62,278 nt of DNA from Candidatus Xenobia bacterium (GTDB lineage: Bacteria > Vulcanimicrobiota > Xenobia > Xenobiales > QWHO01), in contig BTUM01000047.1 in the NCBI GenBank assembly GCA_045863235.1, forward strand, positions 1 through 62,278. Reading direction: 5' to 3'. The first letter of the stretch is position 1. Every line of letters begins with the position of its first letter. The notes beneath the pieces were generated by a model. The model worked only from the letters and a program-made list of their open reading frames with translations. It made no database searches and was not told the DNA's origin. The position numbers and the translations under genes were made by a program. Of the stretch, positions 1 to 62,278 are shown piece after piece.

Positions 1-171
1 GGCACCACCTTCTCCAACTACCGCGATGCCGAGGGTCGCTCGGGCTCGAACCAGGCCAGCCTGCAGGCCTACGGGCGCTACGGGCAGGAGTGCTATGGCT
101 GCGGGGGCGAGCTGAAGCGCTCCACGGTAGGACAGCGCACCACGACATGGTGCCCGCGCTGCCAGCGCTGA
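1..171 (+). CDS. mutM: 3' end of formamidopyrimidine-DNA glycosylase (Fpg/MutM), partial
   Basis: Frame 1 reads GTTFSNYRDAEGRSGSNQASLQAYGRYGQECYGCG...VGQRTTTWCPRCQR*, the typical Fpg C-terminal zinc finger (CxxC...R.T..CPxCQ). Confidence 0.9.
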   Translation, partial: GTTFSNYRDAEGRSGSNQASLQAYGRYGQECYGCGGELKRSTVGQRTTTWCPRCQR

Positions 172-175
172 GCGG

Positions 176-580
176 TCAGGCCTCGGCGGTTGGGCTGTTG
201 AGCGCGCGCAGAAGCTCGTCCTGCCTCTCCACGTGGTAGGGCAGTTGCACCGGGTCTTGCCCCTTCACGGTGATGTGCAGCAGGGCGCCGGTATGGTAGG
301 CCTGCACCACGTCGTGGCGGGCCACTCGTCGTTCGTGACCGGCCCGGTAAATCGCCACCTGGTCTCCCTCGAGCACGATGCGGTCGTTGCGGTTCCGGTA
401 GTAGCTGAAGAAAGAGAGCATGTAGAGCAGGACCAGGGCGGGACAGACAACGAGCATCAACCAGTGGGTGAACTTCACCAGCAACAGGCCTAAGGTTGCC
501 ACAAAGGAAAACAGTGCCAGCACCATAAGCACGGTGCGGCGGACGTTCTCCCCGCCCTGGTCGAACCGGAACTCCTGCAT
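176..580 (-). CDS. Hypothetical membrane protein (2 TM helices plus small soluble domain)
   Basis: 134-aa ORF with two hydrophobic segments. Confidence 0.65.
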   Translation of the reverse strand: MQEFRFDQGGENVRRTVLMVLALFSFVATLGLLLVKFTHWLMLVVCPALVLLYMLSFFSYYRNRNDRIVLEGDQVAIYRAGHERRVARHDVVQAYHTGALLHITVKGQDPVQLPYHVERQDELLRALNSPTAEA

Positions 581-592
581 TCTGTGGGAATT

Positions 593-781
593 CTACTTCA
601 AGGGACGCTTCCTGCTCAGGCTGGCCATCAAGTGGCGCAGCGCCTCCGGAGACGGGGCGGGCCGGGGCAGCGGGGGCCTCGCGGTGACTGAAACGACGCG
701 ATGGCGAACGCCTTCGGGAGCGGGCTCGGCCAGCAGGTGGTCGCGCGTGAGCAGCGCCTGGTCGTCATGAAGGGTGTACAT
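593..781 (-). CDS. Small hypothetical protein (62 aa)
   Basis: GGAGGT Shine-Dalgarno upstream of the ATG on the minus strand; co-oriented with 176..580. Confidence 0.55.
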   Translation of the reverse strand: MYTLHDDQALLTRDHLLAEPAPEGVRHRVVSVTARPPLPRPAPSPEALRHLMASLSRKRPLK

Positions 782-902
782 TCGATTCTACCTCCGGAGA
801 GAGAAGGATTTTCTTCAACGGGAGGCTGTTTCTGCGGCCTGACGGCGCAATCCCTGTGGACAAGCCTGTGAATCGAGAGGGAGAGGCGGGGGAAAAGGGG
901 GC

Positions 903-932
903 TTGACGACCCGGGGGGTCGTCTAGTATGAT
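903..932 (+). promoter_or_regulatory. Putative sigma70 promoter with an inverted repeat across -35 and the spacer
   Basis: TTGACG (903-908), 18 nt, TATGAT (927-932); GACGACCC-GGG-GGGTCGTC palindrome at 905-923. Confidence 0.55.
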
Positions 933-1100
933 GCCGAAGTGCCTCGTGTCTTGAGGCGCATCAGGACCAAAACAGATGATTTTCTTCGAACAAAACATAG
1001 CGGTCACCGAACGGTCGGGAAAACGTCCGTACGGTAGCCTTGACCCCCGGGAGGGCGCGCTGAGAGCATAGTGCTCATCACAGCATATGCTTGCCAGCAC

Positions 1101-1135
1101 GCCCACCTGCAACCACCAGGTGGGCTTTTTGTTTC
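1101..1135 (+). terminator. Intrinsic terminator-like hairpin in the leader (possible attenuator)
   Basis: GCCCACCTG-caaccac-CAGGTGGGC followed by TTTTTGTTTC. Confidence 0.65.
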
Positions 1136-1143
1136 GGTTTGAC

Positions 1144-1511
<368 letters not shown>

Positions 1512-1761
1512 GAGCTTCGTCAGCGGCGAAGCTCAGGACGGCTCGACCCGACCCCCGACTTGCCCCGGGGCGGGTCGCCGTCGGACTGGCGGTCACCGGG
1601 GAAACCGGGTCTCCCCCCGGTGACCGCGCCGGTCCCCTCAAATGAGGACCCCGCTCGCAGGCTCGCGCGCTTGCGGGCGGGGCATCAACAACGTTTGCAT
1701 CAGGAGTCGGCGCATTCTTGCAGCACGTTCCTCGGAACGGCCAGGCTCCCAGGTTGTGTAG

Positions 1762-3432
<1,671 letters not shown>

Positions 3433-3715
3433 ACCGACCTCGCGGGCGCGCCGTTCCCTCCACGGCGGCGCGCCCGCACCGGGGTCCCGGCCCGGCGGCT
3501 CACCCCCGTCGGGCGGCGCACCGGGGGGCCAGACACGTCATGTGGTCGGGACTGGCAAACTCTGGCCAGTCCCTGGTCCTCCGTCCCCGGCGACAAAGCT
3601 ACTTCCAGGTCTCTGGTCTGGCTGCTTCTTGCAGCCAGACCCTTTCTGGTAGCTACGAACTGCAGGAGCGCCCCCGGAACCGTCCGAATGGTTCCTTTTC
3701 AATCCGGGAGGAAAC

Positions 3716-5047
3716 GTGCAGCGCCGTAGAGACTTCTTGAAACTTCTGGCTGGTTCGATGGGGGGACTCCTTCTCAGCTCGTGCGGTGACTCGGGCGGCA
3801 CCGACAACCTGGGGGGGATCGGGAGCGGTCCCAACGGATACCGCTTCTTCTCGCTGTTCGACAGCGGCAGCGTGCTGCCCGATGGGCGCACCCTCGAATC
3901 GCTGCCCGGCCAGGTGCTGCTCAACGGCGCCGGTCAGGTGCTCTTCTTCGGGCAGACCGCCCAGGGGATGGGCCTGTACGAGCTCATCCCCGATTACCCC
4001 GCCATCCTGCGCGAGAACCGGGGCATCCTGCTTGGCGCGCGCAAGCTCCTGGCCCGCGGCGACACGCTGAGCGATGGCTCCAGGCTCCTGGGCCTGGGCG
4101 CGGTGGCCAGCAACTCCAGGGGCAACAAGGCCATCGTGGTGCGCACCGATCAGAAAAAGCGCAATCTCCTCTTTGAGCCCTCGGGGGGCGAAGCGGGCGT
4201 GGTGGCCACCTTCCGCACCCCGATCCCCGAGTCGGGGATTCGCTTCGGGGGCACCTTCGGCGACATCGATCTCAACGACCAGGATGGTCTGCTGGTGGTC
4301 GACCACTACACCCGCCAGGGGGAAGTCCGCCCTCACCAGGGGCTGTTTTTTCTCCAGCAGGCCCGGGTCGACGCCAACACGCGACTCTTGCAGTCCTCAC
4401 GCGACCTCTTGCCGGATGCCGAAGGCACCGTGAGCAATATCGGCCTGGTCGACCTCAACTCGAACGGGAGCTACGTGGCCCAGGTGGGCGGTCCGGCTCC
4501 CCTGCCTCTGAGCCGCGGCAGCCTGCCGCCTCAGGGCTTGCTCCTGGGCTCCGTGGAGGACGGGCTGGCCAGTCGTCTGCTGGTTGCTCCCCCCAGTTTT
4601 CGGGTTTCGGCCCGGACCACATCGGACAAGTTCGCGCCGGGCTCGCTCATCTTCGGGCCCCGACTGGCAGATCAGAGCGACACCGTGGCCCATATCGTGC
4701 ACCATACCCAGACCCAGCAGGCGCTGTTCCTCAATTCCCAGCAGGTGGCCCAGGTGGGCGACCGCAGTCCGGGAGGCAGCACCATTCGAGGCTTCTCGGC
4801 TCCGGTGCTGAGCCCCGATGGTGTGCTCTACGGGATCGTCATCACCGACCAGGGCCACGAGCTGATCCGACTGTCGGCCGGCGGCCCGGTCCTGCTGCTG
4901 GCTCGAGGAGACACAGTGCAGGGGAAGGTGGTCAACTCGGTGGTCCACGGTTTCCATTCCGATCAGGCCGACCAGCTCGGTCGGCTGGTCTTCGTGGGCG
5001 AATTCATGGACGGCTCCAGCGCGGTCATGCTGGGCCTTCCCATCTAG
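3716..5047 (+). CDS. Tat-exported lipoprotein, beta-rich repeat (propeller-like)
   Basis: N-terminus RRRDFLK followed by lipobox LSSC; repeated LARGD/VAQVG..P.G motifs; GGAGG RBS. Confidence 0.75.
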   Translation: MQRRRDFLKLLAGSMGGLLLSSCGDSGGTDNLGGIGSGPNGYRFFSLFDSGSVLPDGRTLESLPGQVLLNGAGQVLFFGQTAQGMGLYELIPDYPAILRENRGILLGARKLLARGDTLSDGSRLLGLGAVASNSRGNKAIVVRTDQKKRNLLFEPSGGEAGVVATFRTPIPESGIRFGGTFGDIDLNDQDGLLVVDHYTRQGEVRPHQGLFFLQQARVDANTRLLQSSRDLLPDAEGTVSNIGLVDLNSNGSYVAQVGGPAPLPLSRGSLPPQGLLLGSVEDGLASRLLVAPPSFRVSARTTSDKFAPGSLIFGPRLADQSDTVAHIVHHTQTQQALFLNSQQVAQVGDRSPGGSTIRGFSAPVLSPDGVLYGIVITDQGHELIRLSAGGPVLLLARGDTVQGKVVNSVVHGFHSDQADQLGRLVFVGEFMDGSSAVMLGLPI

Positions 5048-5056
5048 GAGGCAAGC

Positions 5057-6148
5057 GTGGCCGTCACAAACTTTCCCACAACCCTGTTGGCTACCTCTCA
5101 GCCCCTGAACCTGTGTAGCCCCGACTCCATCCCCTACTTTCCGGCCGGGGCCATCGACATTGGAGTGAGCAGCTCGGGCAGCATCTTCTCGGTCGACCCC
5201 ACCATCCTGGTGTGGAACTTTGACGTCAGTGCGGGCTGGTTCTTCTTTGCCGGGATGTGCGGGCCGTCCATTGCGCTGCAGTTCAATCTGGCCGGGTCCT
5301 ACGACGGGAGCAGTCTGACTGCCACCCTCAACGGGGACCAGATTCAGGGGGGCTTCCTGTTTGGCCTCACGGCCGGAGTCGACCTGAATTTCGCCATCAG
5401 CGAGGCCAGCCTGGTCTGGGTCAAGGACGGCTGGCACAGCCACCTGGAGACGGTCTGGAACAGCAAGTTCAGCACCACGCTCAACATCCAGTTCGACATG
5501 ATCGGGATCATCTTGACCATCGTGCTCAAGATTCTGGAGGAGGACGGCCAGACCAACACGCTCCTTCAGAAAGTGAACGACATCAACCCCAACCTGCTGG
5601 CCTCCTACGGATTGTTCGACGAGGTCACCAATGGCTTCGTGGAGACAGGCGACTTCTCGGTAAGACCAGGATTCAGCCTGCCCATCAACTTCGTGGAGTT
5701 CATCCCCGGGCTGTCAGAGATCAACGAGGCGCTAGAAGCTCTGGCCGGCGGTCTCTTCATCGGGCCGACCATCGGGATCACCATCCCGGCCCAGGTCAAC
5801 CTGACCGACATCCAGGTGGGCGGCCAGAACTACTCCAACCTCCAGATCAGCGGCTCCACGGTGAGCGGCACGTCGACCGGCCCGGCCGGAGGAGGCTCTA
5901 CCCTGGAGGTGGGCCTGACACGCACGCCCGGCCTGGATTTCACCCTGGGCATCGGCGCCAACATCTCGATCTGCAAGATCTTCAGCCTGGGCGGCTCTTA
6001 CTCGGTGGACATCCTCGAGCTGCTGGGCATCCAGATCGACCTGGGCACCTTCCCCACCAGCCTGAGCAATACGGTGGGCTCCACCACTCTGGCCGAGGGT
6101 AAGGCTTTTCAGCTTGCCGAGGTCATCCTGGAGGTCCCTGCAGCTTAG
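5057..6148 (+). CDS. Hypothetical beta-rich protein (363 aa)
   Basis: AGGAGG RBS, GTG start, strong coding bias; rich in G/S/T/I. Confidence 0.75.
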   Translation: MAVTNFPTTLLATSQPLNLCSPDSIPYFPAGAIDIGVSSSGSIFSVDPTILVWNFDVSAGWFFFAGMCGPSIALQFNLAGSYDGSSLTATLNGDQIQGGFLFGLTAGVDLNFAISEASLVWVKDGWHSHLETVWNSKFSTTLNIQFDMIGIILTIVLKILEEDGQTNTLLQKVNDINPNLLASYGLFDEVTNGFVETGDFSVRPGFSLPINFVEFIPGLSEINEALEALAGGLFIGPTIGITIPAQVNLTDIQVGGQNYSNLQISGSTVSGTSTGPAGGGSTLEVGLTRTPGLDFTLGIGANISICKIFSLGGSYSVDILELLGIQIDLGTFPTSLSNTVGSTTLAEGKAFQLAEVILEVPAA

Positions 6149-6207
6149 CCCCTTTTGCCTGGCAAGCGTTGACCGGGTGGAAGGGGAATATCCCTCCAAC
6201 TGGATTC

Positions 6208-8334
6208 ATGCGAAACGCCTGCATCGACGTGGCCTGGTCCAAGGGCCGAGAGCGGATTCCGTTCGAGGTCGCCGACATCGGCGATCTGTCCAGCGATTTC
6301 GAGGTCAAGCGGGCGGTGCGCACCCACCTCGGCGAGCGCTGCCCTGACCTGACCGATTATGCCGTGCTGCGAGTCAGCCCCAGCCGCTACTACCTGCGGG
6401 TTCCGCTGACGCTGCGGTTGCGCAGGGCGATTCAACGGCTGGATGCCTGGTGCGCTGGCAGGGTCGGTCCCGAAAGCGCTCTGGAAGCCTGGCTGCGCCA
6501 GCGCTTGCGACCTCTCGGCCTGTTCCTCCAGCAGCGGGTGCTCGTCCCCCTGGGCCACCTGGCCGGACTCTTGCTGTCGCTGCTCTGGAGACTGGTGCTC
6601 AAGCCCCTGGGACGCCTGGTCGGGCTCTTGCTATCGCTGCTCTGGAGAATGGTGCTCAAGCCCCTGGGCCGCCTGGTCGGGGCCTTGCTGACGGCGCTCA
6701 AGCCCCTGGGAGGTCTGGTAGGCTTGCTTGGGCGAGCAGGTGCCGGCCTGGACCGGCTGTGGGCCGTCACGGTACGCCTGGTCCGCGCAGCCATGGGGGC
6801 CCTGGGCAAACCGCTTTCCACCCCCCGGATGCGCCGCCTGCGCCGCCGCCTGGGGGCTCGGCTCGAGCTGCTCGGCGCCTGGGTCTTCGGCGTGGTGGAG
6901 CGAGTCCTGACCGGCCAGACGGCCGAGGAGCGCGAGCGAGACCACCGCCTGCGCCTGCTCGAGTCGCTGCTGACGACGCCCCACCGGCGCCTGGACCGGC
7001 TGGCAGGACTGCACGAGCAGATGTCCGCCCAGGACATCCTCTTCTACGTGCACCTGGCAGCCTGGTATCAGAGGCACGGCCAGGTGCGCGATCACCAGGA
7101 GCTGTTCGCCGTGCAGCTCTTGCTCCACCCCACCTACCGGGACGTGGGGCTGGCCCTGCTGCGCGAGCTGCCGCCCTATCAGCTGGCCCGCATCCTGACC
7201 GAGATCAAGCGCCGGGGCAGGAACGTGCCTCGTTCGCTGCGCACCGAGGTGGAGCGCTACCTGCGCCGGCGCGAAGCCGACCCGGCCGCCTTCGACGGGG
7301 CCGTGCTGACAGCCCGCAAGGCCCTCAAGCAACTCTACACCAGCCTGCACATTCGGCCCGGCCCCAGGGCCCAGGCCATCTTGTTCGAGGACCGCCCGCC
7401 CGCGGACAGCCGCCTGTTTGCCCTGCGCGAGCTGGCCCGCGAGCGCGATCCCGAGCGCCAGGCGGCGCTGGTACGTCAGCACCGGCTGCCCTACAAGGTG
7501 GCCGCCGGGCTCCTGGTGCGTCACGAAGCCACCGCGCTGGCGCTGGTGGAGCAGATGAGCCCGGCTGAGCTGCTCAACCACATGGGCACCCTGAAGAAGA
7601 ACGGCTGGCTGGCCCACGAGAGCGTCGCCGAGCGGGTGCGCTCGGCCCTGGAGCAGGCCGGCTCCAACCGGCGCGTGAGCGCCCTGAAGGTGGAGAAGGC
7701 CGCCCGCGCCGCCGGGGAGGACTGGCAGGGACTGCTCGACCGCATCCTGCAGCAGCGGTTGCAGCGCAATACGGGCTGGATCACGCGCTCCACCGCCCTG
7801 CTGGTGGACGCTTCTGCCTCCATGGAGCCGGCCCTGGAGCTGGGCAAGCGCCTGGCCTCGATGGTGGCGGCCGTGGCCCGAGGGCCTCTGGCCGTCTACA
7901 CCTTTGCCCGCGAGAGCTCGCCCGTCGAGCCCGAAAGGCGCGACTACGCCGGCTGGGCGGCCGCCTTCGAGAGCCTCGAGGCTCGGGGCCAGAGCTCGAT
8001 GGGAGCAGCCCTGCTGACCCTCTACAAGAGCCCCCGGGTCTTCGACCAGGTGATCCTGGTCAGCGATCAGCGAGAGAACCAGTCGCCCCGCTTTCTGCCG
8101 TCGCTGCGCCTGCTGCGCCGACGCAACCGCTGGCTGAGCTTCTGCTTCGTCAACCTCGACCAGAGCGTGCACCTGCTCGAGGCCGACTGCCGGCGGCTGA
8201 AAATGGACGTCCAGAGCTTCAACTTCCAGGGCGACTACTATGCCCTGCCGAACCTGCTGCCGTTTCTGGCCCAGCCCTCGCGGGTGGCCACATTGATGGA
8301 GATTCTGGATACGCCCCTACCGGGACGTGGCTGA
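6208..8334 (+). CDS. Second Ro60/TROVE-like vWA paralog with N-terminal Ubl-like domain and amphipathic repeat linker
   Basis: From [18 protein letters not shown] onward it aligns with 1996..3432 to the end (FQGDYYALPNLLP vs [13 protein letters not shown]); MIDAS LLVDASASM; start uncertain (TTG 6169 or ATG 6208). Confidence 0.75.
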   Translation: MRNACIDVAWSKGRERIPFEVADIGDLSSDFEVKRAVRTHLGERCPDLTDYAVLRVSPSRYYLRVPLTLRLRRAIQRLDAWCAGRVGPESALEAWLRQRLRPLGLFLQQRVLVPLGHLAGLLLSLLWRLVLKPLGRLVGLLLSLLWRMVLKPLGRLVGALLTALKPLGGLVGLLGRAGAGLDRLWAVTVRLVRAAMGALGKPLSTPRMRRLRRRLGARLELLGAWVFGVVERVLTGQTAEERERDHRLRLLESLLTTPHRRLDRLAGLHEQMSAQDILFYVHLAAWYQRHGQVRDHQELFAVQLLLHPTYRDVGLALLRELPPYQLARILTEIKRRGRNVPRSLRTEVERYLRRREADPAAFDGAVLTARKALKQLYTSLHIRPGPRAQAILFEDRPPADSRLFALRELARERDPERQAALVRQHRLPYKVAAGLLVRHEATALALVEQMSPAELLNHMGTLKKNGWLAHESVAERVRSALEQAGSNRRVSALKVEKAARAAGEDWQGLLDRILQQRLQRNTGWITRSTALLVDASASMEPALELGKRLASMVAAVARGPLAVYTFARESSPVEPERRDYAGWAAAFESLEARGQSSMGAALLTLYKSPRVFDQVILVSDQRENQSPRFLPSLRLLRRRNRWLSFCFVNLDQSVHLLEADCRRLKMDVQSFNFQGDYYALPNLLPFLAQPSRVATLMEILDTPLPGRG
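6568..6681 (+). repeat. 57-bp tandem direct repeat (2 copies plus degenerate flanks) encoding LLLSLLWRxVLKPLGRLVG
   Basis: 6568-6624 and 6625-6681 are near-identical. Confidence 0.85.
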
Positions 8335-8355
8335 GGGGACGGAGAAGCTGGGAGG

Positions 8356-9183
8356 ATGACCGACGTCCGCAAGCTGATCGCCCGTCTGAGCGCAGCCGAG
8401 CAGAATCTGACCCGCTTTCTGGCCCCTTGCCTGCCGGGAGGACGGGTGCGAACGCGCGTGCAGGGACTGGTGTGCGAGTTCGAGCCTCCGGCTGGCTTCG
8501 AGGGCTGGGGAGTGTTCGCCCCGGAGGGACGGGCCGCCCGCCTGCTCGAGCCGGCCGACCCCATCGCCGTCAGCGAGTATCTGGCCCTCTTTCCGGCCAT
8601 GCGCGTGCGCCTGATCCACCCGGTTGCGGGACGCTCCTGGCTGGCCTACCCGGTCAACGAGAGCGATGCGCGCCAGCGCCTCGGCCAGGCGCGCCCCCTG
8701 GTGGTTCACCTGGTGGACGAGGGGGCCCGCCTGGAGGTGGCCGTAGCTCGCCTGGAGGGCGGCGCGCTCTGGTTCGATCAGCTCGACCGCAAGGCTGACC
8801 CGCTGGAGGCGGCCGTCCTGAACGAATCGTTGGAGTCCGAAGTGTTGCCCGAGCATCTGAGCGGCAAAGGCCTCACGCCCGAGATGCGGATCGCTTACGA
8901 GCTGGCCGCCTCCCAGGAGAGCTTCTTTCAGGAGACCCTGCGCCTCAGAAACGAGCACGAGCGGCTGCGCCAGGCCTTACGGGTGGGAGGCGGCAACCTG
9001 CGCAGCTACATCGACCGGGGCGATCACTGGGTGGTGGAATGGACCGATGGCCAGGGCCAGCGCCACAGCTCGGCCATCGGCAAGGCCGATCTGACCGTGC
9101 TCAGCGCCGGCATCTGCCTGGCGGGAGAGGACCAGCGCTTCGACCTGCAGTCGCTGGTGGGCGTGGTGGAGGGCAACTGGTGA
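8356..9183 (+). CDS. Hypothetical protein, candidate E2-like component (C-terminal SAGICL motif)
   Basis: GGGAGG RBS; stop overlaps the ThiF start (GTGA). The E2 role is inferred from motif and context only. Confidence 0.65.
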   Translation: MTDVRKLIARLSAAEQNLTRFLAPCLPGGRVRTRVQGLVCEFEPPAGFEGWGVFAPEGRAARLLEPADPIAVSEYLALFPAMRVRLIHPVAGRSWLAYPVNESDARQRLGQARPLVVHLVDEGARLEVAVARLEGGALWFDQLDRKADPLEAAVLNESLESEVLPEHLSGKGLTPEMRIAYELAASQESFFQETLRLRNEHERLRQALRVGGGNLRSYIDRGDHWVVEWTDGQGQRHSSAIGKADLTVLSAGICLAGEDQRFDLQSLVGVVEGNW

Positions 9184-9821
9184 GCGAGTTCTTCCTGCAC
9201 GAAAGACTGGCCCGCTCAGAAAAAACCCTGCAGCGACTTTCTCGCTGCCGCATCACCGTGTGCGGGGCCGGGGCCCTGGGGGCCAACCTGTGCGAGACCC
9301 TGGCCCGAACCGGGGCTGGCACCCTGCGAGTGATCGACAAAGACCGCATCGAGCCCCACAACCTGTCCACTCAGCCCTACTTCAAGAGCGACGTGGGCTC
9401 GTTCAAGGCCCGTATCCTGGCCCACAACCTCTATCGGGCGCTGGGCACCAAGATAGAGGCCGTACCCGAGGAGCTGACCGCGGCCAGCCTCGACAAGCTG
9501 CTCAAGGACAGCGAGCTGGTGGTGGACACCTTCGACAACTCGGTCTCCCGCCAGCTGGTCAGCGACTGGTGCCGCCAGCGTGAGGTACCCTGTCTTCACG
9601 CCGGGCTGGCGGCGGGCTTCGCCGAAGTGCTTTGGAACGAGGTCTACCGGGTTCCTTCCCCGGCCGCGGGACAGGACGACTGCAACTACCCTCTGGCTCG
9701 CAACCTGGTCATGCTGACGGTGGCGGTGACCGCGGAGGTCATCCTCACCTGGCTGGGGCGGGACCAGCAGGCAAACTACACCATCACGCTGGACGACCTG
9801 GCCGTCCGGCCGTTTCGCTGA
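9180..9821 (+). CDS. ThiF/MoeB/E1-family adenylyltransferase
   Basis: ITVCGAGALGAN, IDKDRIEPHNLSTQ, VVDTFDN motifs; candidate catalytic Cys in DDCNYP; no CxxC zinc pairs. Confidence 0.9.
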   Translation: MSEFFLHERLARSEKTLQRLSRCRITVCGAGALGANLCETLARTGAGTLRVIDKDRIEPHNLSTQPYFKSDVGSFKARILAHNLYRALGTKIEAVPEELTAASLDKLLKDSELVVDTFDNSVSRQLVSDWCRQREVPCLHAGLAAGFAEVLWNEVYRVPSPAAGQDDCNYPLARNLVMLTVAVTAEVILTWLGRDQQANYTITLDDLAVRPFR

Positions 9822-9832
9822 GGAGGCTCCCA

Positions 9833-10222
9833 ATGCGAGTAACCGTGGTTCTGGGACTGATCCTGCTCTTGCTGGGCCCGGCCGGGGCACAGCGAGCAGG
9901 CGACAAGAAAGCCACGCTCAAGGTGGTCAAGAACAGCGCGACGGGAACCTCCAACCCGTCCGAGACGATGATCGAGCTGAGCGTGCAGGTGACCAATTCC
10001 GGCGAAGCTCAGCTGGCCTTCTCCAACAACAACTTCGTGCTGGTGGACAGCCTGGGCAAGCGCCACCTGGTCAACCGGGGACGCTACCCGGAGCGTTTTG
10101 ACCTCGCACCGGGCGAATCGGCCACGGCCACCCGGATCTTCTTCACCTTGCCCAGGGAGGTCAAGCCCGCGGCAGTGCAGTTGGTTTTGTTGCGCGGCTC
10201 GATCGGGGAAGCGAAGCTCTAG
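9833..10222 (+). CDS. Secreted DUF4352-like Ig-fold protein
   Basis: Signal peptide; V.VTNSG...F.LVDS.G...LAPGES...F.LP pattern; AGGAGG RBS. Confidence 0.7.
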   Translation: MRVTVVLGLILLLLGPAGAQRAGDKKATLKVVKNSATGTSNPSETMIELSVQVTNSGEAQLAFSNNNFVLVDSLGKRHLVNRGRYPERFDLAPGESATATRIFFTLPREVKPAAVQLVLLRGSIGEAKL

Positions 10223-10226
10223 GGCC

Positions 10227-11636
10227 TCACAGCAGCTCCTTGAGCTCCACCACCTTGATGGGCCCGAGCTTGAGCGCCTCGAGCCCGGGCCGGATCACCT
10301 TCACGTCGCCCACGATCACCACCGCCATGCTGTCGGTCTGCATCTGTTTCGCGGCTGCGGCCTGCACTTCGGACGGGGTGACGGACAGAATCTTGTCCAC
10401 GTAGGTGGCGTAGTAGTCATCTGGAAGGCCGTAGAGAAGCTGCTCCTCGAGTTGGCCGGCCACCTCCTGATTGGTGGCAAACGAGGACGGGAAGCCATAA
10501 GCCACGTTGTTGCGGGCCTTGCTGAGCTCGCCCTCGGGCACGGTCTTTTTCATGCCATCGAGCTCGACGAAGAACTCGCGCACCGCCTCGGCCGTCTTGT
10601 CGGTCTGCACGGCCGCGGTGGCCACGAAGGGCCCGGGCAGGCGGCGCATGTCGAAGCCCGACCGGGCCCCGTAAGTGTAACCGTTCTTCTCGCGCAGGTT
10701 CTGATTCAGTCGCGAGGTGAAGGAGCCGCCCAAAATGGTGTTCAGCACCTCCAGGGCAAAGTAGTCGGGCGTGGCCCGGTCCACCCCCACCCGGCCGATA
10801 CGGATGACCGACTGGGCCGCTCCTGGCTTGTCCACCAGGTAGACAGCTCGGGGGCCGTGCTGCGCGGAGGCGACCACCGTCGGCTCCTCGGCCGGCGCTC
10901 CGGCCTTCCAGTTACCGAACTGGGCCTCGAGCAAGTCCACCACCTCGTCCACCTTCACGTCGCCCACCACGATGAAAGCCGCCTTCTCGGGGCGGTAGCG
11001 GGAAGCGTGAAAGGCGGCCAGTTGCTCGCGTGTGACCGCCTTGACGAAAGCCATGCGGCCCGTGAGACCGGTGCCGAAGCGGTGCTCGGAGCCGAACAGC
11101 ACGTGGGGAAAGGCCAGCCGAGCGATGGTGCCGGGATCGTCGCTCACCCGGGAGAACTCCACCAGAAGCTCGGTGCGCCGCCGCTCGAGCTCGGCCGCCG
11201 GGAAGGTCGGACGCAAGACCACATCGGACATCACCGGCAGGGCTTGAGCCAGCCGGGCCACCGGTACGTAGAGCCCGATACTGGTGGCGTCATAGCTGGT
11301 GCTGGCTCCCAGGCTGGCCCCCAGGTAGTCGAGCTCGTCGGCCAGGGCCAGGGCGTCGCGCGTTCCGGCCCCCTCGTCGAGCATGCCCGCGGTCATCGAA
11401 GCCAGCCCGTAAGCTCCGACCGGGTCCGAGGCGCTGCCACTGGTGAGCAGAAGATCGACCGCCACGACCGGCACCTGGTGGCGCTCCACCACCCACACCG
11501 GGATGCCGTTGGAGAGAGTCCGCTTGTGCACGGTCGGCAGGGTGAGCGAGGGTGGGCGCCCGCTCTCAGGGGGCCGGCGCTCCTGGCCCAGCACCGGGGC
11601 CACCACAAGCATGACCAGCAAAAGCAACGCGATCAC
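10227..11636 (-). CDS. M16 family peptidase, non-catalytic subunit
   Basis: TLSNGIPVWVVE, ILGGSFTSRLNQNLREKNGYTYG; no HxxEH. Confidence 0.9.
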   Translation of the reverse strand: MIALLLLVMLVVAPVLGQERRPPESGRPPSLTLPTVHKRTLSNGIPVWVVERHQVPVVAVDLLLTSGSASDPVGAYGLASMTAGMLDEGAGTRDALALADELDYLGASLGASTSYDATSIGLYVPVARLAQALPVMSDVVLRPTFPAAELERRRTELLVEFSRVSDDPGTIARLAFPHVLFGSEHRFGTGLTGRMAFVKAVTREQLAAFHASRYRPEKAAFIVVGDVKVDEVVDLLEAQFGNWKAGAPAEEPTVVASAQHGPRAVYLVDKPGAAQSVIRIGRVGVDRATPDYFALEVLNTILGGSFTSRLNQNLREKNGYTYGARSGFDMRRLPGPFVATAAVQTDKTAEAVREFFVELDGMKKTVPEGELSKARNNVAYGFPSSFATNQEVAGQLEEQLLYGLPDDYYATYVDKILSVTPSEVQAAAAKQMQTDSMAVVIVGDVKVIRPGLEALKLGPIKVVELKELL

Positions 11637-12961
11637 TTCTTCACCTCCGGCACCACGGTCAGCTCTACCCGGCGACCGGTGGGCAAGAAGCTGCGCACCA
11701 CCGCGGCCAGGTCGCTGGCCCGCACGGCCCGGTAGCGGTTGAGGTCCAGGGCGAAGTAGTCGGGGTTGCCGGTAGCCACGTAGTATCCGTTCAGCATGTC
11801 GGCCTTTCCCCCGAACCCGCTCAGCTGCTCCAGGCTGGCCAGGAAAGTGGCTTCCAGTCCGTTGCGAGCCCGATCGAGCTCGCGCTGCGACACCAGCTCT
11901 GTGCGCAGGCGCTCGAGCTCTTCGTCCACCACCCGTTTGAGCTCTTCGGTGGTGTGTCCCGGACGAGGGGTCAGCACGATGTGGAACGTGCTGGCCAGCC
12001 GCGAGGAGGCCTGGTAGGCCGAGACCTCCTGGGCCACCTGCAGGTCGTAGACCAGCCGCTTGTAGAGTCGCGAGTTCTTGCCGCCGGCCAGAATCTGAGC
12101 CACCAGGTCCAGCTCGGCATCGCCCGGAGCGTAGTGGGGAGGGGTGATCCAGGCGATGTCCAGGCGAGGCAGCTGCACCTTGTCCTGGATGGTCTTGCGC
12201 ACGACTCTCGTAAGCTCGGCCGGCGGCGGCGCCACCGGCAGCACGGGCTGGCCCGGCTTGATGGGGCCGAACCACTTCGTCACCAGCGCCCGGGCCTGGA
12301 GCGGGTCGATGTCGCCGGCGATGACCAGGCTGGCATTGTTGGGCACGTAGTAGCGCTTGAAAAAGTCAGCCACGTCCTTGTGGGTGGCCGCGTTCAGGTC
12401 GGCCATGTAGCCGATGGTGGGCCAGTGGTAGGGGTGGCCAGGAGGGAAGGTCAGCTCGTCCACGATGATCGAGGCCATGCCGTAGGGCACGTTGGCGTAG
12501 CTCTGGCGCAGCTCGTTCTTGACCACCTCGCGCTGGCCGTTGACCCGCTCCGCCGTCATGGTGTCGAGCAGCCAGCCCATCCGGTCAGACTCGAGAAAGA
12601 GGGCCAGCTCAAGGGCATTGGAGGGGACTGTGATCCAGTAGTTGGTGCGGTCCGAGGTGGTGGAGCCGTTGTTGTCGCCCCCCACGGCTTCGAGCAGGTT
12701 ATCGAAATCGCCCTCGGGCACGTTCTTGCTCCCTTCGAACATCAGGTGCTCGAACAGGTGGGCAAAGCCGGTGCGCTTGGGCTTCTCATTGGCCGAACCC
12801 ACGTGGTACCAGAGATTGACGCTGACGATGGGCAGGCTGTGGTCTTCGTGGAGGATCACGTGCAGCCCGTTGGGCAGGTCGAACTCGGTATAGGGCACCG
12901 ATTGGGCCCGGGCCGGAAGCAGCAGGAAGAGGAGGCACAGAAGGGCGGAGAGCGATCGCAT
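11633..12961 (-). CDS. M16 family zinc peptidase, catalytic subunit
   Basis: LPNGLHVILHED, TGFAHLFEHLMF (HxxEH); signal peptide. Confidence 0.92.
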   Translation of the reverse strand: MRSLSALLCLLFLLLPARAQSVPYTEFDLPNGLHVILHEDHSLPIVSVNLWYHVGSANEKPKRTGFAHLFEHLMFEGSKNVPEGDFDNLLEAVGGDNNGSTTSDRTNYWITVPSNALELALFLESDRMGWLLDTMTAERVNGQREVVKNELRQSYANVPYGMASIIVDELTFPPGHPYHWPTIGYMADLNAATHKDVADFFKRYYVPNNASLVIAGDIDPLQARALVTKWFGPIKPGQPVLPVAPPPAELTRVVRKTIQDKVQLPRLDIAWITPPHYAPGDAELDLVAQILAGGKNSRLYKRLVYDLQVAQEVSAYQASSRLASTFHIVLTPRPGHTTEELKRVVDEELERLRTELVSQRELDRARNGLEATFLASLEQLSGFGGKADMLNGYYVATGNPDYFALDLNRYRAVRASDLAAVVRSFLPTGRRVELTVVPEVKK

Positions 12962-13151
12962 GCACGGCAGGTTCTCAGCGCCGGGCCGGCTCCCTCTTTG
13001 GAGGGGCCCTCTGTCCGGGAACCTCCAGGCGGTACCCGCCCAGCAGAGCGAGCGGCACCAGGAGCCATCCCACCCGACAACAAAGTTCGCCCTGCAGGGC
13101 CTGAACAACCGGCGTGCAAAGGGACGTCGAAAGCCGGAGAGGACAGCATCC

Positions 13152-13595
13152 ATGTACAAGACGATCCTGGTCACCCTGGACGGCTCGGCCCTGGCCGAGC
13201 AGGCCCTGCCCCACGCCGAGCAGGTAGCCCACGGCGCGGGGGCCGAGCTGATCTTGCTCCAGGTGATCAGCCTGTCCAACATCGGCCAGGTGACTCTGGA
13301 CACCGAGGTCCCGATCGACTTTCCCTCGGTGGAGCAGCGGCTCAAGGCCGAGGCCAGCGAGTATCTCGAGAGCAAAGCCGCCCCGCTGGCCGCGAAGGGC
13401 ATCAAGACCCGCACCATGGTGGCTCGAGGCGGGGCCGCCACCGCCATCATGGACGTGCTCGAGCGCGAGAAGGTCGATCTGATCGTCCTCACCTCCCACG
13501 GCCGTAGCGGGCTGAGCAAGTGGGTCCACGGCAGCACGGCGGCCAAGATCCTGGACAAGTCCACCTGCCCGGTGCTCTTGATCCGCTCGAAGTGA
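13152..13595 (+). CDS. Universal stress protein
   Basis: [12 protein letters not shown]...[12 protein letters not shown]...GSTA..I.....CPVLLIR. Confidence 0.92.
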
Positions 13596-14476
13596 TCTAC
13601 CGCTACGCCTGGGCCTCCATCGCAGCCGCTCTGGCAACCGTGGGGATGAAGCTGGGCGCCTACTGGGTGACCGGTTCGGTGGGCCTGCTTTCGGATGCGC
13701 TCGAGTCGGTGGTCAACCTGGTGGCCGCCACGCTGGCTCTGGGCATGCTGTGGTGGGCAGAGCAGCCAGCCGACGAGGGCCATCCCTTCGGGCACGCCAA
13801 GGCGGAGTATTTCTCCAGCGGGGTCGAGGGGGCCCTGATCGTGTTGGCGGCCGTCGGCATCGGGAGCGCGGCCCTCCCGCGACTGTTTGCCCCCCAGCCG
13901 CTCGAGTCGCTGGGGCTGGGCCTGGCCCTGGCCGGTGGCGCCTCACTCGTCAACCTGGGAGTGGCCCTGTTCCTGCTCAAGGCCGGCAGAAAGCACAACT
14001 CCATCGCCCTGGAGGCCGACGCCCACCACCTGCTGACCGACGTGTGGACCTCGGTAGGGGTGGTGGGCGGTATCCTCCTGGTGTGGCTGACAGGCTGGCT
14101 CTGGCTGGACCCGGCCCTGGCCCTGGCGGTGGCCTTCCATATCGTCTGGACCGGGGTGCAGCTGGTCAAGCGCTCGACCCAGGGCTTGATGGACGCCGCC
14201 ATCCCCAAAGCCGAGCAGGAGGCCATCGAGCAAGTGCTGGAGGGCTACCGCCAGCAGGGGCTCGACTTCCACGCCCTGCGCACCCGCCGCGCCGGCTCGC
14301 GCTCCTTCGTCTCCCTGCACGTGCTGGTGCCCGGATCGTGGACGGTGCAGCGCGGCCACGAGTTGCTCGAGCAAGTCGAGCGTGACCTGCGGGCGGTCTC
14401 GCCGACCAAAGTCAGCGTGCTGACCCACCTCGAGCCTCTGGAGGACCCGGCCTCGTTTCGCGACGAGCAGCTCTAG
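13592..14476 (+). CDS. Cation diffusion facilitator family transporter
   Basis: [44 protein letters not shown]. Confidence 0.92.
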
Positions 14477-14496
14477 AGAGGCGCGGCCGCGTGTTG

Positions 14497-15477
14497 TCAG
14501 GACTCGAGTTGGAGGTCGAGCTGGAGCACCTCCACCCACTGCTCAGGCGGAAAAGAGAGGCTGTCTCGCCCTGCCTGCCAGGCGCGCACCGCCTCGCGGA
14601 AGGCGGGCGATCCCGGCTCGTTCCAGAGCTCCAGAACCCGCTGCAGGGCGGCCCGGGCCGCCTGCGGGTCGCCCACACCCGAAGGGGCGGCCTGACGGGC
14701 GTAATCGTGCACCCGGCGAGCCAGAGCCCCGTCTCTTGGCTGGGACTGGCGGGGAGATGCGGGGCGTTCCTCGTTCACGGCCAGCCCCTGGGACTTGATG
14801 TAGGCTAGAGCGTCCCGGTAGCGGTCGGCGGGATGGGGGTGGGTGGGAAAGATGTCCAGACCCGGGCTCCGGGCGGCGATCTGCTGGAACAGCTCCAGGG
14901 TGGTCAGCGCACCCCGCGGGTCGTAACCGGCACGGGCCATCAACTCCATCCCCCGCCGGTCCGCTTCGGCCTCCATGCCCCGCGAATAGCCCGACACCAG
15001 TACGTTGTTGGTGACATTGGCCAGCAATTGAAGCCACTCCTGGCTGCCCTGGGTCAGCAAGCCCAACAGCAGGCTCGTCATGCCGGCGTTGCGGGCCAGG
15101 CGCCCGAGGTGATCGCGCTCGAGGTGGGCGATCTCATGGGCGGCCACGAAAGCCACCGCGTCCTCGTCTCCGGAAGGCAACCTGTTGAGCAGTCCGGTCA
15201 AAAACACCACCTGCCCGTCCGGCAGAGCGTAGGCGTTGACCGTGTCATCCTCCTGCACCACCGAGACCCGATACTGGATGTCCCTGCGCTCGGTAACCTC
15301 GACAATGCGGTAGAAGATGGTGGACACGAAAGAATGGGGATCGAGTGCAGTGGGCTCGCCATACTCGCGGCGAATCTGGTCGCGGATCTCGTCCGAGCTC
15401 TCCTCGCGTTGCTCCGGGCTGAGTTGCGCCTGGCCAACCGTGGTGAGCATCAGCAGGCAAAGGATCAAACGTCTCAT
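14497..15477 (-). CDS. M48 family metalloprotease
   Basis: VNAYALPDG, HEIAH, YSRGMEAEAD, AGYDP, THP. Confidence 0.9.
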   Translation of the reverse strand: MRRLILCLLMLTTVGQAQLSPEQREESSDEIRDQIRREYGEPTALDPHSFVSTIFYRIVEVTERRDIQYRVSVVQEDDTVNAYALPDGQVVFLTGLLNRLPSGDEDAVAFVAAHEIAHLERDHLGRLARNAGMTSLLLGLLTQGSQEWLQLLANVTNNVLVSGYSRGMEAEADRRGMELMARAGYDPRGALTTLELFQQIAARSPGLDIFPTHPHPADRYRDALAYIKSQGLAVNEERPASPRQSQPRDGALARRVHDYARQAAPSGVGDPQAARAALQRVLELWNEPGSPAFREAVRAWQAGRDSLSFPPEQWVEVLQLDLQLES

Positions 15478-15496
15478 GAAGATGACTTCTCCGGCC

Positions 15497-16816
15497 TCAG
15501 TGCAACACCCGCTTTCTGATCCGGTCAGCGTACTCGGCCACCCGGTCGAGCAGGCCCTCGAGTTGGATGCTCAGCACCTGGCGCTCCTCCATCACCACCC
15601 GTCCGTCGATCACCACCGTGCGTACGTCGCTAGCCCGCGTGGTATAGGCCAGGGTGGAGGCGACGTCATAGACCGGCAGTTGGTGGGCCCCGTCCAGGGA
15701 GACGATGATCAGGTCAGCCTTCTTGCCCACCTCCAGGGTGCCCACCTCGTGTCCCAGAGAGACGGCCCGGGCTCCCAGGCTGGTGGCCATCTGTAGAGCC
15801 TGGCCGGCGGGCAGGGCGGTGGGGTCGAGCGCGGTCACCTTCTGCAAGAAGATGGCCGTCTGCAGCTCCTGCCAGGGATCGAGGTCGTTGTTGGAGGCCG
15901 GCCCATCGGTGCCCAGGCCCACGGCCACCCCTGCTCTGAGCAGGGCCAGCACGGGAGCCACACCCGAGGCCAGCTTCATGTTGGAATGGGGACAGTGGGC
16001 CACACCCACCCTGGCCCGGGCCAGCCGGGCGATGTCGGCCTCATCGGCCCAGACCACGTGGGCAGCCAGCGTTCGTGGGCCAAAAAAGCCGATGCTTTCG
16101 AGGTAAGCGGTGGGCGAGAGCCCCTGGTGGTCGCGGGCCATCTGCTCGGTCTCGGTGCGGGTCTCGGCCAGGTGGGTCATGAGGGGCAGTTCGAGCTCGT
16201 CGGCCAGTTGGCGGCTTTGGCGCAAATGGGCCTCACAGACCGTGTAAGGGGCATGGGGGGCCACCGCCGGGGTGATCAGAGGATGGCCCTTCCAGTCGCG
16301 GGCGAAGGCGCGGACGTTGGCCACGCCCTCTTCGAAGCTCCTGGCGTCAGGCACGGGAAAGTCCACCAGAGCCTGGCCCAGCACGCCGCGCAGGCCGGCG
16401 GCGGCAAACTCCTCGGCCACGGTGCTCTCGAAGTAGTACATGTCGGCCACCGTGGTGATGCCAGCCTGGATCATCTCCAGGCAGGCGAGCCGGCTGCCCC
16501 AGCGCACGAACTCCTGGTTGACCTCGGCGGCCTCAGCCGGAAAGATGTAGTTCTGCAGCCAGTCCATCAGAGCGCGATCGTTGGCCAGTCCCCGAAAGAG
16601 CGTCATAGGGGCGTGGCAGTGGGCGTTCACCAGTCCGGGCAGCACCGCTCGGCCGGTGGCGTCGATCACGTTATGGGCCTGGTACTGCTCTGCCTCCGGC
16701 CCCACTGCCGCGATGCGCTGGCCAACCACCGCCACCGAGACGCCCTCGAGCACCTGACCGGGCTCGACCATGGGCATGACGCGCCCGTTTCGAATGAGGA
16801 GATCGCAAGACTTCAT
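15497..16816 (-). CDS. Amidohydrolase (MTA/SAH deaminase-like)
   Basis: PGLVNAHCH, HLAET, HCPHSNMKLASG, LGTDGPASNN. Confidence 0.88.
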   Translation of the reverse strand: MKSCDLLIRNGRVMPMVEPGQVLEGVSVAVVGQRIAAVGPEAEQYQAHNVIDATGRAVLPGLVNAHCHAPMTLFRGLANDRALMDWLQNYIFPAEAAEVNQEFVRWGSRLACLEMIQAGITTVADMYYFESTVAEEFAAAGLRGVLGQALVDFPVPDARSFEEGVANVRAFARDWKGHPLITPAVAPHAPYTVCEAHLRQSRQLADELELPLMTHLAETRTETEQMARDHQGLSPTAYLESIGFFGPRTLAAHVVWADEADIARLARARVGVAHCPHSNMKLASGVAPVLALLRAGVAVGLGTDGPASNNDLDPWQELQTAIFLQKVTALDPTALPAGQALQMATSLGARAVSLGHEVGTLEVGKKADLIIVSLDGAHQLPVYDVASTLAYTTRASDVRTVVIDGRVVMEERQVLSIQLEGLLDRVAEYADRIRKRVLH

Positions 16817-17343
16817 GGGGAAACCTCACCCTCCGCCAGAATTGCTTCTGCCCCGCGCCAGGCCCGCACAGCCGCGGGCAGCTCGGGAGTCTCGCTCACG
16901 CCAATGGCCCCGGCCAGCTCTTGCACCGGCACCAGCCCCTCCCGAGCCACGAATCCGGCCTTCACCAGCGCCAGGGCCGCAGTTCGACCGCGCGACTCGA
17001 GACGATGCTCGATGTACACCCAGCGCTCGTCCCAGCCCAACACGCGCGTGTGCAAGGTGAATGGATCCCACAACTTCAAGGCACGCCGAAAGCGCACCTG
17101 AGCCGACACGATCACCGGAGCCCATCGCCGTTGCAGCGCGATGCGCCAGAGCCCGGAGCGCACCATCAGGTCGAGCCGGCCCAGGTCCATGAAGGTCAGA
17201 TACCGGCCGTTGTTGACGTGGCCCATCAGGTCCAGGTCGGGCGGCCAGACCCGCAAAGCAAGGGTGGAGTCCTCCAGGGGCCGAATGCGGGGCCGAAACA
17301 GGCTCAAGCCCAATACCCAGAGCATGCGCAGCCAGAGATTCAC
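16813..17343 (-). CDS. Thioesterase family (hot-dog fold) protein
   Basis: RVWPPDLDLMGHVNNGRYLTFMDLGR. Confidence 0.88.
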   Translation of the reverse strand: MNLWLRMLWVLGLSLFRPRIRPLEDSTLALRVWPPDLDLMGHVNNGRYLTFMDLGRLDLMVRSGLWRIALQRRWAPVIVSAQVRFRRALKLWDPFTLHTRVLGWDERWVYIEHRLESRGRTAALALVKAGFVAREGLVPVQELAGAIGVSETPELPAAVRAWRGAEAILAEGEVSP

Positions 17344-17843
17344 GCCTGGCGCAGCCACTCGAGGTAGTGGTGGAAGACTGCCAGTCCATCGGGCACCACG
17401 CTCACCTGCCGGGCCCACTCCTCCAGGCGGTCGTGCTCGAGCCAGTCACCCCAGCAGATCTCGCTCTCTTGATGGCGGATCGGACCTTCCCAGCGCACCC
17501 GGTAGACGTGGATGAAGCTGCGGTTCAGGGGCCCCTCGTAAAGGTGCTCGAAGAGCCATTCGGGCTCGGGCCCCACGACCCCCAGCTCTTCCGCCACCTC
17601 GCGCCGGGCCGCCTCGAGGTAGCTCTCGCCGCTCTCCACCACGCCGCCCACGAACATGTCGAACAGGTTGGGGAAGACATCTTTGGTGGCCGTGCGCTGG
17701 TGCACGTAGACGGCCCCCCGGGCGTTCTGTACGAGGATGCCCACTCCCCGGTGGAGCAGGTTCTGCGAGCGCACGGTGCGCCGGTCAGCCTGGCCCACCA
17801 CCCGGTTGTGCTCATCCACCAGGTCGACCAGTTCGAGAGTCAT
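17340..17843 (-). CDS. NUDIX hydrolase (YfcD/IDI-like)
   Basis: Nudix box GGVVESGESYLEAARREVAEELG. Confidence 0.9.
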   Translation of the reverse strand: MTLELVDLVDEHNRVVGQADRRTVRSQNLLHRGVGILVQNARGAVYVHQRTATKDVFPNLFDMFVGGVVESGESYLEAARREVAEELGVVGPEPEWLFEHLYEGPLNRSFIHVYRVRWEGPIRHQESEICWGDWLEHDRLEEWARQVSVVPDGLAVFHHYLEWLRQA

Positions 17844-17901
17844 CGGGGCGCAGTTCTTATTGGCGAAGGTGAATCCTCCCGAGGGTGGAAGCAGGCGCCT
17901 G

Positions 17902-18555
17902 ATGAACGAGCGAGACACCTCCTACCGGCGCCTGCTGGAGGGGAACAAGAAGTGGGTCCGACGCGTCATTGATGCCGACCCCGAGTTTTTCAGCCGTCTG
18001 GCCCACGGCCAGCAGCCTTTCCTGCTCTGGATCGGCTGCGCCGACAGCCGGGTTCCCGCCAATGAGATCGTGGATGCCGTGCCGGGCGAGGTGTTCGTCC
18101 ACCGCAACATCGCCAACCTGTTCGTGCACACCGACATGAATGCCCTGAGCGTGCTGGAGTATGCGGTCAATCACCTGCACGTCGACCACGTCATCGTGTG
18201 CGGCCACTACGGTTGCGGCGGCGTGCGGGCGGCCATGTCGGCCAAGCATCACGGCATGATCGACAACTGGCTACGCCACATCAAGGACGTCTATCGGTTG
18301 CACCAGGCCGAGCTCGAGGCCATCGCCGACGAAGGGCTGCGGGAACGTCGCCTGGTCGAGCTGAATGTGATCGAGCAGGTCTACAACGTCTGTAAGACCT
18401 CCATCGTGCAAGAGTCCTGGCAGAAGACCCAGTTGCCCCAGGTCCATGGCTGGGTCTACGACGTGGCCAACGGGCTGGTGCGCGACCTGGAGGTCAACTT
18501 TTCGGGCCTGGACGAGATGGCCGAGATTTACGAATTCGAGCCCCGGGGGGCCTGA
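17902..18555 (+). CDS. can: Beta-class carbonic anhydrase
   Basis: WIGCADSRVP, GEVFVHRNIAN, CGHYGCGG. Confidence 0.93.
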   Translation: MNERDTSYRRLLEGNKKWVRRVIDADPEFFSRLAHGQQPFLLWIGCADSRVPANEIVDAVPGEVFVHRNIANLFVHTDMNALSVLEYAVNHLHVDHVIVCGHYGCGGVRAAMSAKHHGMIDNWLRHIKDVYRLHQAELEAIADEGLRERRLVELNVIEQVYNVCKTSIVQESWQKTQLPQVHGWVYDVANGLVRDLEVNFSGLDEMAEIYEFEPRGA

Positions 18556-18560
18556 ACCGG

Positions 18561-19271
18561 ATGGAGTGGGCTCACAAGGACCGCCGCTCCTCCCCTCGAG
18601 TCGGCTGCGACCTGAACCACAGCGTGACGGCTCGTTTCGCCGTGGCCGGACAGAGCGAGATTCCGGTGGCTCTCTATCTGCTCGACCTCTCTGAGGGGGG
18701 CATGCGCATCAATCTCGATCGCGAGCTTCCCGCCGGTGAGGACTTCGAGCTGATTGTTTCCCTGGCCAGCCTGGGCCAGGAAGGCGAGCTCCGCACCCGC
18801 TGCCAGGTGGCCTGGCAGAAGGGACTGCTGGGCGAGGCCTGGGTAGCCGGCCTGCATTTTCTGGAGATGGCCCCGACCGACCAGGCACGCCTGCGCGAGA
18901 CCATCGAGGGGTTCGAGGGGCCCAACCGGCGCCTGCGCTTCCGGCTGCGCTCGGTGGTACCGGTCTCGGTCCGCTTCGAGGACGACTGGTTCTACATGAC
19001 GGCCACCGAGCTGAGCCCCGAAGGCCTGCGCATTCGCACCACCCCGGTACCCTGGTTGAGCCCCGGCTGCCAGCTCATCCTGTGGCTGCATCTCGGCTCG
19101 GAGTGGCCGCTCGAGCCGCTGGACGCGGAAGTCCTCTGGCGCGAGGACGTGTGGCGCGACCGTATCGAGGTCGGCTTCCGCTTCCTGGACCTCGACGAGG
19201 ACGATGCCCGCCTCATCCAGACTTACATCGATCGCAGCCTGCAGGAGGAAGAGGGCGAGGAGGAGGCTTAG
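18561..19271 (+). CDS. Tandem PilZ-domain protein
   Basis: RRSSPR...DLSEGG and RRLRFR...ELSPEG motifs. Confidence 0.85.
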   Translation: MEWAHKDRRSSPRVGCDLNHSVTARFAVAGQSEIPVALYLLDLSEGGMRINLDRELPAGEDFELIVSLASLGQEGELRTRCQVAWQKGLLGEAWVAGLHFLEMAPTDQARLRETIEGFEGPNRRLRFRLRSVVPVSVRFEDDWFYMTATELSPEGLRIRTTPVPWLSPGCQLILWLHLGSEWPLEPLDAEVLWREDVWRDRIEVGFRFLDLDEDDARLIQTYIDRSLQEEEGEEEA

Positions 19272-19303
19272 CCGATCAACAGCCGGAAAACCGTGTCAGA
19301 GTC

Positions 19304-20122
19304 TCAGGAGTTGCGCTTGAGGTGGTAGTTGAAGTGGTTGCCCGGATTGAGGCGGCCTTTCACCCAGTAACCGTCAGGAGTCAGTGCGATGGTGGCCTTG
19401 ATGTCGCCCGGGGCCCCTCCCCCTGTGAGCGAAACCCCCTCCGAACTCAGCTCGACGGTGAAGTCACAATTCTTCTCGCGCACGAACCCGGTGGCTTTGA
19501 TCTTGTTGGGCTCGCTCTTGACGCTCAGATTGCCGCTCGACTCCATGAAGAACCCGCTGAACTCGGCGCCCTCGGGGGAAGCGACGATCTCGAGCTCGGT
19601 GCGCTCGCCTTGCTTGCCACCCTGAAAACGGAAGCGCCCTGCCTCGAAAGTGCCGTTCAGCCGGGAGGTGAAGCGCCCCGACTCTCCTTCGAAGGACATC
19701 CCGTTGTCGGTCAGCTGGATGCGGGAGTTGGTGCGGAATCGGCCCGTGTCGCCCTGGACTGGAATGGGGTTCTGGTTGAAGTCGATGGTGTAGTTGACCT
19801 GCTGCAGTCCGATGTTCCCCTGCACGTGGGCCACGCCCGCCTCGCGCCGAAAGCGCAGGTTGACGTTGAACTTGCCGGTCTTGCCCTGCAGATGGAAGCC
19901 AGGGCCGTCCTGGTGAAGGGGGATGCAGCCGATTCCCTCCCAGCTGATCAAGAAGGGCTTCCCATCGATCATGAGAGGGAAGATGAGCTGATTGGCGCGC
20001 TCGGCCATCCAGGGGCAGATGTACCAATCGACCAGGCCCATCGGCGTGAGCCAGTTCGGGTCCAGAGACAGTTGGGCTGGGGGCGGCAGCGTCTGGATCT
20101 CCTGGGCCTGAAATTCGCTCAT
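19304..20122 (-). CDS. Hypothetical protein with repetitive Gly/aromatic beta-strands
   Basis: Long ORF with good codon bias; start uncertain (20122 or 20134). Confidence 0.65.
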   Translation of the reverse strand: MSEFQAQEIQTLPPPAQLSLDPNWLTPMGLVDWYICPWMAERANQLIFPLMIDGKPFLISWEGIGCIPLHQDGPGFHLQGKTGKFNVNLRFRREAGVAHVQGNIGLQQVNYTIDFNQNPIPVQGDTGRFRTNSRIQLTDNGMSFEGESGRFTSRLNGTFEAGRFRFQGGKQGERTELEIVASPEGAEFSGFFMESSGNLSVKSEPNKIKATGFVREKNCDFTVELSSEGVSLTGGGAPGDIKATIALTPDGYWVKGRLNPGNHFNYHLKRNS

Positions 20123-20308
20123 AGCTCGCTCCATGTCGGCAAGATATCTTGACCTTCGCCCAGCGAACCGGGAACCCCTACACCAGAGGATACTCTTCGT
20201 GCGAACGCCCGCTCTCAAGCCGGAGAGTGATGCCCTACACAATGTCTTGTGGTGGCGGAGCTCTGCTTCGACACCACAAGAGGTTTTGCATCAGCCTGAA
20301 CGTGTCGT

Positions 20309-21409
20309 TCAGTGACTCATCGCATTGGGGCTGCTGAAGCCGCCGAAGGGGCTGCTCGCCAGAGGCATCAAGAACCTGGTCGACAGATCGAGGTCAAATC
20401 CGAATACCTGTTCTGAGGTACTCACGTAAAGCACGACCCTGCCGTTCTCGAGCGTCAGGATGGAGAACTCACGAGGGTCGTTTCCCCCGGCCGGAATCGG
20501 GAAGCCGGAAACGGGGAGCAACTCCCCCCGTGCGCCGATGTCGAAGGCGCTGATGCTGCTGCTGCCTGAATTACAGACGTAGAGCGTCCGACTGCCCGAG
20601 GGGGCGACCAGAGTGGTCATACCGCCTGGCTTCACGCCGCCGCAGGGAGTCATTCCCAGGGGAGTCAGATTGCCGGTGGCCGGGTCCACCAGCAAACGCG
20701 AGATCGAGTTGGCAACCTGGTTGGTGATGTAGACGTTGCCCTCGATGGAGAAGATGCTTCCGGGCATGTCTCCGGCCTGCGGGTTGGGAAACGGCGACCC
20801 CGGCACCTCGGTCAGGGTGCCCCTGGCCGGGTCGACGAGGTAGACGGAAATATCGTTGGTCTCGGTGTTGCTGGCCAGAACAAAACTGGGATGACCGTTC
20901 GCCCCCCTGGCAACGGTGGTATCATTGGTACCGCTTCCGCTGATCGCGACCGAGTCCGTCTCGGTCAGAGAGCCACCGGCCGGATCGAGATGGAAGCACT
21001 TGAGGACTCCATCCAGGCCCTGGGCGAAGACAACCGTGCGATCGTCCACGGGGATGCCCGAGAGCACCTGGGGGACGTCACTTCCCAGAGGGAGGGTCCG
21101 GGCCTGAGTCAACCGTCCGGTCGAGTCGTCATAGCGGAAGGTGGACAGCGAATTGGAGCCGGCGCCGCTGCCGCTGTTGGCGACCAGCAAGAACTCCCCC
21201 ATCATCAACAACTCGGAGGGACGATTGGGGGTGCTGAAGGGAGAGCCGGCCACCTGAGATAGGGAGCCGTCGGGAGCTACCCGGGAGACACTGACGGACG
21301 GGCGATCGGTGTTGGCCACCAGCAGAAAGGGGGCCGATGTCCTGGGGTCCTCCGCCGAGGCGATGGCAAGGGGACACAGGACCAGGCACGCGCCGAAGAT
21401 CAGGATCAA
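20309..21409 (-). CDS. Secreted lactonase-family beta-propeller protein
   Basis: Signal peptide; repeats such as G.LTEVPGSPF and LYVCNSGSSSIS. Confidence 0.8.
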   Translation of the reverse strand: MILIFGACLVLCPLAIASAEDPRTSAPFLLVANTDRPSVSVSRVAPDGSLSQVAGSPFSTPNRPSELLMMGEFLLVANSGSGAGSNSLSTFRYDDSTGRLTQARTLPLGSDVPQVLSGIPVDDRTVVFAQGLDGVLKCFHLDPAGGSLTETDSVAISGSGTNDTTVARGANGHPSFVLASNTETNDISVYLVDPARGTLTEVPGSPFPNPQAGDMPGSIFSIEGNVYITNQVANSISRLLVDPATGNLTPLGMTPCGGVKPGGMTTLVAPSGSRTLYVCNSGSSSISAFDIGARGELLPVSGFPIPAGGNDPREFSILTLENGRVVLYVSTSEQVFGFDLDLSTRFLMPLASSPFGGFSSPNAMSH

Positions 21410-21461
21410 AAGGACGTTTCCGATCGAAGGCCGGCTTCGGCAGGTCGGAAGCAGGAAACCC

Positions 21462-21644
21462 TCAGTTCAGACGTACCAGACGCGATGGCATGGTGTCAGG
21501 AAGCTCGAGCCCAGGCTCGAACTCGCGGCTCAGGCTTTCCAGCAGCGAGCGCATCGTACCCTCTCGCATCGCCTGGTAAACGCCGCCCACTACTTCTTCG
21601 ATCTGCTTGTCGCTGACAGTCATCACATTCTCTCCCTGATACAA
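21462..21644 (-). CDS. Small hypothetical protein
   Basis: Short ORF; GGGAGAG lies before an internal ATG (MTVSDKQ); start uncertain. Confidence 0.45.
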   Translation of the reverse strand: MYQGENVMTVSDKQIEEVVGGVYQAMREGTMRSLLESLSREFEPGLELPDTMPSRLVRLN

Positions 21645-21753
21645 AGCCTCGGGAGAATACTCCTTGCAGCCTCAACACTCCTTCAGGCAAATTTCAGGCC
21701 GCTCGTTTAGACTGCAGCCACAAAGAACCCCGCCCGGGGGAGGAGGACCCATC

Positions 21754-22245
21754 ATGGTACTAACCCAAGCCACTGCCAATCAGGCCGCTCGCCCGTCGAG
21801 CGCGGTCTCGCCCCAGGTCTTCAACCAGCCCACCTCGTCGGCCGCCCCCCCGCAAGAGACGGTGCAACTCTCAGGGGGCGGGATGAGCATCTCCACCAAG
21901 AATGCTATCGTTTCGGCCGTAGCCGGCCTGGGCATCTCGGCCCTGGCCCTCAGCGGCGTGATGCCGGGAGGCCACATCGGCACCTGGCTCGGCGGCATGG
22001 CCGTTTTCGCCCTGACCAAGGGCATCTACCACGGCGTCGAAGAGATTCGCGCCAACAAGGCCAACGGCAGCCCCTACTCGGACGGCTCCTGCTTCAAGCT
22101 GGGTTTCACCGAGTATGGCAAGCGCAATATCCTCAACGGCCTGCTTCATTCCACCATCAACACCGCCTGCGCCGGCTTCGGCCCGATGGGCGTTCTGGCC
22201 GGAGCGGGCATCAGCGGCACGCTCACCAAGCTCACCGGCTACTGA
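21754..22245 (+). CDS. Hypothetical membrane protein with low-complexity N-terminus
   Basis: AGGAGG RBS; Gly-rich hydrophobic helices; terminator follows. Confidence 0.75.
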   Translation: MVLTQATANQAARPSSAVSPQVFNQPTSSAAPPQETVQLSGGGMSISTKNAIVSAVAGLGISALALSGVMPGGHIGTWLGGMAVFALTKGIYHGVEEIRANKANGSPYSDGSCFKLGFTEYGKRNILNGLLHSTINTACAGFGPMGVLAGAGISGTLTKLTGY

Positions 22246-22262
22246 CGGCCAGCCACTTCGAG

Positions 22263-22290
22263 AGGACAGCCCCTCCAGGGCTGTCCTTTT
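22263..22290 (+). terminator. Intrinsic terminator
   Basis: AGGACAGCCC-ctcca-GGGCTGTCCT-TTT. Confidence 0.75.
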
Positions 22291-22336
22291 GCATGTACGC
22301 AGGATCTCCCAGGGCCTGCGAGAACGACCGGAAGCT

Positions 22337-24793
22337 TTGTCCAGCCTAGCGCGCTTTCTAGCCTGCCTGCTGATTTTGACCGTCATTGCGCGAGCCGAGT
22401 TGCTCGACCCGGGCGGCGACAAGCGCCTGCTGGTCACCTCCGACGACCGCCTCGTCGAGCTCGACCCCACCAGCGGCGTGCATCGCCAGCTGCTCCGCCT
22501 GCCCGGGCTCAAAGACGGCAGCCTGCAGCAACTCTCCAAGGAGCGCTGGCTTCTGCTCGGAGAGGACGGCCTCACCTCCCTCTCGCCCGCCGGGCAGGTG
22601 CTGTGGCGCTCCGAGCTTCAGGGAACGCTCGTGTGGGGCCCTGAGGCGGTGGGGGACACGGGCCTGGCCCTGGTCGTCCAGGCTCCGGACAAGAGCTGCC
22701 AGCTCACCGTCCTCGACCTGGCCACCGGCACTGCCAGCCTGCAAGCCGGACTGCCCGGCAAGCCGGGCCAGGTCTTTCCCAGCAACGGGAACTGGCTGCT
22801 GGTCATCAATCCCCCCGAGCCAGCTCCCTTCAATCCCGGTTACCGCCGCCTGGCGCCTCCTCCCATCCCCGAGCCGGGGCCGGAGCAGCTGGTCCTGGTG
22901 GACGGGAAGACGGGCGACGTGCTCTGGTCGCTGGTGCCCGAGGGCAAGCTCGAGGGCGGCCCCTGGCTGATGGGCGACCGGGTGCTGGAGGTGGAGCAAG
23001 GCGGCGCAGAAAGCCCGTATTTCCTGGTCAGCATCGAGCCCGTGCCGCACATCCTCAAGGGCCTCACGCGAGCCTGGAACTACCCCCTCCAAGAGCTGCC
23101 CAACTACCAGTGGGACCTTCCCCTGCAAGGCCGACTGGTGGGTGCTCCCGTGGCCGCCGGCGAGCGCGTTCTGGTGCTCGAGCGAACAACCGGAGACCGC
23201 ATTCTCATGCTCGAGCAAGAGCAGGGCAACCTGGCCTGGGATCTGGCCCTGGAGGGCGAGGTGCTGCCCGACGCCGAGGGCAAGCCGCTGCTGCTGCTGC
23301 GCGACAACGACCTGGTGGTCTTTCAGAAGGCAAAGGAGGGCACCCGGGTGCGCTGGCTCAATCGCCAGACGGGCTCGGTGGAAAACGAGCTCGAGCTGGC
23401 CGGGGAGCCGCTCAACTGTTTCGAGCAGGGCGAACGACTCTACGTGTTCCTGAAGAGCTCGGCTCCCGAGCCGCGGCTGGACTCGGCCGGGCAGCCGGTC
23501 ATCAATCCCAAGACCCGTCAGGCCGAGCAGACCATCGTGGAGAGCTTCCGCCTGGTGGAGCTGAGCGACTCGGAGCGGACGGTGCTGGACCTTCCGCGCT
23601 CGAGCCTGCTGGGCACCCCGGTGCTCAAGGACGGCCGGCTTACCTTTGCCAGCCGGTTGACCCCGGCCCAGGCCGCCGGCCAGAGCCGGGCCATCGACGT
23701 CAAGTATCCTCAAGAGCCGATCGTGCTGCACGCGATCGACCTGACCCAGGGCAAGGAGCTGTGGAGCTATCGCCCCGCCCGGCCCGACGACCGGATCGCC
23801 GAAGACTGGGGGTTCGTGGGCGCGCAAATCTGGTTTTCTACCCCCGACAAGCGCATCGTGCTGCTCGACGCCACCACCGGCCAGGTCGTGTCCACCTCGG
23901 CCCGGCTACCCACGATGGCCAGCTCGCTCGAGAGGGTGAACGATTGCCTGGTGGCCACCCTGGGCTCGGACCGCTACCTCGGCCTCAAGGCCGATGCTAC
24001 CCTCGCCTGGCCCGAGCAGAGCTTCGTGCCCTTCTTCGACATGTCCAAGCTCAACAACCTGATCGGCGTGGCCGTGCTGGTGGTGTTCCTGGCCTACTTC
24101 ATCTATGCGGCCCGCAAGAAGGACCTCTTCATCCGGCGCATCGCCGGCCTGAACGCCCTGGACGAGGCGGTGGGGCGGGCCACCGAGATGGGCAAGCCGG
24201 TGCTCTACGTGCACGGCCTGGCGGACGTGGACGACATCCAGATCCTGGCCTCGCTCTCCATCCTGGGCCACGTGGCCAAGAAGACGGCCGAGTACGACAC
24301 CCCGATCCTGGTGCCCTGCAGCCGCTCGGTGGTGATGAGCACGGCCCAGGAGGTGGTCAAGGAGTCCTACACCGCCGCCGGCCGCCCGGACGCCTTCCAG
24401 CGTGATAATATCAACTACCTCACCGACGAGCAGTTCGGCTACGTGGCCGGCGTGGACGGCATCATGCTGCGCGAGAAACCAGCTGCCAACTTCTACCTGG
24501 GCACCTTCTACGCCGAGTCGCTCATTCTGGCCGAGACGGGGCACTCCACCGGGGCCATCCAGATCGCCGGCACGGCCATGCCCTCCCAGCTTCCCTTCTT
24601 TGTTTCGGCCTGCGACTACACCTTGATCGGGGAAGAGCTCTACGCTGCCTCGGCCTACCTCTCGCGCGATCCGATGCAGGTGGGCAGCCTGCGCGGCCAG
24701 GACGTGGGCAAGGCCCTGCTCATGGTCTGCATCTTCGTGGGCGCCCTGTTGGTGACGTTCGGTTACCCGGTGGTCAAGGAGTGGTTCAAGTGA
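22337..24793 (+). CDS. PQQ-like beta-propeller ectodomain fused to a DUF6754-like membrane domain
   Basis: Propeller motifs D..TG.VLW and DLTQGKELW; TM helix, then IRRIAGLNALDEAVGRATEMGKPV...TLIGEELYAASAYLS; start approximate. Confidence 0.75.
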   Translation: MSSLARFLACLLILTVIARAELLDPGGDKRLLVTSDDRLVELDPTSGVHRQLLRLPGLKDGSLQQLSKERWLLLGEDGLTSLSPAGQVLWRSELQGTLVWGPEAVGDTGLALVVQAPDKSCQLTVLDLATGTASLQAGLPGKPGQVFPSNGNWLLVINPPEPAPFNPGYRRLAPPPIPEPGPEQLVLVDGKTGDVLWSLVPEGKLEGGPWLMGDRVLEVEQGGAESPYFLVSIEPVPHILKGLTRAWNYPLQELPNYQWDLPLQGRLVGAPVAAGERVLVLERTTGDRILMLEQEQGNLAWDLALEGEVLPDAEGKPLLLLRDNDLVVFQKAKEGTRVRWLNRQTGSVENELELAGEPLNCFEQGERLYVFLKSSAPEPRLDSAGQPVINPKTRQAEQTIVESFRLVELSDSERTVLDLPRSSLLGTPVLKDGRLTFASRLTPAQAAGQSRAIDVKYPQEPIVLHAIDLTQGKELWSYRPARPDDRIAEDWGFVGAQIWFSTPDKRIVLLDATTGQVVSTSARLPTMASSLERVNDCLVATLGSDRYLGLKADATLAWPEQSFVPFFDMSKLNNLIGVAVLVVFLAYFIYAARKKDLFIRRIAGLNALDEAVGRATEMGKPVLYVHGLADVDDIQILASLSILGHVAKKTAEYDTPILVPCSRSVVMSTAQEVVKESYTAAGRPDAFQRDNINYLTDEQFGYVAGVDGIMLREKPAANFYLGTFYAESLILAETGHSTGAIQIAGTAMPSQLPFFVSACDYTLIGEELYAASAYLSRDPMQVGSLRGQDVGKALLMVCIFVGALLVTFGYPVVKEWFK

Positions 24794-25482
24794 AGCGCCA
24801 GATCCCGCTCTTCATCACCTTTCTGGCCGGATTGGCCATGATGGTGCAGTTCTACCTGCCGGCCTGGAACGACTGGGGCGACCGGTTCCTGACCTGGTTT
24901 GGCATCCTGGCTGCGGTAGCCTACGTACTGGGAGCGGGCAGCCTGTTCGTGGTCAACGGCAAGGTCATCCAGCGCCGGGGGCGCGACTGGCAGTTCAAAG
25001 CGGTGCTGCTGGCCTCGCTGTCGACCACCCTGATCATCGGCCTCTTCTGGCGCTACACCAGCGAGGCCGGAGTGATGGGCTGGCTCAATCCCTCGGTGCT
25101 GCCCACCGACGAGGGCACCTGGTTCGACTTCATGTTCCAGTACGTGTACACGCCGCTTTCGGCCACCATGTTCAGCCTGCTGGCCTTCTTCATCGCCTCG
25201 GCCTCGTTTCGCGCCTTCCGGGCCCGCTCCATCGAGTCCACCCTGCTCCTGGGCACGGCCTTCATCGTGATGATCTTCCGCGTGCCCCTGGGTGAGGTGA
25301 TCTGGAACAACCTGCCCTTCTTCGGCCAGTACAACATCGGCAAGCTGATCGAAGACTTCATCATGAACGGTTTCAATGCGGCCGGCCAGCGGGCCGTGCT
25401 GCTCGGCTCGTCCATCGGCCTCATCTCGGTCTCGGTCAAGATCATGCTCGGCATCGAGCGCTCCTACCTGGGGGGCGACTGA
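24790..25482 (+). CDS. Polytopic membrane protein (DUF6754-associated cluster)
   Basis: TMFSLLAFFIASASFRAFRAR; overlapping start/stop with neighbours. Confidence 0.8.
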   Translation: MKRQIPLFITFLAGLAMMVQFYLPAWNDWGDRFLTWFGILAAVAYVLGAGSLFVVNGKVIQRRGRDWQFKAVLLASLSTTLIIGLFWRYTSEAGVMGWLNPSVLPTDEGTWFDFMFQYVYTPLSATMFSLLAFFIASASFRAFRARSIESTLLLGTAFIVMIFRVPLGEVIWNNLPFFGQYNIGKLIEDFIMNGFNAAGQRAVLLGSSIGLISVSVKIMLGIERSYLGGD

Positions 25483-26303
25483 TGGAGTTTCTCGAGCGCC
25501 TCTCCCGGCTCGACCGGCGCTACATCTTCATGGTCATCGCCCTGGTGGTGGTGCTGCCTTTCTTCTTCCCGCTCAACCTGCCGGTGGACCCTACCGGAGC
25601 CACTCGCGGCATCTACTCGGCAGTGGACAAGCTGCCCCCCGACAGCCTGGTGCTCATGGGGATCGATTACGGGCCCTCCACCTCGGTCGAGCTCGAGCCG
25701 ATGGTGATCGCGGCCCTGCGCCAGTGCTTTCCCAAGAACGTCAAGGTGGTCATGATGTCCATCAGCCCGGAAGGGGCCCTGCAGAGCCGGGGCGCTCTGA
25801 ACGGGCCGGTGGCCGAGTTCCGGCGCCAGACCGGCACCGATTACGTGAACCTGGGCTACATCGCCGGGGCCGACAAAGCCCTGCGGGCCGTGGGCAGCGG
25901 CTTTACCACCCAGTTCAAGCGCGACATCGACGGACGGCCCATCAACCAGCTGCCTTTGATGAAGCGGGTCAAGGACTACTCCAGTTTCGACCTGGTGCTG
26001 GACTTCTCCAGCGGCTATCCGGGCGGGTTGGAGTACGTCAAGGTGGTGGCCGCCGGCTACAAGCGCCCCCTGGGCCTGGGCGTGACCGCCGTTACCGTGC
26101 CCGAGTATTACCCCTACCTCAACTCGGGCCAGCTGGTGGGCATGCTCGGGGGCCTGCGGGGGGCGGCCGAATATGAGACCCTGATCAAGGTGCCCGGCAC
26201 CGCCACCCCGGCCATGGACGCCCAGTCCATCGCCCACTTCACTATCGCCGGGTTCATCATGTTCGCCAACGTGGTCTACTTTCTGGGGAGGCGACGCAAG
26301 TGA
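25482..26303 (+). CDS. Membrane-anchored periplasmic-domain protein (cluster member)
   Basis: TM at each end; DYVNLGY, PYLNSGQLVGMLGGLRGAAEYE. Confidence 0.8.
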   Translation: MEFLERLSRLDRRYIFMVIALVVVLPFFFPLNLPVDPTGATRGIYSAVDKLPPDSLVLMGIDYGPSTSVELEPMVIAALRQCFPKNVKVVMMSISPEGALQSRGALNGPVAEFRRQTGTDYVNLGYIAGADKALRAVGSGFTTQFKRDIDGRPINQLPLMKRVKDYSSFDLVLDFSSGYPGGLEYVKVVAAGYKRPLGLGVTAVTVPEYYPYLNSGQLVGMLGGLRGAAEYETLIKVPGTATPAMDAQSIAHFTIAGFIMFANVVYFLGRRRK

Positions 26304-26950
26304 CCGAAGCCTACCAGACTGTCGGCCTGTTCATCGCCGCCTTCCTGACCATGTGCATCTTCAGCTTCCTGTACAAGGACAACCCCTTCTACAAGTTCGC
26401 TGAGCACGTCTTCATCGGTTGCTCGGCCGGCTACTGGATGGTGCTGGGCTACTGGACCATGATCAAGCCCAACCTGATCGACCGGCTGATGGTGGGCGAG
26501 TGGGTCTTCCTGGTGCCGGCCGTGATGGGCGTCATGTTGCTCTTGCGGCTGGTGCCCTCGGTGAGCTGGGTGAGCCGCTGGTCGATCTGCTTCATGGTGG
26601 GGATTACGGCGGGCTTTCAGATCGTCTACACGATGGAAGCCCAGGTGCTCGAGCAGGTGAGCGCCACCATCGTGCCCCTCTGGGTGCAGGGGAACTTCTC
26701 CCAGACCCTGGCCAACTGGATTCTGGTGGTGGGCGTGTTGACCGGCCTGATCTACTTCTACTTCTCGGTCGAGCACAAGGGCCCGCTCTTCGGCTGGACC
26801 TCGCGCATCGGCATCTGGGTGCTGATGATCGCCTTCGGAGCCGCCTTCGGCTACACCGTGATGGCCCGCGTGTCGCTCTTGATCGGTCGAGTGCTCTTCT
26901 TCCGAGACGACTTCTTCCCCATGCTCGGGCGGCTCTTCGGCGGGGGCTGA
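26300..26950 (+). CDS. Polytopic membrane protein (cluster member)
   Basis: FSFLYKDNPFYKFAEHVFIG, FGAAFGYTVMARVSLLIGR. Confidence 0.8.
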   Translation: MTEAYQTVGLFIAAFLTMCIFSFLYKDNPFYKFAEHVFIGCSAGYWMVLGYWTMIKPNLIDRLMVGEWVFLVPAVMGVMLLLRLVPSVSWVSRWSICFMVGITAGFQIVYTMEAQVLEQVSATIVPLWVQGNFSQTLANWILVVGVLTGLIYFYFSVEHKGPLFGWTSRIGIWVLMIAFGAAFGYTVMARVSLLIGRVLFFRDDFFPMLGRLFGGG

Positions 26951-26951
26951 G

Positions 26952-27738
26952 GTGCGAAGGGCGATCTTCGTCATGGTGGCGGTGGCCGTGGTGGTGCCGA
27001 TGTCGCTGGGGATCCCCCTGAGTTGCCCCTCCACCGAGCCGACCATGCGGGTCTACCGCTGGGTCGAAAGCCTGCCGCCGGGCAGCCTGGTCTGGTTCGG
27101 CTACGATGGCTGGGCCTCGTCGGTGGCCGAGGTCGGCCCCTCGGCCGTGGTGGTGGCGCGCCACTTGCTCAGCCGGGGGTGCCGGCTGGTGGTCACCTCC
27201 ACCATCCCCGACGGCTCGCTCCTGGCCCGCAAGTACGTGGGCCGGGTGGCCCAGGCCATGGGCAAGAAGTACGGCGTGGACTACGTCATCCTGGGCTACC
27301 GGGCCGGGGACATGAAGGCCATCCGCCAGATGGGGGCGGGCCTGCACGGTGCCCACCGCACCGACGTCAACGGCACTCCGCTGGCCCAGCTGCCCATCCT
27401 GCGGGGCGTGGGGGATGCCCGAAGCTTTCGCCGGTATCTTCACCGCCACCGACAACAAGACGTTCGAGTGGTACGCCATCGTGGTGAAAAGCCAGTACGG
27501 CGTGCCGGTCTACGGGGCCTCCACCGCGGTAGGAGTGCCCGAGCTCTACTCCTACTACAATGCGGGCCAGATTTCAGGCTTGCTGGCGGGCCTGCGAGGA
27601 GCGGCCGAATACGAGACGCTGCGCAACGATCCCGGCAACGCCGAGGCCGGCATGCTGGCCCAGTCTTCGGTGCACTTTCTGGTGTGTGGGCTGATCCTGG
27701 TCTCCAACGTCCTTTACTTCAGGGGCAAAAGGCGATGA
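26952..27738 (+). pseudogene. Frameshifted paralog of 25482..26303 (pseudogene or sequencing error)
   Basis: N-half (DYVILGY) lies in the 26952 frame and C-half (YNAGQISGLLAGLRGAAEYE) in the 27349 frame; removing one T at 27426-27428 joins them. Confidence 0.8.
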
Positions 27739-28130
27739 TGGAGCTTTGCCACCATCCCGCCGCCCGCCGCCCCGGCCTGGCCCTGCTTGTCTGCTTCGGC
27801 CTGGGTCTGCTGGGCTCGGCCGCCTGGCAGTTCCTGCCCGAGCCGCTGGTGACGCTGCCGCTGCTGGCCTTTCTGGCTTACAGTCTGATGCCGTTCTTTG
27901 TGCCCACGCGCTACCGGCTGGGGCCGACCGGGCTCGAGGTGGGCGCTCGACGCTACGCCTGGGAGCGCTTCCGAGCCTTCGTCGTGGACAAGAACGGGGT
28001 CTTCCTGACCCCTTACCGCCGGAGCGCGCCTACCGAGCGGCTGCGGGGAGTCTTTCTGCCGCTGCACCGCGAGGACCGCCTGAAGGTGGTGGAGTGGCTG
28101 CGCGAGCGGGGACTGGAGGAGCGGCCATGA
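27735..28130 (+). CDS. Hypothetical membrane protein (2 TM plus PH-like domain)
   Basis: ATGA overlap with the upstream stop; FFVPTRYRL...RRYAWERFR...NGVFLTPY. Confidence 0.7.
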   Translation: MMELCHHPAARRPGLALLVCFGLGLLGSAAWQFLPEPLVTLPLLAFLAYSLMPFFVPTRYRLGPTGLEVGARRYAWERFRAFVVDKNGVFLTPYRRSAPTERLRGVFLPLHREDRLKVVEWLRERGLEERP

Positions 28131-28381
28131 TCGACCGCCTGGCCGAGCTGGTCGTGCGCCGCGAGCTGGCACCGCTGGCCATCTTCTGCCTGGAGGCGGG
28201 CAAGCCGTTCAGCCGGGTGGGCAGCCAGGCGCTGATCTTCTTTCTGCCCCTGGCCCGCACGCTGCTGCGGAGTGCGACCGACTACGAGGAGCTGATCGAG
28301 CTTTTGGACGACCGCGACGAGCTCGAGCGGCTGATCTGCCGCATCGAGGCACTGGAGGACGAGCGCCTGGCGCGAAAGTAA
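28127..28381 (+). CDS. Small hypothetical protein (last gene of the cluster)
   Basis: GGAGGAG RBS, ATGA overlap; MIDRLAELVVRRELAPLAIFCLEAGKP. Confidence 0.75.
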   Translation: MIDRLAELVVRRELAPLAIFCLEAGKPFSRVGSQALIFFLPLARTLLRSATDYEELIELLDDRDELERLICRIEALEDERLARK

Positions 28382-28445
28382 CCCTTCGTTCACCCACAAT
28401 GAAGGCGCCTGGGCCTAAACTTCCCCCGTGCGCTCCGTCTGTTTC

Positions 28446-29825
28446 ATGCCCGTGGTCGCCCAGGCTCCGCCCCGGCTGGCCTGGAAGCCCGCTCCCCGAC
28501 CGGCCGACCTTGATCGAGTCGAGCTGAGCGCTCCGACTGCCCCTGCTCGCCCGGCGCGTCTACCCGCCGCCGAGGCGCTGCACGACCTGATCCCCGGCCC
28601 GGTAGGGCTGGCACTGCTGAGCGCCACTCGCTCGCCCGGCCGCCCCAGCGAGGAAGCGCTGGCCTTCATCGACCGGTTCCATCGCGGCCTCGGGCTCGAG
28701 GGCGAGGGTTTGGAAGAAAAAGAGCGGCACATGAAAAAGAGCCCGCACAACTTCCTGCGCGACACGGCGGCGCTCTTTGTGGAAGACGTGCTGGGCCCGC
28801 ACCACCCCCTCGAGCTGCTGCCCCGCCCCGCCCCCGAGCTGACCGTGGCCGTGGACGTGCACCTGCAGAACTTCGGCATCGTGCGGGGAAGCGACGGCGA
28901 GCCGGTCTGGGGCTTGAACGACTTCGACCAGGCCGACCGCTCCACGCCCGAGCTGGATCTGGCCCGGCTGGCCACCAGCCTGGTGCTGCAGGTGCGCCAG
29001 GCCGAGTTGGACCCGGGCATCTCTCTTGAGGCCATCCAGGAGCTCTGTCAGAGCTACTGCGACGAGCTGGAGCATGCCCCGGGCGAGGGGGCCTTCCTGC
29101 GAGCGTCCGAGAGCGAGGGACCGGTGGAGACGCTCTTTGCGAAGGTGGATCCGGACCGCTGGACTTTCCTGCGCGAGCTGACCTCGCCCGAGGGAGAGCG
29201 CTTTGTGCGCGACGAGTCCATGCGCGAAGCTTCGCCCGAAGAGCGCGAGCGGGTGCTGGCCGGCCTGCGCGACTACGAGGAGCGCCTCGACCCCCTGGCC
29301 CCGCTGGACCGTCCCCTCGAGGTACTGGACATCGTCCAGCGCTGGGGCAGCGGGGGCGCCACGCTGGGTCTGCCGCGCTGGTATGCCCTGGTGGAGGGCG
29401 AGGAAGCGCCCTACGTGCTGGAGATCAAGCAGCTCCTGCCCACCCCCCTGGTGGACCGCACCGGCGACCTGAGCCGGGCCGACGCGGCCGCCACCGTGGC
29501 CAGCCAGGAGGCGCTGGGCGGGCGGCTGAACACGCTCACCGGCTACGCACCGGTGGCCGGCTACTCCATGATGGTGCGCGAGCGCGAGCCCGAGAAAGCC
29601 GCGCTCGGCTTCAAGGACCTCAATTCGGAGGAGGAGCTGCTCTCGATGATGCGCCAGTGCGGCCGGGTGCTGGCCCGGGCCCACGCCCGGACCCCCGAGC
29701 AGGCCGAACGGCTGCGAGCCTGGCTGGGAGAAGACCAGGAGCTCTTGTCCGCCAACCTGCACCGATTCGCCGCCCGTTATGCCGACCAGGCGGTGGCCGA
29801 CTGGCAGGCCTTCAGGAGCCGCTGA
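28446..29825 (+). CDS. DUF2252 family protein (kinase-like fold)
   Basis: MKKSPHNFLRDTA, DVHLQNFG, LNDFDQA, DLARLATSL, GRVLARAHAR. Confidence 0.82.
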   Translation: MPVVAQAPPRLAWKPAPRPADLDRVELSAPTAPARPARLPAAEALHDLIPGPVGLALLSATRSPGRPSEEALAFIDRFHRGLGLEGEGLEEKERHMKKSPHNFLRDTAALFVEDVLGPHHPLELLPRPAPELTVAVDVHLQNFGIVRGSDGEPVWGLNDFDQADRSTPELDLARLATSLVLQVRQAELDPGISLEAIQELCQSYCDELEHAPGEGAFLRASESEGPVETLFAKVDPDRWTFLRELTSPEGERFVRDESMREASPEERERVLAGLRDYEERLDPLAPLDRPLEVLDIVQRWGSGGATLGLPRWYALVEGEEAPYVLEIKQLLPTPLVDRTGDLSRADAAATVASQEALGGRLNTLTGYAPVAGYSMMVREREPEKAALGFKDLNSEEELLSMMRQCGRVLARAHARTPEQAERLRAWLGEDQELLSANLHRFAARYADQAVADWQAFRSR

Positions 29826-29829
29826 GGCT

Positions 29830-30047
29830 GGCCATCAGCTCGGGCAGCTCTCCCCAGATCAGGTGCCGCACCCCCTCCTCCCACTCCCCGTGCTCGAGGT
29901 AGAAGCTGCCCAGCCAGCTGGCCAGCAGCTGATCGGGCTGGCTCTGGAACCTGCGCGGCTTGTCATAAGCTTTGGAAAATCCAGAGTGAAGGACCCCACC
30001 GAATCGTGGCGGCCTTCCTGACGCAACTCAGCGAAAAGCTCATCCAT
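29830..30047 (-). pseudogene. Probable truncated, frameshifted gene remnant
   Basis: MDELFAELRQEGRHDSVGSFTLDF continues in a shifted frame as KAYDKPRRFQSQPDQLLASWLG and soon stops. Confidence 0.4.
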
Positions 30048-30150
30048 CTTCGGGAGGGTTCGGGCCGAATTTCGCTTCCATCCTGCCAGTCTCAAATTCT
30101 GCAAAGCTCTGCCGGATAGCTTGTATCCACCCCCCAAAGGAGGACGCAGG

Positions 30151-31470
30151 ATGCAGCAGATCTCGCCCGTTCGCCAGCCCCCCTCTCCCGAGCCCAGGCG
30201 CTGGGAGGCCCTCGTTCCTCGCTCCGAGCAGGACCCTCGCCAGCAGATGTACGAGCGGCGCCTGCTCAGCCTGCGGCTGGAGCAAGCCTGGCAGAAACAA
30301 CAGTTGCCCATGTCGCTCGAGCAGATCACGGGCACGCTGGCCGAGAACATGGAAGTGCTCGACGGCGACCAGGACGGCAGCTTCAACATCCAGGACCTCC
30401 TTGCTGTGGCCGAGGACGATAGCGCCGACCCGCGCCTGCGCCGCGCTGCCCGGGCCTTGCTCGCCAACGCCAACTACACCAACGCGGTGGACGTGGCCAG
30501 CGGGGGCACGCGGGCGGATGGCGTGTTCACGCTGCAGGACCTCCAGACGGCCAGGACCAATGAGCAAAACGCCCCCGGCGGCCTGCTGAGCATGGAGCAA
30601 ACGGCTACCGTGCTGGATCGAAAGTATGCAACCTTCGACCAGAACCAGGACGGCTCGATCTCCCGCGAGGAGCTGGCCCGGGTGGCGCTTGACGAGAACG
30701 CCGACGAAGAGGTGCGCAAGACGGCTCTGACGCTCCTGAGCAACCAGAACGTCTTCAATGCCATGGACGTGGCCCTGACCGGCCAGCGCAACGGCAACAT
30801 CAGCCAGCGAGAGGCCACCGAGGCCGGCTGGGGCCCCGGCCAGCCCAGCGATAACCGCTGGACGAGCACCGACGAGGAGGCGCTCGACCGCTCACTGCAG
30901 CAGGAAGGGACCTTCGGCGACAGCCTGATCACCGCCTTCGACCAGGGATCGCGGGGGAACTGCGTCTCCATCGCGGTCATCAAGGCCGCTATGGACAAGT
31001 ATGGCAACAACGTTTTCCAGAACGTGGAGAAGCTGCCCGATGGGGGCTACGAGGTGACCATGCAGGACGGCTACGTGGTGGAGTTGACGGCCGAGGAGAT
31101 GCGGCTGGCGGCCCAGGCCTCCGACTTCGAGAATGGCGACCCCGAGGCCATGGCTTACGCCACGCTCTGCTTTGCGGCCATGGCCAAACGGGGGATGGAG
31201 GAAGGCCACGAGGGCGCGGACACTTTCGTGGAGTCACTCTGGGCCCTGACCACGGGCGAGCAGATGACCGACGGGGCCCAATTGCTGGGGGTTCCGTTCA
31301 AGATGATCGGGACCCACGAGTTGGACGACTACGACTCGGGCGTGCTGGCCGCCAACGGGCGCCACTCGGTCTACGTGGACACCAGCGGCGAGCCGACCAT
31401 GGATTGGTACGGCAAGCCCAGGGACTTCCAGGAGTTCGAGGGACCGGTCTCGCTCATCGTGCTGCTCTAA
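30151..31470 (+). CDS. EF-hand-like repeat protein with C-terminal papain-like peptidase domain
   Basis: AGGAGG RBS; DGDQDGSFNIQDL, DQNQDGSISREEL; QGSRGNCVSIA (Q...C), GRHSVYV (H), DWYG. Confidence 0.7.
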   Translation: MQQISPVRQPPSPEPRRWEALVPRSEQDPRQQMYERRLLSLRLEQAWQKQQLPMSLEQITGTLAENMEVLDGDQDGSFNIQDLLAVAEDDSADPRLRRAARALLANANYTNAVDVASGGTRADGVFTLQDLQTARTNEQNAPGGLLSMEQTATVLDRKYATFDQNQDGSISREELARVALDENADEEVRKTALTLLSNQNVFNAMDVALTGQRNGNISQREATEAGWGPGQPSDNRWTSTDEEALDRSLQQEGTFGDSLITAFDQGSRGNCVSIAVIKAAMDKYGNNVFQNVEKLPDGGYEVTMQDGYVVELTAEEMRLAAQASDFENGDPEAMAYATLCFAAMAKRGMEEGHEGADTFVESLWALTTGEQMTDGAQLLGVPFKMIGTHELDDYDSGVLAANGRHSVYVDTSGEPTMDWYGKPRDFQEFEGPVSLIVLL

Positions 31471-31506
31471 AGGGATTTTCGCGGCCGGGGTGTAGCATGC
31501 GGACCT

Positions 31507-32175
31507 ATGCTGCCCTGGGAAACCCTCGAGAAAGCCCGCACTCCCGATGGCTCCGAGCTCGTGCTCGCGCGTCGAGGTCAGGATTACTCGATCCGCATCG
31601 ACAACCGCGAGCTGATGACCAGCCGCACCCACGGCTCGGAAGAGATCCTGGCCCAGGCTGCCTGCGCGCCCATCCGGCGGCGTCAGGCCCCTCGCGTGCT
31701 GATCGGCGGGTTGGGGATGGGCTACACCCTGCGGGCCGCCCTGGACACGTTGGGGCCGGAGGCCAGCGTGGTGGTGGCCGAGCTCACCCCCCAGGTGCTG
31801 GAATGGAACCGCACCCACCTGGCCGAACTGGCCGGCAAGCCGCTCGATGACCCCCGGGCCCGCGTCGAGCTGGTCGACGTCGGCAACCTGCTAGACGGCA
31901 AGACGAAGTGGGATGCGGTCATGCTCGATGTGGACAACGGCCCCGAAAGCCTGGTGCGAGAGGGCAACGACCGCCTGTACGACCTGGCCGGGCTGGCCCG
32001 GATCCATCGCTCTCTGACTCCGGGGGGCATGCTGGCCATCTGGTCGGCGGGCAACGATCCCCGCTTCGTGAATCGCATGCGCACGGTCGGTTTCAAGAAC
32101 TCTCGCTCGGAGTGCGCCCGCGCCCGCGGCGGCAAGAAGGGCCCCCGCCACTTCGTCTTCCTGGGCAACACCTGA
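31507..32175 (+). CDS. Spermidine synthase-like SAM-dependent methyltransferase
   Basis: VLIGGLGMGYTL, DAVMLDVDNGP. Confidence 0.85.
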   Translation: MLPWETLEKARTPDGSELVLARRGQDYSIRIDNRELMTSRTHGSEEILAQAACAPIRRRQAPRVLIGGLGMGYTLRAALDTLGPEASVVVAELTPQVLEWNRTHLAELAGKPLDDPRARVELVDVGNLLDGKTKWDAVMLDVDNGPESLVREGNDRLYDLAGLARIHRSLTPGGMLAIWSAGNDPRFVNRMRTVGFKNSRSECARARGGKKGPRHFVFLGNT

Positions 32176-32247
32176 CCGGCATCTAACCCTCATCTATCCG
32201 CCGACCTGCATACTCGACCCACAGGACGCCAGCAAGGAGTGGGAGCA

Positions 32248-33153
32248 ATGCAAGTCACCGCCATCCGCAACGAGACTGTCACCGAAGGAGTCGAGCCCCG
32301 GGTCCCCGACCTCAGCCCGCGCCGGGAAGAAGACCACGCCGCGCTGCAGCGAGGCCCCTCACTCAAGGCCAAAGCTTCGGCCCTGAACAGCAACGAAGGG
32401 GCCCGCCTGGTCTGGTCCGACGTGCTGAGCGACGGCCCCATTCGCCCCACCGCCAGCCAGGCGAACCAGAATGCCTTCCGCTCCGACACGCCCACGCCCC
32501 TGGAGGGCTACGATCAGGCCAAGCTCGACAACCCCAACCACAAGACGCCCAAGTACATCTTCGGTCGCGTGGCTCAGGGCTACAAGCTCGACAGCGTGAA
32601 GGGGGACAAAAATCGGGCCGAGGAGCTGCTGCGGGCCATGGTTCCCGACCTTCGGGCGGCTGGCTTGGAAGTCGTGGACGTGAAGGGAGACCGCATCCAG
32701 GTCAAGACCGAGGTGGGCTACGAGTGGGTGGACGTGGTGCGCGGCGCCGGCTCGGACAACCCCGGCTGGTGGTGGGGCTCGGAAGGCAAGGGCACGCCCG
32801 CGCCCACGGCCACCGTGCAGGAGTGGGCGGCGGCCACGGGCCAGACAGCGGCCGCAGGACAGACCGGCGGCCAGGGCGCCCCGGCGGGGCCGAGCGCGCC
32901 GAATCCCTTTGCGGGCGTGCTCGGAAGCGCCATCGACCAGGCCGCCGTCATGGCCATCCTGAAGAAGTACCCGCCCACCAACGAGGGCATCCGCCAGGCC
33001 ATGCCCGAGCTGCAGCAAAAGTTCCCCGGCGTGCAACTGCTCGAGCACCCCCAGCGGCTCGACAAGCTCAAGTTCCCCAACGGCGCCATCATCGACGTGG
33101 TGGTGGGAGCGGGCGGCTCCGAGCCCAAGTGGGGCTGGATGCCCGAGAACTGA
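32248..33153 (+). CDS. Hypothetical protein with two related domains
   Basis: AAGGAG RBS; VDVVRGAG...WWW and IDVVVGAG...WGW. Confidence 0.75.
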   Translation: MQVTAIRNETVTEGVEPRVPDLSPRREEDHAALQRGPSLKAKASALNSNEGARLVWSDVLSDGPIRPTASQANQNAFRSDTPTPLEGYDQAKLDNPNHKTPKYIFGRVAQGYKLDSVKGDKNRAEELLRAMVPDLRAAGLEVVDVKGDRIQVKTEVGYEWVDVVRGAGSDNPGWWWGSEGKGTPAPTATVQEWAAATGQTAAAGQTGGQGAPAGPSAPNPFAGVLGSAIDQAAVMAILKKYPPTNEGIRQAMPELQQKFPGVQLLEHPQRLDKLKFPNGAIIDVVVGAGGSEPKWGWMPEN

Positions 33154-33262
33154 GCCACCTGGATGCTGCTGAGACTGCCTGGAGCGAGCTCGGCTCCTGG
33201 CCGGCGCCACAGTTCCAGCCCTCATAGGACTTGTTCATCTCCACCATGAAGGACACCGGGCA

Positions 33263-33607
33263 ATGAAAGACCCCGTCCAACAGGCCATGAACAAGTTCCA
33301 CCGGGGCAACCCGGAGGCCTGCGAGGTCGAGCCGACCAGCCTCCTGGCCTGGTGCAACCGGGGCGAGTGCTGCCTGCAGCTCGACCGCGCGAAGGAAGCC
33401 GAGCAGGCCTACGACCACGCCCTGGCCCGGTTAGCGACCTTTTTCCCGGCCGTGGAAGGCCGCATCCGAGCCCAGATCGCGCAGGGCCACATCAAGCAGG
33501 CCCGGCAGGCCTGCCAGGCTTACCTCGATGGCGACCGGGCAAGCCCCGATGAAGCCGAGAGCCTGCAGGAACTGCTGGCCCTGTGCCGTCAGCTGGCGCG
33601 GCGCTAA
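33263..33607 (+). CDS. TPR-containing protein
   Basis: AWCNRGECCLQLDRAKEAEQAYDHAL TPR motif. Confidence 0.7.
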   Translation: MKDPVQQAMNKFHRGNPEACEVEPTSLLAWCNRGECCLQLDRAKEAEQAYDHALARLATFFPAVEGRIRAQIAQGHIKQARQACQAYLDGDRASPDEAESLQELLALCRQLARR

Positions 33608-33620
33608 AGCGAACAAGCCT

Positions 33621-33650
33621 TTGACACGCTCCAGCTCTCTGGGATATCCT
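33621..33650 (+). promoter_or_regulatory. Putative sigma70 promoter of TA operon 1 (likely leaderless)
   Basis: TTGACA, 18 nt, TATCCT; ATG 7 nt downstream. Confidence 0.55.
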
Positions 33651-33657
33651 GTACAAC

Positions 33658-33948
33658 ATGGCCAAGATGACTCAAAACACCTTGTCCGCCGCCGCGGCTA
33701 AAGCGAACTGGGCTGCTTCCCTGCGTCAAGTCGAGCAGGGTGGCATGCTCGTCATTACCCGTTACGGTCAACCTGTCGCTGCCCTGGTCGGAATCGAGGA
33801 GGTCGCTCAGTTGGCCCGACTGCGGGCAAGAAGCCCCAAGGATGGATTGGTCGGGCTGGTTCATCGCTGGGACGACAGTGAGGACCTGGCCGTGGCCTTG
33901 GACCAGCTCGACCGCCAGTCGGAGCGTTCCCTCCCAAACCTGGACTGA
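33658..33948 (+). CDS. Phd/YefM family antitoxin
   Basis: SAAAAKANWAASLRQVEQG..LVITRYGQPVAALV. Confidence 0.85.
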   Translation: MAKMTQNTLSAAAAKANWAASLRQVEQGGMLVITRYGQPVAALVGIEEVAQLARLRARSPKDGLVGLVHRWDDSEDLAVALDQLDRQSERSLPNLD

Positions 33949-33951
33949 GCC

Positions 33952-34374
33952 TTGGCCTATCTCTTCGACACCAACGCCATCTCCGAAACTTTGCGCCGGC
34001 GGCCCAATCCCGAGTACCTCGGGTGGCTATCCAGCGTGCCGGCAGAGCAGCAGTTCACCAGTCTGCTGGTGGTTGCGGAACTGCTCGCGGGTGCCTACGG
34101 CTCCCCTTCCCCAGGCAAGTGGCTCGAACGCATCGAGAATGAGGTGCTCGCTGCCATCACCGTGCTCGATTTCGATTACGCGTGCGCTCACCAGTTTGGG
34201 AAGCTTCGAGCCTACCTCCGCGGCCTCGGGCGTCCAATTGGGGACGTGGATACCCAGATCGCGGCCACGGCGCTGACCTTCGACCTGGTTCTCGTAACCG
34301 CCAACAGCAAGCATTTCAACCAGGTGCCGGGCCTCACGACTCGAGCCTTCCAGCCCGGCGAAGGGAGTTATTGA
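33952..34374 (+). CDS. vapC: VapC family PIN-domain toxin
   Basis: YLFDTNAISE, ELLAGA, DTQIAATA, LVTANSKHF. Confidence 0.9.
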   Translation: MAYLFDTNAISETLRRRPNPEYLGWLSSVPAEQQFTSLLVVAELLAGAYGSPSPGKWLERIENEVLAAITVLDFDYACAHQFGKLRAYLRGLGRPIGDVDTQIAATALTFDLVLVTANSKHFNQVPGLTTRAFQPGEGSY

Positions 34375-35789
34375 CCCCCGTGAGCGACTCCACCGACGAG
34401 ACGGTCCCGGTTCGGCGCAGCCAGTCCGACGACGCCGTGCAGACCTCGCTCGAGTTGCGGGTGCGCTACTCCGACCGCCCCCGGCAGGTGGTCCCGCTCA
34501 ACCGCGCCGCCCTTGAGCACAGCGTCGACGGCACCGTGTTGCGCTTCACCTACGATGAGGGCCGGGTGCGCTTTCGATGCCTGTCGGGCACCAAAGTCTA
34601 CAAGGACGGCCTGGCGGTCGAAAGCGGCGTTCTGGAGGTGGGAGGGGTGCTCGAGGTCGGCGACCACCGGGTGTTGCTCTGGGACGCGGGCCACCCGGTG
34701 GCCTACCTCAAGGGCTACTCTCCCCCCTACTCCAACGAGATCTGGCCGCTGGGCCCGGGCCGCTACCCCGTGGGCCGGGCCGGCAGGCGAGCCAACGCGA
34801 TCCAGCTCGATCACCCCACCGTCTCGCGCGAGCACGCCACCATCTTCGTGGGCGGGGACGGAAGCTACCAGATCCAGGCCGAGTCGGCCACCAACCCGGT
34901 CTACCTGCACGGCGAGGAGGTCAGCCCGGGCTCGACCCGCGAGCTGCGTCACGGCGACCTGCTCGAGCTGGGCGAGCTGGTGTTTCGTTTCCACCAGCCC
35001 GAGCGCTCGCCCGCCTCCTCGGAAGAGGACGCCTCGCTTCGGGTCCGCTCGCTCGGGGGGCTGACCGTCCAGATCGCCGGAAACGTGCTGCCGGACCGGG
35101 CCTGGAAGACCCAGTACGTGAAGTGGATGTTCGCCCACCTGGCCTACCAGTGGGGGGCTCCCCTGGGCACCGAGGTGCTGCTGGAGGAGCTGTGGCCCGA
35201 CTCTGATCCCGCCCGGGCCCGCAAGAACTTCAACTACAGCCTGTCGGTCCTGCGCTCGGCCCTGCGCGAGCTCATGCCCGAGTCGCTCAAGTCCACCGAG
35301 ATCGTGCTGCGCAGCAGCTCCGCCCTGCAGCTCAACCCCGACCTTCTCGACCGGCACGACGCCGTCTTTCTCCACCGCCTGGCCCGGGCCCGTCCCTCGG
35401 GCGACGACCGGGAGTGGGAGCAGGCGGCCCGGACGGCCGTGCTCGACTACGCCGGCCCCTTCCTGCCCGAGTGCTACCTCGACTGGGCCGTAGCCGCCCG
35501 CCAGACCCTGGAGCTGCAGGTGATGGACCTTGCGCGTAGCCTGCTCGACCGGCTCATCGCGCGGCCAGACTGGGACGCGGTCATCACGGTCGGCAGCCAG
35601 GTCTTGCAGATCGACCGCCACCAGCAATGGGCCTGTCTTCAGGTCATGCGCGGGCTGCGCCACCGCGCTCGTCTGAGCGAGGCGCTGCGTCTCTTCGAGC
35701 GCAGCCGCGGGCTCTGGCTCGAGGAGCTGGGCATCGAGCCCGAGGCCGAGCTCGTCAGCGAGCACGAGCAGATCCTGGCCCTACTTTGA
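34371..35789 (+). CDS. FHA-domain plus SARP/BTAD transcriptional regulator
   Basis: GR...HPTVSREHA...SATNPV FHA motif; RVRSLGGL, EELWPD, YAGPFLPECYLDW, EELGIEP. Confidence 0.85.
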   Translation: MTPVSDSTDETVPVRRSQSDDAVQTSLELRVRYSDRPRQVVPLNRAALEHSVDGTVLRFTYDEGRVRFRCLSGTKVYKDGLAVESGVLEVGGVLEVGDHRVLLWDAGHPVAYLKGYSPPYSNEIWPLGPGRYPVGRAGRRANAIQLDHPTVSREHATIFVGGDGSYQIQAESATNPVYLHGEEVSPGSTRELRHGDLLELGELVFRFHQPERSPASSEEDASLRVRSLGGLTVQIAGNVLPDRAWKTQYVKWMFAHLAYQWGAPLGTEVLLEELWPDSDPARARKNFNYSLSVLRSALRELMPESLKSTEIVLRSSSALQLNPDLLDRHDAVFLHRLARARPSGDDREWEQAARTAVLDYAGPFLPECYLDWAVAARQTLELQVMDLARSLLDRLIARPDWDAVITVGSQVLQIDRHQQWACLQVMRGLRHRARLSEALRLFERSRGLWLEELGIEPEAELVSEHEQILALL

Positions 35790-37103
35790 GGGCCGGCTCA
35801 CCACCGCCGTGTCCTGCTGCTCACCCGGCCCCTCCAGCCCCTGCAGCACCTCCAGCACCCGCCGGGCCGAGGCGTAGCGGTTGGCCGGGTTCTTGTCGAG
35901 CAGCACCGCCACCACGTGGGCCACGCCGGCCGGAACGCCCGGGGCCTCGAGCGGGGGAGCCGGCTGCTCCAGGTGCATCCGCACCAGCTCCTCGCGGCTC
36001 TCGGCCTGGAACGGGGGAGCGCCCTGCAAGAGCTCGTAGAGGATGACGCCCAGGCTGTAGAGATCGGTGCGAGGATCCACCTCCGAGCCGCCCGCGTGGA
36101 CCTGCTCGGGAGCGATGTAGCGGGGGGTCCCCAGGGCCTGGCCGGTGAGGGTGATGGCGGTCATGTCGGCCAGCCGGGCCAGGCCGAGGTCGAGGATCTT
36201 GACCTGGCCCTCGTGCACCATCAGGTTCTCAGGCTTGAGGTCGCGGTGCACGATGCCCCGCTCGTGAGCATACTCCAGGCCTTCCAGGATGGTCCGGGTC
36301 CAGGGCCACACGGTGGACCAGGGCAGGCCTTGAGGCACCACCAGCTTGCGCATGGTCTGGCCCGAAGCCAGCTCCATGACGCAGCAGGCGAGCTGCTCTT
36401 GCTCGAAGTAGTCGAAACAGCGCGGGAAGGCGGGGTGCTGCAACTGGCTGAGGAGCTTGTATTCGCGCCGAAACCGGTCCAGCGAGGGGCAGTCGGGCGA
36501 GTCGAAGTAGAGCACCTTGGCGGCGTACTCCCCCGCATCGTCCACCACGCGATAGACGGCGCCCATGCCCCCCTGCCCCAGACGCGCTTCCACTCGATAA
36601 CGGCCCAGGCTCTTGCCCACGAGCGGGTCCCCGGTGGTGTCGAGGCGCTGCTCTGCCTCAGTCGCCGGGCGCCTCGAGCGGACGGCCAGCAGGGCTCCCC
36701 CCACCAGACCGCCGGCCAGGACCAGGCTGAGCAGGGGATAACCGGTCAGGTAGTCGCGAGCCGTCACCAGCGCTGAGCTGGCCGGGGGACGAAGCCAGCC
36801 GGTGGCCGGCAATCGGCCGCTCGCCCAGTCCTGGGCCGCCACTGTCACGCGCAGGTCAGCATGGTCGGGAGCTTTGAGAACCAGCACCCCACCGGCATAC
36901 TGCACCGGCCTGCCGTCGGGCCCGCGCAGCACGGGCGGGCTCACCGAGAGCGGCTGCCCGGAGGGGCCCAGGTAGCTCAGGCCCGTGGGGGTATCCAGGT
37001 AGACCTGGCCGGGCGGGAAGGAGTGGACGGTGAGGGTGACCTCCTCGGACAGGGCCAGGCAGGCGCTCGTCAGGCAGAGCAGGATCAAGAGCACGCGAGC
37101 CAT
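35781..37103 (-). CDS. Membrane Ser/Thr protein kinase
   Basis: Signal peptide and TM; LGQGGMGAVY, HRDLKPEN, DLGLA, GTPRYIAPE. Confidence 0.92.
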   Translation of the reverse strand: MARVLLILLCLTSACLALSEEVTLTVHSFPPGQVYLDTPTGLSYLGPSGQPLSVSPPVLRGPDGRPVQYAGGVLVLKAPDHADLRVTVAAQDWASGRLPATGWLRPPASSALVTARDYLTGYPLLSLVLAGGLVGGALLAVRSRRPATEAEQRLDTTGDPLVGKSLGRYRVEARLGQGGMGAVYRVVDDAGEYAAKVLYFDSPDCPSLDRFRREYKLLSQLQHPAFPRCFDYFEQEQLACCVMELASGQTMRKLVVPQGLPWSTVWPWTRTILEGLEYAHERGIVHRDLKPENLMVHEGQVKILDLGLARLADMTAITLTGQALGTPRYIAPEQVHAGGSEVDPRTDLYSLGVILYELLQGAPPFQAESREELVRMHLEQPAPPLEAPGVPAGVAHVVAVLLDKNPANRYASARRVLEVLQGLEGPGEQQDTAVVSRPSK

Positions 37104-37146
37104 GGTCGAGAGGATTTCGTGACCCGGCGGGGCCGGCCTTCTCACG

Positions 37147-37761
37147 TCATTGATTGCGCGGATGGATCTGCCTGACCACCCGCAGCCGGGGGGTGGCGGC
37201 CTGGGTCTGCTGGTCGTAGACGGGCACGTCTACCTCGACCTCGACCCGGAAGAGGGGCCCGGGCTCGAGCGTGTAGCGGAAGTCGGTGACCCGGCTGGCC
37301 AGCAGCCTGGGCTCGACCAGGTTGGGCCCGGGCAGGGCCGACTGCAGGAAGGTATCGAGCTGCCCCGGGGTCATCGCCTGGGGCCGGGTGTCGGAGGGGA
37401 CCGGGGTGGCGTTCTGGGCCAGGTAGAGCTGCCCGGTCGAGGCGTCCCAGACAAAGCAGCGCCACAACGCCTCCCAGCGAGGCTGGGGGGAAGTGAAGGT
37501 GTCGGTGCGATAGCAGTGGGCGGCCAGCACGGCCGCATCCGGACTTGCCGAGCGCCGCCAGCTGACCCCCGCCGGCGAGCAGCCGATCAGGACCTTCTCC
37601 AGGTGTCCCACGATGGCTTGCAGCCTGGTCTGCTGCAGGCTGCGCTGGGTCTGGATGCGAGTCACCCGGGAGGTGGAGTGAAGCACGCCGGCGACCACCA
37701 GGAAGATGATGGAGGCCAGGGCCATGGCCACGAGCGCTTCTACCAGCGTCCAGCCTTTCAT
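37147..37761 (-). CDS. Prepilin-type (type IV pilin/pseudopilin-like) protein
   Basis: MKG-WTLVEALVAMAL class III signal. Confidence 0.8.
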   Translation of the reverse strand: MKGWTLVEALVAMALASIIFLVVAGVLHSTSRVTRIQTQRSLQQTRLQAIVGHLEKVLIGCSPAGVSWRRSASPDAAVLAAHCYRTDTFTSPQPRWEALWRCFVWDASTGQLYLAQNATPVPSDTRPQAMTPGQLDTFLQSALPGPNLVEPRLLASRVTDFRYTLEPGPLFRVEVEVDVPVYDQQTQAATPRLRVVRQIHPRNQ

Positions 37762-37775
37762 CCGTCCCACGGCGC

Positions 37776-38174
37776 TCAGCGGGGCAGCCGGGCCAGCAGG
37801 CTCTCGCAGCGAGCCTGGCGCGTTCCGGTGACGTCTCGCCAGGTCACCGTCACCCGCACGCCCTTGAGCTCGTTGTCGGTCAGGCCGGTGGCGAATCCGG
37901 CGCCTCCCAGGCCGTAGACTTCGGTGGTGGCGGTATAGGGGGTCTCATCGGAGAATCGCCCGTTGACCGGGGGAAGAGAGCCGATGCTCAAGAGCGACAC
38001 CGCGCCGGCCTTGTGGGTCTCCAGCAGATTCTGGGCGATGACCTGGCCCTCGTAACCGCGCTGCGCCGTGCGCCCGCTCCGCCCCGTCTGCACGGTAACC
38101 GCGGCCACCATGACCAGCAGCACGCCCAAAAGGCCAATGGAGACCATCTGCTCGAGCAGGAAAGCGCCTCTCAC
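37776..38174 (-). CDS. Minor pilin/pseudopilin-like protein
   Basis: MRG-AFLLEQMVSIGLLGV; VRVTVTW. Confidence 0.7.
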   Translation of the reverse strand: MRGAFLLEQMVSIGLLGVLLVMVAAVTVQTGRSGRTAQRGYEGQVIAQNLLETHKAGAVSLLSIGSLPPVNGRFSDETPYTATTEVYGLGGAGFATGLTDNELKGVRVTVTWRDVTGTRQARCESLLARLPR

Positions 38175-40093
38175 AGCTCCCTCCAGGAGCGCAGTCGGAT
38201 GCGATCGGAGAGGTTGAAGAAGCGGCTGAGGTCGAGCTGCCAGACCAGCACCGTGCGCACGGTGGCCCCCGTGCCGCCCCCTCCTCCGCCGGTGGCCGCC
38301 TGACCGAGCAGTCGGCTGTTGAGGTTGAAGATGCGCACGATCTCGGGGGCCTGAGCCACCATGTACTGGGCCGCGTCATCCAGGAAGGCGTCGGTGGAAC
38401 CGGCCGCGTTGACCGAGCCCCAGTCGGCCGCCACCTGGAAGAGAGCGGCGCGCGCGCTGGCGCGGTCGGTGAAGTCGCCCACGAAAGAGTCCTGCCAGCC
38501 CACCCCGTTGGCGTCGATGCGATCGATGTCGCCGGAAGGGTTGGGATTGTTGATGCGAATCGAGCCCAGGGTAATGGGATCGGCCGGCATCGGGTTGGGC
38601 AGGCCGATCTCATACCACGGCTCGGCGGCCGTGGGGGGATGGGTGACCGGGAACCCGGGCGGCGGAGCCGAGTAGTCCTCGCGGGGGCCATTCATGTTGG
38701 CGGTGAACAGGGTGGGGGCGGTCTGGGTGGTGCCGCGCAGGGTCAGGTTCGCGGGCGGGACACCGAACCCGTAAGGGTCCCCCATGGTGGTCAGGTTGGC
38801 GTGCAGAGTGGGCGGCATGGGCGTCAACCCGCCCGCCGGCACCGGCACGGTCGTGACCACGGGCACCGTCACCACGCCCAGCCCGGCGCTCTGCACCAGG
38901 GTCGAGCGGTGCAGGCTCACCACCCCCGAGGGGTTGGGATTGTTGACCACCACTGAGCCGGCCACGTTGGTGTAGCGGCAGTCCAGGTCGCCCTCAGTGT
39001 AGAGCAACCCCCGGAACTCGGCCTGCTGGCCGGGACTGCCCTGCAGCCGGATGGGGCCGCCCGCCACCACCGCCGTCCCGCTCTGGCCCGAGAGCGAGCC
39101 GCCACCCTCGATCTGGACGGGCCCGGAGGCGATCAGGGCGCCGGTGCCGCTGAGCCCGCCCTGAATGGACACCCCGCCATCCACGAAGAGAACGCCGCCA
39201 TCCAGCCTCAGCCCTCCGTTGATGGCCAGGTCACCGGCGCGGCGATTGAATCCCGAAAGTGTGGTGGCTCCCAGGGAGGCGCTGCTGAGGGTGCTCACCC
39301 CGGGCCGGGTGGCCGTATCCAGGCTGCGCACGTCGATGCGGGGAAGGGGCGCGAGCTCGGCCTGGGGGCGCAGCGAGCCCGTGACCGTCGCCCCCGGATC
39401 GACCTGCACCGTGCCCCGCGATTGGGCGTCGCCCTCGATGAGGGTGGTGGACAGCAGCTTGAGCGCCGCCCCCCCCTGGTCAGCCGCGTTGGTGGCGATG
39501 TGGCCGGGCTCTTTCATCTCCGGCGGGATGGCCCCGAAACCGGCCGCCAGGGCCGAGGGGTCGCGCACCCCGAAGACGTGCAGGCGATCGGCCTGCATGG
39601 GAACGCTGGAGGACACCACGTAGGGAAACCTGGGGACGTGCAGGACGGCTTCAATCCGCTGCTCTCGCCCCCGATACCGGCCCACGCCCACGATGTTGGC
39701 CGTCTCCGGCTGCACCACCGTGCCCCCCCAGCCGCTCAGGCTGCCCGAGCCGGTGAGGTTGTTGACGCTGAGGGGAATGCCGTGGCGGGCAGACTCCGTC
39801 GCGTCCAGGGCAACCAGACCGCGCGAGCCGGGGTAGCTGCTCAGGGTCAGGTCGACGACCGGACAGGCTGCCGGAGCCAGGCCCGGGTCTTGCACCAGCC
39901 GGGCGATCGTGGCCTGCACGGCCGACTCGGCCAGACGCCGCGCCCCGCTGCGCGCGTCGTCGAGGTGGCGCAGGTTCTGCTGAAACAAAGCGGCGGCCGA
40001 GGAGACCATCATGAGGGTGAAGAGCAGGAGCAAGCAGGCCAGGATGGTGATGAGGGCTCCCCGTCGGGCGTTCTGCTTGCGTGCGTTCCCCAC
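38171..40093 (-). CDS. PilX-like large minor pilin with Gly-rich beta-helix region
   Basis: RRG-ALITILACLLL, ARRLAESAV; G.L...G.V.I.G repeats. Confidence 0.7.
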   Translation of the reverse strand: MGNARKQNARRGALITILACLLLLFTLMMVSSAAALFQQNLRHLDDARSGARRLAESAVQATIARLVQDPGLAPAACPVVDLTLSSYPGSRGLVALDATESARHGIPLSVNNLTGSGSLSGWGGTVVQPETANIVGVGRYRGREQRIEAVLHVPRFPYVVSSSVPMQADRLHVFGVRDPSALAAGFGAIPPEMKEPGHIATNAADQGGAALKLLSTTLIEGDAQSRGTVQVDPGATVTGSLRPQAELAPLPRIDVRSLDTATRPGVSTLSSASLGATTLSGFNRRAGDLAINGGLRLDGGVLFVDGGVSIQGGLSGTGALIASGPVQIEGGGSLSGQSGTAVVAGGPIRLQGSPGQQAEFRGLLYTEGDLDCRYTNVAGSVVVNNPNPSGVVSLHRSTLVQSAGLGVVTVPVVTTVPVPAGGLTPMPPTLHANLTTMGDPYGFGVPPANLTLRGTTQTAPTLFTANMNGPREDYSAPPPGFPVTHPPTAAEPWYEIGLPNPMPADPITLGSIRINNPNPSGDIDRIDANGVGWQDSFVGDFTDRASARAALFQVAADWGSVNAAGSTDAFLDDAAQYMVAQAPEIVRIFNLNSRLLGQAATGGGGGGTGATVRTVLVWQLDLSRFFNLSDRIRLRSWREL

Positions 40094-40205
40094 CCTGGTA
40101 CTCTAGCACACCACCCGGGTGATTGCAGCCGCCGGCGCCCCGGTAACATCCTGTCTGCCAGAGTGTAACAACCCGCCGCCCTCCTCGTGCGAGCATGAGG
40201 GTGCG

Positions 40206-41570
40206 ATGCAGGTTTCTCCCACCCCGCCACGGCGGGAATGGACCATCCTGTTCTATCTCGACGGCAACAACCGAGACATCGAGCGGGACGTCTACACCAG
40301 CTTTCTGACCGCCGAGGAGGCGGCCGGCCATCCCGCCTGCGCCATGGCCGCCGAACTCGGCCGCCTGCCCTCTCCCAACCCCTTCCCACGCGATCCGTAT
40401 CAGCCCAAGATCCCCAACGACGCCGACGAGGTCTGGCAGACCACCCGCCGCTACGAGATGCTCCCGGGCGACCCGCCCGGACCTTACGCTCGGCGCGTCT
40501 ACACCTCGCAGGGCCAGCACGACGGACAGATCGACTCGCGCCTGGTGGCCGACCTGGGGGAGCGCGACATGAGTTGCCCCGCCAACCTGGCCGAGTTTCT
40601 CAAGTGGGGCATGAAGACCTACCCCGCCGAGCACGTGATGGTGGTGCTGACCAACCACGGCGCGGGATTTCTGGGCACCCTGTCAGACCAGCGCGCCGGC
40701 CGCCATATGCCGCTTGCCGAGGTCAAGGCCGCCCTGGAGGAGGCCAGCCGCGAGACCGGCGTCAAGCCCGACGTGCTGGTGATGGACGCCTGCTTGATGG
40801 CCCAGGCCGAGGCGCTCACCGAGCTCAAGGACGCCGCCGGTTGCTACGTAGCCAGCCAGGACGTGATCTACAGCTGCTATCCCTGGCAGAAGACCCTCAA
40901 CCGCGCCCGCGAAGACTGGGAGGCCGGGCACAAGGTGGCACCCGAGCAGATGGTGGGCTACCTGGTAGCCGCCTGCGCCGAGCAAGAGAGCGACTTTCCG
41001 TCCGTGTCGGCGGTGCGCTCGGACCGGGTCGATCCGCTGGTGGACAGCCTGCGCGAGCTGGCTGACAGCCTGCTGGCCACCCGTGTGAGCGAGGCCGAGG
41101 TGCGCCGCCTGATGGCCGCATCGCGCGGCTTTTCCAGCCCCGAGGTGCGCCCCTTCGGCGACTACCGCGACCTGGCCGACTTCGCCCGCAAGCTCGAGGG
41201 CCTGGCCGACGAGAAGGTGGCCGCGGCCGCCGGCAAGGTGGTGGCCTCGCTCGAGCAAGCGGTGGTGGCCGAGACCCACCGGGGCGAGCGATCCGCCTCG
41301 GGCCTCACGGTCTACCTGCCCCCGGCGGGCTTCCGCGAGCGCGAGTCGGGCTTTCAGTATCCGCCCCATACCCGGCCGGAGCAGTACGAGTCGATCTATC
41401 GGGGCCTGGAGTTTGCCCGGCGCACGGGGTGGGATCGGGTGATCGAGCGCTTTGGCGGCTCGAATGTAACGACCCAGGACAGCGGCAGGTCGTTAGTATC
41501 TGGCTCAGCGGAAGGGTCAGCTTCATGCGACAGGAGATCGAGAGGTTGGCCTCCATTGAAGGATTCGTAG
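40206..41570 (+). CDS. Clostripain-related cysteine peptidase (C11)
   Basis: WTILFYLDGNN, WGMKTYPAEH...NHGAG (His), MDACLMA (Cys). Confidence 0.88.
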   Translation: MQVSPTPPRREWTILFYLDGNNRDIERDVYTSFLTAEEAAGHPACAMAAELGRLPSPNPFPRDPYQPKIPNDADEVWQTTRRYEMLPGDPPGPYARRVYTSQGQHDGQIDSRLVADLGERDMSCPANLAEFLKWGMKTYPAEHVMVVLTNHGAGFLGTLSDQRAGRHMPLAEVKAALEEASRETGVKPDVLVMDACLMAQAEALTELKDAAGCYVASQDVIYSCYPWQKTLNRAREDWEAGHKVAPEQMVGYLVAACAEQESDFPSVSAVRSDRVDPLVDSLRELADSLLATRVSEAEVRRLMAASRGFSSPEVRPFGDYRDLADFARKLEGLADEKVAAAAGKVVASLEQAVVAETHRGERSASGLTVYLPPAGFRERESGFQYPPHTRPEQYESIYRGLEFARRTGWDRVIERFGGSNVTTQDSGRSLVSGSAEGSASCDRRSRGWPPLKDS

Positions 41571-41758
41571 CTCCTCGCCCAGAGTCATGGCCGGTCCAGA
41601 TTCGGTGCGCATTTCCGAGAGCCAGCTCGCATGCTGGAGATCTTTCCGGCCCTTGGCGACGGAGCCCGACGTTCAGTGCAGGCATGGGAGCGCAAGATCC
41701 GCACCAAAGTCTGCGACTGGTAAGCGATCCCAGCCCTTTCGCCACCCACGATCTTTTC

Positions 41759-41787
41759 TTGACTCTCTCTGTGAATCGAATTATGAT
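41759..41787 (+). promoter_or_regulatory. sigma70 promoter of TA operon 2
   Basis: TTGACT, 17 nt, TATGAT. Confidence 0.65.
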
Positions 41788-41824
41788 TCAATTTGAGCCG
41801 CAAAGTGAGGCACATGGAAGTTCT

Positions 41825-42082
41825 ATGAAACAGCTTACTATCCGTCTGAGTGAAGAGCTTGAAGAGGCCGTGCGCGAGGTCGCACGTCGAGAGGGTCTAT
41901 CCCTGAACCGGGCGGCGATTCGCCTGCTTCGCTCGGGAGCTGGCCTCTCGCACGACCAGGGAAATCGGGTCGGTGATTCTCTGGAGCACCTCAAGGGTGA
42001 CATGACCGAGTACGAGGAGCGCGAGATTCTTGAAGCGGTTAGCTCATTGTGCGAAAGCATCGACCCCTCGCTGTTCTCGTGA
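41825..42082 (+). CDS. Ribbon-helix-helix antitoxin (VapB-like)
   Basis: MKQLTIRLSEELEEAVREVARREGLSLN; overlaps the vapC start. Confidence 0.82.
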   Translation: MKQLTIRLSEELEEAVREVARREGLSLNRAAIRLLRSGAGLSHDQGNRVGDSLEHLKGDMTEYEEREILEAVSSLCESIDPSLFS

Positions 42083-42477
42083 AAATTCTGCTGGACACGA
42101 ACGCCTACACTGCCTGGCGGCGAAACCATCCAGAAGTGTCCAGGCGGGTTCGGGAGGCCCAGGAGATCATTCTCTCGATGATCGTGGCCGGCGAGCTCTT
42201 GCTTGGATTTCGTGCAGGGACTCGCTTCGAGGATAATCTGCGTAAGCTCGAGGCGTTCCTGGCAAGTCGATTTGTGACTTTGTTGCCCGTTAGCCTGGTC
42301 ACGGCTGACCGATTCGGACGAATAGGCGCCTCTCTGCGTCGAAGGGGGACCCCAATTCCCACAAACGACATCTGGATCGCCGCCCAGGCCATGGAAACCG
42401 GGGCGGAATTAATTTCGTTCGACCGCCACTTCGAAAGGGTCGAAGGCTTGATCTGGACCTGCCCCCAAGTGATCTGA
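42079..42477 (+). CDS. vapC: VapC family PIN-domain toxin
   Basis: ILLDTNAY, GELLLGF, IPTNDIWIAA, SFDRHF. Confidence 0.92.
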   Translation: MKILLDTNAYTAWRRNHPEVSRRVREAQEIILSMIVAGELLLGFRAGTRFEDNLRKLEAFLASRFVTLLPVSLVTADRFGRIGASLRRRGTPIPTNDIWIAAQAMETGAELISFDRHFERVEGLIWTCPQVI

Positions 42478-42617
42478 CTGGACCCGCGCTAAGGCGCCGC
42501 GCGTTGAACGCTTCAGGAATTGGCGCGGCGCCGTTCAACAGATTGTCCGGGAAGCGCGACTCTTGCTGGCTCCTCTCTGAGAAGGAAGGCCTCAGCCTGC
42601 AGCCCGAAGGGCGCTGC

Positions 42618-43601
42618 ATGGCCGCAGAATCTCACCAGGCACGCTACAAGTCCGCAGTCGAGTTGCGGCGCTCGGGCGGAATCGGCAATCTAGCTCAGGG
42701 TCCGGAAATTCACGCCCACGGCCTGGCCACGCGCCTGATCGCCTGGCCGGGCACGGGCTTCCAGACGGAGAGCGTGCACGTCGTCACGGTGAAGCCCGGG
42801 CAGGAGAGCGAGCGCTATGCCTACCAATTAGCTGAAGAGGCCTACCTGTGCCACAAGGGGCGGGGCGAGGTCTTTCTGCGGGGCCAGTGGCGCGAGATGA
42901 AGCCGGGCGATATGGCTTACATTCCCGAGGGGGTCGAGCGAGCGCTGCGAAACCCCGGGGTTAACCGGGCCGATTTTTGCCTCATCAACCAGATCACGCC
43001 GCCCCAGCTAGACCTCTACGCACCCTCTGGCTTCTACGACCAGCGCCACGGGGTGATGAACTTCCCGGCCTGCGACAAAGCACGGCTCAGCGCCGAGCCG
43101 GTAGAATACTCCACCCACAACGAGATGGGCTTCCACGAGCACGCTTCCGAGGTGCGGGCCTGGAATCTGGAGCCCATCGACGTTCGCCGCGAGGGCGCAC
43201 TGTTCAACGTGTACATGGGGGCGCGCTTCGCGGGCCTGGGAGTGGACAGCTTCCGGCTGATTCTCTGGCCCGGCGCCGGAACGCGGACGGTCGGCTTCAA
43301 CTACACGCTGTGGCCTGGCGGGGTGCCCGAGCAGTTGCACACCCACCCCGTCTCGGACGAGTGCCTCATCCTGTGGCAGGGGGAGGCCCAGTTCTACATG
43401 GGTTCGGGGTGGCTTGACGCCGTGACTAACGACTGCGCTCTGGCTCCCTGCGGAGTCTATCACGGCACCCGCAACCAGGCGGATTGCATATACGGGGGCT
43501 TCGCCTCTCCCCCTCAATTAGACTTGCTGATGAACTCAGGCTACTACCGCGACGGCCTGTTCCTCCCGGCCCCCTGGGAGCGGCTGAGCCACAACGGGTA
43601 G
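42618..43601 (+). CDS. Bicupin protein
   Basis: Two similar halves; HTHPVSDE...APCGVYHG cupin motifs in the second. Confidence 0.8.
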   Translation: MAAESHQARYKSAVELRRSGGIGNLAQGPEIHAHGLATRLIAWPGTGFQTESVHVVTVKPGQESERYAYQLAEEAYLCHKGRGEVFLRGQWREMKPGDMAYIPEGVERALRNPGVNRADFCLINQITPPQLDLYAPSGFYDQRHGVMNFPACDKARLSAEPVEYSTHNEMGFHEHASEVRAWNLEPIDVRREGALFNVYMGARFAGLGVDSFRLILWPGAGTRTVGFNYTLWPGGVPEQLHTHPVSDECLILWQGEAQFYMGSGWLDAVTNDCALAPCGVYHGTRNQADCIYGGFASPPQLDLLMNSGYYRDGLFLPAPWERLSHNG

Positions 43602-43701
43602 CCGACCGCGCGCCTTCCTCCACACGCCCGAGCCAGAAGGCGAGCTTCTTCGCGCGCGAGGCTTCAGCTTCATTTCAGGCGAGCCCCGTAAGCTCAGGAG
43701 A

Positions 43702-45957
43702 ATGATACGATCCGCGCACTGGGCCTCCCCGGGCAGCTCGGGCTTCGGCAAGGAGTCCATCAAGCTGCAACTCGGAGATCGAGAGATCGAGCGCATCCCG
43801 CAGCGGGAGAGCTGGGAGCTGACCGACGGGAGCATGTTGAGCCTGTGCGCCCGCGGCAAGGACTTCCGCCGCTTCACCCCCGAAGGCGAGAAGCTCTGGG
43901 AGAGAGGCATCTACGCTGGCGATGACGTGCGCCACCCGGTGGTAGCGCGCGACACACTCTACTACTTCTCGTACAATGGCGCGCACGCGGTGGACCTGGA
44001 GACGGGCCAGGGCCGCTACGACAGCGCTCCCTCTATCTGGCGCGACGTCTGGGCCAGCCGGGACGGTCACCTGGTCACGGTGGAAGGCGGCGAGCTGATC
44101 GTGCGCGACGAGCACCTCGAGGAGCTGACCCGCGCCGACGTCCCCTTCACGATCAACCACGCCGTTCACCATCAGAACCAGAGAATGGTCACGCTGACCT
44201 ACAACGACAAGCGCTTCGACCACGCCGTGATGAGCGAGGACGGGGAGGTGCTGTTCGAGTCCAAGAAAGAGCTCGTCTTCCGGGGCAGCCAGGCGGACGA
44301 CCACCTGTGGCAAGTGCTGGCCGACAAGTCGGGCTGCGAGGTTCTACACATCACCCCGCAGGGTCAGGCCAGCGTGCATCCCGTGCCCGGGCTGGCACTG
44401 GCTGCTTTCGGACAGCCGGACGGAGGCTTCGTCACGGTCACCGTGCCCGAAAGCGAGGACGAGCCGCTGTGCTTGCGCCGTGAGAACGGGCAGACCTGGA
44501 GCCTGGGTCAGGCCAGGATCGACAGCCTCTTCGCCTGTCCGGACGGGGCCGCGCTGATCAGCCAGGAGGATGGCGTGCGGTACTTCCGCGACGGCCAGCT
44601 CACCCAGGTGGGCACGGAGCCCTGTTTGCCGGCCGCCCTGGGCGACGGCTCGTTTGTCCTGGTGACCCGGGACAGCACCCGGCACGTGGCCGCCGACGGC
44701 ACCGTGACCCCCTATCCGGACGCCTGGGCGGCCCGCGACGCCATCGGGGGCGAGGTGGTCTCGCAGCGTGTGCACACTGTCGGGATGGGGCTGGACGACG
44801 GCACTCCCGCCGGCTGGCACAATTTCCTGCAGACCGCCGAGCGGGTATCGGGACCACCCATGGGGACGCCCGCGTTGGGAATGCGCTCCACCTCTACCCG
44901 GCTGGACTTCGTCCGCTCCAAGCAGGCCAATTCCCTGGCCCACGCCGGCCTGCGCGCTGCCACGGCGACCGACGGCACCGGGCTGATCTCGGCCGCCACG
45001 CTGGCCATTCGGAACAAAGAGCTGGACCTGATCGTGGCCACGGCCTCGCCGGAGCGCGGGGTGCAGGCCGTCAACACCTGGAGCGCGATGGCTCTGGACA
45101 AGACCCCGGCCGCGCCCACCTGGCTGCACCTGGACTCCCAGGGCGTCACCTCGATGGACCAGGGCGGAAACGTGCTGCGGATCGAGTTCGGGTCCGAGTA
45201 TCAGCCCGTGGACACCAGGCCCTCCGCCGAAGAGGTGGCGAGCCTGGCCAGGCGGATGCTCGAGTACCGCCACGAGAGCACTCCCGCCCTACCGGCCGTG
45301 ATCCGACTGCTGGCAGACTGGCCCGAGCTTGTCCCCGCCACCAACTTCGTGGAGCGCATCGCCACCCACTTCCCCAATCTGAGCGAAGCGGCCGCTAAGG
45401 AAGCCCTGAGCAAGCCCACCGCGGGCGAGCCCGAGTGGCTGAGGACGCTGGCCCGCTCCACCAGCCGGACGGTCTTCGGTCCCCAGTATCTGCAGAAAGT
45501 GCGCGCTACCGACGCCGGCGCCGAACTGGCGCTCTTGCTGACCGAGCGCGCCTCGAACAGCATCCCGCAGGATCAGGTCATCAACCGGGCCCTCTTCGAG
45601 TCGCGTCCCAAGCTGACGGGGTCGGCGCTGGACCAGCGAGTCATCTTGCTCGGGTGGCTGACCTCCAACTGGTCCCCCGGTCAGCTCGAGGGCTCGGCCC
45701 GCGTGCTGATGGAGCTGCTTTTCGAGAAGGCGGATATCCCGCTGGACCACTCCACCTTGCGCCGCTGCGCCCAGGGGTTGCAGCAAAAGGACGTCAGCAT
45801 CACATCCTGGTGGCGTCAGAGTCTGCACGAGCTCAAGCAATACGGCCAGGATCGCTCCGCGGTGCAGTCGCTAGCGGACGGGGGGACCAAGCACACCGGC
45901 ATCGCCCAGCAGGGCGACCGGGTGGTGGTCGGGGGCACGGTGGTCCGCACCCGCTAA
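43702..45957 (+). CDS. Hypothetical protein (beta-propeller-like N-terminus, helical C-terminus)
   Basis: AGGAG RBS; 751-aa ORF with coding bias. Confidence 0.7.
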   Translation: MIRSAHWASPGSSGFGKESIKLQLGDREIERIPQRESWELTDGSMLSLCARGKDFRRFTPEGEKLWERGIYAGDDVRHPVVARDTLYYFSYNGAHAVDLETGQGRYDSAPSIWRDVWASRDGHLVTVEGGELIVRDEHLEELTRADVPFTINHAVHHQNQRMVTLTYNDKRFDHAVMSEDGEVLFESKKELVFRGSQADDHLWQVLADKSGCEVLHITPQGQASVHPVPGLALAAFGQPDGGFVTVTVPESEDEPLCLRRENGQTWSLGQARIDSLFACPDGAALISQEDGVRYFRDGQLTQVGTEPCLPAALGDGSFVLVTRDSTRHVAADGTVTPYPDAWAARDAIGGEVVSQRVHTVGMGLDDGTPAGWHNFLQTAERVSGPPMGTPALGMRSTSTRLDFVRSKQANSLAHAGLRAATATDGTGLISAATLAIRNKELDLIVATASPERGVQAVNTWSAMALDKTPAAPTWLHLDSQGVTSMDQGGNVLRIEFGSEYQPVDTRPSAEEVASLARRMLEYRHESTPALPAVIRLLADWPELVPATNFVERIATHFPNLSEAAAKEALSKPTAGEPEWLRTLARSTSRTVFGPQYLQKVRATDAGAELALLLTERASNSIPQDQVINRALFESRPKLTGSALDQRVILLGWLTSNWSPGQLEGSARVLMELLFEKADIPLDHSTLRRCAQGLQQKDVSITSWWRQSLHELKQYGQDRSAVQSLADGGTKHTGIAQQGDRVVVGGTVVRTR

Positions 45958-46046
45958 CCTGCAATCAAAGACCGGGAGTACCCGCCGGGTACAAACATGT
46001 GCTCGATCGAAGACCGTGACAGACCGGCCGGTGCTATACTCAGGTC

Positions 46047-46580
46047 ATGCTAGCCTTTCATCAAAGCGGCCTCAAACGCGCCGTAGTGGGCGTGATGGGC
46101 TCGGCCATCGAGGCGCCGCCCTTTGCCGAGCCGCTGGGAGCAGCCCTGGCCCGGGAGGGCTGGAGCCTGCTCACCGGCGGGGGGCAGGGCGTGATGGAGG
46201 CGGTCTCACGGGGCTTCGTGCAGAGCGGAGTGGCCGACCGGGGCCTGTGCATCGGGGTGCTGCCCGAGGCGCGCGAGGAGAATCCATGGGTGGAGCTGGC
46301 CATCCGCACCCCGCTGGGCATCTTCGACCCGGCCGACCCCGAGCGGCTCACCCGCAACCACATCAATGTCCTGAGCTCGAACGCGCTGATCGTGCTGCCC
46401 GGGCGCACCGGCACGCGCAACGAAGCCGAGCTATCCTTGCGCTACGGCCGACCCGCCGTGCTGCTCGGGCCAACCGACGCATTTTCTGATTTTCCGCCCT
46501 CGCTGTCTCGTTTCGAGCACCTCGAGCTCGCCGTGGAAGCGATTCGAAGGCTACTTTACAGAGATCCCTCGGCTGTGTAA
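46047..46580 (+). CDS. SLOG/LOG family Rossmann-fold protein
   Basis: VGVMGS, LLTGGGQGVMEAVSRG, RNHINVLSS, LPGRTGTRNE. Confidence 0.85.
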   Translation: MLAFHQSGLKRAVVGVMGSAIEAPPFAEPLGAALAREGWSLLTGGGQGVMEAVSRGFVQSGVADRGLCIGVLPEAREENPWVELAIRTPLGIFDPADPERLTRNHINVLSSNALIVLPGRTGTRNEAELSLRYGRPAVLLGPTDAFSDFPPSLSRFEHLELAVEAIRRLLYRDPSAV

Positions 46581-46621
46581 AATAACCTGACATGCAAGCT
46601 GTAGGGGCTTGCGCAAGACCT

Positions 46622-46711
46622 GGAGTGGTGGCCGAGCGGCTAATGGCGCACGCCTGCTAAGCGTGAGGGGCCAAAAGTCCCACGTGAGTTCGAATCTCAC
46701 CCACTCCGCCA
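46622..46711 (+). tRNA. tRNA-Ser(GCT)
   Basis: GGAGTGG/CCACTCC acceptor stem, anticodon arm CACGC-CTGCTAA-GCGTG, long variable arm, GTTCGAATC, encoded GCCA end. Confidence 0.96.
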
Positions 46712-46714
46712 ACT

Positions 46715-46746
46715 CGGCCCGGTTGCAGAACCGGGCCGTTTTCTTT
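46715..46746 (+). terminator. Intrinsic terminator after the tRNA
   Basis: CGGCCCGGTT-gcag-AACCGGGCCG-TTTTCTT. Confidence 0.8.
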
Positions 46747-46756
46747 GGAGCGTTCG

Positions 46757-47914
46757 ATGCAGTACGAGCGGGTCGACCTGGTCGTGGTGGGGGGCGGCAT
46801 CATGGGGAGCATGACCGCCTGGCGGGCCGTGCAACGCGGGCTGAAGGTGGCCCTGGTGGAGCAGTTCCGCCCCGGTCACGCGCGCGGCTCCTCGCATGGC
46901 TGCGGGCGAATCTACCGCTACAACTACCCCGAGGCCGACTACGTGCGCTGGATGGGCGGCTCGTTCCCGCTCTGGCACGCCCTGGAAGAGGAGGCCGGGG
47001 AGCGCCTGCTGTTCGGTTGCGGCTGCCTCGACCTGGCCCTGGGCCCTGAGGGGAACGCTATGCTGCAGGCCTGTCACGAGGCCATGCTGAGCCAGGACGT
47101 GCAGTCAGAGTTCCTGCGCGATAGCGAGCTGCGTGCGCGCTTCCCCCAGTTCACTCCGCCTCCGGGAGTGCGCTCGCTCTACCAGTCCCAGGGCGGCGTG
47201 GTGGCGGCCGACCGGGCTCTGGAGGCAGCCTGGCAGGGGGTGCGCCGGGGCGAGGGGCGGCTGTTCGTGGATCATCGCGTGGAGCGAGTCGATCTGGAGT
47301 ACGACCAGCCCACCGTGCTCGCCCGCGGCACTGCCTTCCGCGGCCAGAGGCTGGTGCTGGCCGGGGGGCCCTGGGCCCCGCGCCTGCTCCCTGAGCTGGC
47401 CCGGGCCCTCACCCCGACGCGCCAGCAGTTCGCCCTGCTGCGCCCCGAGGACGAGGCCATGTATCGCCCCGACCGTTTCCCGGCACTGATCGTGCATGAC
47501 GTCGAGCAGCCCTACTACATGTTGCCCATCATCGGCTCGGAGGCGGTCAAGATCGCCCGCCACGGCGGGGCTCCCCCGGCCGACCCCGAGGTGGTGCAGG
47601 CCAATCCCGACCCGAAGGAGCTGGAGAAGCTGCGCGGCTACCTCAAGCACTGGCTGCCGGGGGCTTACAACGCCCCCATCGAGGGCGGCAAGACCTGCTT
47701 TTACACCGAGACGCCCGATACCGACTTCGTGATCGGCGCCCACCCGGCCCGCGAGGACGTGGTGGTGCTGGCCGGCTTCTCCGGCCACGGCTTCAAGTTC
47801 GCCCCCCTGGTGGGCCAGGTGGCCGTGGAGCTGGCCTTCGACCGCGGCACGGCCTGGCCGGTCGAGCGCTTCAGCCCCACCCGCGAGGCGCTGCTCAAAC
47901 CGGTCGGTCGCTGA
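46757..47914 (+). CDS. solA: N-methyl-L-tryptophan/sarcosine oxidase family FAD oxidoreductase
   Basis: VVGGGIMG, GSSHG.GRI, CFYTETPD.DFVIG, GFSGHGFKFAP. Confidence 0.85.
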   Translation: MQYERVDLVVVGGGIMGSMTAWRAVQRGLKVALVEQFRPGHARGSSHGCGRIYRYNYPEADYVRWMGGSFPLWHALEEEAGERLLFGCGCLDLALGPEGNAMLQACHEAMLSQDVQSEFLRDSELRARFPQFTPPPGVRSLYQSQGGVVAADRALEAAWQGVRRGEGRLFVDHRVERVDLEYDQPTVLARGTAFRGQRLVLAGGPWAPRLLPELARALTPTRQQFALLRPEDEAMYRPDRFPALIVHDVEQPYYMLPIIGSEAVKIARHGGAPPADPEVVQANPDPKELEKLRGYLKHWLPGAYNAPIEGGKTCFYTETPDTDFVIGAHPAREDVVVLAGFSGHGFKFAPLVGQVAVELAFDRGTAWPVERFSPTREALLKPVGR

Positions 47915-48045
47915 GCTTGCGATGCGAAGGCGGCCCGGCTTGACGAGGGGCCCTCAGCCCGGCTCGGTCGTGACCGACGGGTCGAACAAATCCCCCTCCC
48001 GTCCGAAGCTCGTTCGCGCTCTGAAGGACCTCTGCACGGTCCAGT

Positions 48046-49836
48046 TCAGAGGCCAGGATACAGGTTCAAAGCCTGGTTCCAGCCGACCAGCTTGCGGATG
48101 CGCTCCGTCTTGTCCTTGGGCAGGTTGAAGGGCTTTCTGCCCCGCCCATCCAGGATGATGCCGGTCAACCCGCCGTGCACCGTCTTCTCGAGCGGCTGGT
48201 TCTTGCCGGCGCCCACATCGTAGCCCTTCTCGGGCTTGAGGGTGGCCGTGGCCGTCTCCCCCACCCCCAGCGGGATCACCTTCAGCTCGCCGTAGTTGAG
48301 CTCGAAGCTGGTGCTGCCGATGGAGCCGGTGAGCACCCGCTTGCCCTCTTTGCCCGGGCCTACCGGGGCGATACAGGTGCCGAGCCAGATCAGGCAGTCC
48401 TTCTCGAAGACCTGGGTGGCCGCCTCGGGATGCACCCGGGCCAGCACGCCCAGCTGGGGCATCATGAAGATGGAGTCCACCGTGAGCTGGGTGATGCCCT
48501 CGGGCAGGAAGGCGTCCATCAGCATCATGGCCGTCTGCTGGCGGCGGGGCGCGTGCGAGAGCACGCCGCCCGAGCCGATCAGCATGTCCAGGGTCATCAC
48601 GTCCACCAGCGTGCCCCCCGAGCCCTTCTGGTCGAAGATGTTGGAGATGTCGCCGGCCCGCTGCACCCCCTTGAGGCCAGTGGCCAGCAGCTTGTGCTGA
48701 TCAAACGAGAGGCGCAGGGCCTCGCGGCAGATGGCCTGCTCCACCATCAGCTCATCCAGGAGGTAGGGGATGGAGGTGGGACGGATCATCTTGTTCTTGA
48801 TGCGGTTGCGCAGATCCCATTCTTCCATGTCGAAGGGCACCCAGCGCATCACGTTCTCCAACCCCGCGTCAGCGAAGACGTTGGAGATGGAGTAGCTCAT
48901 GCCATAGTTGGCTGAGACGGTGCGGTTGAAGACCTTGCCGAAGACCGAGAAGACGTCGGTCGTGGCTCCGCCGATGTCGACCCCGGCCAGGTTGATGCCG
49001 TACTTCTCGGCGATGCGCTCCATGATCGAGCCCACCGCGGCCGGGGTGGGCATGATCTCCTCGTCCACCCAGCCCATCAACTTGGGATAGCCGGGCGCCT
49101 GGGCCATCACGTGCTCGAGGAACTGGGCCTGGATCTTGAGCCGGGCCGGCTGCAGGTTCTCAGTCTCCATGGTGGGGCGCAGGTTGTCCACCACATCCAG
49201 GGCGCACTTTTTCTCCAGGATGGACTGCACCTCGGGTCGGGCTTCCTTGTTGCCGGCGAAGATGATGGGCAGGTCGTAGCTGGCGCCCAGGCGGGGCCGC
49301 GGGTCGGCGGCCCCGATGATCTGGGCCATCTCCACCACATGCTTGACCGTGCCCCCGTCCACCCCGCCCGAGAGCAGCACCATGTCGGGTCGCAGCTGGC
49401 GGATCAGGGCGATCTTCTCGTGAGGCAGGCGCTTGTCGTTGGAGGCCAGCGTCTCCATCACGATGGCTCCGGCCCCCAGGGCGGCGCGCTGGGCGCTCTC
49501 GCCGGTCATTTCCTTGACCACCCCGGCCACGACCATCTGCAGCCCCCCGCCGGCCGAGGAGGTGGACAGGTAGACATCCACGCCCTGCTTGCCATCATAA
49601 GGCTTGAGGATGGTGCTCCCCTCGAGCAAGGGCCGGCCGATCAGCTCCTGCACCTCGGCCACGGCGTTGACCACGCCCTGGGTGACGTCCTCGGCGGGCG
49701 CCTCCACGGTGGTGGGTGCCTCGCCCCGCACCGCCAGGCGAAAGCCTTCCTCGCCCCGGTGCTCGATCAGGATGCACTTGGTGGTGGTGCTGCCGCAGTC
49801 GGTGGCCAGGATGCTCTTGATATCTTCTTTACGCAT
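48046..49836 (-). CDS. Glutamate mutase L (GlmL/MutL)-like actin-fold ATPase
   Basis: TDCGSTTTK, STSSAGGGL, LLSGGVDGG, IMPTP, VDIGGATTDVFS, GSGGVLSHAP. Confidence 0.85.
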   Translation of the reverse strand: MRKEDIKSILATDCGSTTTKCILIEHRGEEGFRLAVRGEAPTTVEAPAEDVTQGVVNAVAEVQELIGRPLLEGSTILKPYDGKQGVDVYLSTSSAGGGLQMVVAGVVKEMTGESAQRAALGAGAIVMETLASNDKRLPHEKIALIRQLRPDMVLLSGGVDGGTVKHVVEMAQIIGAADPRPRLGASYDLPIIFAGNKEARPEVQSILEKKCALDVVDNLRPTMETENLQPARLKIQAQFLEHVMAQAPGYPKLMGWVDEEIMPTPAAVGSIMERIAEKYGINLAGVDIGGATTDVFSVFGKVFNRTVSANYGMSYSISNVFADAGLENVMRWVPFDMEEWDLRNRIKNKMIRPTSIPYLLDELMVEQAICREALRLSFDQHKLLATGLKGVQRAGDISNIFDQKGSGGTLVDVMTLDMLIGSGGVLSHAPRRQQTAMMLMDAFLPEGITQLTVDSIFMMPQLGVLARVHPEAATQVFEKDCLIWLGTCIAPVGPGKEGKRVLTGSIGSTSFELNYGELKVIPLGVGETATATLKPEKGYDVGAGKNQPLEKTVHGGLTGIILDGRGRKPFNLPKDKTERIRKLVGWNQALNLYPGL

Positions 49837-49899
49837 CGGGGGCCCTCGTTCGCGAGCGGGCAGAGATCTCCCTTACGGAGATCTGCAGGGCAATTGGTC

Positions 49900-50661
49900 T
49901 TACCAGCGCAGCCGGTAGTAGAGCACCCCCAGCCACTCCTCCAGGGCCCTGGAGGAGCGCCACAGGGCAAACGAGTCCGGCAGGATGACGAAGATGCCCC
50001 TGTCCCAACGGCCGGGCTGCTCCAGCCCGGTGGGACCGGGCACGACCTCGATGCCCAACCGCTCGTAGGCCCGTTTGGCCCGACGGATGTGCCAGGCCTG
50101 GGTCACCAGGATGATCTTGCTGACCCCCTGGGCGCGCAGCAGGGGGGCGCTCATCTCAGCGTTCTCGTGGGTGGTCAGGCTCCGGTCTTCGAGCCAGATC
50201 GGGCTCTTGATGCCGAGGTCGTCGCGGGCCACTCGGGCCATGGCTCCGGCCTCGCTGTCTTCTCCGCCCGTGCCCCCGCCGCTCACGAGCATCAGTGGCA
50301 AGCCGGTGTGGCGGGCCAGATAGGCGCCGTAGCGCAGCCGAGCCAGGCTTGACTCGGTCGGAATTGGATGGCCGTAATCGGGCGGTTCTCGCACGTAGCC
50401 CCCTCCCAACACGATGATGGCCTGGGCCCCGCTGGCCCGAGCCTGCTCCAGGGTCAGGGCGGGAGCGACCTCGAGCGAGCCGATCAGCAAGCGCGCTACG
50501 GGCGGGGTGGACAGGAGGTAGAGCAGGGCTGTGGCCGTTACCAGGAGGGCCTTCCCCGCCCGGGGACGGCGTCGGGTCAGGAGCAGCCCGGCCAGGAGCA
50601 GCAAGAGCAGACAGCCCGGCGGCAGGAGAAAAATGCGCACGACGTGGGTGAGGTCCAGCAT
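49900..50661 (-). CDS. YdcF/ElyC (DUF218) family protein
   Basis: AIIVLGGG, LVSGG, EDRSLTTHENA, LVTQAWHIRRA. Confidence 0.9.
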   Translation of the reverse strand: MLDLTHVVRIFLLPPGCLLLLLLAGLLLTRRRPRAGKALLVTATALLYLLSTPPVARLLIGSLEVAPALTLEQARASGAQAIIVLGGGYVREPPDYGHPIPTESSLARLRYGAYLARHTGLPLMLVSGGGTGGEDSEAGAMARVARDDLGIKSPIWLEDRSLTTHENAEMSAPLLRAQGVSKIILVTQAWHIRRAKRAYERLGIEVVPGPTGLEQPGRWDRGIFVILPDSFALWRSSRALEEWLGVLYYRLRW

Positions 50662-50703
50662 GGGCAGGCAATGCTCCCGACGATGAGCGTTCTCCTTCGT
50701 GGG

Positions 50704-52581
50704 TCAACCCGTGGACAGATCCCAGCGACGAAATACTCCCGCTTGATCGAAGCTTGTCAGGAAGCGTCGGTCGGTCGAGGGCAGAATGCCGTGGATGGTG
50801 TCTGCGTGTCCACCCGCCTCGAGACGGCGGCCTCCATCCAGGCTGGTGACCACCAATCGCAGCGCCTGGTAGCCCAGAACCAGGTTCTCGTCCGGCAGGA
50901 CGACCAGCGGCGTGAGCTCGGTGCCGATTGTCCCCGTCTCCCGTTCTGCGCAAAAGATTCGCGAGCCGATGGAGAAGTGCCGGCCATCGAAACTGGGGCA
51001 CAGCTGCTCGGCCTGGCCCAGCATCCAACTGGCCTGACTGTCCAGGTCGTAGAGGTGCAGCGACCTCTCCCCGGAGTCGAACAGGGCCTCCCGGTAGTCA
51101 CCCACCTCGAGAAGCAGTCGCCTGCCTCCCGCCCGGCCCCGGTAGCGTGCCGGCAATCGCCGGGGGCTCCCCCACTCCAAAGTCGTCAGGTCGAGCTCGA
51201 ACAGGTGGGGAGCCTCCTGAAAGAACCCGTACAGAAACCATGAGCCGTCGCCAAGCTCGATCAGCTGCGTGCCCGGGCAAGCGCGCTCGAGCTCCAGACG
51301 TCCGCTGGCAAGATCGCAGCGGCGCAGCACTCCCTCAACCAGGCTGGTTCTCTCCAGCAGCACAACCTTGTCGCTGTGTAAACGCACTTCTCCGTGATTG
51401 GCGAAGAACCGGCTGAGCTTCTTGTCGGCTCGAGCGAGACGCAGCCTCTGCCTCAGCCAGGTGGCGCCCGTGTCTAGATCCAGGCTCCACAGCTCGCCCT
51501 GCAGGTTGACTACGCTCAAGAGGCTCCCCTGAGCGCCCAGCGCGCGCACATCGGTGGCCAGCAGCAGCTCGCCGGCTAAGCCGGAAAGCGGCTCTCCCAG
51601 TCGACCCAGCCGGCAGTTATGCCAGTTGGTCAGCCACACCTCGCCCTCCACCGTTCCCATGGCGACCTCATGGCCCGAGATGGCCAGAGCGGTGTGCCGA
51701 CCCTCCACCCTGTCCGGCCGTTGCCAGCGCCGCACTCGGGCCCGCTCGTCTCCCAGGCCGACACTCGAAGCCGGAACGCGCGACATCCCGCTGGAGGCCG
51801 ACACCTGGGAGGGCTCAGGCTGCTGGTAGAACAGGGCTCTTTTGTCCAGCAGGCTGTAGACGCGAACCTCCTGACCCCGCTCGCGAGCGGCCAGCATCTG
51901 GCGGTCGGAGCTGACCGCCAGAGGGGTGAGCCAGGCCGAGCCCGTCAGGCGAAGCTGATCACCCGAAGGGCGGCCGGACACGGTCTTGAGGCAGGCGAGC
52001 TGATAAACTCCCCGGTTGCCGACATAAACCTCCTCGTGGCCTTTCGGGCCAAAGCGGGCCGAGACCTCGGTCCAGCCCGGGCGCGTCCAGGACCCCAGGC
52101 GCCCCCCATCCATCCGATAGCTGTCCACGTGGCGGTCATCGCGCACGACCAGGAATGCCTGCCCATCGGCCGACAGGTCGAGGTCGCTCAGACAGCCCTC
52201 CACCGGCACAGTGCGCTCGGGGGTCCAGCTCGGATGGCTCCAGGCGTAAAGCTCCACCCGACTCTGGCTACCCAGCGCCAGCCGGCTCCCTCGGTGGGCC
52301 AGGAGATCAGGATGGTCGGGCAGGGGAAATGCGGGCCCGTCGACTCGGGTCAGACGCCCTGGCAGGAGCGCCCACAGCGCCTCGTCATGCCAGAACAGGG
52401 CGTGGACCGGGCCGGGAGAGCAGGTCCACTCGCGATCCCCCAGCCGCACACGCCCGGAAGCGTGCCCCACGGCCAGAGCCTGCGGCGTGAAAAGAAGGGC
52501 CGTGACGGGATCGCTCACCCGGGCGATTTCGAGGGGTGAGATTCGGCGCCCTCCGGGCAGGATGACTCCCTGCCCCGACAA
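50704..52581 (-). CDS. WD40-like repeat protein
   Basis: C-terminal GHADTIHGI...RRWD and other propeller-like strands. Confidence 0.7.
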   Translation of the reverse strand: MSGQGVILPGGRRISPLEIARVSDPVTALLFTPQALAVGHASGRVRLGDREWTCSPGPVHALFWHDEALWALLPGRLTRVDGPAFPLPDHPDLLAHRGSRLALGSQSRVELYAWSHPSWTPERTVPVEGCLSDLDLSADGQAFLVVRDDRHVDSYRMDGGRLGSWTRPGWTEVSARFGPKGHEEVYVGNRGVYQLACLKTVSGRPSGDQLRLTGSAWLTPLAVSSDRQMLAARERGQEVRVYSLLDKRALFYQQPEPSQVSASSGMSRVPASSVGLGDERARVRRWQRPDRVEGRHTALAISGHEVAMGTVEGEVWLTNWHNCRLGRLGEPLSGLAGELLLATDVRALGAQGSLLSVVNLQGELWSLDLDTGATWLRQRLRLARADKKLSRFFANHGEVRLHSDKVVLLERTSLVEGVLRRCDLASGRLELERACPGTQLIELGDGSWFLYGFFQEAPHLFELDLTTLEWGSPRRLPARYRGRAGGRRLLLEVGDYREALFDSGERSLHLYDLDSQASWMLGQAEQLCPSFDGRHFSIGSRIFCAERETGTIGTELTPLVVLPDENLVLGYQALRLVVTSLDGGRRLEAGGHADTIHGILPSTDRRFLTSFDQAGVFRRWDLSTG

Positions 52582-52595
52582 AGCCTGATTCGACG

Positions 52596-53543
52596 ATGGA
52601 GGAGCTACACCTCAACCCCCTCGGCCCTCAGACCGCCTCTGGCCTGGTAGAGCTGTTCCGGGCGCTGTACGGCGAGACCTACCCCGAGTCTGAGGTCTAC
52701 CAGCCCGAGCAACTCCTGTCTTTGCACGCGAACGGCGCGCGGTCCACCTGGGTGGCCCATACCTCCGAAGGCCGGGTGGTGGGCTCGATCACCATCTCCC
52801 GCCAGACCCCCTATGCAAGGCTGTACACCCTGGGCCACGCGTTGGTGCTGCCCGACTATCGGGGCCGTTCGCTGGCTCTGCAGCTGACCATGCTGGGGGC
52901 CACCGAAGTGTTCCAGGATGAAGAGGTGGCCGGCGGCCTGACTGAAACCGGCTGCCACGCTCTCAAGACCCAGGAGCTGGTCTACAAAGGCAGCTTTCTG
53001 CCCTGCGCCATGCTTCCCGGCGCTCTGTCCCCCGAAGCCCTGCCGGTGGAGCAGCGGCTGGACCAGCCCGTCTCGCTGCTGGTCTCCTTCATCAAGCTGC
53101 AGGATCCGCCCCAGACGGCCTACGTCCCGGCTCGAGCCGCCGGGCTGATCAGCGAGGTGGTGCGCATCCTGGGGGTGCAGCGCGAGCTGCGCGAGGCTCC
53201 CCTGGGGGCTCCCGAGCCGACCAGCCAGGTGACCGTGAGCCAGCACGGCGATCTGACGCGCCTGAGCGTGGCCCGCATCGGGGCTGACTTGATCCGGCTC
53301 CTGCCCCGCGAGGCACCCCGCTCCCAGGTCGTGCTACCCCTGGATACCCCGGCCGTCTCCTTCGCCGAGGAGTTGCTCTACCGATCGGGTTACCGCCCCT
53401 GTGGCCTCTTCCCCCGCTGGTTCGGAGGCGATGGGCTGGTCTATCAGAGGGTGCGGGGTCCGGTCAGCTTCGAGCAAGACGTGCTCTATGCGCCCGAGAG
53501 CCAGCAACTGGCCGCGCTGGTCCGGGAGCAGTGGGCCTCATAG
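52596..53543 (+). CDS. GNAT-family acetyltransferase-like protein
   Basis: YGETYP...VY.PE, GRVVG, LVLPDYRGRSLA. Confidence 0.75.
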   Translation: MEELHLNPLGPQTASGLVELFRALYGETYPESEVYQPEQLLSLHANGARSTWVAHTSEGRVVGSITISRQTPYARLYTLGHALVLPDYRGRSLALQLTMLGATEVFQDEEVAGGLTETGCHALKTQELVYKGSFLPCAMLPGALSPEALPVEQRLDQPVSLLVSFIKLQDPPQTAYVPARAAGLISEVVRILGVQRELREAPLGAPEPTSQVTVSQHGDLTRLSVARIGADLIRLLPREAPRSQVVLPLDTPAVSFAEELLYRSGYRPCGLFPRWFGGDGLVYQRVRGPVSFEQDVLYAPESQQLAALVREQWAS

Positions 53544-54575
53544 CAACAGGCCGATGATCTTCTCGCGGTCACCGCGATAAAGGGCCCACTCCAGGGGGCT
53601 CGAGCCGTGAGAGGCATCCGCCTTCTGAGGATCCGCCCCCAGCGACACCAACAGCTTGACGGTCTCCTCGTGGCCGTGCCAGACGGCCAGGTGGAGGGCG
53701 GTCGGGTCGGAGCCATCCAGTTCCGCCCCCAGCGCCGCCAGGATATGCACGGCCGTGGTCTGGCCCCGGGTGGCGGCCTCGGCCAGGGCCTGGTTGAGCC
53801 GTCCCTGATCGGGCATCTGGCCGGCCATGGCGGCCGCGATCAGGAGCTCGGAAGAAGGCAGGTCGGCCGGCAAGAAGCCTCGCTCTTGCAGCCAGCGAGC
53901 CAGGTCTGGTTGCCCTGCCAGCATCGCCCGCTCGACCGCATCGTCGAGATAGGCTCCGTGCTCGACCAGCAGCGTGGCGCGCTTGACCTGCCCCAGCCGG
54001 ATGGCGTGCTGCAGGAGGTAGTCGAGCATGCCCATCTCAGGGTCCCAACTGCAGCGGTGCTCGGCGTTGAGCCCGTAGAGCAGCAGCAACTGAAGACAGG
54101 CGTCGCTCCCTTCCAGCAGGGTGTTGTAAAGCGCCTGACCGTCATTGGGATCGGCCCCCGACTCGAGCAGCAGGCGGGCCAGGCCCTCGCACTCGGGGTG
54201 AGGGGGCTGGCGCACCGGGCCCTGCTCGCCTTCGCCAAAAGCCCCGGTCAGGGCCGTAAAGCGGCTCTCGCCCAGGAAAAAGGAGCTGTTGGGATCGGCC
54301 CCTTTCTCCAGCAGAACGCGCACGGCATCCTTGGTGGGCCCAACCCGGGAGTAGCAGGCGTACAGGATCGGTGTCCATCCTTCGTAGGGCGTGGTGACGT
54401 CCGTCACGTAGCGCAGGGCCTCCAGGTCGCCGGCGGCGGCGGCGGCGTGAGGAGACTCTCGGGTCAACTGAGGGTTTTCGGCCAGAATGCGCCTGGCCGC
54501 CTGGCGCCGAGCCGGGTCATCCTGCCCGTCGTAGTGCAGGCAGGCCATCTGCAGAAACTGATCGTGAGGGCTCAC
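53538..54575 (-). CDS. Ankyrin repeat protein
   Basis: TALHLAVWHGHEETVKLLVSLGAD, LLEKGADPN. Confidence 0.88.
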   Translation of the reverse strand: MSPHDQFLQMACLHYDGQDDPARRQAARRILAENPQLTRESPHAAAAAGDLEALRYVTDVTTPYEGWTPILYACYSRVGPTKDAVRVLLEKGADPNSSFFLGESRFTALTGAFGEGEQGPVRQPPHPECEGLARLLLESGADPNDGQALYNTLLEGSDACLQLLLLYGLNAEHRCSWDPEMGMLDYLLQHAIRLGQVKRATLLVEHGAYLDDAVERAMLAGQPDLARWLQERGFLPADLPSSELLIAAAMAGQMPDQGRLNQALAEAATRGQTTAVHILAALGAELDGSDPTALHLAVWHGHEETVKLLVSLGADPQKADASHGSSPLEWALYRGDREKIIGLLL

Positions 54576-55066
54576 GGACCGACCACCTTCAGGCTGGCCG
54601 CCAGCGGGGCCAGGTGGGTATGCGTCAGCACATCTTTCTCGGCCGGGGAGGCACCGAACAGGACCGCCAGTGAGGGAAGCTCAACGGCGCACCACCTCGT
54701 GCGCGCGTGGCTCTGTCCGGTCAGGAAGGTCAAAGCCGAGCGCTCCGCGCCGGCCAGAAGCACGGTTGCAGGCTGACGCTCCTCGAGAGCCGAGAAGCGC
54801 GCGGCCAGGGCCTGGTCGAGGGTTCCCGGGCGGGCCAGCACCTCCATCAGCAATGGCCCGCCTGGAGGACCGCTCATCCTCAAATAGACGCCCTTCTCGG
54901 GGAAAAGATAGGGGCGAAGGACCGTGCCGGTCGGATCCACCGACAGCTCAACGGGAGCCAGCCCGTGCTGGCGACATTGCTCGGGGGTGATCTGAACACG
55001 ACTCACTGGCGCGGCCCAGGCCAGGCCGGCCAGCAACACCCCGAGTACCGGGAGAAGAACTCGCAC
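54572..55066 (-). CDS. Secreted hypothetical protein
   Basis: Signal peptide (AWA); GTGA overlap with the downstream gene. Confidence 0.65.
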   Translation of the reverse strand: MRVLLPVLGVLLAGLAWAAPVSRVQITPEQCRQHGLAPVELSVDPTGTVLRPYLFPEKGVYLRMSGPPGGPLLMEVLARPGTLDQALAARFSALEERQPATVLLAGAERSALTFLTGQSHARTRWCAVELPSLAVLFGASPAEKDVLTHTHLAPLAASLKVVGP

Positions 55067-55156
55067 CGGGGCCGGTTTCGAACCGGGCGCGCAGTTCCCC
55101 TCCGAGGCTGGACCTCGGGCTGCAAAACCACCTGGTGGTCTCCAGTGGCCGCGGGG

Positions 55157-56233
55157 CTAGGAAACGGAGATGGGCACTTGCCGGCGTGCGCTCTGGTAAG
55201 CCGCATCCACGATTCGGTGGGCGGCCAGTCCGGTCGCGAAGTCGGGAAACGGCTTCGTGCCTGTGCGCAGCGAACGCAGAAAGGCAAGATTTTCCAGCAC
55301 ATAAGGGTTGTGAGCCAGCTCGCCTGGAGGAGCCTTGCGCCCCAGAAAACGCCGGTGAGACCGGTCCACCGCCCGGGTGGAGAGAGTGCGAACCGGGCCG
55401 TGCTGATCCTGAACTGAGATGGTGCCCAGCATGTCGGCGCTCGAAGCCAGGTAGCGGCGTTCACAGAATAGCTCCAGGTTTCGGTTGGACTCACGTCCCA
55501 GCATCTGGTGCCAGAGCGAGACCAGTGTGGCTCGGGCCCCGCTGGCGAACTCGAGCAGCAGAACGGCACTGTCCTCGATGCCGACCCGACCCGAGAAGTA
55601 GTCGGTGCGGGCCTCCACCCGGGTGACTTCGCCGAAGAACCAGCGTAGCAGGTCCAGGTCGTGGATGGAGTGCTCGAGCAGGGCCCCCCCGCCCACGACT
55701 TCAAGGTCGGAGCGCCACTGGCTGTGGTAGCTGCCCCCGATGGGGAAATACTGGTCGTCGCGGAACACGGCCGCCATCGGGCGGCCGACGCCCTCCTCAT
55801 GGAGCAGCTGGCGCATCACCTGGTAGACGGGCGAAAAGCGCAGGACCAGACCCAGTTGGGCGGGCAGCGAAGCTTCCTCGACCGCCCGAGCCATGCGCTC
55901 GACTTCAGCCAGGTTACGGCCCAGCGGCTTCTCGCAGAAGATCGGCAGCCCCTGGCCGGCCGCCTGCAGCACCGGCTCGAGGTGGTCGCGAGTGGGAGAG
56001 CAGATGTAGAGAGCGTCAAGCCCGGCCTCGAACATGCGACGACAATCGGTCGTTCCGCCCGCAAAGCCATAGTTGCGCCGAAAAAGCTCCACCCGCTCGG
56101 GCTCGAGATCGCAGGCCAGCACCAGCTCCAGGGGCTCGAGACCGGCCTCGCGCAGTTGCAGGAGCGAGTCGATGTGCATCTGGGCGATGTGGCCACAGCC
56201 GATCAATCCAAGTCGGAGAGTCTTGAGCTTCAC
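55157..56233 (-). CDS. Gfo/Idh/MocA family oxidoreductase
   Basis: GLIGCGHIA, FCEKPL, GGGALLEHSIHDLD. Confidence 0.92.
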   Translation of the reverse strand: MKLKTLRLGLIGCGHIAQMHIDSLLQLREAGLEPLELVLACDLEPERVELFRRNYGFAGGTTDCRRMFEAGLDALYICSPTRDHLEPVLQAAGQGLPIFCEKPLGRNLAEVERMARAVEEASLPAQLGLVLRFSPVYQVMRQLLHEEGVGRPMAAVFRDDQYFPIGGSYHSQWRSDLEVVGGGALLEHSIHDLDLLRWFFGEVTRVEARTDYFSGRVGIEDSAVLLLEFASGARATLVSLWHQMLGRESNRNLELFCERRYLASSADMLGTISVQDQHGPVRTLSTRAVDRSHRRFLGRKAPPGELAHNPYVLENLAFLRSLRTGTKPFPDFATGLAAHRIVDAAYQSARRQVPISVS

Positions 56234-56239
56234 CGGTTT

Positions 56240-56539
56240 CTAACTCCTTCGCCCACGGCGCAGATAGTAGAACTCGACCGCCCCGATCAGGGCACCCACC
56301 ACCAGCATCACCGGGCCCCAGGGAAGAGCCCGCATGATGCCCTGAGCCAGGGTGAGTGAGCCGCCGCTGAAGAACATGGCCACTCCCAGGGCCACCAGAA
56401 AGCCCACCAGGCCCAGGGTGACCCCCATGGTCATGGCCGCCTGGACGGTCCGGGCAAAGGTCTTGTGGACGATCTTTGGAGGCGGCTCCAGGTTGCTGAT
56501 CTCCGGTTGCTCGGCGATCTGACGCTTGAGGCGATCCAT
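56240..56539 (-). CDS. Small membrane protein
   Basis: Two TM helices; co-oriented with the oxidoreductase. Confidence 0.65.
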   Translation of the reverse strand: MDRLKRQIAEQPEISNLEPPPKIVHKTFARTVQAAMTMGVTLGLVGFLVALGVAMFFSGGSLTLAQGIMRALPWGPVMLVVGALIGAVEFYYLRRGRRS

Positions 56540-56592
56540 GGCGGGGGGTTCGGCCACGAAGGGGGAGACTCCCTGCCCGAGAACAGTTCCAG

Positions 56593-58200
56593 ATGATGCG
56601 GTTGCTGGTCGTCTTGCTGGCCCTTTCCACGATGCTGCCGGCCCTGGCCCGCGAGGAGCTGTATTTCCCCTATCGGGAGGCCGGATTGAGTCGCGAGGAA
56701 GCAGCCGCCCACCTGCTCAACCGCTTCTCCTACGGACCCCGCCCCGGCCAGGTGGCCGAGGTGGCTCGCGGCGGCTTGGAGGCGTGGTTCGAGGGCCAGC
56801 TCACCGGCGATCTGACCAGTCCCGAGCTGGGCAGCGCCCTGCTGGCCGTGCCCGAAGAGTCCAACGAATGGACCCTGCGGGCCCGCAAGCTGTTGCGCGC
56901 GGTCTACAACCAGAACCAGCTCCACGAAGTTCTGACCGACTTCTGGTTCAACCACTTCAACGTGTCCTTGACCGACGACGACTGCCGCCAGTTTGTGGCC
57001 TCCTATGAGCGCGAAGCCATCCGTCCCAACATTCTGGGCCCGTTCCGAGAGCTGCTGGGGGCCACCGCCCATCACCCCTGCATGCTCTACTACCTGGACA
57101 ATGCGTATTCTCAGGCCCCCGCGACCGGCACTGTGGAGATGGAGAGCAACACCGACCCGCTCGGCTATTCCGCTCGCCGGGGCAAGCTGCGACCCACGCC
57201 CCGTCCGCCCGATCCCAACCAGCGCAAGGGACTCAACGAGAACTACGCCCGCGAGTTGCTCGAGCTTCATACCCTGGGCGTGGACGGCGGCTACCGACAG
57301 AAAGACGTCACCGAGGTGGCCCGAGTGCTGACCGGCTGGAGCGTCGAGCGGACCGCCGGCAAGGCCAGCTTCGTCTTCAGGCCGGAATGGCACGACGATC
57401 GCCCCAAGCGAGTGATGGGCAGCCCCACCCAGGCTAGCGGTCAGCAAGAAGGTGAGAAGCTGCTCGATACCCTGGCCATGCACCCCTCCACGGCACGCTT
57501 TCTGTGCCGCAAGCTGGCGGTGCGCTTCGTCTCGGACAGTCCTCCCCGGTCGCTGCTCACCCGCCTGGAGCGCACCTATCTGCGCCGGGGCGGCGATCTG
57601 AAGGCCGTGGTGGTGGAGCTGGTCGAGTCGCCCGAGTTCTGGGACCGCTCGGTGGTGAAGGCCAAGGTCAAATCCCCCTTCGAGCTGGCCGCCAGCTCGG
57701 TGCGCATCCTCAATGCCCGGCTCGAGCCCCGCTCGGGCGTGGTGGGCTTCCTCGAGCCCATGGGCCAGGAGCTCTACGCCTGCCGTCCCCCCACCGGATT
57801 TCCCGATCGGGCCGACTACTGGATCAACACCGGCAACCTGCTCAACCGCATGAACTTTTGCCTGCAGCTCGCTTCGGGCCGGGTGAACGGAGCTCGGGTC
57901 GATCTCTCCGAGTTGCGGCCCGGCCGCTCGCCCCGCACCGTCGAGGAGGCGCTGAGCGCATACGCACGCTGTGTTTTGCCTGGCCGGGACGTCAAGGGTA
58001 CTGTCGAGCAGCTCATGCCCGCCGCCCTCGACCCCGAGTTCGCCCGCCGCGTCACCGAAGCGGCCACCGCCCGGGGGGGAAGCGCCAAAGCCTATCCCCA
58101 GGCGCAACCCTCGACCAGGCAGAAGGTCGAGCTGACTCCCGAGAGCACTGCCAACGTGGTGGGGATCCTGCTCGGATCGCCCGAATTCCAGCGCCGCTAA
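56593..58200 (+). CDS. DUF1800 family protein
   Basis: HLLNRFSYGPRPG, FWFNHFNV, NENYARELLELHTLG, KVKSPFE, SPEFQRR. Confidence 0.92.
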   Translation: MMRLLVVLLALSTMLPALAREELYFPYREAGLSREEAAAHLLNRFSYGPRPGQVAEVARGGLEAWFEGQLTGDLTSPELGSALLAVPEESNEWTLRARKLLRAVYNQNQLHEVLTDFWFNHFNVSLTDDDCRQFVASYEREAIRPNILGPFRELLGATAHHPCMLYYLDNAYSQAPATGTVEMESNTDPLGYSARRGKLRPTPRPPDPNQRKGLNENYARELLELHTLGVDGGYRQKDVTEVARVLTGWSVERTAGKASFVFRPEWHDDRPKRVMGSPTQASGQQEGEKLLDTLAMHPSTARFLCRKLAVRFVSDSPPRSLLTRLERTYLRRGGDLKAVVVELVESPEFWDRSVVKAKVKSPFELAASSVRILNARLEPRSGVVGFLEPMGQELYACRPPTGFPDRADYWINTGNLLNRMNFCLQLASGRVNGARVDLSELRPGRSPRTVEEALSAYARCVLPGRDVKGTVEQLMPAALDPEFARRVTEAATARGGSAKAYPQAQPSTRQKVELTPESTANVVGILLGSPEFQRR

Positions 58201-58402
58201 GAGCGGTTCCGCTGCTGAAGCTCAAGGGCGCCCTCAGCACGGTGGTTTGAGCGCTGATCCCGCGTTCAGCCCCAAATGGCGGTCGCGGGCGGAGATGTGA
58301 ACAATCTCTCGAGAACGTTTTACAATTCGACAACATCGGACGGAACCGCACCTCCGAGGGCCCGGTTGTTCCTGACAGACAGCCAGACGGGAGGACATCG
58401 CC

Positions 58403-61400
58403 GTGGTCAAGTCAGCCGAGAAGGTCCAGGAGGTCCGAGAGAAACCCCGCAGCGAGAGCAAGAAGCCGGCCAGCCTGGGACAGGCAGCCGAGCGAGCAGC
58501 TGAGGAGACCAGACCGACTCCTGACAGCGAGGCAGCCGGGCCGACTCCCGACCGCAGCATCCGCCAACCTGTTCGGGATGAGAGCCAGTTGAGCGGCGAG
58601 CAGGCCGAGGAGCAGGAGCTGGACGGCGAGCAAATCCAGCGCCTTCTGCGGGACCGGGGGGTGACAAGCGAACGCCGGGCTGACCAGGAGCGGAGCTCCG
58701 AGCCACGAGAAGACAGCTCTCAATTCCTGGAGCGCCGGAAGTTAGAGCTCACCCGGTTCCCGCAACCACTCGACCCGGACCAGCTGACCGAGCAACAACG
58801 AGCGGATTCGCCGCAGCCTGGCCAGCGAGCGGGATTGCCGCTCGAGTTCGATCAGCCTGGCGCGCGGGCGGGCCTGCCGCTCGAGTTCGATCAGCCTGGC
58901 GAGCGGGCGGGACTGCCGCTCGAGTTCGATCAGCCTGGCGAGCGGGCGGGACTGCCGCTCGAGCTGGACCGGCTGACCGAGCGGGCGGGACTGCCGCTCG
59001 AGCTGGACCGGCTGACCGAGCGCCAGCGAGCGGGCCTGCCGCTCGAGGTGGACCAGGTGACCGAGCGCCAGCGAGCGGGATTGCCGCTCGAGCTAGACCA
59101 GGTGACCGAGCGCCAGCGAGCGGGATTGCCGCTCGAGCTAGACCAGGTGACCGAGCTCCAGCGAGCGGGATTGCCGCTCGAGCTAGACCAGGTGACCGAG
59201 CTCCAGCGAGCGGGATTGCCGCTCGAGCTGGACCGGCTGACCGAGCGCCAGCGGGCGGGCCTGCCTCTCGAGCTGGACCGGTCTGGCGGGCGGGCGGTGC
59301 TGGCGCCCTCCGGACTCGCCGGCGATGCCGGCGTAGCTCGGCACGCTGCCCAGGGCGAGGGGCAGCCCCAACCGTCCCAACTCGAAACGACCGCTCAGGT
59401 GCTGCTCGACAACATCGATCGGCTCGACCAGGCCGCCGGACGGGGCGGACGGGATGGCAAGATCGGCCGCGAGGACCTGGAGGCTGTGGCTAACGACCCC
59501 AACGCGTCCCCCGAGCTTCGCGAGGCCGCCCGGACCGCTCTGGGGAACGAAAACTACCTCAACGCACTCGATCTTGGCGCCGGGGGCGGCGACGTCGACC
59601 GCGAGATCGGGCGCGACGATCTGCAAGCGGTCATCCGGGAGGAGCAGGAGAACCCGCAGCGCCTCACCATCGAGGAGACTGCCGCCATCGTGCGCGACAA
59701 CTTCGAGCTCTTCGACACCGCATCAGGCGGGGGCGGAAAGGACCAGGAGATCGGACGAGAAGACCTGCAGGCCATCTCGACCAACCAGGAGCTTCCCCCT
59801 GAAGTGCGCGAGGCAGCCCGGGCCCTGCTCGAGAACGACAACTACCACCATGCCCTGGACATCGCCACGGGCCGGGGCGACCTGGATGGCAAGATCGGCC
59901 TGCGCGATGTCAATGCGGCCGCAGACCGGGGCTTCCTGGACAACCCCGAGGTGGCTCAGGATCCTGCAGCCAGCCTCCAGATCCAGGACAACGTGCTCAC
60001 CATCGCCCAGAACTTCGATTCTCTGGACACGGCGGCGGACGGGGGCAACCCCGATGGCGTCATCGGCCGACGCGATCTTCAGGCGGCTCTGGACGATCCG
60101 TCCACCCCGCCCGAGCTGCGCCAGGCCGTGATGGATGTTCTGGCCAACCCGGCCGCCCTGAACGCGCTCGACGTGGGCAGCGGGCAGGGCAAGGTGGACG
60201 GCAAGTTCGACCGGGGCGACATCGTCGACTTCGTCCGCTCGGGCCTGGACCGGGCAGCCGAGAACGCTCACGAGCAAGACGAGATCTTCTCAGCCTTCAT
60301 GGCCGAGTATGGCCAGTTCCTCCCACCCGAGGAGCTGACGGAGAGCCGTGAGGCCCAGCGCCTCAAGTCGGCCCACGCCGGCCACGAGGCCCTGGCCGAG
60401 AACTTCACCCGGCTGTTTGACGACCCCCGCTTCCAGGATGTGTTCAACGACCTGGGCGAGAACGACAAGATCGGCCTGGTGCAACAGATCAGCGAAGACC
60501 TCACCGGCACCGTGGCCGGCCAGCAGTTCATCGACGAGGTGGTGGGGGACGTGGCCGCCATCGGTCGGGGAGAGTTACAGCAGAGCGACAACGTCTTCGC
60601 CCGATTCATTACCGACGGGCGCCGGGTGGAGCGCTCGTCCAACCAGGCCTACAATAACGCCCTCAACGCCTTGATCGCTCCCAGCTTGTATCAGGCTAAG
60701 GACGCCAGGACGGCGATCAAGCTCCTGGACGGCTTCGTGGCCGGCTCGTTCTCGCCGCAGGACGCCCAGAAATTCCAGCAGACGGTGGGAGCGGAGTTCC
60801 GCAACGTGGCCAACCTGGTCGACTCCATCCAGGGCACTCCCACCCCCGAGCAGGTGGCCGAGCTCAACCAGGCCCGCCAGCGCCTGGCCGACAAGCTGCA
60901 GGAGGCCAACGCCCGCAACGACTCCCTCGGCCGCGGCAAGCCCCTGGGCAACACGCTGAATGTGGGCGCCGTGGTGTTCGACGCCTTTGCCATCTCGCAG
61001 CACGACTTCGGCGAGGACCTGTTGCGAGATACCGTGCTGCTGGCCAGCACCGCCCGCGACGTGGCCGACGTGGGAAAGATCGCCGCCACCTCGCTCTCGC
61101 GCGGAGCCCAGAGCCTGATCGGGCGGGCCGCCATCGCCGCCGGAGCGGGCGACAGCGCCGCCCTGGCAGGCACCCGGCTGGCCGGCGGGCTGGGCCGGGC
61201 CGTGCCCATCCTGGGCGCGGCGGCCAGCTTCGCCAGCGCCATCGCCAGCTTCCACGACGACAAGCTTGGTTTTGCCGCCGACGTGCTCAGCGGAGTGGGC
61301 TTCACAGCCATTGCCGCCGCCCCGCTGTTTGGTCCGGCTGCCCCGGTCGCGGCCACCCTGGGAGCTGTGGCGGTCGGCGTGGGCGGAGCCATTCGCCTGG

Positions 61401-61672
61401 GACAGGCGCTGTACGACGTCTTCACCGAGAGCGAGGAAGAGCGGGCCCAGCAGCGTTACGACGCCTACAGCCGCCAGATCCTGAGCGAGGCCTACGGTGG
61501 GGACGGAGCTCGGGTTCAGGATCTGACCGGCCTGTCGGACGACGCCAAGCACGAGCTGTCGGAGGTGGCGATGCAGATGGGCATCCCTCCCCACGAGCTC
61601 TACGAGCAGATGCGCGAGGAATGGCTCGCAGCCGGGCGTCCGGGCGAGTTGAGCGACTTCATCCTGTCCTGA
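58403..61672 (+). CDS. Large repeat protein: RAGLPLE tandem repeats, EF-hand-like repeats and hydrophobic C-terminal hairpin (effector/translocator-like)
   Basis: GGAGG RBS, GTG start; six D...G..DG.IGR.DL-type loops; Ala/Gly-rich hydrophobic helices near the C-terminus. Confidence 0.75.
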   Translation: MVKSAEKVQEVREKPRSESKKPASLGQAAERAAEETRPTPDSEAAGPTPDRSIRQPVRDESQLSGEQAEEQELDGEQIQRLLRDRGVTSERRADQERSSEPREDSSQFLERRKLELTRFPQPLDPDQLTEQQRADSPQPGQRAGLPLEFDQPGARAGLPLEFDQPGERAGLPLEFDQPGERAGLPLELDRLTERAGLPLELDRLTERQRAGLPLEVDQVTERQRAGLPLELDQVTERQRAGLPLELDQVTELQRAGLPLELDQVTELQRAGLPLELDRLTERQRAGLPLELDRSGGRAVLAPSGLAGDAGVARHAAQGEGQPQPSQLETTAQVLLDNIDRLDQAAGRGGRDGKIGREDLEAVANDPNASPELREAARTALGNENYLNALDLGAGGGDVDREIGRDDLQAVIREEQENPQRLTIEETAAIVRDNFELFDTASGGGGKDQEIGREDLQAISTNQELPPEVREAARALLENDNYHHALDIATGRGDLDGKIGLRDVNAAADRGFLDNPEVAQDPAASLQIQDNVLTIAQNFDSLDTAADGGNPDGVIGRRDLQAALDDPSTPPELRQAVMDVLANPAALNALDVGSGQGKVDGKFDRGDIVDFVRSGLDRAAENAHEQDEIFSAFMAEYGQFLPPEELTESREAQRLKSAHAGHEALAENFTRLFDDPRFQDVFNDLGENDKIGLVQQISEDLTGTVAGQQFIDEVVGDVAAIGRGELQQSDNVFARFITDGRRVERSSNQAYNNALNALIAPSLYQAKDARTAIKLLDGFVAGSFSPQDAQKFQQTVGAEFRNVANLVDSIQGTPTPEQVAELNQARQRLADKLQEANARNDSLGRGKPLGNTLNVGAVVFDAFAISQHDFGEDLLRDTVLLASTARDVADVGKIAATSLSRGAQSLIGRAAIAAGAGDSAALAGTRLAGGLGRAVPILGAAASFASAIASFHDDKLGFAADVLSGVGFTAIAAAPLFGPAAPVAATLGAVAVGVGGAIRLGQALYDVFTESEEERAQQRYDAYSRQILSEAYGGDGARVQDLTGLSDDAKHELSEVAMQMGIPPHELYEQMREEWLAAGRPGELSDFILS
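58826..59281 (+). repeat. Intragenic tandem repeat: 11 RAGLPLE-containing units of 39 and 45 bp
   Basis: Four 13-aa units, six 15-aa units and a partial last unit. Confidence 0.92.
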
Positions 61673-61721
61673 ACTCGGGTCGCCCCTGTCCTGAGCCCGG
61701 GTTGCTCCGGCCGTCCCGGAG

Positions 61722-62278
61722 TCAACCCCGCCGTGCTGGAGTCGACCCGGGACCGGAGCGAGCGCGGACTGACCCCGACCTCCTCTGCTGCCTGCGGCGC
61801 AGGTTGCGCTGGCGAACCCGATGCCAGCGTCCCCCCTGGCCGAAGTCAGAGCGATGCTCGAGGCTGTGACAGGCTGCGCAAAGCAGCTTCAGCCCCGACA
61901 GTCGGTTGTCGCCCCCGTCACTCACCGGCAAGTCGTGGTGAATATGCAGGGGAGCCCCTCGGTCACAGCCAGAATTCTCACACCGCCCGCCGGATCTGGC
62001 CATCAGCAGTCGGAGGGTCCGTCGCGGGATGCGGTTTCGTTTTCCCGCGCGGGGGGCTTTGTCGCCATCGCGCGAAGAGTGACCACCCGACGACGTCCGG
62101 TCCAGGGAACGCGGCGCCGACCCGGCTTGACCACACTCCGCGCCCAAGTCGGTCTGCCCCTGTCCATCGATCGGACCGCGTACAGGCCGGCCAACCTCTG
62201 AGGCAAGCCTGACCTCCAGGGCAGACCTGGCCTCCGGGGCAGGCCTGACCTCCGGGGCTGACCTGGCCTCCGGGGCAG
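61722..62278 (-). CDS. HNH endonuclease-domain protein, 5' end outside the window
   Basis: RCENSGC...HIHH..PVSDGGDNRLSGLKLLCAACHSLEH; frame is open to the window edge. Confidence 0.8.
   Translation of the reverse strand, partial: APEARSAPEVRPAPEARSALEVRLASEVGRPVRGPIDGQGQTDLGAECGQAGSAPRSLDRTSSGGHSSRDGDKAPRAGKRNRIPRRTLRLLMARSGGRCENSGCDRGAPLHIHHDLPVSDGGDNRLSGLKLLCAACHSLEHRSDFGQGGRWHRVRQRNLRRRQQRRSGSVRARSGPGSTPARRG
62197..62278 (-). repeat. 18-bp tandem repeat (APEARS/APEVRP) within the HNH gene
   Basis: Units such as gccccggaggccaggtca and gccccggaggtcaggcct run to the window edge. Confidence 0.75.

Follow-up and report, generated by a model that had tools for sequence, protein, structure and literature searches.

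Bacterial Ro60 proteins (Rsr) and their Y RNAs (YrlA, YrlB and Yrn1) provide the first point of comparison for the locus described here. In the available part of PMC4201824, these systems combine a Ro60 fold bearing a vWA domain with RNAs encoded within a few kilobases on the same strand, with the tRNA module of the RNAs coming after a YUAY-like motif; the system of our locus shares these features. A phage version is represented by the Ro60 of Thermus phage phiLo (PDB entry 9l5y). The second point of comparison lies in the Bil (BilABCD) and Bub (6E/DUF6527) systems and operon types 6a-6e of Iyer et al. 2006 (PMC11601596, PMC1779556). As far as the accessible text of these papers goes, the system studied here resembles them in having a small Gly-ended protein, an E1-like enzyme and a second conserved-Cys protein, joined in some versions by a JAB peptidase, and in having Ubl fusions in need of processing; BubCD is described there as lacking the Cys and BilD as an IAD-AAD-CYS protein. 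Neither main text contains the word vWA or the word TROVE. The ThiS/ThiF and MoaD/MoeB pairs, too, have an adenylation domain of the ThiF family and a small partner with a terminal Gly.

Elements of the two worlds have been seen side by side. Arrays of tRNA genes include the Anabaena trn operon (PMC10272220), TROVE genes accompany tRNA clusters in archaea (PMC6333295), and Nidhogg Asgard viruses carry both Ro60 and ThiF/E1 genes (10.1101/2021.07.29.454249). Unlike the present analysis, the portions of these three reports available to us nowhere treat Ro60, RNA, Ubl and E1 as members of a single system. A literature search, with two key reviews outside its coverage, returned no bacterial Ro60/Y-RNA particle coupled to ubiquitin-like chemistry.

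Organization of the locus

We analyzed a window of 62,278 nucleotides (positions 1 to 62,278 of contig BTUM01000047.1, assembly GCA_045863235.1, Candidatus Xenobia bacterium), in which the feature under study spans 903..9821:

903..932, + strand: sigma70-like promoter (10/12 matches; 0.2 expected in shuffles)
939..1135, + strand: structured leader, or a small RNA in its own right, with a terminator-like hairpin as its 3' end (1101-1125)
1151..1262, + strand: RNA1, Y-like, with anticodon-like arm (UUU triplet), T arm and short closed hairpin
1311..1511, + strand: 66-aa small protein ending RPEAVYG, with invariant terminal Gly; predicted ubiquitin-like
1794..1920, + strand: RNA2, with RNA1-type closing stem, anticodon-like arm (GCU triplet), T arm and acceptor-like hairpin
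1996..3432, + strand: RoA, a divergent Ro60/TROVE protein; helical ring and vWA domain with intact DxSxS...D motif
3615..3641, + strand: terminator-like hairpin 3' of RoA
3716..6148, + strand: two inserted genes outside the system, present in 2/80 related loci and missing in the close relatives L002 and L003
6208..8334, + strand: RoB, a lineage-specific Ro60 paralog, 45% identical to RoA over the shared part
8356..9183, + strand: X, 275 aa; two OB-fold domains, helical linker, a helix plus four-strand domain, then Cys254
9180..9821, + strand: ThiF/E1, a stand-alone adenylation enzyme (PF00899, E 5e-31)

The first-pass annotation had described one co-oriented locus with translational coupling at its end. 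Co-orientation is borne out, as both RNAs, the 66-aa ORF, the two vWA paralogs, X and E1 all lie on the + strand, and so is the coupling, the GTG start of E1 overlapping the TGA stop of X. The locus itself is real, with one qualification: the named parts are co-oriented and recurrent, but two genes within the span, one DUF7453-like (3716-5047) and one encoding a 363-aa protein without family (5057-6148), form a local insertion. Because of this insert and the terminator-like hairpin at 3615-3641, the span is probably expressed as more than one transcript. At its 5' end, inspection of the sequence reveals that an inverted repeat of 8 bp (905-912 / 916-923) covers the -35 box and spacer and might serve as an operator. 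The element at 939..1135 is restricted to close relatives (the aligned 245 nt are 87-93% identical in four loci, with one partial match besides).

Ro60 proteins and the adjacent RNA family

The Ro60/TROVE identity proposed for the vWA proteins is supported for RoA by profile and model comparisons. RoA matches human Ro60 with a profile E of 2e-17, and its structural model (pLDDT 93.8) has the Ro60 fold, in which a vWA domain closes a HEAT-like helical ring. The top 11 rows listed by Foldseek are all Ro60, Rsr or TROVE proteins (E 1e-12 to 5e-9), with TM scores of 0.61-0.70 to Ro60/Rsr over about 500 columns. In the vWA domain, MIDAS residues D300, S302, S304 and D386 are invariant in 93 sequences. 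Unlike the proteins of Rsr systems, RoA belongs to an unannotated clade (516 representatives at E <= 1e-30) that has no match to Pfam TROVE and shares 13-18% identity with solved Ro60s. Its paralog RoB contains about 170 aa of hydrophobic/basic repeats and begins with a degenerate Ubl-like domain devoid of the terminal Gly (weak match, E 0.005; the domain's own E is 0.17, and relatives P0128 and P0151 reach 6e-6 and 6e-4). This N-terminal part is found in 4/80 loci. Four other proteins (P0133, P0168, P0234 and P0197) are in-frame Ubl-Ro60 fusions that retain the Gly.

YrlA RNAs (RF02553) are expected within 4 kb of a Ro60 gene on the same strand, and RNA1 and RNA2 are located there, 734 and 76 nt upstream of RoA. 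RNA1 carries the closing stem of its family, made of a 7-bp lower stem, an internal loop, an 8-bp upper stem and the sequence YUACAYAC. In RNA2, the acceptor-like hairpin is closed by a loop after CCA, which is the permuted order of YrlA, and Rfam also yields a weak sX4 match (E 6.3). Folding z-scores against base shuffles are -2.9 for RNA1 and -1.4 for RNA2. Both had been put forward as tRNA mimics. Both contain anticodon-like and T arms and a closed acceptor-like hairpin, but neither has a canonical D arm, neither is called by ARAGORN, and neither matches any Rfam family at threshold or YrlA in the Rfam scan.

The wider family comprises 329 elements, 329/329 of them co-oriented, and shows one common closing stem enclosing variable cargo, with 93% of outer stem pairs paired versus 64.5% in shuffles. 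The cargo is a normal tRNA, a YrlA-like permuted tRNA, a partial tRNA or a copy of 23S rRNA, and arrays reach up to 8 members; in these respects the family departs from described Y RNAs. Matches to 23S rRNA are found in 31/292 unique cargos, against 0-1 in 20 shuffles; RNA1 and RNA2 contain no rRNA copy. The permuted order T, acceptor, D is adopted by 70/298 unique elements, and relatives match positions 23-85 of YrlA, its tRNA-like module, at E 1.6e-5 to 2e-3 (32-37 bits versus a gathering score of 69), so that a Y-like character is supported, if below threshold. The closing stem, however, is not that of YrlA: the 5' Rsr-binding motif GNCGAAN0-1G occurs in only 3/298 unique elements, and the elements have another conserved stem in that position. 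Among five close copies, anticodon-like loops vary at 7/14 columns versus 18/227 elsewhere, a comparison whose independence is overstated since two of the copies are identical over both RNAs. ARAGORN calls some RNAs of the family tRNA genes, which may be misannotated as such in public genomes.

Small protein, E1 and X

The small-protein family (1853 hits) terminates in [YF]G, not GG, in 102/106 sequences, with short tails in the remaining 4/106. Two homologues bear the automated UniRef name 'Ubiquitin-like domain-containing protein'. For the beta-grasp fold expected from the first inspection, no support was obtained: the protein has no Pfam or PDB match, and its hhalign score against 17 ThiS/MoaD-type sequences (13.8) falls within shuffles. 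The accompanying remark that no thiamine or molybdopterin genes lie nearby holds for the ThiS/MoaD family, whose sole match in the genome sits on another contig.

Identification of the last gene as a ThiF/E1 is supported. It encodes a bare 213-aa adenylation domain, with no JAB fusion, in which the motifs GxGxxG, DxD, RxExxNLxxQ, K and D are invariant. A Cys conserved in 124/127 sequences, 20-34 residues after the HxG strand, corresponds to Cys168, by its place in the sequence a candidate for the catalytic Cys of the crossover loop. The enzyme is unlike those of the ThiS/ThiF and MoaD/MoeB pairs, since it scores below all curated cut-offs, including the ThiF/MoeB equivalog ones, and the E1 of the window has no CxxC zinc motifs; its small partner likewise differs by its [YF]G end and lack of a ThiS profile match, and pathway genes are missing from the locus. 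PADLOC recognizes the generic E1 domain only.

X belongs to a family of 1534 hits with no Pfam, NCBIfam or PADLOC counterpart. Its OB folds match RNA-binding domains among others. In the structural model, a helix, four strands and the Cys follow in this order, the Cys tail having pLDDT < 50. The motif around Cys254, G-[IM]-C-[LV] (GICL in the window), is present in 153/153 full C-termini and resembles the 'ICL' motif of E2 enzymes; an 'ICL'-like motif is likewise present in UQ_con hits. No support was obtained for X as a UBC-fold E2: Foldseek, VIA and HMM searches list no UBC match, the Cys tail being low-confidence in the model, and hhalign against 4 bacterial UQ_con proteins gives 12.1, within controls. 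From its invariant Cys, X is predicted to be a thioester carrier in an E2-like role. The system differs from Bil and Bub in its single-domain E1 that carries a Cys and is free of JAB, in the OB folds of X, and in its link to an RNP and frequency in phages.

Co-occurrence in genomes and phages

In the neighborhoods of 80 RoA relatives, the small protein is encoded in 66/80 loci, X in 56/80 and E1 in 53/80; all three accompany Ro60 in 48/80, and the RNA motif is present in 76/80. Such frequencies argue for an association beyond chance, with the reservation that about 33 of the 80 loci come from Microcoleus relatives and the counts overstate independence. The recurrent order is small Gly-ended protein, Ro60, X, ThiF/E1, and it is conserved in cyanobacteria, Acidobacteria, Eremiobacterota and viral contigs of up to 595 kb. 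With Ro, X and E1 also found together in 16/25 distinct viral loci, the anticipated co-occurrence extends across phyla and phages. Our genome contains a second compact copy on contig C28, an overlapping four-gene operon from which the RNA motif is absent. X is patchy among relatives (22/61 genomes), and in cyanobacterial loci several kilobases of other genes separate Ro from X. Recurrent neighbors include Tpt1/KptA, RNA ligase, NADAR and L7/L12 paralogs, related to RNA repair and translation, and tRNA arrays adjoin 20/80 loci; unlike in Rsr systems, Ro60 is here partnered by genes for Ubl, X and E1, and RtcB is not among the recurrent neighbors scanned.

A JAB peptidase gene is present in 13/16 viral loci with Ro, X and E1. 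The numbers are small, but all 6 viral loci with a clearly tailed or fused Ubl have JAB, and in the 3 loci without JAB the Ubl has a mature Gly end. A phage-seeded profile found no JAB in 160 cellular loci. X and E1 are both missing from 9/25 viral Ro loci, within the available viral sequence; this and the RNA-free operon of our own genome indicate that the parts are separable. Very divergent phages keep the gene order, and their most divergent X proteins match in the Cys domain only.

A possible tagging machine and its alternatives

We tentatively propose, at somewhat less than even probability, that the divergent Ro60, cargo RNAs, small Gly-ended protein, E1 and X together make up a ubiquitin-like tagging machine baited with RNA. 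After adenylating the terminal Gly, E1 would carry the small protein in thioester linkage on Cys168 and hand it to Cys254 of X; terminal Gly, E1 Cys (124/127) and X Cys (153/153) are the three conserved chemical handles. Ro60, judging from genomic adjacency, would grip the RNAs by their common stem and display mimics of translation's points of attack, namely the anticodon loop, the tRNA elbow and the 23S factor-binding and helix-69 regions. A protein binding or cutting the bait would be recruited beside charged X and tagged, with the RNP in the place of an E3; the most plausible targets would be anticodon nucleases and other ribotoxins. Maturation and recycling of the tag would fall to JAB peptidases in the versions that have them. 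Cells would thereby guard translation under toxin stress, and phages would counter host RNA-cutting defenses. In favor of this model stand the conserved gene order and second genomic copy, the three chemical handles, the JAB pattern of the viral loci, the Ubl-Ro60 fusions, the shared RNA stem with its 23S cargos and variable loops, and the neighboring tRNA arrays. Against it count the missing UBC and beta-grasp matches, the low confidence of the Cys tail of X, the rarity of the YrlA 5' motif, the lack of rRNA copies in RNA1 and RNA2, the RNA-free second operon, the viral Ro loci without X or E1, and the negative JAB result in 160 cellular loci.

A related reading, to which we give roughly one chance in four, also accepts the cascade but takes Ro60 itself or X as its target: tagging would toggle or assemble the RNP when RNA is damaged or translation is under stress, and the RNAs would play the parts known for Y RNAs (a gate, a tether or a sensor of RNA cleavage). 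The natural fusions join the Gly straight to the Ro N-terminus, like a ready-made product, and the degenerate Ubl domain of RoB and the recurrent RNA-repair and translation neighbors point the same way; yet fusion locus L091 has a JAB, so that a precursor reading explains it equally well, and the varying anticodon loops and rRNA cargos are left unexplained. ThiF/MoeB-type enzymes are classic partners of sulfur carriers. E1 and X might produce a thiocarboxylate, or attach the protein or some group to RNA such as the tRNAs of neighboring arrays, the RNA being bound by the OB folds of X. The frequency of neighboring tRNA arrays and the OB-fold matches would suit such a role, which we nevertheless hold to be a slim prospect: no rhodanese, desulfurase or thiouridylase family appears among 48 neighbor proteins scanned, and the small protein has neither ThiS/MoaD profile similarity nor a GG end.

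A defense system in which an invader's enzyme cleaves or binds the mimic RNA and triggers Bil-like tagging of phage or host proteins is scarcely more probable. E1, Cys carrier, Ubl and JAB have their parallel in Bil/Bub as far as the available text of PMC11601596 describes them, and the patchy distribution of X would fit, but the same 48 proteins include no recurrent toxic effector save HNH and scattered toxin-antitoxin genes, and PADLOC offers nothing beyond the generic E1 domain. Moreover, many large phages hold the intact cassette, which weakens anti-phage defense, one of the functions initially suggested, as the main role. That the Ro60/RNA and Ubl/X/E1 modules are functionally separate and merely travel together in a translation-stress island seems very improbable. 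Ro and X are set apart in cyanobacteria, a terminator-like hairpin and an insertion part the modules in the window, and Ro-only viral loci exist; however, the Ubl gene is grouped with the RNAs and Ro, away from E1, Ubl-Ro fusions and compact overlapping operons such as that of contig C28 occur, and very divergent phages maintain gene order.

The tagging machine we favor may be extended to an RNA-programmed ubiquitin-like ligase, a version that we consider doubtful as a whole, though worth stating. A Ro60 ring loaded with interchangeable RNAs that have a common handle and present copies of vulnerable sites of translation, a minimal E1 and a new type of Cys carrier would tag whichever enzyme takes the bait, disarming ribotoxins or anticodon nucleases in bacteria and giant phages, and a change of cargo would retarget the machine. 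Whatever the mechanism, the analysis adds an unannotated Ro60 clade, a small-protein family, the X family and an RNA family with modular cargo. If the cascade is real, it would constitute a Ubl pathway with an RNP as its specificity factor and a Cys carrier unrecognizable as a known E2, and would offer a testable explanation both for the tRNA mimicry of some Y RNAs and for what goes along with the spare tRNA arrays of cyanobacteria and giant phages.

Layout of the locus and its Ro60 proteins

All parts of the locus lie on the forward strand of the window:

903-932, +: sigma70-like promoter, crossed by an inverted repeat
905-923, +: perfect 8-bp inverted repeat over the promoter, a possible operator
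939-1135, +: structured leader upstream of RNA1, ending in a terminator-like hairpin (1101-1125)
1151-1262, +: RNA1, a Y-like RNA
1311-1511, +: 66-aa ORF of the Gly-ended small protein, a Ubl candidate
1794-1920, +: RNA2, the second Y-like RNA
1996-3432, +: RoA, vWA/Ro60-like protein
3615-3641, +: terminator-like hairpin after RoA
3716-6148, +: two inserted, unrelated genes
6208-8334, +: RoB, the second vWA/Ro60-like protein
8356-9183, +: X, a Cys protein with a GICL motif
9180-9821, +: E1, a ThiF gene whose start overlaps the X stop

The leader, whose conservation is limited to close relatives, might, with its terminator, serve as an attenuator or represent an additional small RNA. In this locus a clear family assignment exists for the ThiF protein alone (PF00899, E 5e-31); it scores under every curated NCBIfam cut-off shown, and the PADLOC match for the locus is its generic E1 domain alone. 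The closest named relatives (RoA identity 86-95%) come from assemblies labelled Eremiobacterota/Vulcanimicrobiota or Burkholderiales. One inserted gene encodes a protein with a twin-arginine-like N-terminus that weakly matches DUF7453, the other a 363-aa protein belonging to no family; the pair is carried by only some close relatives (2 of 80 RoA-relative loci).

By sequence profile and predicted structure, RoA is a Ro60, as the first-pass annotation had proposed. A profile of 93 sequences matches human Ro60 (E 2e-17), phage phiLo TROVE (1e-12), a second Ro60 entry, 1yvp (2e-12), and Deinococcus Rsr (5e-7). The first 11 listed structure matches of the model (pLDDT 93.8) are all Ro60/Rsr/TROVE entries, with TM 0.61-0.70 at 13-18% identity, and the MIDAS residues are invariant across the 93 sequences. 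Pfam TROVE picks up none of the 93 at E 0.01 and vWA_Ro60 picks up 21, which may explain why the clade has gone unannotated. In one Ro60 of the clade, P0129 (901 aa), the vWA DxSxS motif appears by eye to be split by an intein with a homing-endonuclease domain.

RoB is a paralog of RoA (45% identical). Its first 60 residues weakly resemble the small protein (E 0.005 by hhalign; 0.17 by HMM, where relatives reach 6e-6 and 6e-4); this Ubl-like part has no terminal Gly. The stretch linking the degenerate Ubl to the Ro domain, residues ~65-235 (window 6400-6900), contains hydrophobic/basic, LxPLGRL-like repeats, present too in P0124, P0128, P0149 and P0151, which may anchor the Ro60 paralog to the membrane.

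Conservation and linkage of the protein genes

Of 168 genome loci with RoA relatives, the best 80 were compared (flanks of up to 8 kb per side; about 33 from Microcoleus relatives): 66 have the small protein, 56 have X and 53 have E1, many misses reflecting contig ends or genes that may lie past the flank. All four genes occur together in 48, each with the RNA motif; the RoB N-terminal part occurs in 4. Of the best 80 of 248 X-bearing metagenome loci, 26 exceed 15 kb, and these contain E1 (22), Ro (17), the small protein (17) and RNA (17). Among the window's kin, 22 of 61 genomes contain X. Viral loci numbered 32, or 25 after removal of 7 duplicates. The order Ro, X, E1 is kept in 16, among them contigs of 390-470 kb and a phage record of 595 kb; 9 have Ro without X or E1 within the DNA examined. 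More distant Ro60-like proteins, some near tRNA clusters, occur on viral contigs L094-L103 and L107, where the DNA examined shows neither X nor E1. The window's own genome carries a second Ubl-Ro60-X-E1 operon (contig C28, ~14156-17141), divergent, compact and tightly coupled, which retains the terminal Gly and both Cys; no RNA motif was detected there.

Of 106 full-length copies of the small protein, 102 terminate in [YF]G and 4 have short tails; RPxxxFG is preserved in very divergent phage versions. In 4 of 150 Ro representatives (P0133, P0168, P0197, P0234) the small protein is fused in frame to the Ro N-terminus, Gly retained. Its predicted two-strand/helix/two-strand pattern fits, by eye, a minimal beta-grasp, and UniRef names two homologues ubiquitin-like; the sequence and profile comparisons run gave no beta-grasp match.

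Thirteen of the 16 viral cassettes carry a JAB peptidase family gene (PF14464) downstream of Ro. In these small numbers, JAB accompanies all 6 Ubls with a clear tail or fusion, 6 with a mature end and 1 cassette with no Ubl in view; the 3 cassettes without JAB all have a mature Ubl end. A phage-seeded profile found no JAB at 160 cellular loci; the window's genome carries two JAB genes away from the cassette.

A constant RNA handle with varied cargo

The RNA pattern (lower stem, CCYRAY loop, upper stem, YUACAYAC, cargo, complementary 3' strand) retrieved 329 elements from 106 of 193 sources, all co-oriented and 298 unique. The three outer pairs, left free in the pattern, form in 93.1% of cases, against 64.5 +/- 1.2% in 1000 re-dealings, a comparison that ignores relatedness. 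A looser pattern places this handle, or closing stem, in 12 of 32 viral loci. The unique cargos, or variable inserts, comprise permuted tRNA-like forms with T before D (70), normal-order tRNA (47), T only (83), D only (16) and neither (82). Permuted cargos give sub-threshold matches to the tRNA-like part of YrlA, a known tRNA-mimic Y RNA, whose 5' motif, as defined in PMC4201824, is present in just 3 of 298.

Of 292 unique cargos, 31 match an Rfam-identified 23S rRNA (E < 0.001); 20 shuffles gave 0-1. Two regions are involved (85% over 60 nt, 91% over 33 nt), and 18 cargos hold an exact 12-mer occurring once in each of those 23S genes. We take the copied sites to be the L11-binding/GTPase centre, helix 69 and the sarcin-ricin loop. 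Such RNAs lie at L026 9883-10085, L042 ~12760-12960 and L084 ~9190-9260; the 595-kb phage has one.

RNA1 and RNA2 belong to the tRNA-fragment class. When the window is compared with four close relatives, the 7-nt loops resembling anticodon loops vary at 7 of 14 columns and the remaining sequence at 18 of 227 (Fisher p 1e-4, an overstatement because two of the five copies have the same sequence for both RNAs); RNA1 triplets are UUU, UAA and GAU. Over the family as a whole, 74 of the 200 elements with a T loop form a canonical anticodon arm, and 27 different triplets occur there.

Arrays of 21-41 tRNA genes adjoin the cassette at L032, L033, L034, L039, L041, L049, L058, L074 and L104. Runs of 7-40 co-oriented tRNA calls, some being family RNAs, lie within the flank at 20 of 80 genome loci and likewise at many viral loci; the window itself lacks an array of this kind. 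Genes that recur nearby include HNH, GNAT, L7/L12 paralogs, Tpt1/KptA, NADAR, RNA ligase and AAA ATPases. An extra L7/L12 gene sits among the RNAs upstream of cyanobacterial Ro60 at L047 6613-6996 and 13 other loci.

Possible roles of the particle

Observed directly were the individual parts, how they are conserved and linked, the Ro60 fold, membership of the E1 family, and the architecture and cargo of the RNAs. From these we infer that this Ro60 very probably binds the handle, and that the Ubl would probably be activated and then transferred from E1 to X. An E1-E2-Ubl cascade tied to a Ro60/Y-RNA particle had been proposed for 903..9821, with co-occurrence of the parts in other genomes as a prediction. 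That co-occurrence was borne out and the overall picture stands; the E2 and beta-grasp labels are unproven, and the 3716-6148 insertion has to be taken out of the span.

What the conjugation would serve is more tentative. The particle could plausibly act as bait or adaptor, a reading that best accounts for a constant handle whose varied cargo derives from known target sites of ribotoxins and factors, for the fast-changing anticodon loops and for occurrence in cells and phages beside spare tRNAs. That Ro60 itself is the target seems unlikely. A sensor-effector defence is decidedly improbable, and sulfur or RNA chemistry about equally so; among 48 neighbour proteins scanned, the second round covering 28 of the 75 listed clusters, no sulfur-transfer family was found. 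Mere co-travelling of the modules is very improbable.

Our literature search found no paper describing the Ro60-RNA, Ubl, X and E1 combination (passages compared: PMC4201824, PMC11601596, PMC1779556, PMC10272220, PMC6333295, PMC7824862 and bioRxiv 2021.07.29.454249). The bioRxiv paper reports that individual Asgard viruses carry both Ro60 and ThiF genes and, in the passages compared, draws no link between them. The system is real and conserved, and apparently undescribed so far.

Follow-up and report, generated by a model that had tools for sequence, protein, structure and literature searches.

The Ro60-like/Ubl locus

The window, that is, the whole stretch of 62,278 nucleotides that was analysed, carries two Ro60-like TROVE-vWA paralogs together with a free ubiquitin-like protein (Ubl), two candidate tRNA-like RNAs, a protein of no known family and an E1-like enzyme (Table 1). 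The AF2 model of the free Ubl (pLDDT 91.6) has human MOCS2A, of the MoaD type, as its best match (Z 5.8, rmsd 2.9, 63 aligned residues). The two tRNA-like stretches are conserved and flank the free Ubl gene, lying here more than 4 kb from paralog 2. The candidate RNAs and their relatives have in common a GCxTACATAC handle and the T-arm-like GTTCGAATC, and the motifs of RNA 2 are conserved in genomes G001, G002 and G004. Neither ARAGORN nor Rfam called RNA 1, its folding z-score was not significant, and no Rfam match, including YrlA, was found in positions 700-9000.

The cysteine of the SxGICL motif in the 275-aa protein (C254) is invariant in all 26 aligned sequences. This protein has no match in Pfam, NCBIfam, PHROG, PADLOC or PDB sequences. 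Its SxGICL motif presumably resembles that of E2 enzymes, and the protein is a candidate, unproven E2-like carrier. In the E1-like enzyme, the Cys of CxYPL that follows the adenylation core (C167) is invariant in 15 of 15 aligned sequences. In 75 of 82 loci the genes for the Ubl and the TROVE protein are neighbours. The parent module, composed of a Ro60-like protein, tRNA-like RNAs, a Ubl, an E1 and the cysteine protein, occurs widely among cyanobacteria and in other bacteria; no description of it was found in the literature searched. Viral scans yielded one true module, without the fusion described below (contig L115). The viral candidates L116 and L151 were not confirmed as modules. Prok-JAB matches in the genome fall on contigs C37 and C17, and none on C47, the contig of the fused gene.

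Table 1. Coordinates of the features at the locus (positions in the window)
Feature	Positions	Strand	Basis or remark
Candidate tRNA-like (Y-type) RNA 1	1150..1235 (ends approximate)	+	Motifs shared with RNA 2 and relatives
Free Ubl, 66 aa, ending EAVYG	1311..1511	+	119/120 close homologues end EAVYG
Candidate tRNA-like (Y-type) RNA 2	1790..1880 (ends approximate)	+	Same motifs as RNA 1
Ro60-like TROVE-vWA paralog 1, 478 aa	1996..3432	+	Family profile vs PDB
Fused gene, paralog 2, 708 aa	6208..8334	+	Ubl-family domain, amphipathic linker and Ro60-like TROVE-vWA
Predicted integral tail-less ubiquitin-like (beta-grasp) domain, aa 5-66	6220..6405	+	HHalign, BLASTP, AF2, dN/dS
Leu/Arg-rich amphipathic helical linker	6406..6927	+	Hydrophobic moment, charge, dN/dS
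57-nt (19-aa) tandem repeat within linker, 2.5 copies	6547..6689	+	
Ro60-like TROVE-vWA domain of paralog 2	6928..8331	+	44% identical to paralog 1
275-aa protein, no known family, invariant SxGICL cysteine (C254)	8356..9183	+	Alignment
Compact ThiF-family E1-like enzyme	9180..9821	+	Pfam ThiF E=9e-31

The original prediction had described the host proteins as TROVE/vWA-like, which agrees with the match of the family profile to Ro60 in PDB (9nen, E=8.9e-7); this match covers profile positions 168-413 and leaves the N-terminal third unmatched. Another TROVE protein (9l5y) is matched at E=3.2e-4. Judged from sequence, the family appears to have the TROVE helical ring and the vWA domain with MIDAS that define Ro60/Rsr. 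Pfam TROVE gave no match for the family, and vWA_Ro60 matches 5 of 41 members (best E=4.6e-4). In the vWA metal site, DxSxS and the distal Asp are invariant; paralog 2 keeps them and has Ser in place of the Thr. Paralog 2 is fast-evolving, with 18 of 106 family-conserved columns changed and a stem length of 1.38. In a quick TROVE tree it is sister to copy c of genome G013 (support 93), a placement that may reflect long-branch attraction. A complex prediction for the free Ubl with paralog 1 scored 0.00 against a mark of 0.32, which is evidence neither for nor against binding.

The fused gene, its start and its distribution

The start codon ATG 6208 is conserved in all five genomes of the genus, and GGAGG lies upstream of the ATG in genome G004. 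The orthologues of the fused gene are intact (670-717 aa), and the Ubl-like segment lies downstream of the start codon, which supports its translation from ATG 6208. Since the start is upstream of the segment and profile similarity was found (see below), neither of the two objections raised with the original prediction, a true start downstream of the segment and a lack of profile or structural similarity, applies. None of the RNA-library contigs listed spans both the Ubl-like part and the TROVE part. The fused gene is poorly covered in RNA runs X2-X4, which consist of contigs only and give no expression ranking. A promoter scan returned 1 match, no better than the 0.7 expected by chance.

The fusion turned up in 5 of 401 genomes, all of a single genus. 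Among the TROVE reading frames in the fetched loci (n=111, some duplicated), the Ubl-like extension is present in the orthologues of this genus only. A search for longer Ubl fusions with an 81-sequence alignment gave one match among the 8000 candidates scored, and this was a free Ubl with its start set too far upstream; the search is weak evidence of absence. A 729-codon frame on contig C6 of G013 is not a fusion. Of the four loci from a metagenome scan, two are intact orthologues of the known type, the third is a short contig diverging within the linker, and L150 is a false match. Because of this narrow distribution, the proposal that the fusion is a Rosetta stone linking the Ubl to the TROVE-vWA protein adds little beyond operon adjacency.

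A divergent member of the small-Ubl family

The alignment of residues 6-65 of the fused protein with residues 2-61 of the free 66-aa Ubl is gap-free and contains 11 identities in 60 positions, exactly as originally described, down to every identity listed. Taken alone, this number is unremarkable. Of 400 long six-frame ORFs from the genome, 241 have some 60-residue window that matches at 11 or more positions, and 45 attain a BLOSUM score as high. Pairwise BLASTP of the segment with the neighbouring Ubl gives E=2.3.

The profile search suggested with the original prediction succeeded when diverse profiles were used, whereas a narrow profile of 120 close Ubl homologues missed the segment. A first profile pair reached only 28%. 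With an HMM of 167 sequences, the segment ranks 3rd among 108,809 six-frame segments and is preceded only by the two free Ubls, with P=4e-6 for the single sequence and E=0.16 genome-wide; the first 70 aa of the fused protein score 19.6 bits, against a maximum of 12.5 among 20,000 shuffles (18,604 scored). HHalign of the fused domain with the small-Ubl family gives 93.9% (E=1.6e-7), compared with at most 1.3% for 30 other 70-column windows of the same proteins and 0.9% for a reversed profile. BLASTP aligns the domain to the free family member P0155 (20/48 identical, 42%, E=1e-8) and to P0156 (E=2e-10); both were picked as best of 167, and the best-of-167 score of 82 compares with a null maximum of 59 in 300 shuffles. 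The HHalign result with its controls and the BLASTP matches to free members place the segment in the small-Ubl family. The reciprocal profile, made from the five fused sequences, found nothing outside the five genomes and did not retrieve the free Ubls; its chance tail extends up to 23.5 bits. No family in Pfam, NCBIfam, PHROGs or PADLOC matched the free Ubl or the fused domain.

The predicted fold agrees with this assignment. An AF2 model built from the five fused sequences alone (E3-10, E13-20, H30-44, E52-57, E60-64; pLDDT 76) has a strand-strand-helix-strand-strand topology, and its elements are in register with the free Ubl; pLDDT ranges from 76 down to 50 over five models. The top structural matches are beta-grasp proteins, the best being the ubiquitin variant 8j0a (Z 5.6, rmsd 2.6, 61 aligned), which ties with other beta-grasp chains and stays below the tool's mark of 8. 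An Atlas model resembles Ub-RnfH (TM 0.64) and unnamed proteins of 77-84 aa (TM 0.70-0.73). By these models the domain would be a beta-grasp, and we regard its homology to the Ubl family and its fold as nearly certain.

The domain had been described as a copy of the small Ubl. Its membership in the family holds; as to a copy of the neighbour, the neighbouring Ubl ranks only 119th of 167 family members in similarity, far behind free members of another subgroup. A tree puts the fused domain, whose branch is very long, closer to the P0155 subgroup, though an AU test did not reject its grouping with the neighbouring Ubl (p-AU 0.247). The fused domain is probably not a copy of its neighbour.

Loss of the tail and of the outward sheet face

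As originally noted, the AVYG tail is missing, and this is true of all five fused proteins: the tail reads R-V-P-L-x-L-R and continues directly into the linker. The fused domain thus lacks the C-terminal Gly of conjugatable Ubls and sulfur carriers (ThiS, MoaD, BilA, BubA), and it is very probably non-conjugatable. Of the 17 positions at which 70% or more of the family agree, it keeps 4. Among the family-invariant residues H3, R5, G8, S10, R60, P61, A63 and G66, R60 alone is kept; on the outward sheet and in the tail, nearly all family-invariant residues are replaced, namely H3, R5, G8, S10, D50, G55, P61, A63, V64 and G66. The losses are uneven. Residues common in the family persist at most loop-helix positions (14 of 19) and core strand positions (6 of 9), but at hardly any on the outward sheet (1 of 8) and at none in the tail (0 of 6), the sheet faces being assigned by strand alternation in the predicted model rather than by coordinates. 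The segment retains core and helix but has lost the tail and, on the sheet, 7 of 8 outward residues; it has the character of a ubiquitin-like domain that is integral and non-conjugatable. Folding instead of binding may be the reason why the helix surface is kept.

The fused domain is 73-95% identical among the orthologues, with dN/dS of 0.07-0.47; in this it resembles the TROVE domain (0.10-0.38), unlike the linker (0.29-0.87). The sequence comparisons thus indicate that purifying selection acts on the domain.

The linker sets the Ubl domain 140-175 residues from the TROVE domain. It is variable in length and sequence, with in-frame indels only, and strongly basic (Arg+Lys 17-34, Asp+Glu 5-7), and its hydrophobic moment is 0.36-0.45, compared with 0.26-0.28 elsewhere in the protein. 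It has no family match in Pfam, NCBIfam or PHROGs. The linker is likely to bind the membrane and to hold the protein there; this remains a prediction because Kyte-Doolittle peaks above 1.6 occur in only three of the five linkers.

Possible functions of the fused domain

Since the fused domain lacks the glycine tail, it is likely a built-in docking module rather than a tag. The function that we favour, with a probability of about one half, is that of a non-conjugatable docking domain combined with a membrane tether, in which the amphipathic linker would keep the protein membrane-bound. We take the E1-binding surface to consist of the outward face of the sheet and the tail, by analogy with ThiS-ThiF and MoaD-MoeB; on that assumption the fused domain would be neither activated by E1 nor occupy it. 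The retained loop-helix surface may still bind the component that reads the free Ubl, be it paralog 1, the cysteine protein or an RNP partner. Docking would then bring the Ro60/tRNA-like-RNA/Ubl machinery to a membrane-bound second ring. A bolder and unlikely elaboration makes paralog 2 a membrane-tethered Ro60-like ring with a pseudo-ubiquitin, its E1 face dropped and its reader face kept, which as a receptor or decoy would wire the Ubl pathway to surveillance by tRNA-mimic RNAs at the membrane. If this is true, the pseudo-ubiquitin would map the Ubl surface that is read by the RNP side of the pathway.

The replaced sheet face can also be read differently. The new outward residues include R14, R16, Y62 and R64, and the five orthologues agree at 7 of the 8 outward positions, a pattern that suggests a new ligand. 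The domain could accordingly be an RNA-binding beta-grasp of the TGS type, an extra contact for the tRNA-like RNAs of the locus or for the substrate RNA of the Ro60-like ring. Precedents are TGS itself, in the text of PMC1779556 available to us, and the ubiquitin-like domain of SF3A1 bound to U1 stem-loop 4 (8id2), which is among the structural matches of the fused domain. However, acidic residues are about as numerous as basic ones in the domain, invariance among just five close relatives carries little weight, and a long linker separates the domain from the ring. We consider this explanation unlikely.

The original prediction had favoured a permanently modified or self-liganded form: the free Ubl would bind or be conjugated to the TROVE-vWA protein, and the fused copy would dock in cis on its own ring. 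The adjacency of the Ubl and TROVE genes agrees with this, as do the largely kept vWA metal site, a possible ligand site, and the changed conserved columns of paralog 2, which could be co-adaptation. In a second protein, P0209, a family Ubl is fused directly to a vWA domain; this is, however, a single unverified record, the fusion studied here is confined to one genus, and gene adjacency by itself can yield such a fusion. Having lost the family-invariant surface and tail, the fused domain resembles the free Ubl too little to mimic it well, and at 140-175 residues from the TROVE domain it is no faithful mimic of a conjugated one. This interpretation therefore did not hold up well, and we find it rather doubtful.

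It is improbable that the fusion is a mere by-product, a Ubl-spacer-TROVE block that was duplicated or imported and read through, with the beta-grasp surviving only to give the membrane linker a stable N-terminus that is translated well. The linker (525 nt) and the Ubl-TROVE spacer (484 nt) are similar in length, the distribution is narrow, and the losses fall on functional invariants and spare core residues. Against this, spacer and linker have no DNA similarity (best E=0.37), and the surface residues of the fused domain are as conserved as TROVE (identity to G004 is 73-76% for the domain and 67% for TROVE), beyond the need of a passive cap. Finally, chance or convergence on a small alpha/beta fold, to which the BLASTP result with the neighbour, the negative narrow profile and the few conserved positions kept might point, is very improbable given the HHalign, HMM, shuffle and BLASTP results and an independent beta-grasp prediction with its elements in register.

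As a docking domain, the fused domain would be a natural separation-of-function variant, with fold and helix face kept and tail and putative E1 face lost. Binders of the free and of the fused domain would reveal any non-covalent Ubl reader in the RNP, a direct way into the mechanism of the module. The fusion gives a Ro60-like protein a new architecture, which may be membrane-bound. The finding has limited reach, since it comes from a single genus known here from metagenome assemblies only and integral Ubl domains are already a known theme.

Comparison with known systems

Prokaryotic integral ubiquitin-like fusions described in the available text of PMC1779556 include a ThiS-like domain on ThiF beside a stand-alone ThiS, a precedent for a fused Ubl with a different role, as well as Ubl-Mut7-C RNase, a YukD-like domain on a membrane protein, and TGS. 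The protein described here shares with them an N-terminal beta-grasp without a free C-terminal Gly, sometimes beside the free Ubl of the system. Its host, a Ro60-like TROVE-vWA paralog with an amphipathic linker, sets it apart; the words TROVE and vWA do not occur in the main text of that paper.

Like bacterial Ro60 (Rsr) with YrlA/YrlB Y RNAs, as far as covered in the text available of PMC4201824, PMC7790460 and PMC12135203, the family combines a helical region followed by a metal-site vWA domain with tRNA-like RNAs nearby. Unlike Rsr, it is divergent, without a Pfam TROVE or Rfam YrlA match, and it is linked to a Ubl and an E1 instead of RtcB. The word ubiquitin does not occur in PMC7790460 and PMC12135203, and ubiquitin-like gave no match for PMC4201824.

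The Bil and Bub operons, in the available text of PMC11601596 and PMC11601603, likewise have a Ubl with a C-terminal Gly, a ThiF-type E1 and a second carrier protein, for which there is a candidate here, and Ubls occur in fusion proteins (BubAB). In BubAB, a JAB cut after a Gly releases the Ubl, whereas our fused protein has no Gly at the junction and its contig no JAB match; Type II Bub typically lacks JAB. Compared with the E2 of Bil and Bub, the 275-aa protein is a candidate carrier only, from its sequence. TROVE does not occur in either paper.

Lastly, the un-fused module lies directly behind arrays of 26-32 tRNA genes in 5 of 44 loci scanned, which recalls the long cyanobacterial tRNA arrays and the TrcR translational-stress regulon (PMC8421152 and PMC10272220, whose main text mentions neither ubiquitin, ThiF, TROVE nor vWA). 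Unlike those loci, the window has no tRNA array. The tRNA-array loci also hold RNA-repair-type genes, namely Tpt1/KptA, NADAR, endonuclease V and a copy of L7/L12, and the parent module sits among translational-stress genes.

Homology of the N-terminal segment to the small Ubl family

It had been proposed that the second TROVE paralog begins with a fused copy of the small Ubl encoded nearby. The underlying gapless alignment holds, with 11 of 60 positions identical between residues 6-65 of the fused protein and residues 2-61 of the 66-aa protein, but taken alone this pairwise match is weak (BLASTP E=2.3). At least 11 identities occur in some window of 241 of 400 long ORFs taken from all six frames of the genome, and 45 of the 400 reach the same substitution score; fixed-register shuffles gave p=0.0016 for identity and p=0.00015 for score. 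HHalign of a 34-row against a 5-row alignment gave 28%.

At the level of sequence, homology of the segment to the small-Ubl family is settled by deeper profiles. In 1.84 billion cluster representatives, 365 family members were detected at E<=0.001; 146 rows drawn from the best 150 of these (domain-trimmed) and 21 locus sequences made up a 167-row profile containing no fused sequence. A narrow profile made from 120 close homologues, which share 64-98% identity with the query, did not find the segment, whereas the diverse one did: among 108,809 six-frame genome segments the fused ORF ranked third, with only the two free Ubls ahead of it (genome-wide E=0.16; single-sequence P=4e-6), and its first 70 residues scored 19.6 bits versus a shuffle maximum of 12.5 (20,000 shuffles, 18,604 scored). 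HHalign of an 81-row family alignment with the five fused N-termini gave 93.9% (E=1.6e-7, 45 columns). In the same five proteins only 2 of 32 windows exceeded 93%, both covering the N-terminus, and the other 30 stayed at or below 1.3%; the reversed profile gave 0.9%, and 100 column shuffles reached a maximum score of 18.0 versus the real 36.5. Two free members, selected as the best of 167, share 20/48 residues with the fused domain (P0155, E=1e-8) and 21/48 with the orthologue of the genus member G004 (P0156, E=2e-10); the best-of-167 score is 82, whereas 300 shuffles averaged 36 and never exceeded 59. The reciprocal five-row profile of fused N-termini did not retrieve the free Ubls.

The AlphaFold2 model of the free Ubl (pLDDT 91.6) has strands 2-6, 9-13, 47-51 and 57-61 and helix 26-36, and best matches a human MoaD-type sulfur carrier (Z 5.8, rmsd 2.9, 63 aligned). 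With the five fused N-termini alone as input, strands 3-10, 13-20, 52-57 and 60-64 and helix 30-44 are predicted for the fused domain (best pLDDT 76, range 76-50), in register with those of the free Ubl when shifted by about 4 positions. The structures most similar to this model are ubiquitin variants, MoaD, FERM F0 and 2Fe-2S ferredoxin-type domains (Z up to 5.6). Z-scores are modest for both models, and beta-grasp domains dominate the leading matches of both. In the ESM Atlas whole-protein model, residues 1-70 match Ub-RnfH (TM 0.64) and unnamed 77-84-aa proteins (TM 0.70-0.73); these model-based matches are independent of the AlphaFold2 run.

Start codon, selection and distribution

Coordinates of the features in the window
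Feature	Position	Remark
tRNA-like stretches (two)		either side of the Ubl gene
RNA-library contig, run X2	997-1508	over the Ubl-gene region
RNA-library contig, run X3	968-1492	over the Ubl-gene region
Free Ubl gene	1311-1511	66 aa
Stem-loops	1512-1640	very stable (z=-5.8), right after the Ubl stop; possibly processing or repeat elements
TROVE paralog 1	1996-3432
DUF7453 protein	3716-5047	twin-arginine-like, lipoprotein-like N-terminus; unrelated gene between the paralogs
Orphan protein	5057-6148	363 aa; unrelated gene between the paralogs
RNA-library contig, run X3	6008-6283	crosses the start codon of the fused gene; no proof of transcription
Fused ORF (paralog 2)	6169-8334	most likely start ATG 6208; product 708 aa
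275-aa cysteine protein	8356-9183
E1	9180-9821

The fused gene is present in all four other genomes of the genus, and its ATG is kept in 5/5. In G004 a GGAGG lies immediately upstream of it, and in G003 an in-frame stop 9 codons upstream closes the frame. The start lies before the Ubl-like segment. Among orthologues the Ubl-like domain is 73-95% identical (dN/dS 0.07-0.47), comparable to the TROVE part (67-95%, 0.10-0.38), while the linker has 34-80% identity, in-frame indels and dN/dS of 0.29-0.87. On this comparative evidence the domain is translated and under selection. None of the RNA-library contigs among the matches listed joins the Ubl-like to the TROVE part. The original prediction is borne out as an observation, and its interpretation is supported in part. 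The gap between the paralogs, with the orphan, is similar in G002 and G003; in G001 and G004 they lie just 200-300 nt apart.

Among 982 candidates from a collection of 5.8 billion, 5 proteins carry the fused N-terminus; in the phylum it was detected in 5/401 genomes, all of one genus, other matches being partial in length with E>=1.4e-4. Three of four metagenomic loci carry it, all of types already seen. Of the named homologues, the closest carry the labels Eremiobacterota/Vulcanimicrobiota and bacterium CPR1. All other TROVE frames among 111 examined lack the extension. In two loci (L120, G025:C259; L119, G013:C1) two TROVE paralogs lie near one Ubl, tandem or divergent, without fusion. In a single record (P0209, 291 aa) a Gly-ending family Ubl runs straight into a vWA domain, a possible second Ubl-vWA fusion or a gene-calling error.

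Origin of the fused domain

When the 167 family members are ranked by similarity to the fused domain, the neighbouring Ubl comes only 119th. It lacks a D-[IV]-G-x-x-S-S-D-x-E-[VI]-K stretch common to the members ranked closest, and it is near the subgroup with this stretch that quick trees place the fused group, whose branch is very long; grouping with the neighbouring Ubl is not rejected (AU test, p=0.247). Therefore, "copy" is right for the family but doubtful for the neighbouring gene. In a quick tree the TROVE part also stands apart from paralog 1 on a long stem (1.38). It has changed 18 of 106 family-conserved columns; in its metal site DxSxS and the distal Asp are retained, and Ser stands in place of Thr.

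Potential function of the fused domain

Seventeen positions are conserved in >=70% of the family. Four of them, D26, L37, R51 and R60, are retained in the fused domain, which has lost H3, R5, G8, S10, L18, A34, V48, D50, G55, P61, A63, V64 and G66. With faces assigned by strand alternation in the predicted model, the residue of the fused domain is one common in the family at 6/9 core strand and 14/19 loop-helix positions, versus 1/8 on the outward sheet and 0/6 in the tail. The outward sheet and tail are presumably the E1-binding surface, after ThiS-ThiF and MoaD-MoeB. Seven of the eight new outward residues are invariant among the five orthologues. As the original prediction stated, the conjugation tail is absent; the junction has no Gly. 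The BubAB Ubl is described as released by a JAB cut (PMC11601596, in the part consulted). Such release appears unlikely here, because the junction lacks Gly; Prok-JAB had no match on the contig.

The linker (residues 67-240) is 60-68% apolar or Gly, with 17-34 Arg+Lys versus 5-7 Asp+Glu, and its helical hydrophobic moment is 0.36-0.45 versus 0.26-0.28 elsewhere. It contains 2.5 copies of a 19-residue repeat, and hydropathy peaks above 1.6 occur in 3/5 orthologues. Such a sequence would suit a hairpin or in-plane amphipathic helices, which may lie on a negatively charged membrane. In another family Ubl, P0252, the Gly leads into a short hydrophobic tail of membrane-like character, which may be a further membrane-linked form or an artefact of read-through.

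The reading we favour, with a probability of about one half, is that the second Ro60-like ring is likely tethered to a membrane and carries the ubiquitin-like domain as an integral docking module that cannot be conjugated. Such a domain would be unusable as a tag and would likely ignore the E1, and its retained helix face would likely recruit a module component. That it binds RNA is an unlikely reading. Next comes the cis self-ligand of the original prediction, also unlikely. A passive cap, given domain dN/dS values like those of the TROVE part, is improbable. Absence of homology has the narrow and reciprocal profiles on its side and the deep profiles against it, and is very improbable.

The parent module

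Within the flanks of 82 fetched Ubl loci (80 genome contigs, 2 viral), a TROVE gene is present in 75, the 275-aa gene in 47 and the E1 in 39, counts limited by flanks and contig ends. Similarity to Ro60 is seen for the TROVE family (E=8.9e-7), and the E1, a compact ThiF, carries an invariant Cys. In the 275-aa protein, for which no known family was found, the Cys of an SxGICL motif is invariant. A 240-aa protein without known family occurs in 42/80 clustered loci, in one (L056:8681-9400) between the Ubl and TROVE genes. The module's Ubl, TROVE, cysteine-protein and E1 genes all lie on the viral contig L115 (122 kb); a family Ubl is also encoded in the phage record LR756511.1 (595 kb). The window's own genome carries a second, divergent, tightly packed copy (G000:C28, L121:6157-9145) with a Ubl ending PPAVFG, TROVE-vWA, a 244-aa cysteine protein with HAGICL and E1; the RNA handle motif was not found there.

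Most cyanobacterial loci contain tRNA or tRNA-like genes according to ARAGORN. Arrays of 26-32 tRNA genes occur in 5 of 44 loci scanned (L038, L039, L049, L057 and L102), the module adjoining them downstream; these arrays resemble those induced by translational stress in Anabaena. Because its neighbours include Tpt1/KptA, NADAR, endonuclease V and a ribosomal L7/L12 copy, gene content suggests that the module may be tied to RNA damage or translational stress.

Comparison with known systems

A literature search covering main texts turned up no paper that describes fusion of a Ubl with a Ro60/TROVE protein. In the parts consulted, TROVE is unmentioned in the Bil/Bub papers (PMC11601603, PMC11601596), ubiquitin in the Ro60 papers (PMC7790460, PMC12135203, PMC4201824) and the module in PMC7159879, PMC7824862, PMC9503650, PMC8421152 and PMC10272220. 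An Asgard-virus preprint, likewise consulted in part, notes Ro60 as well as ThiF for one virus group and draws no link between the two (10.1101/2021.07.29.454249). The fusion is a real, selected, genus-restricted new architecture within a poorly known system. From the sections consulted, Bil and Bub Ubls have varied architectures (PMC11601603, PMC11601596), and prokaryotic fused Ubl domains with roles separate from the free Ubl are already known (PMC1779556).
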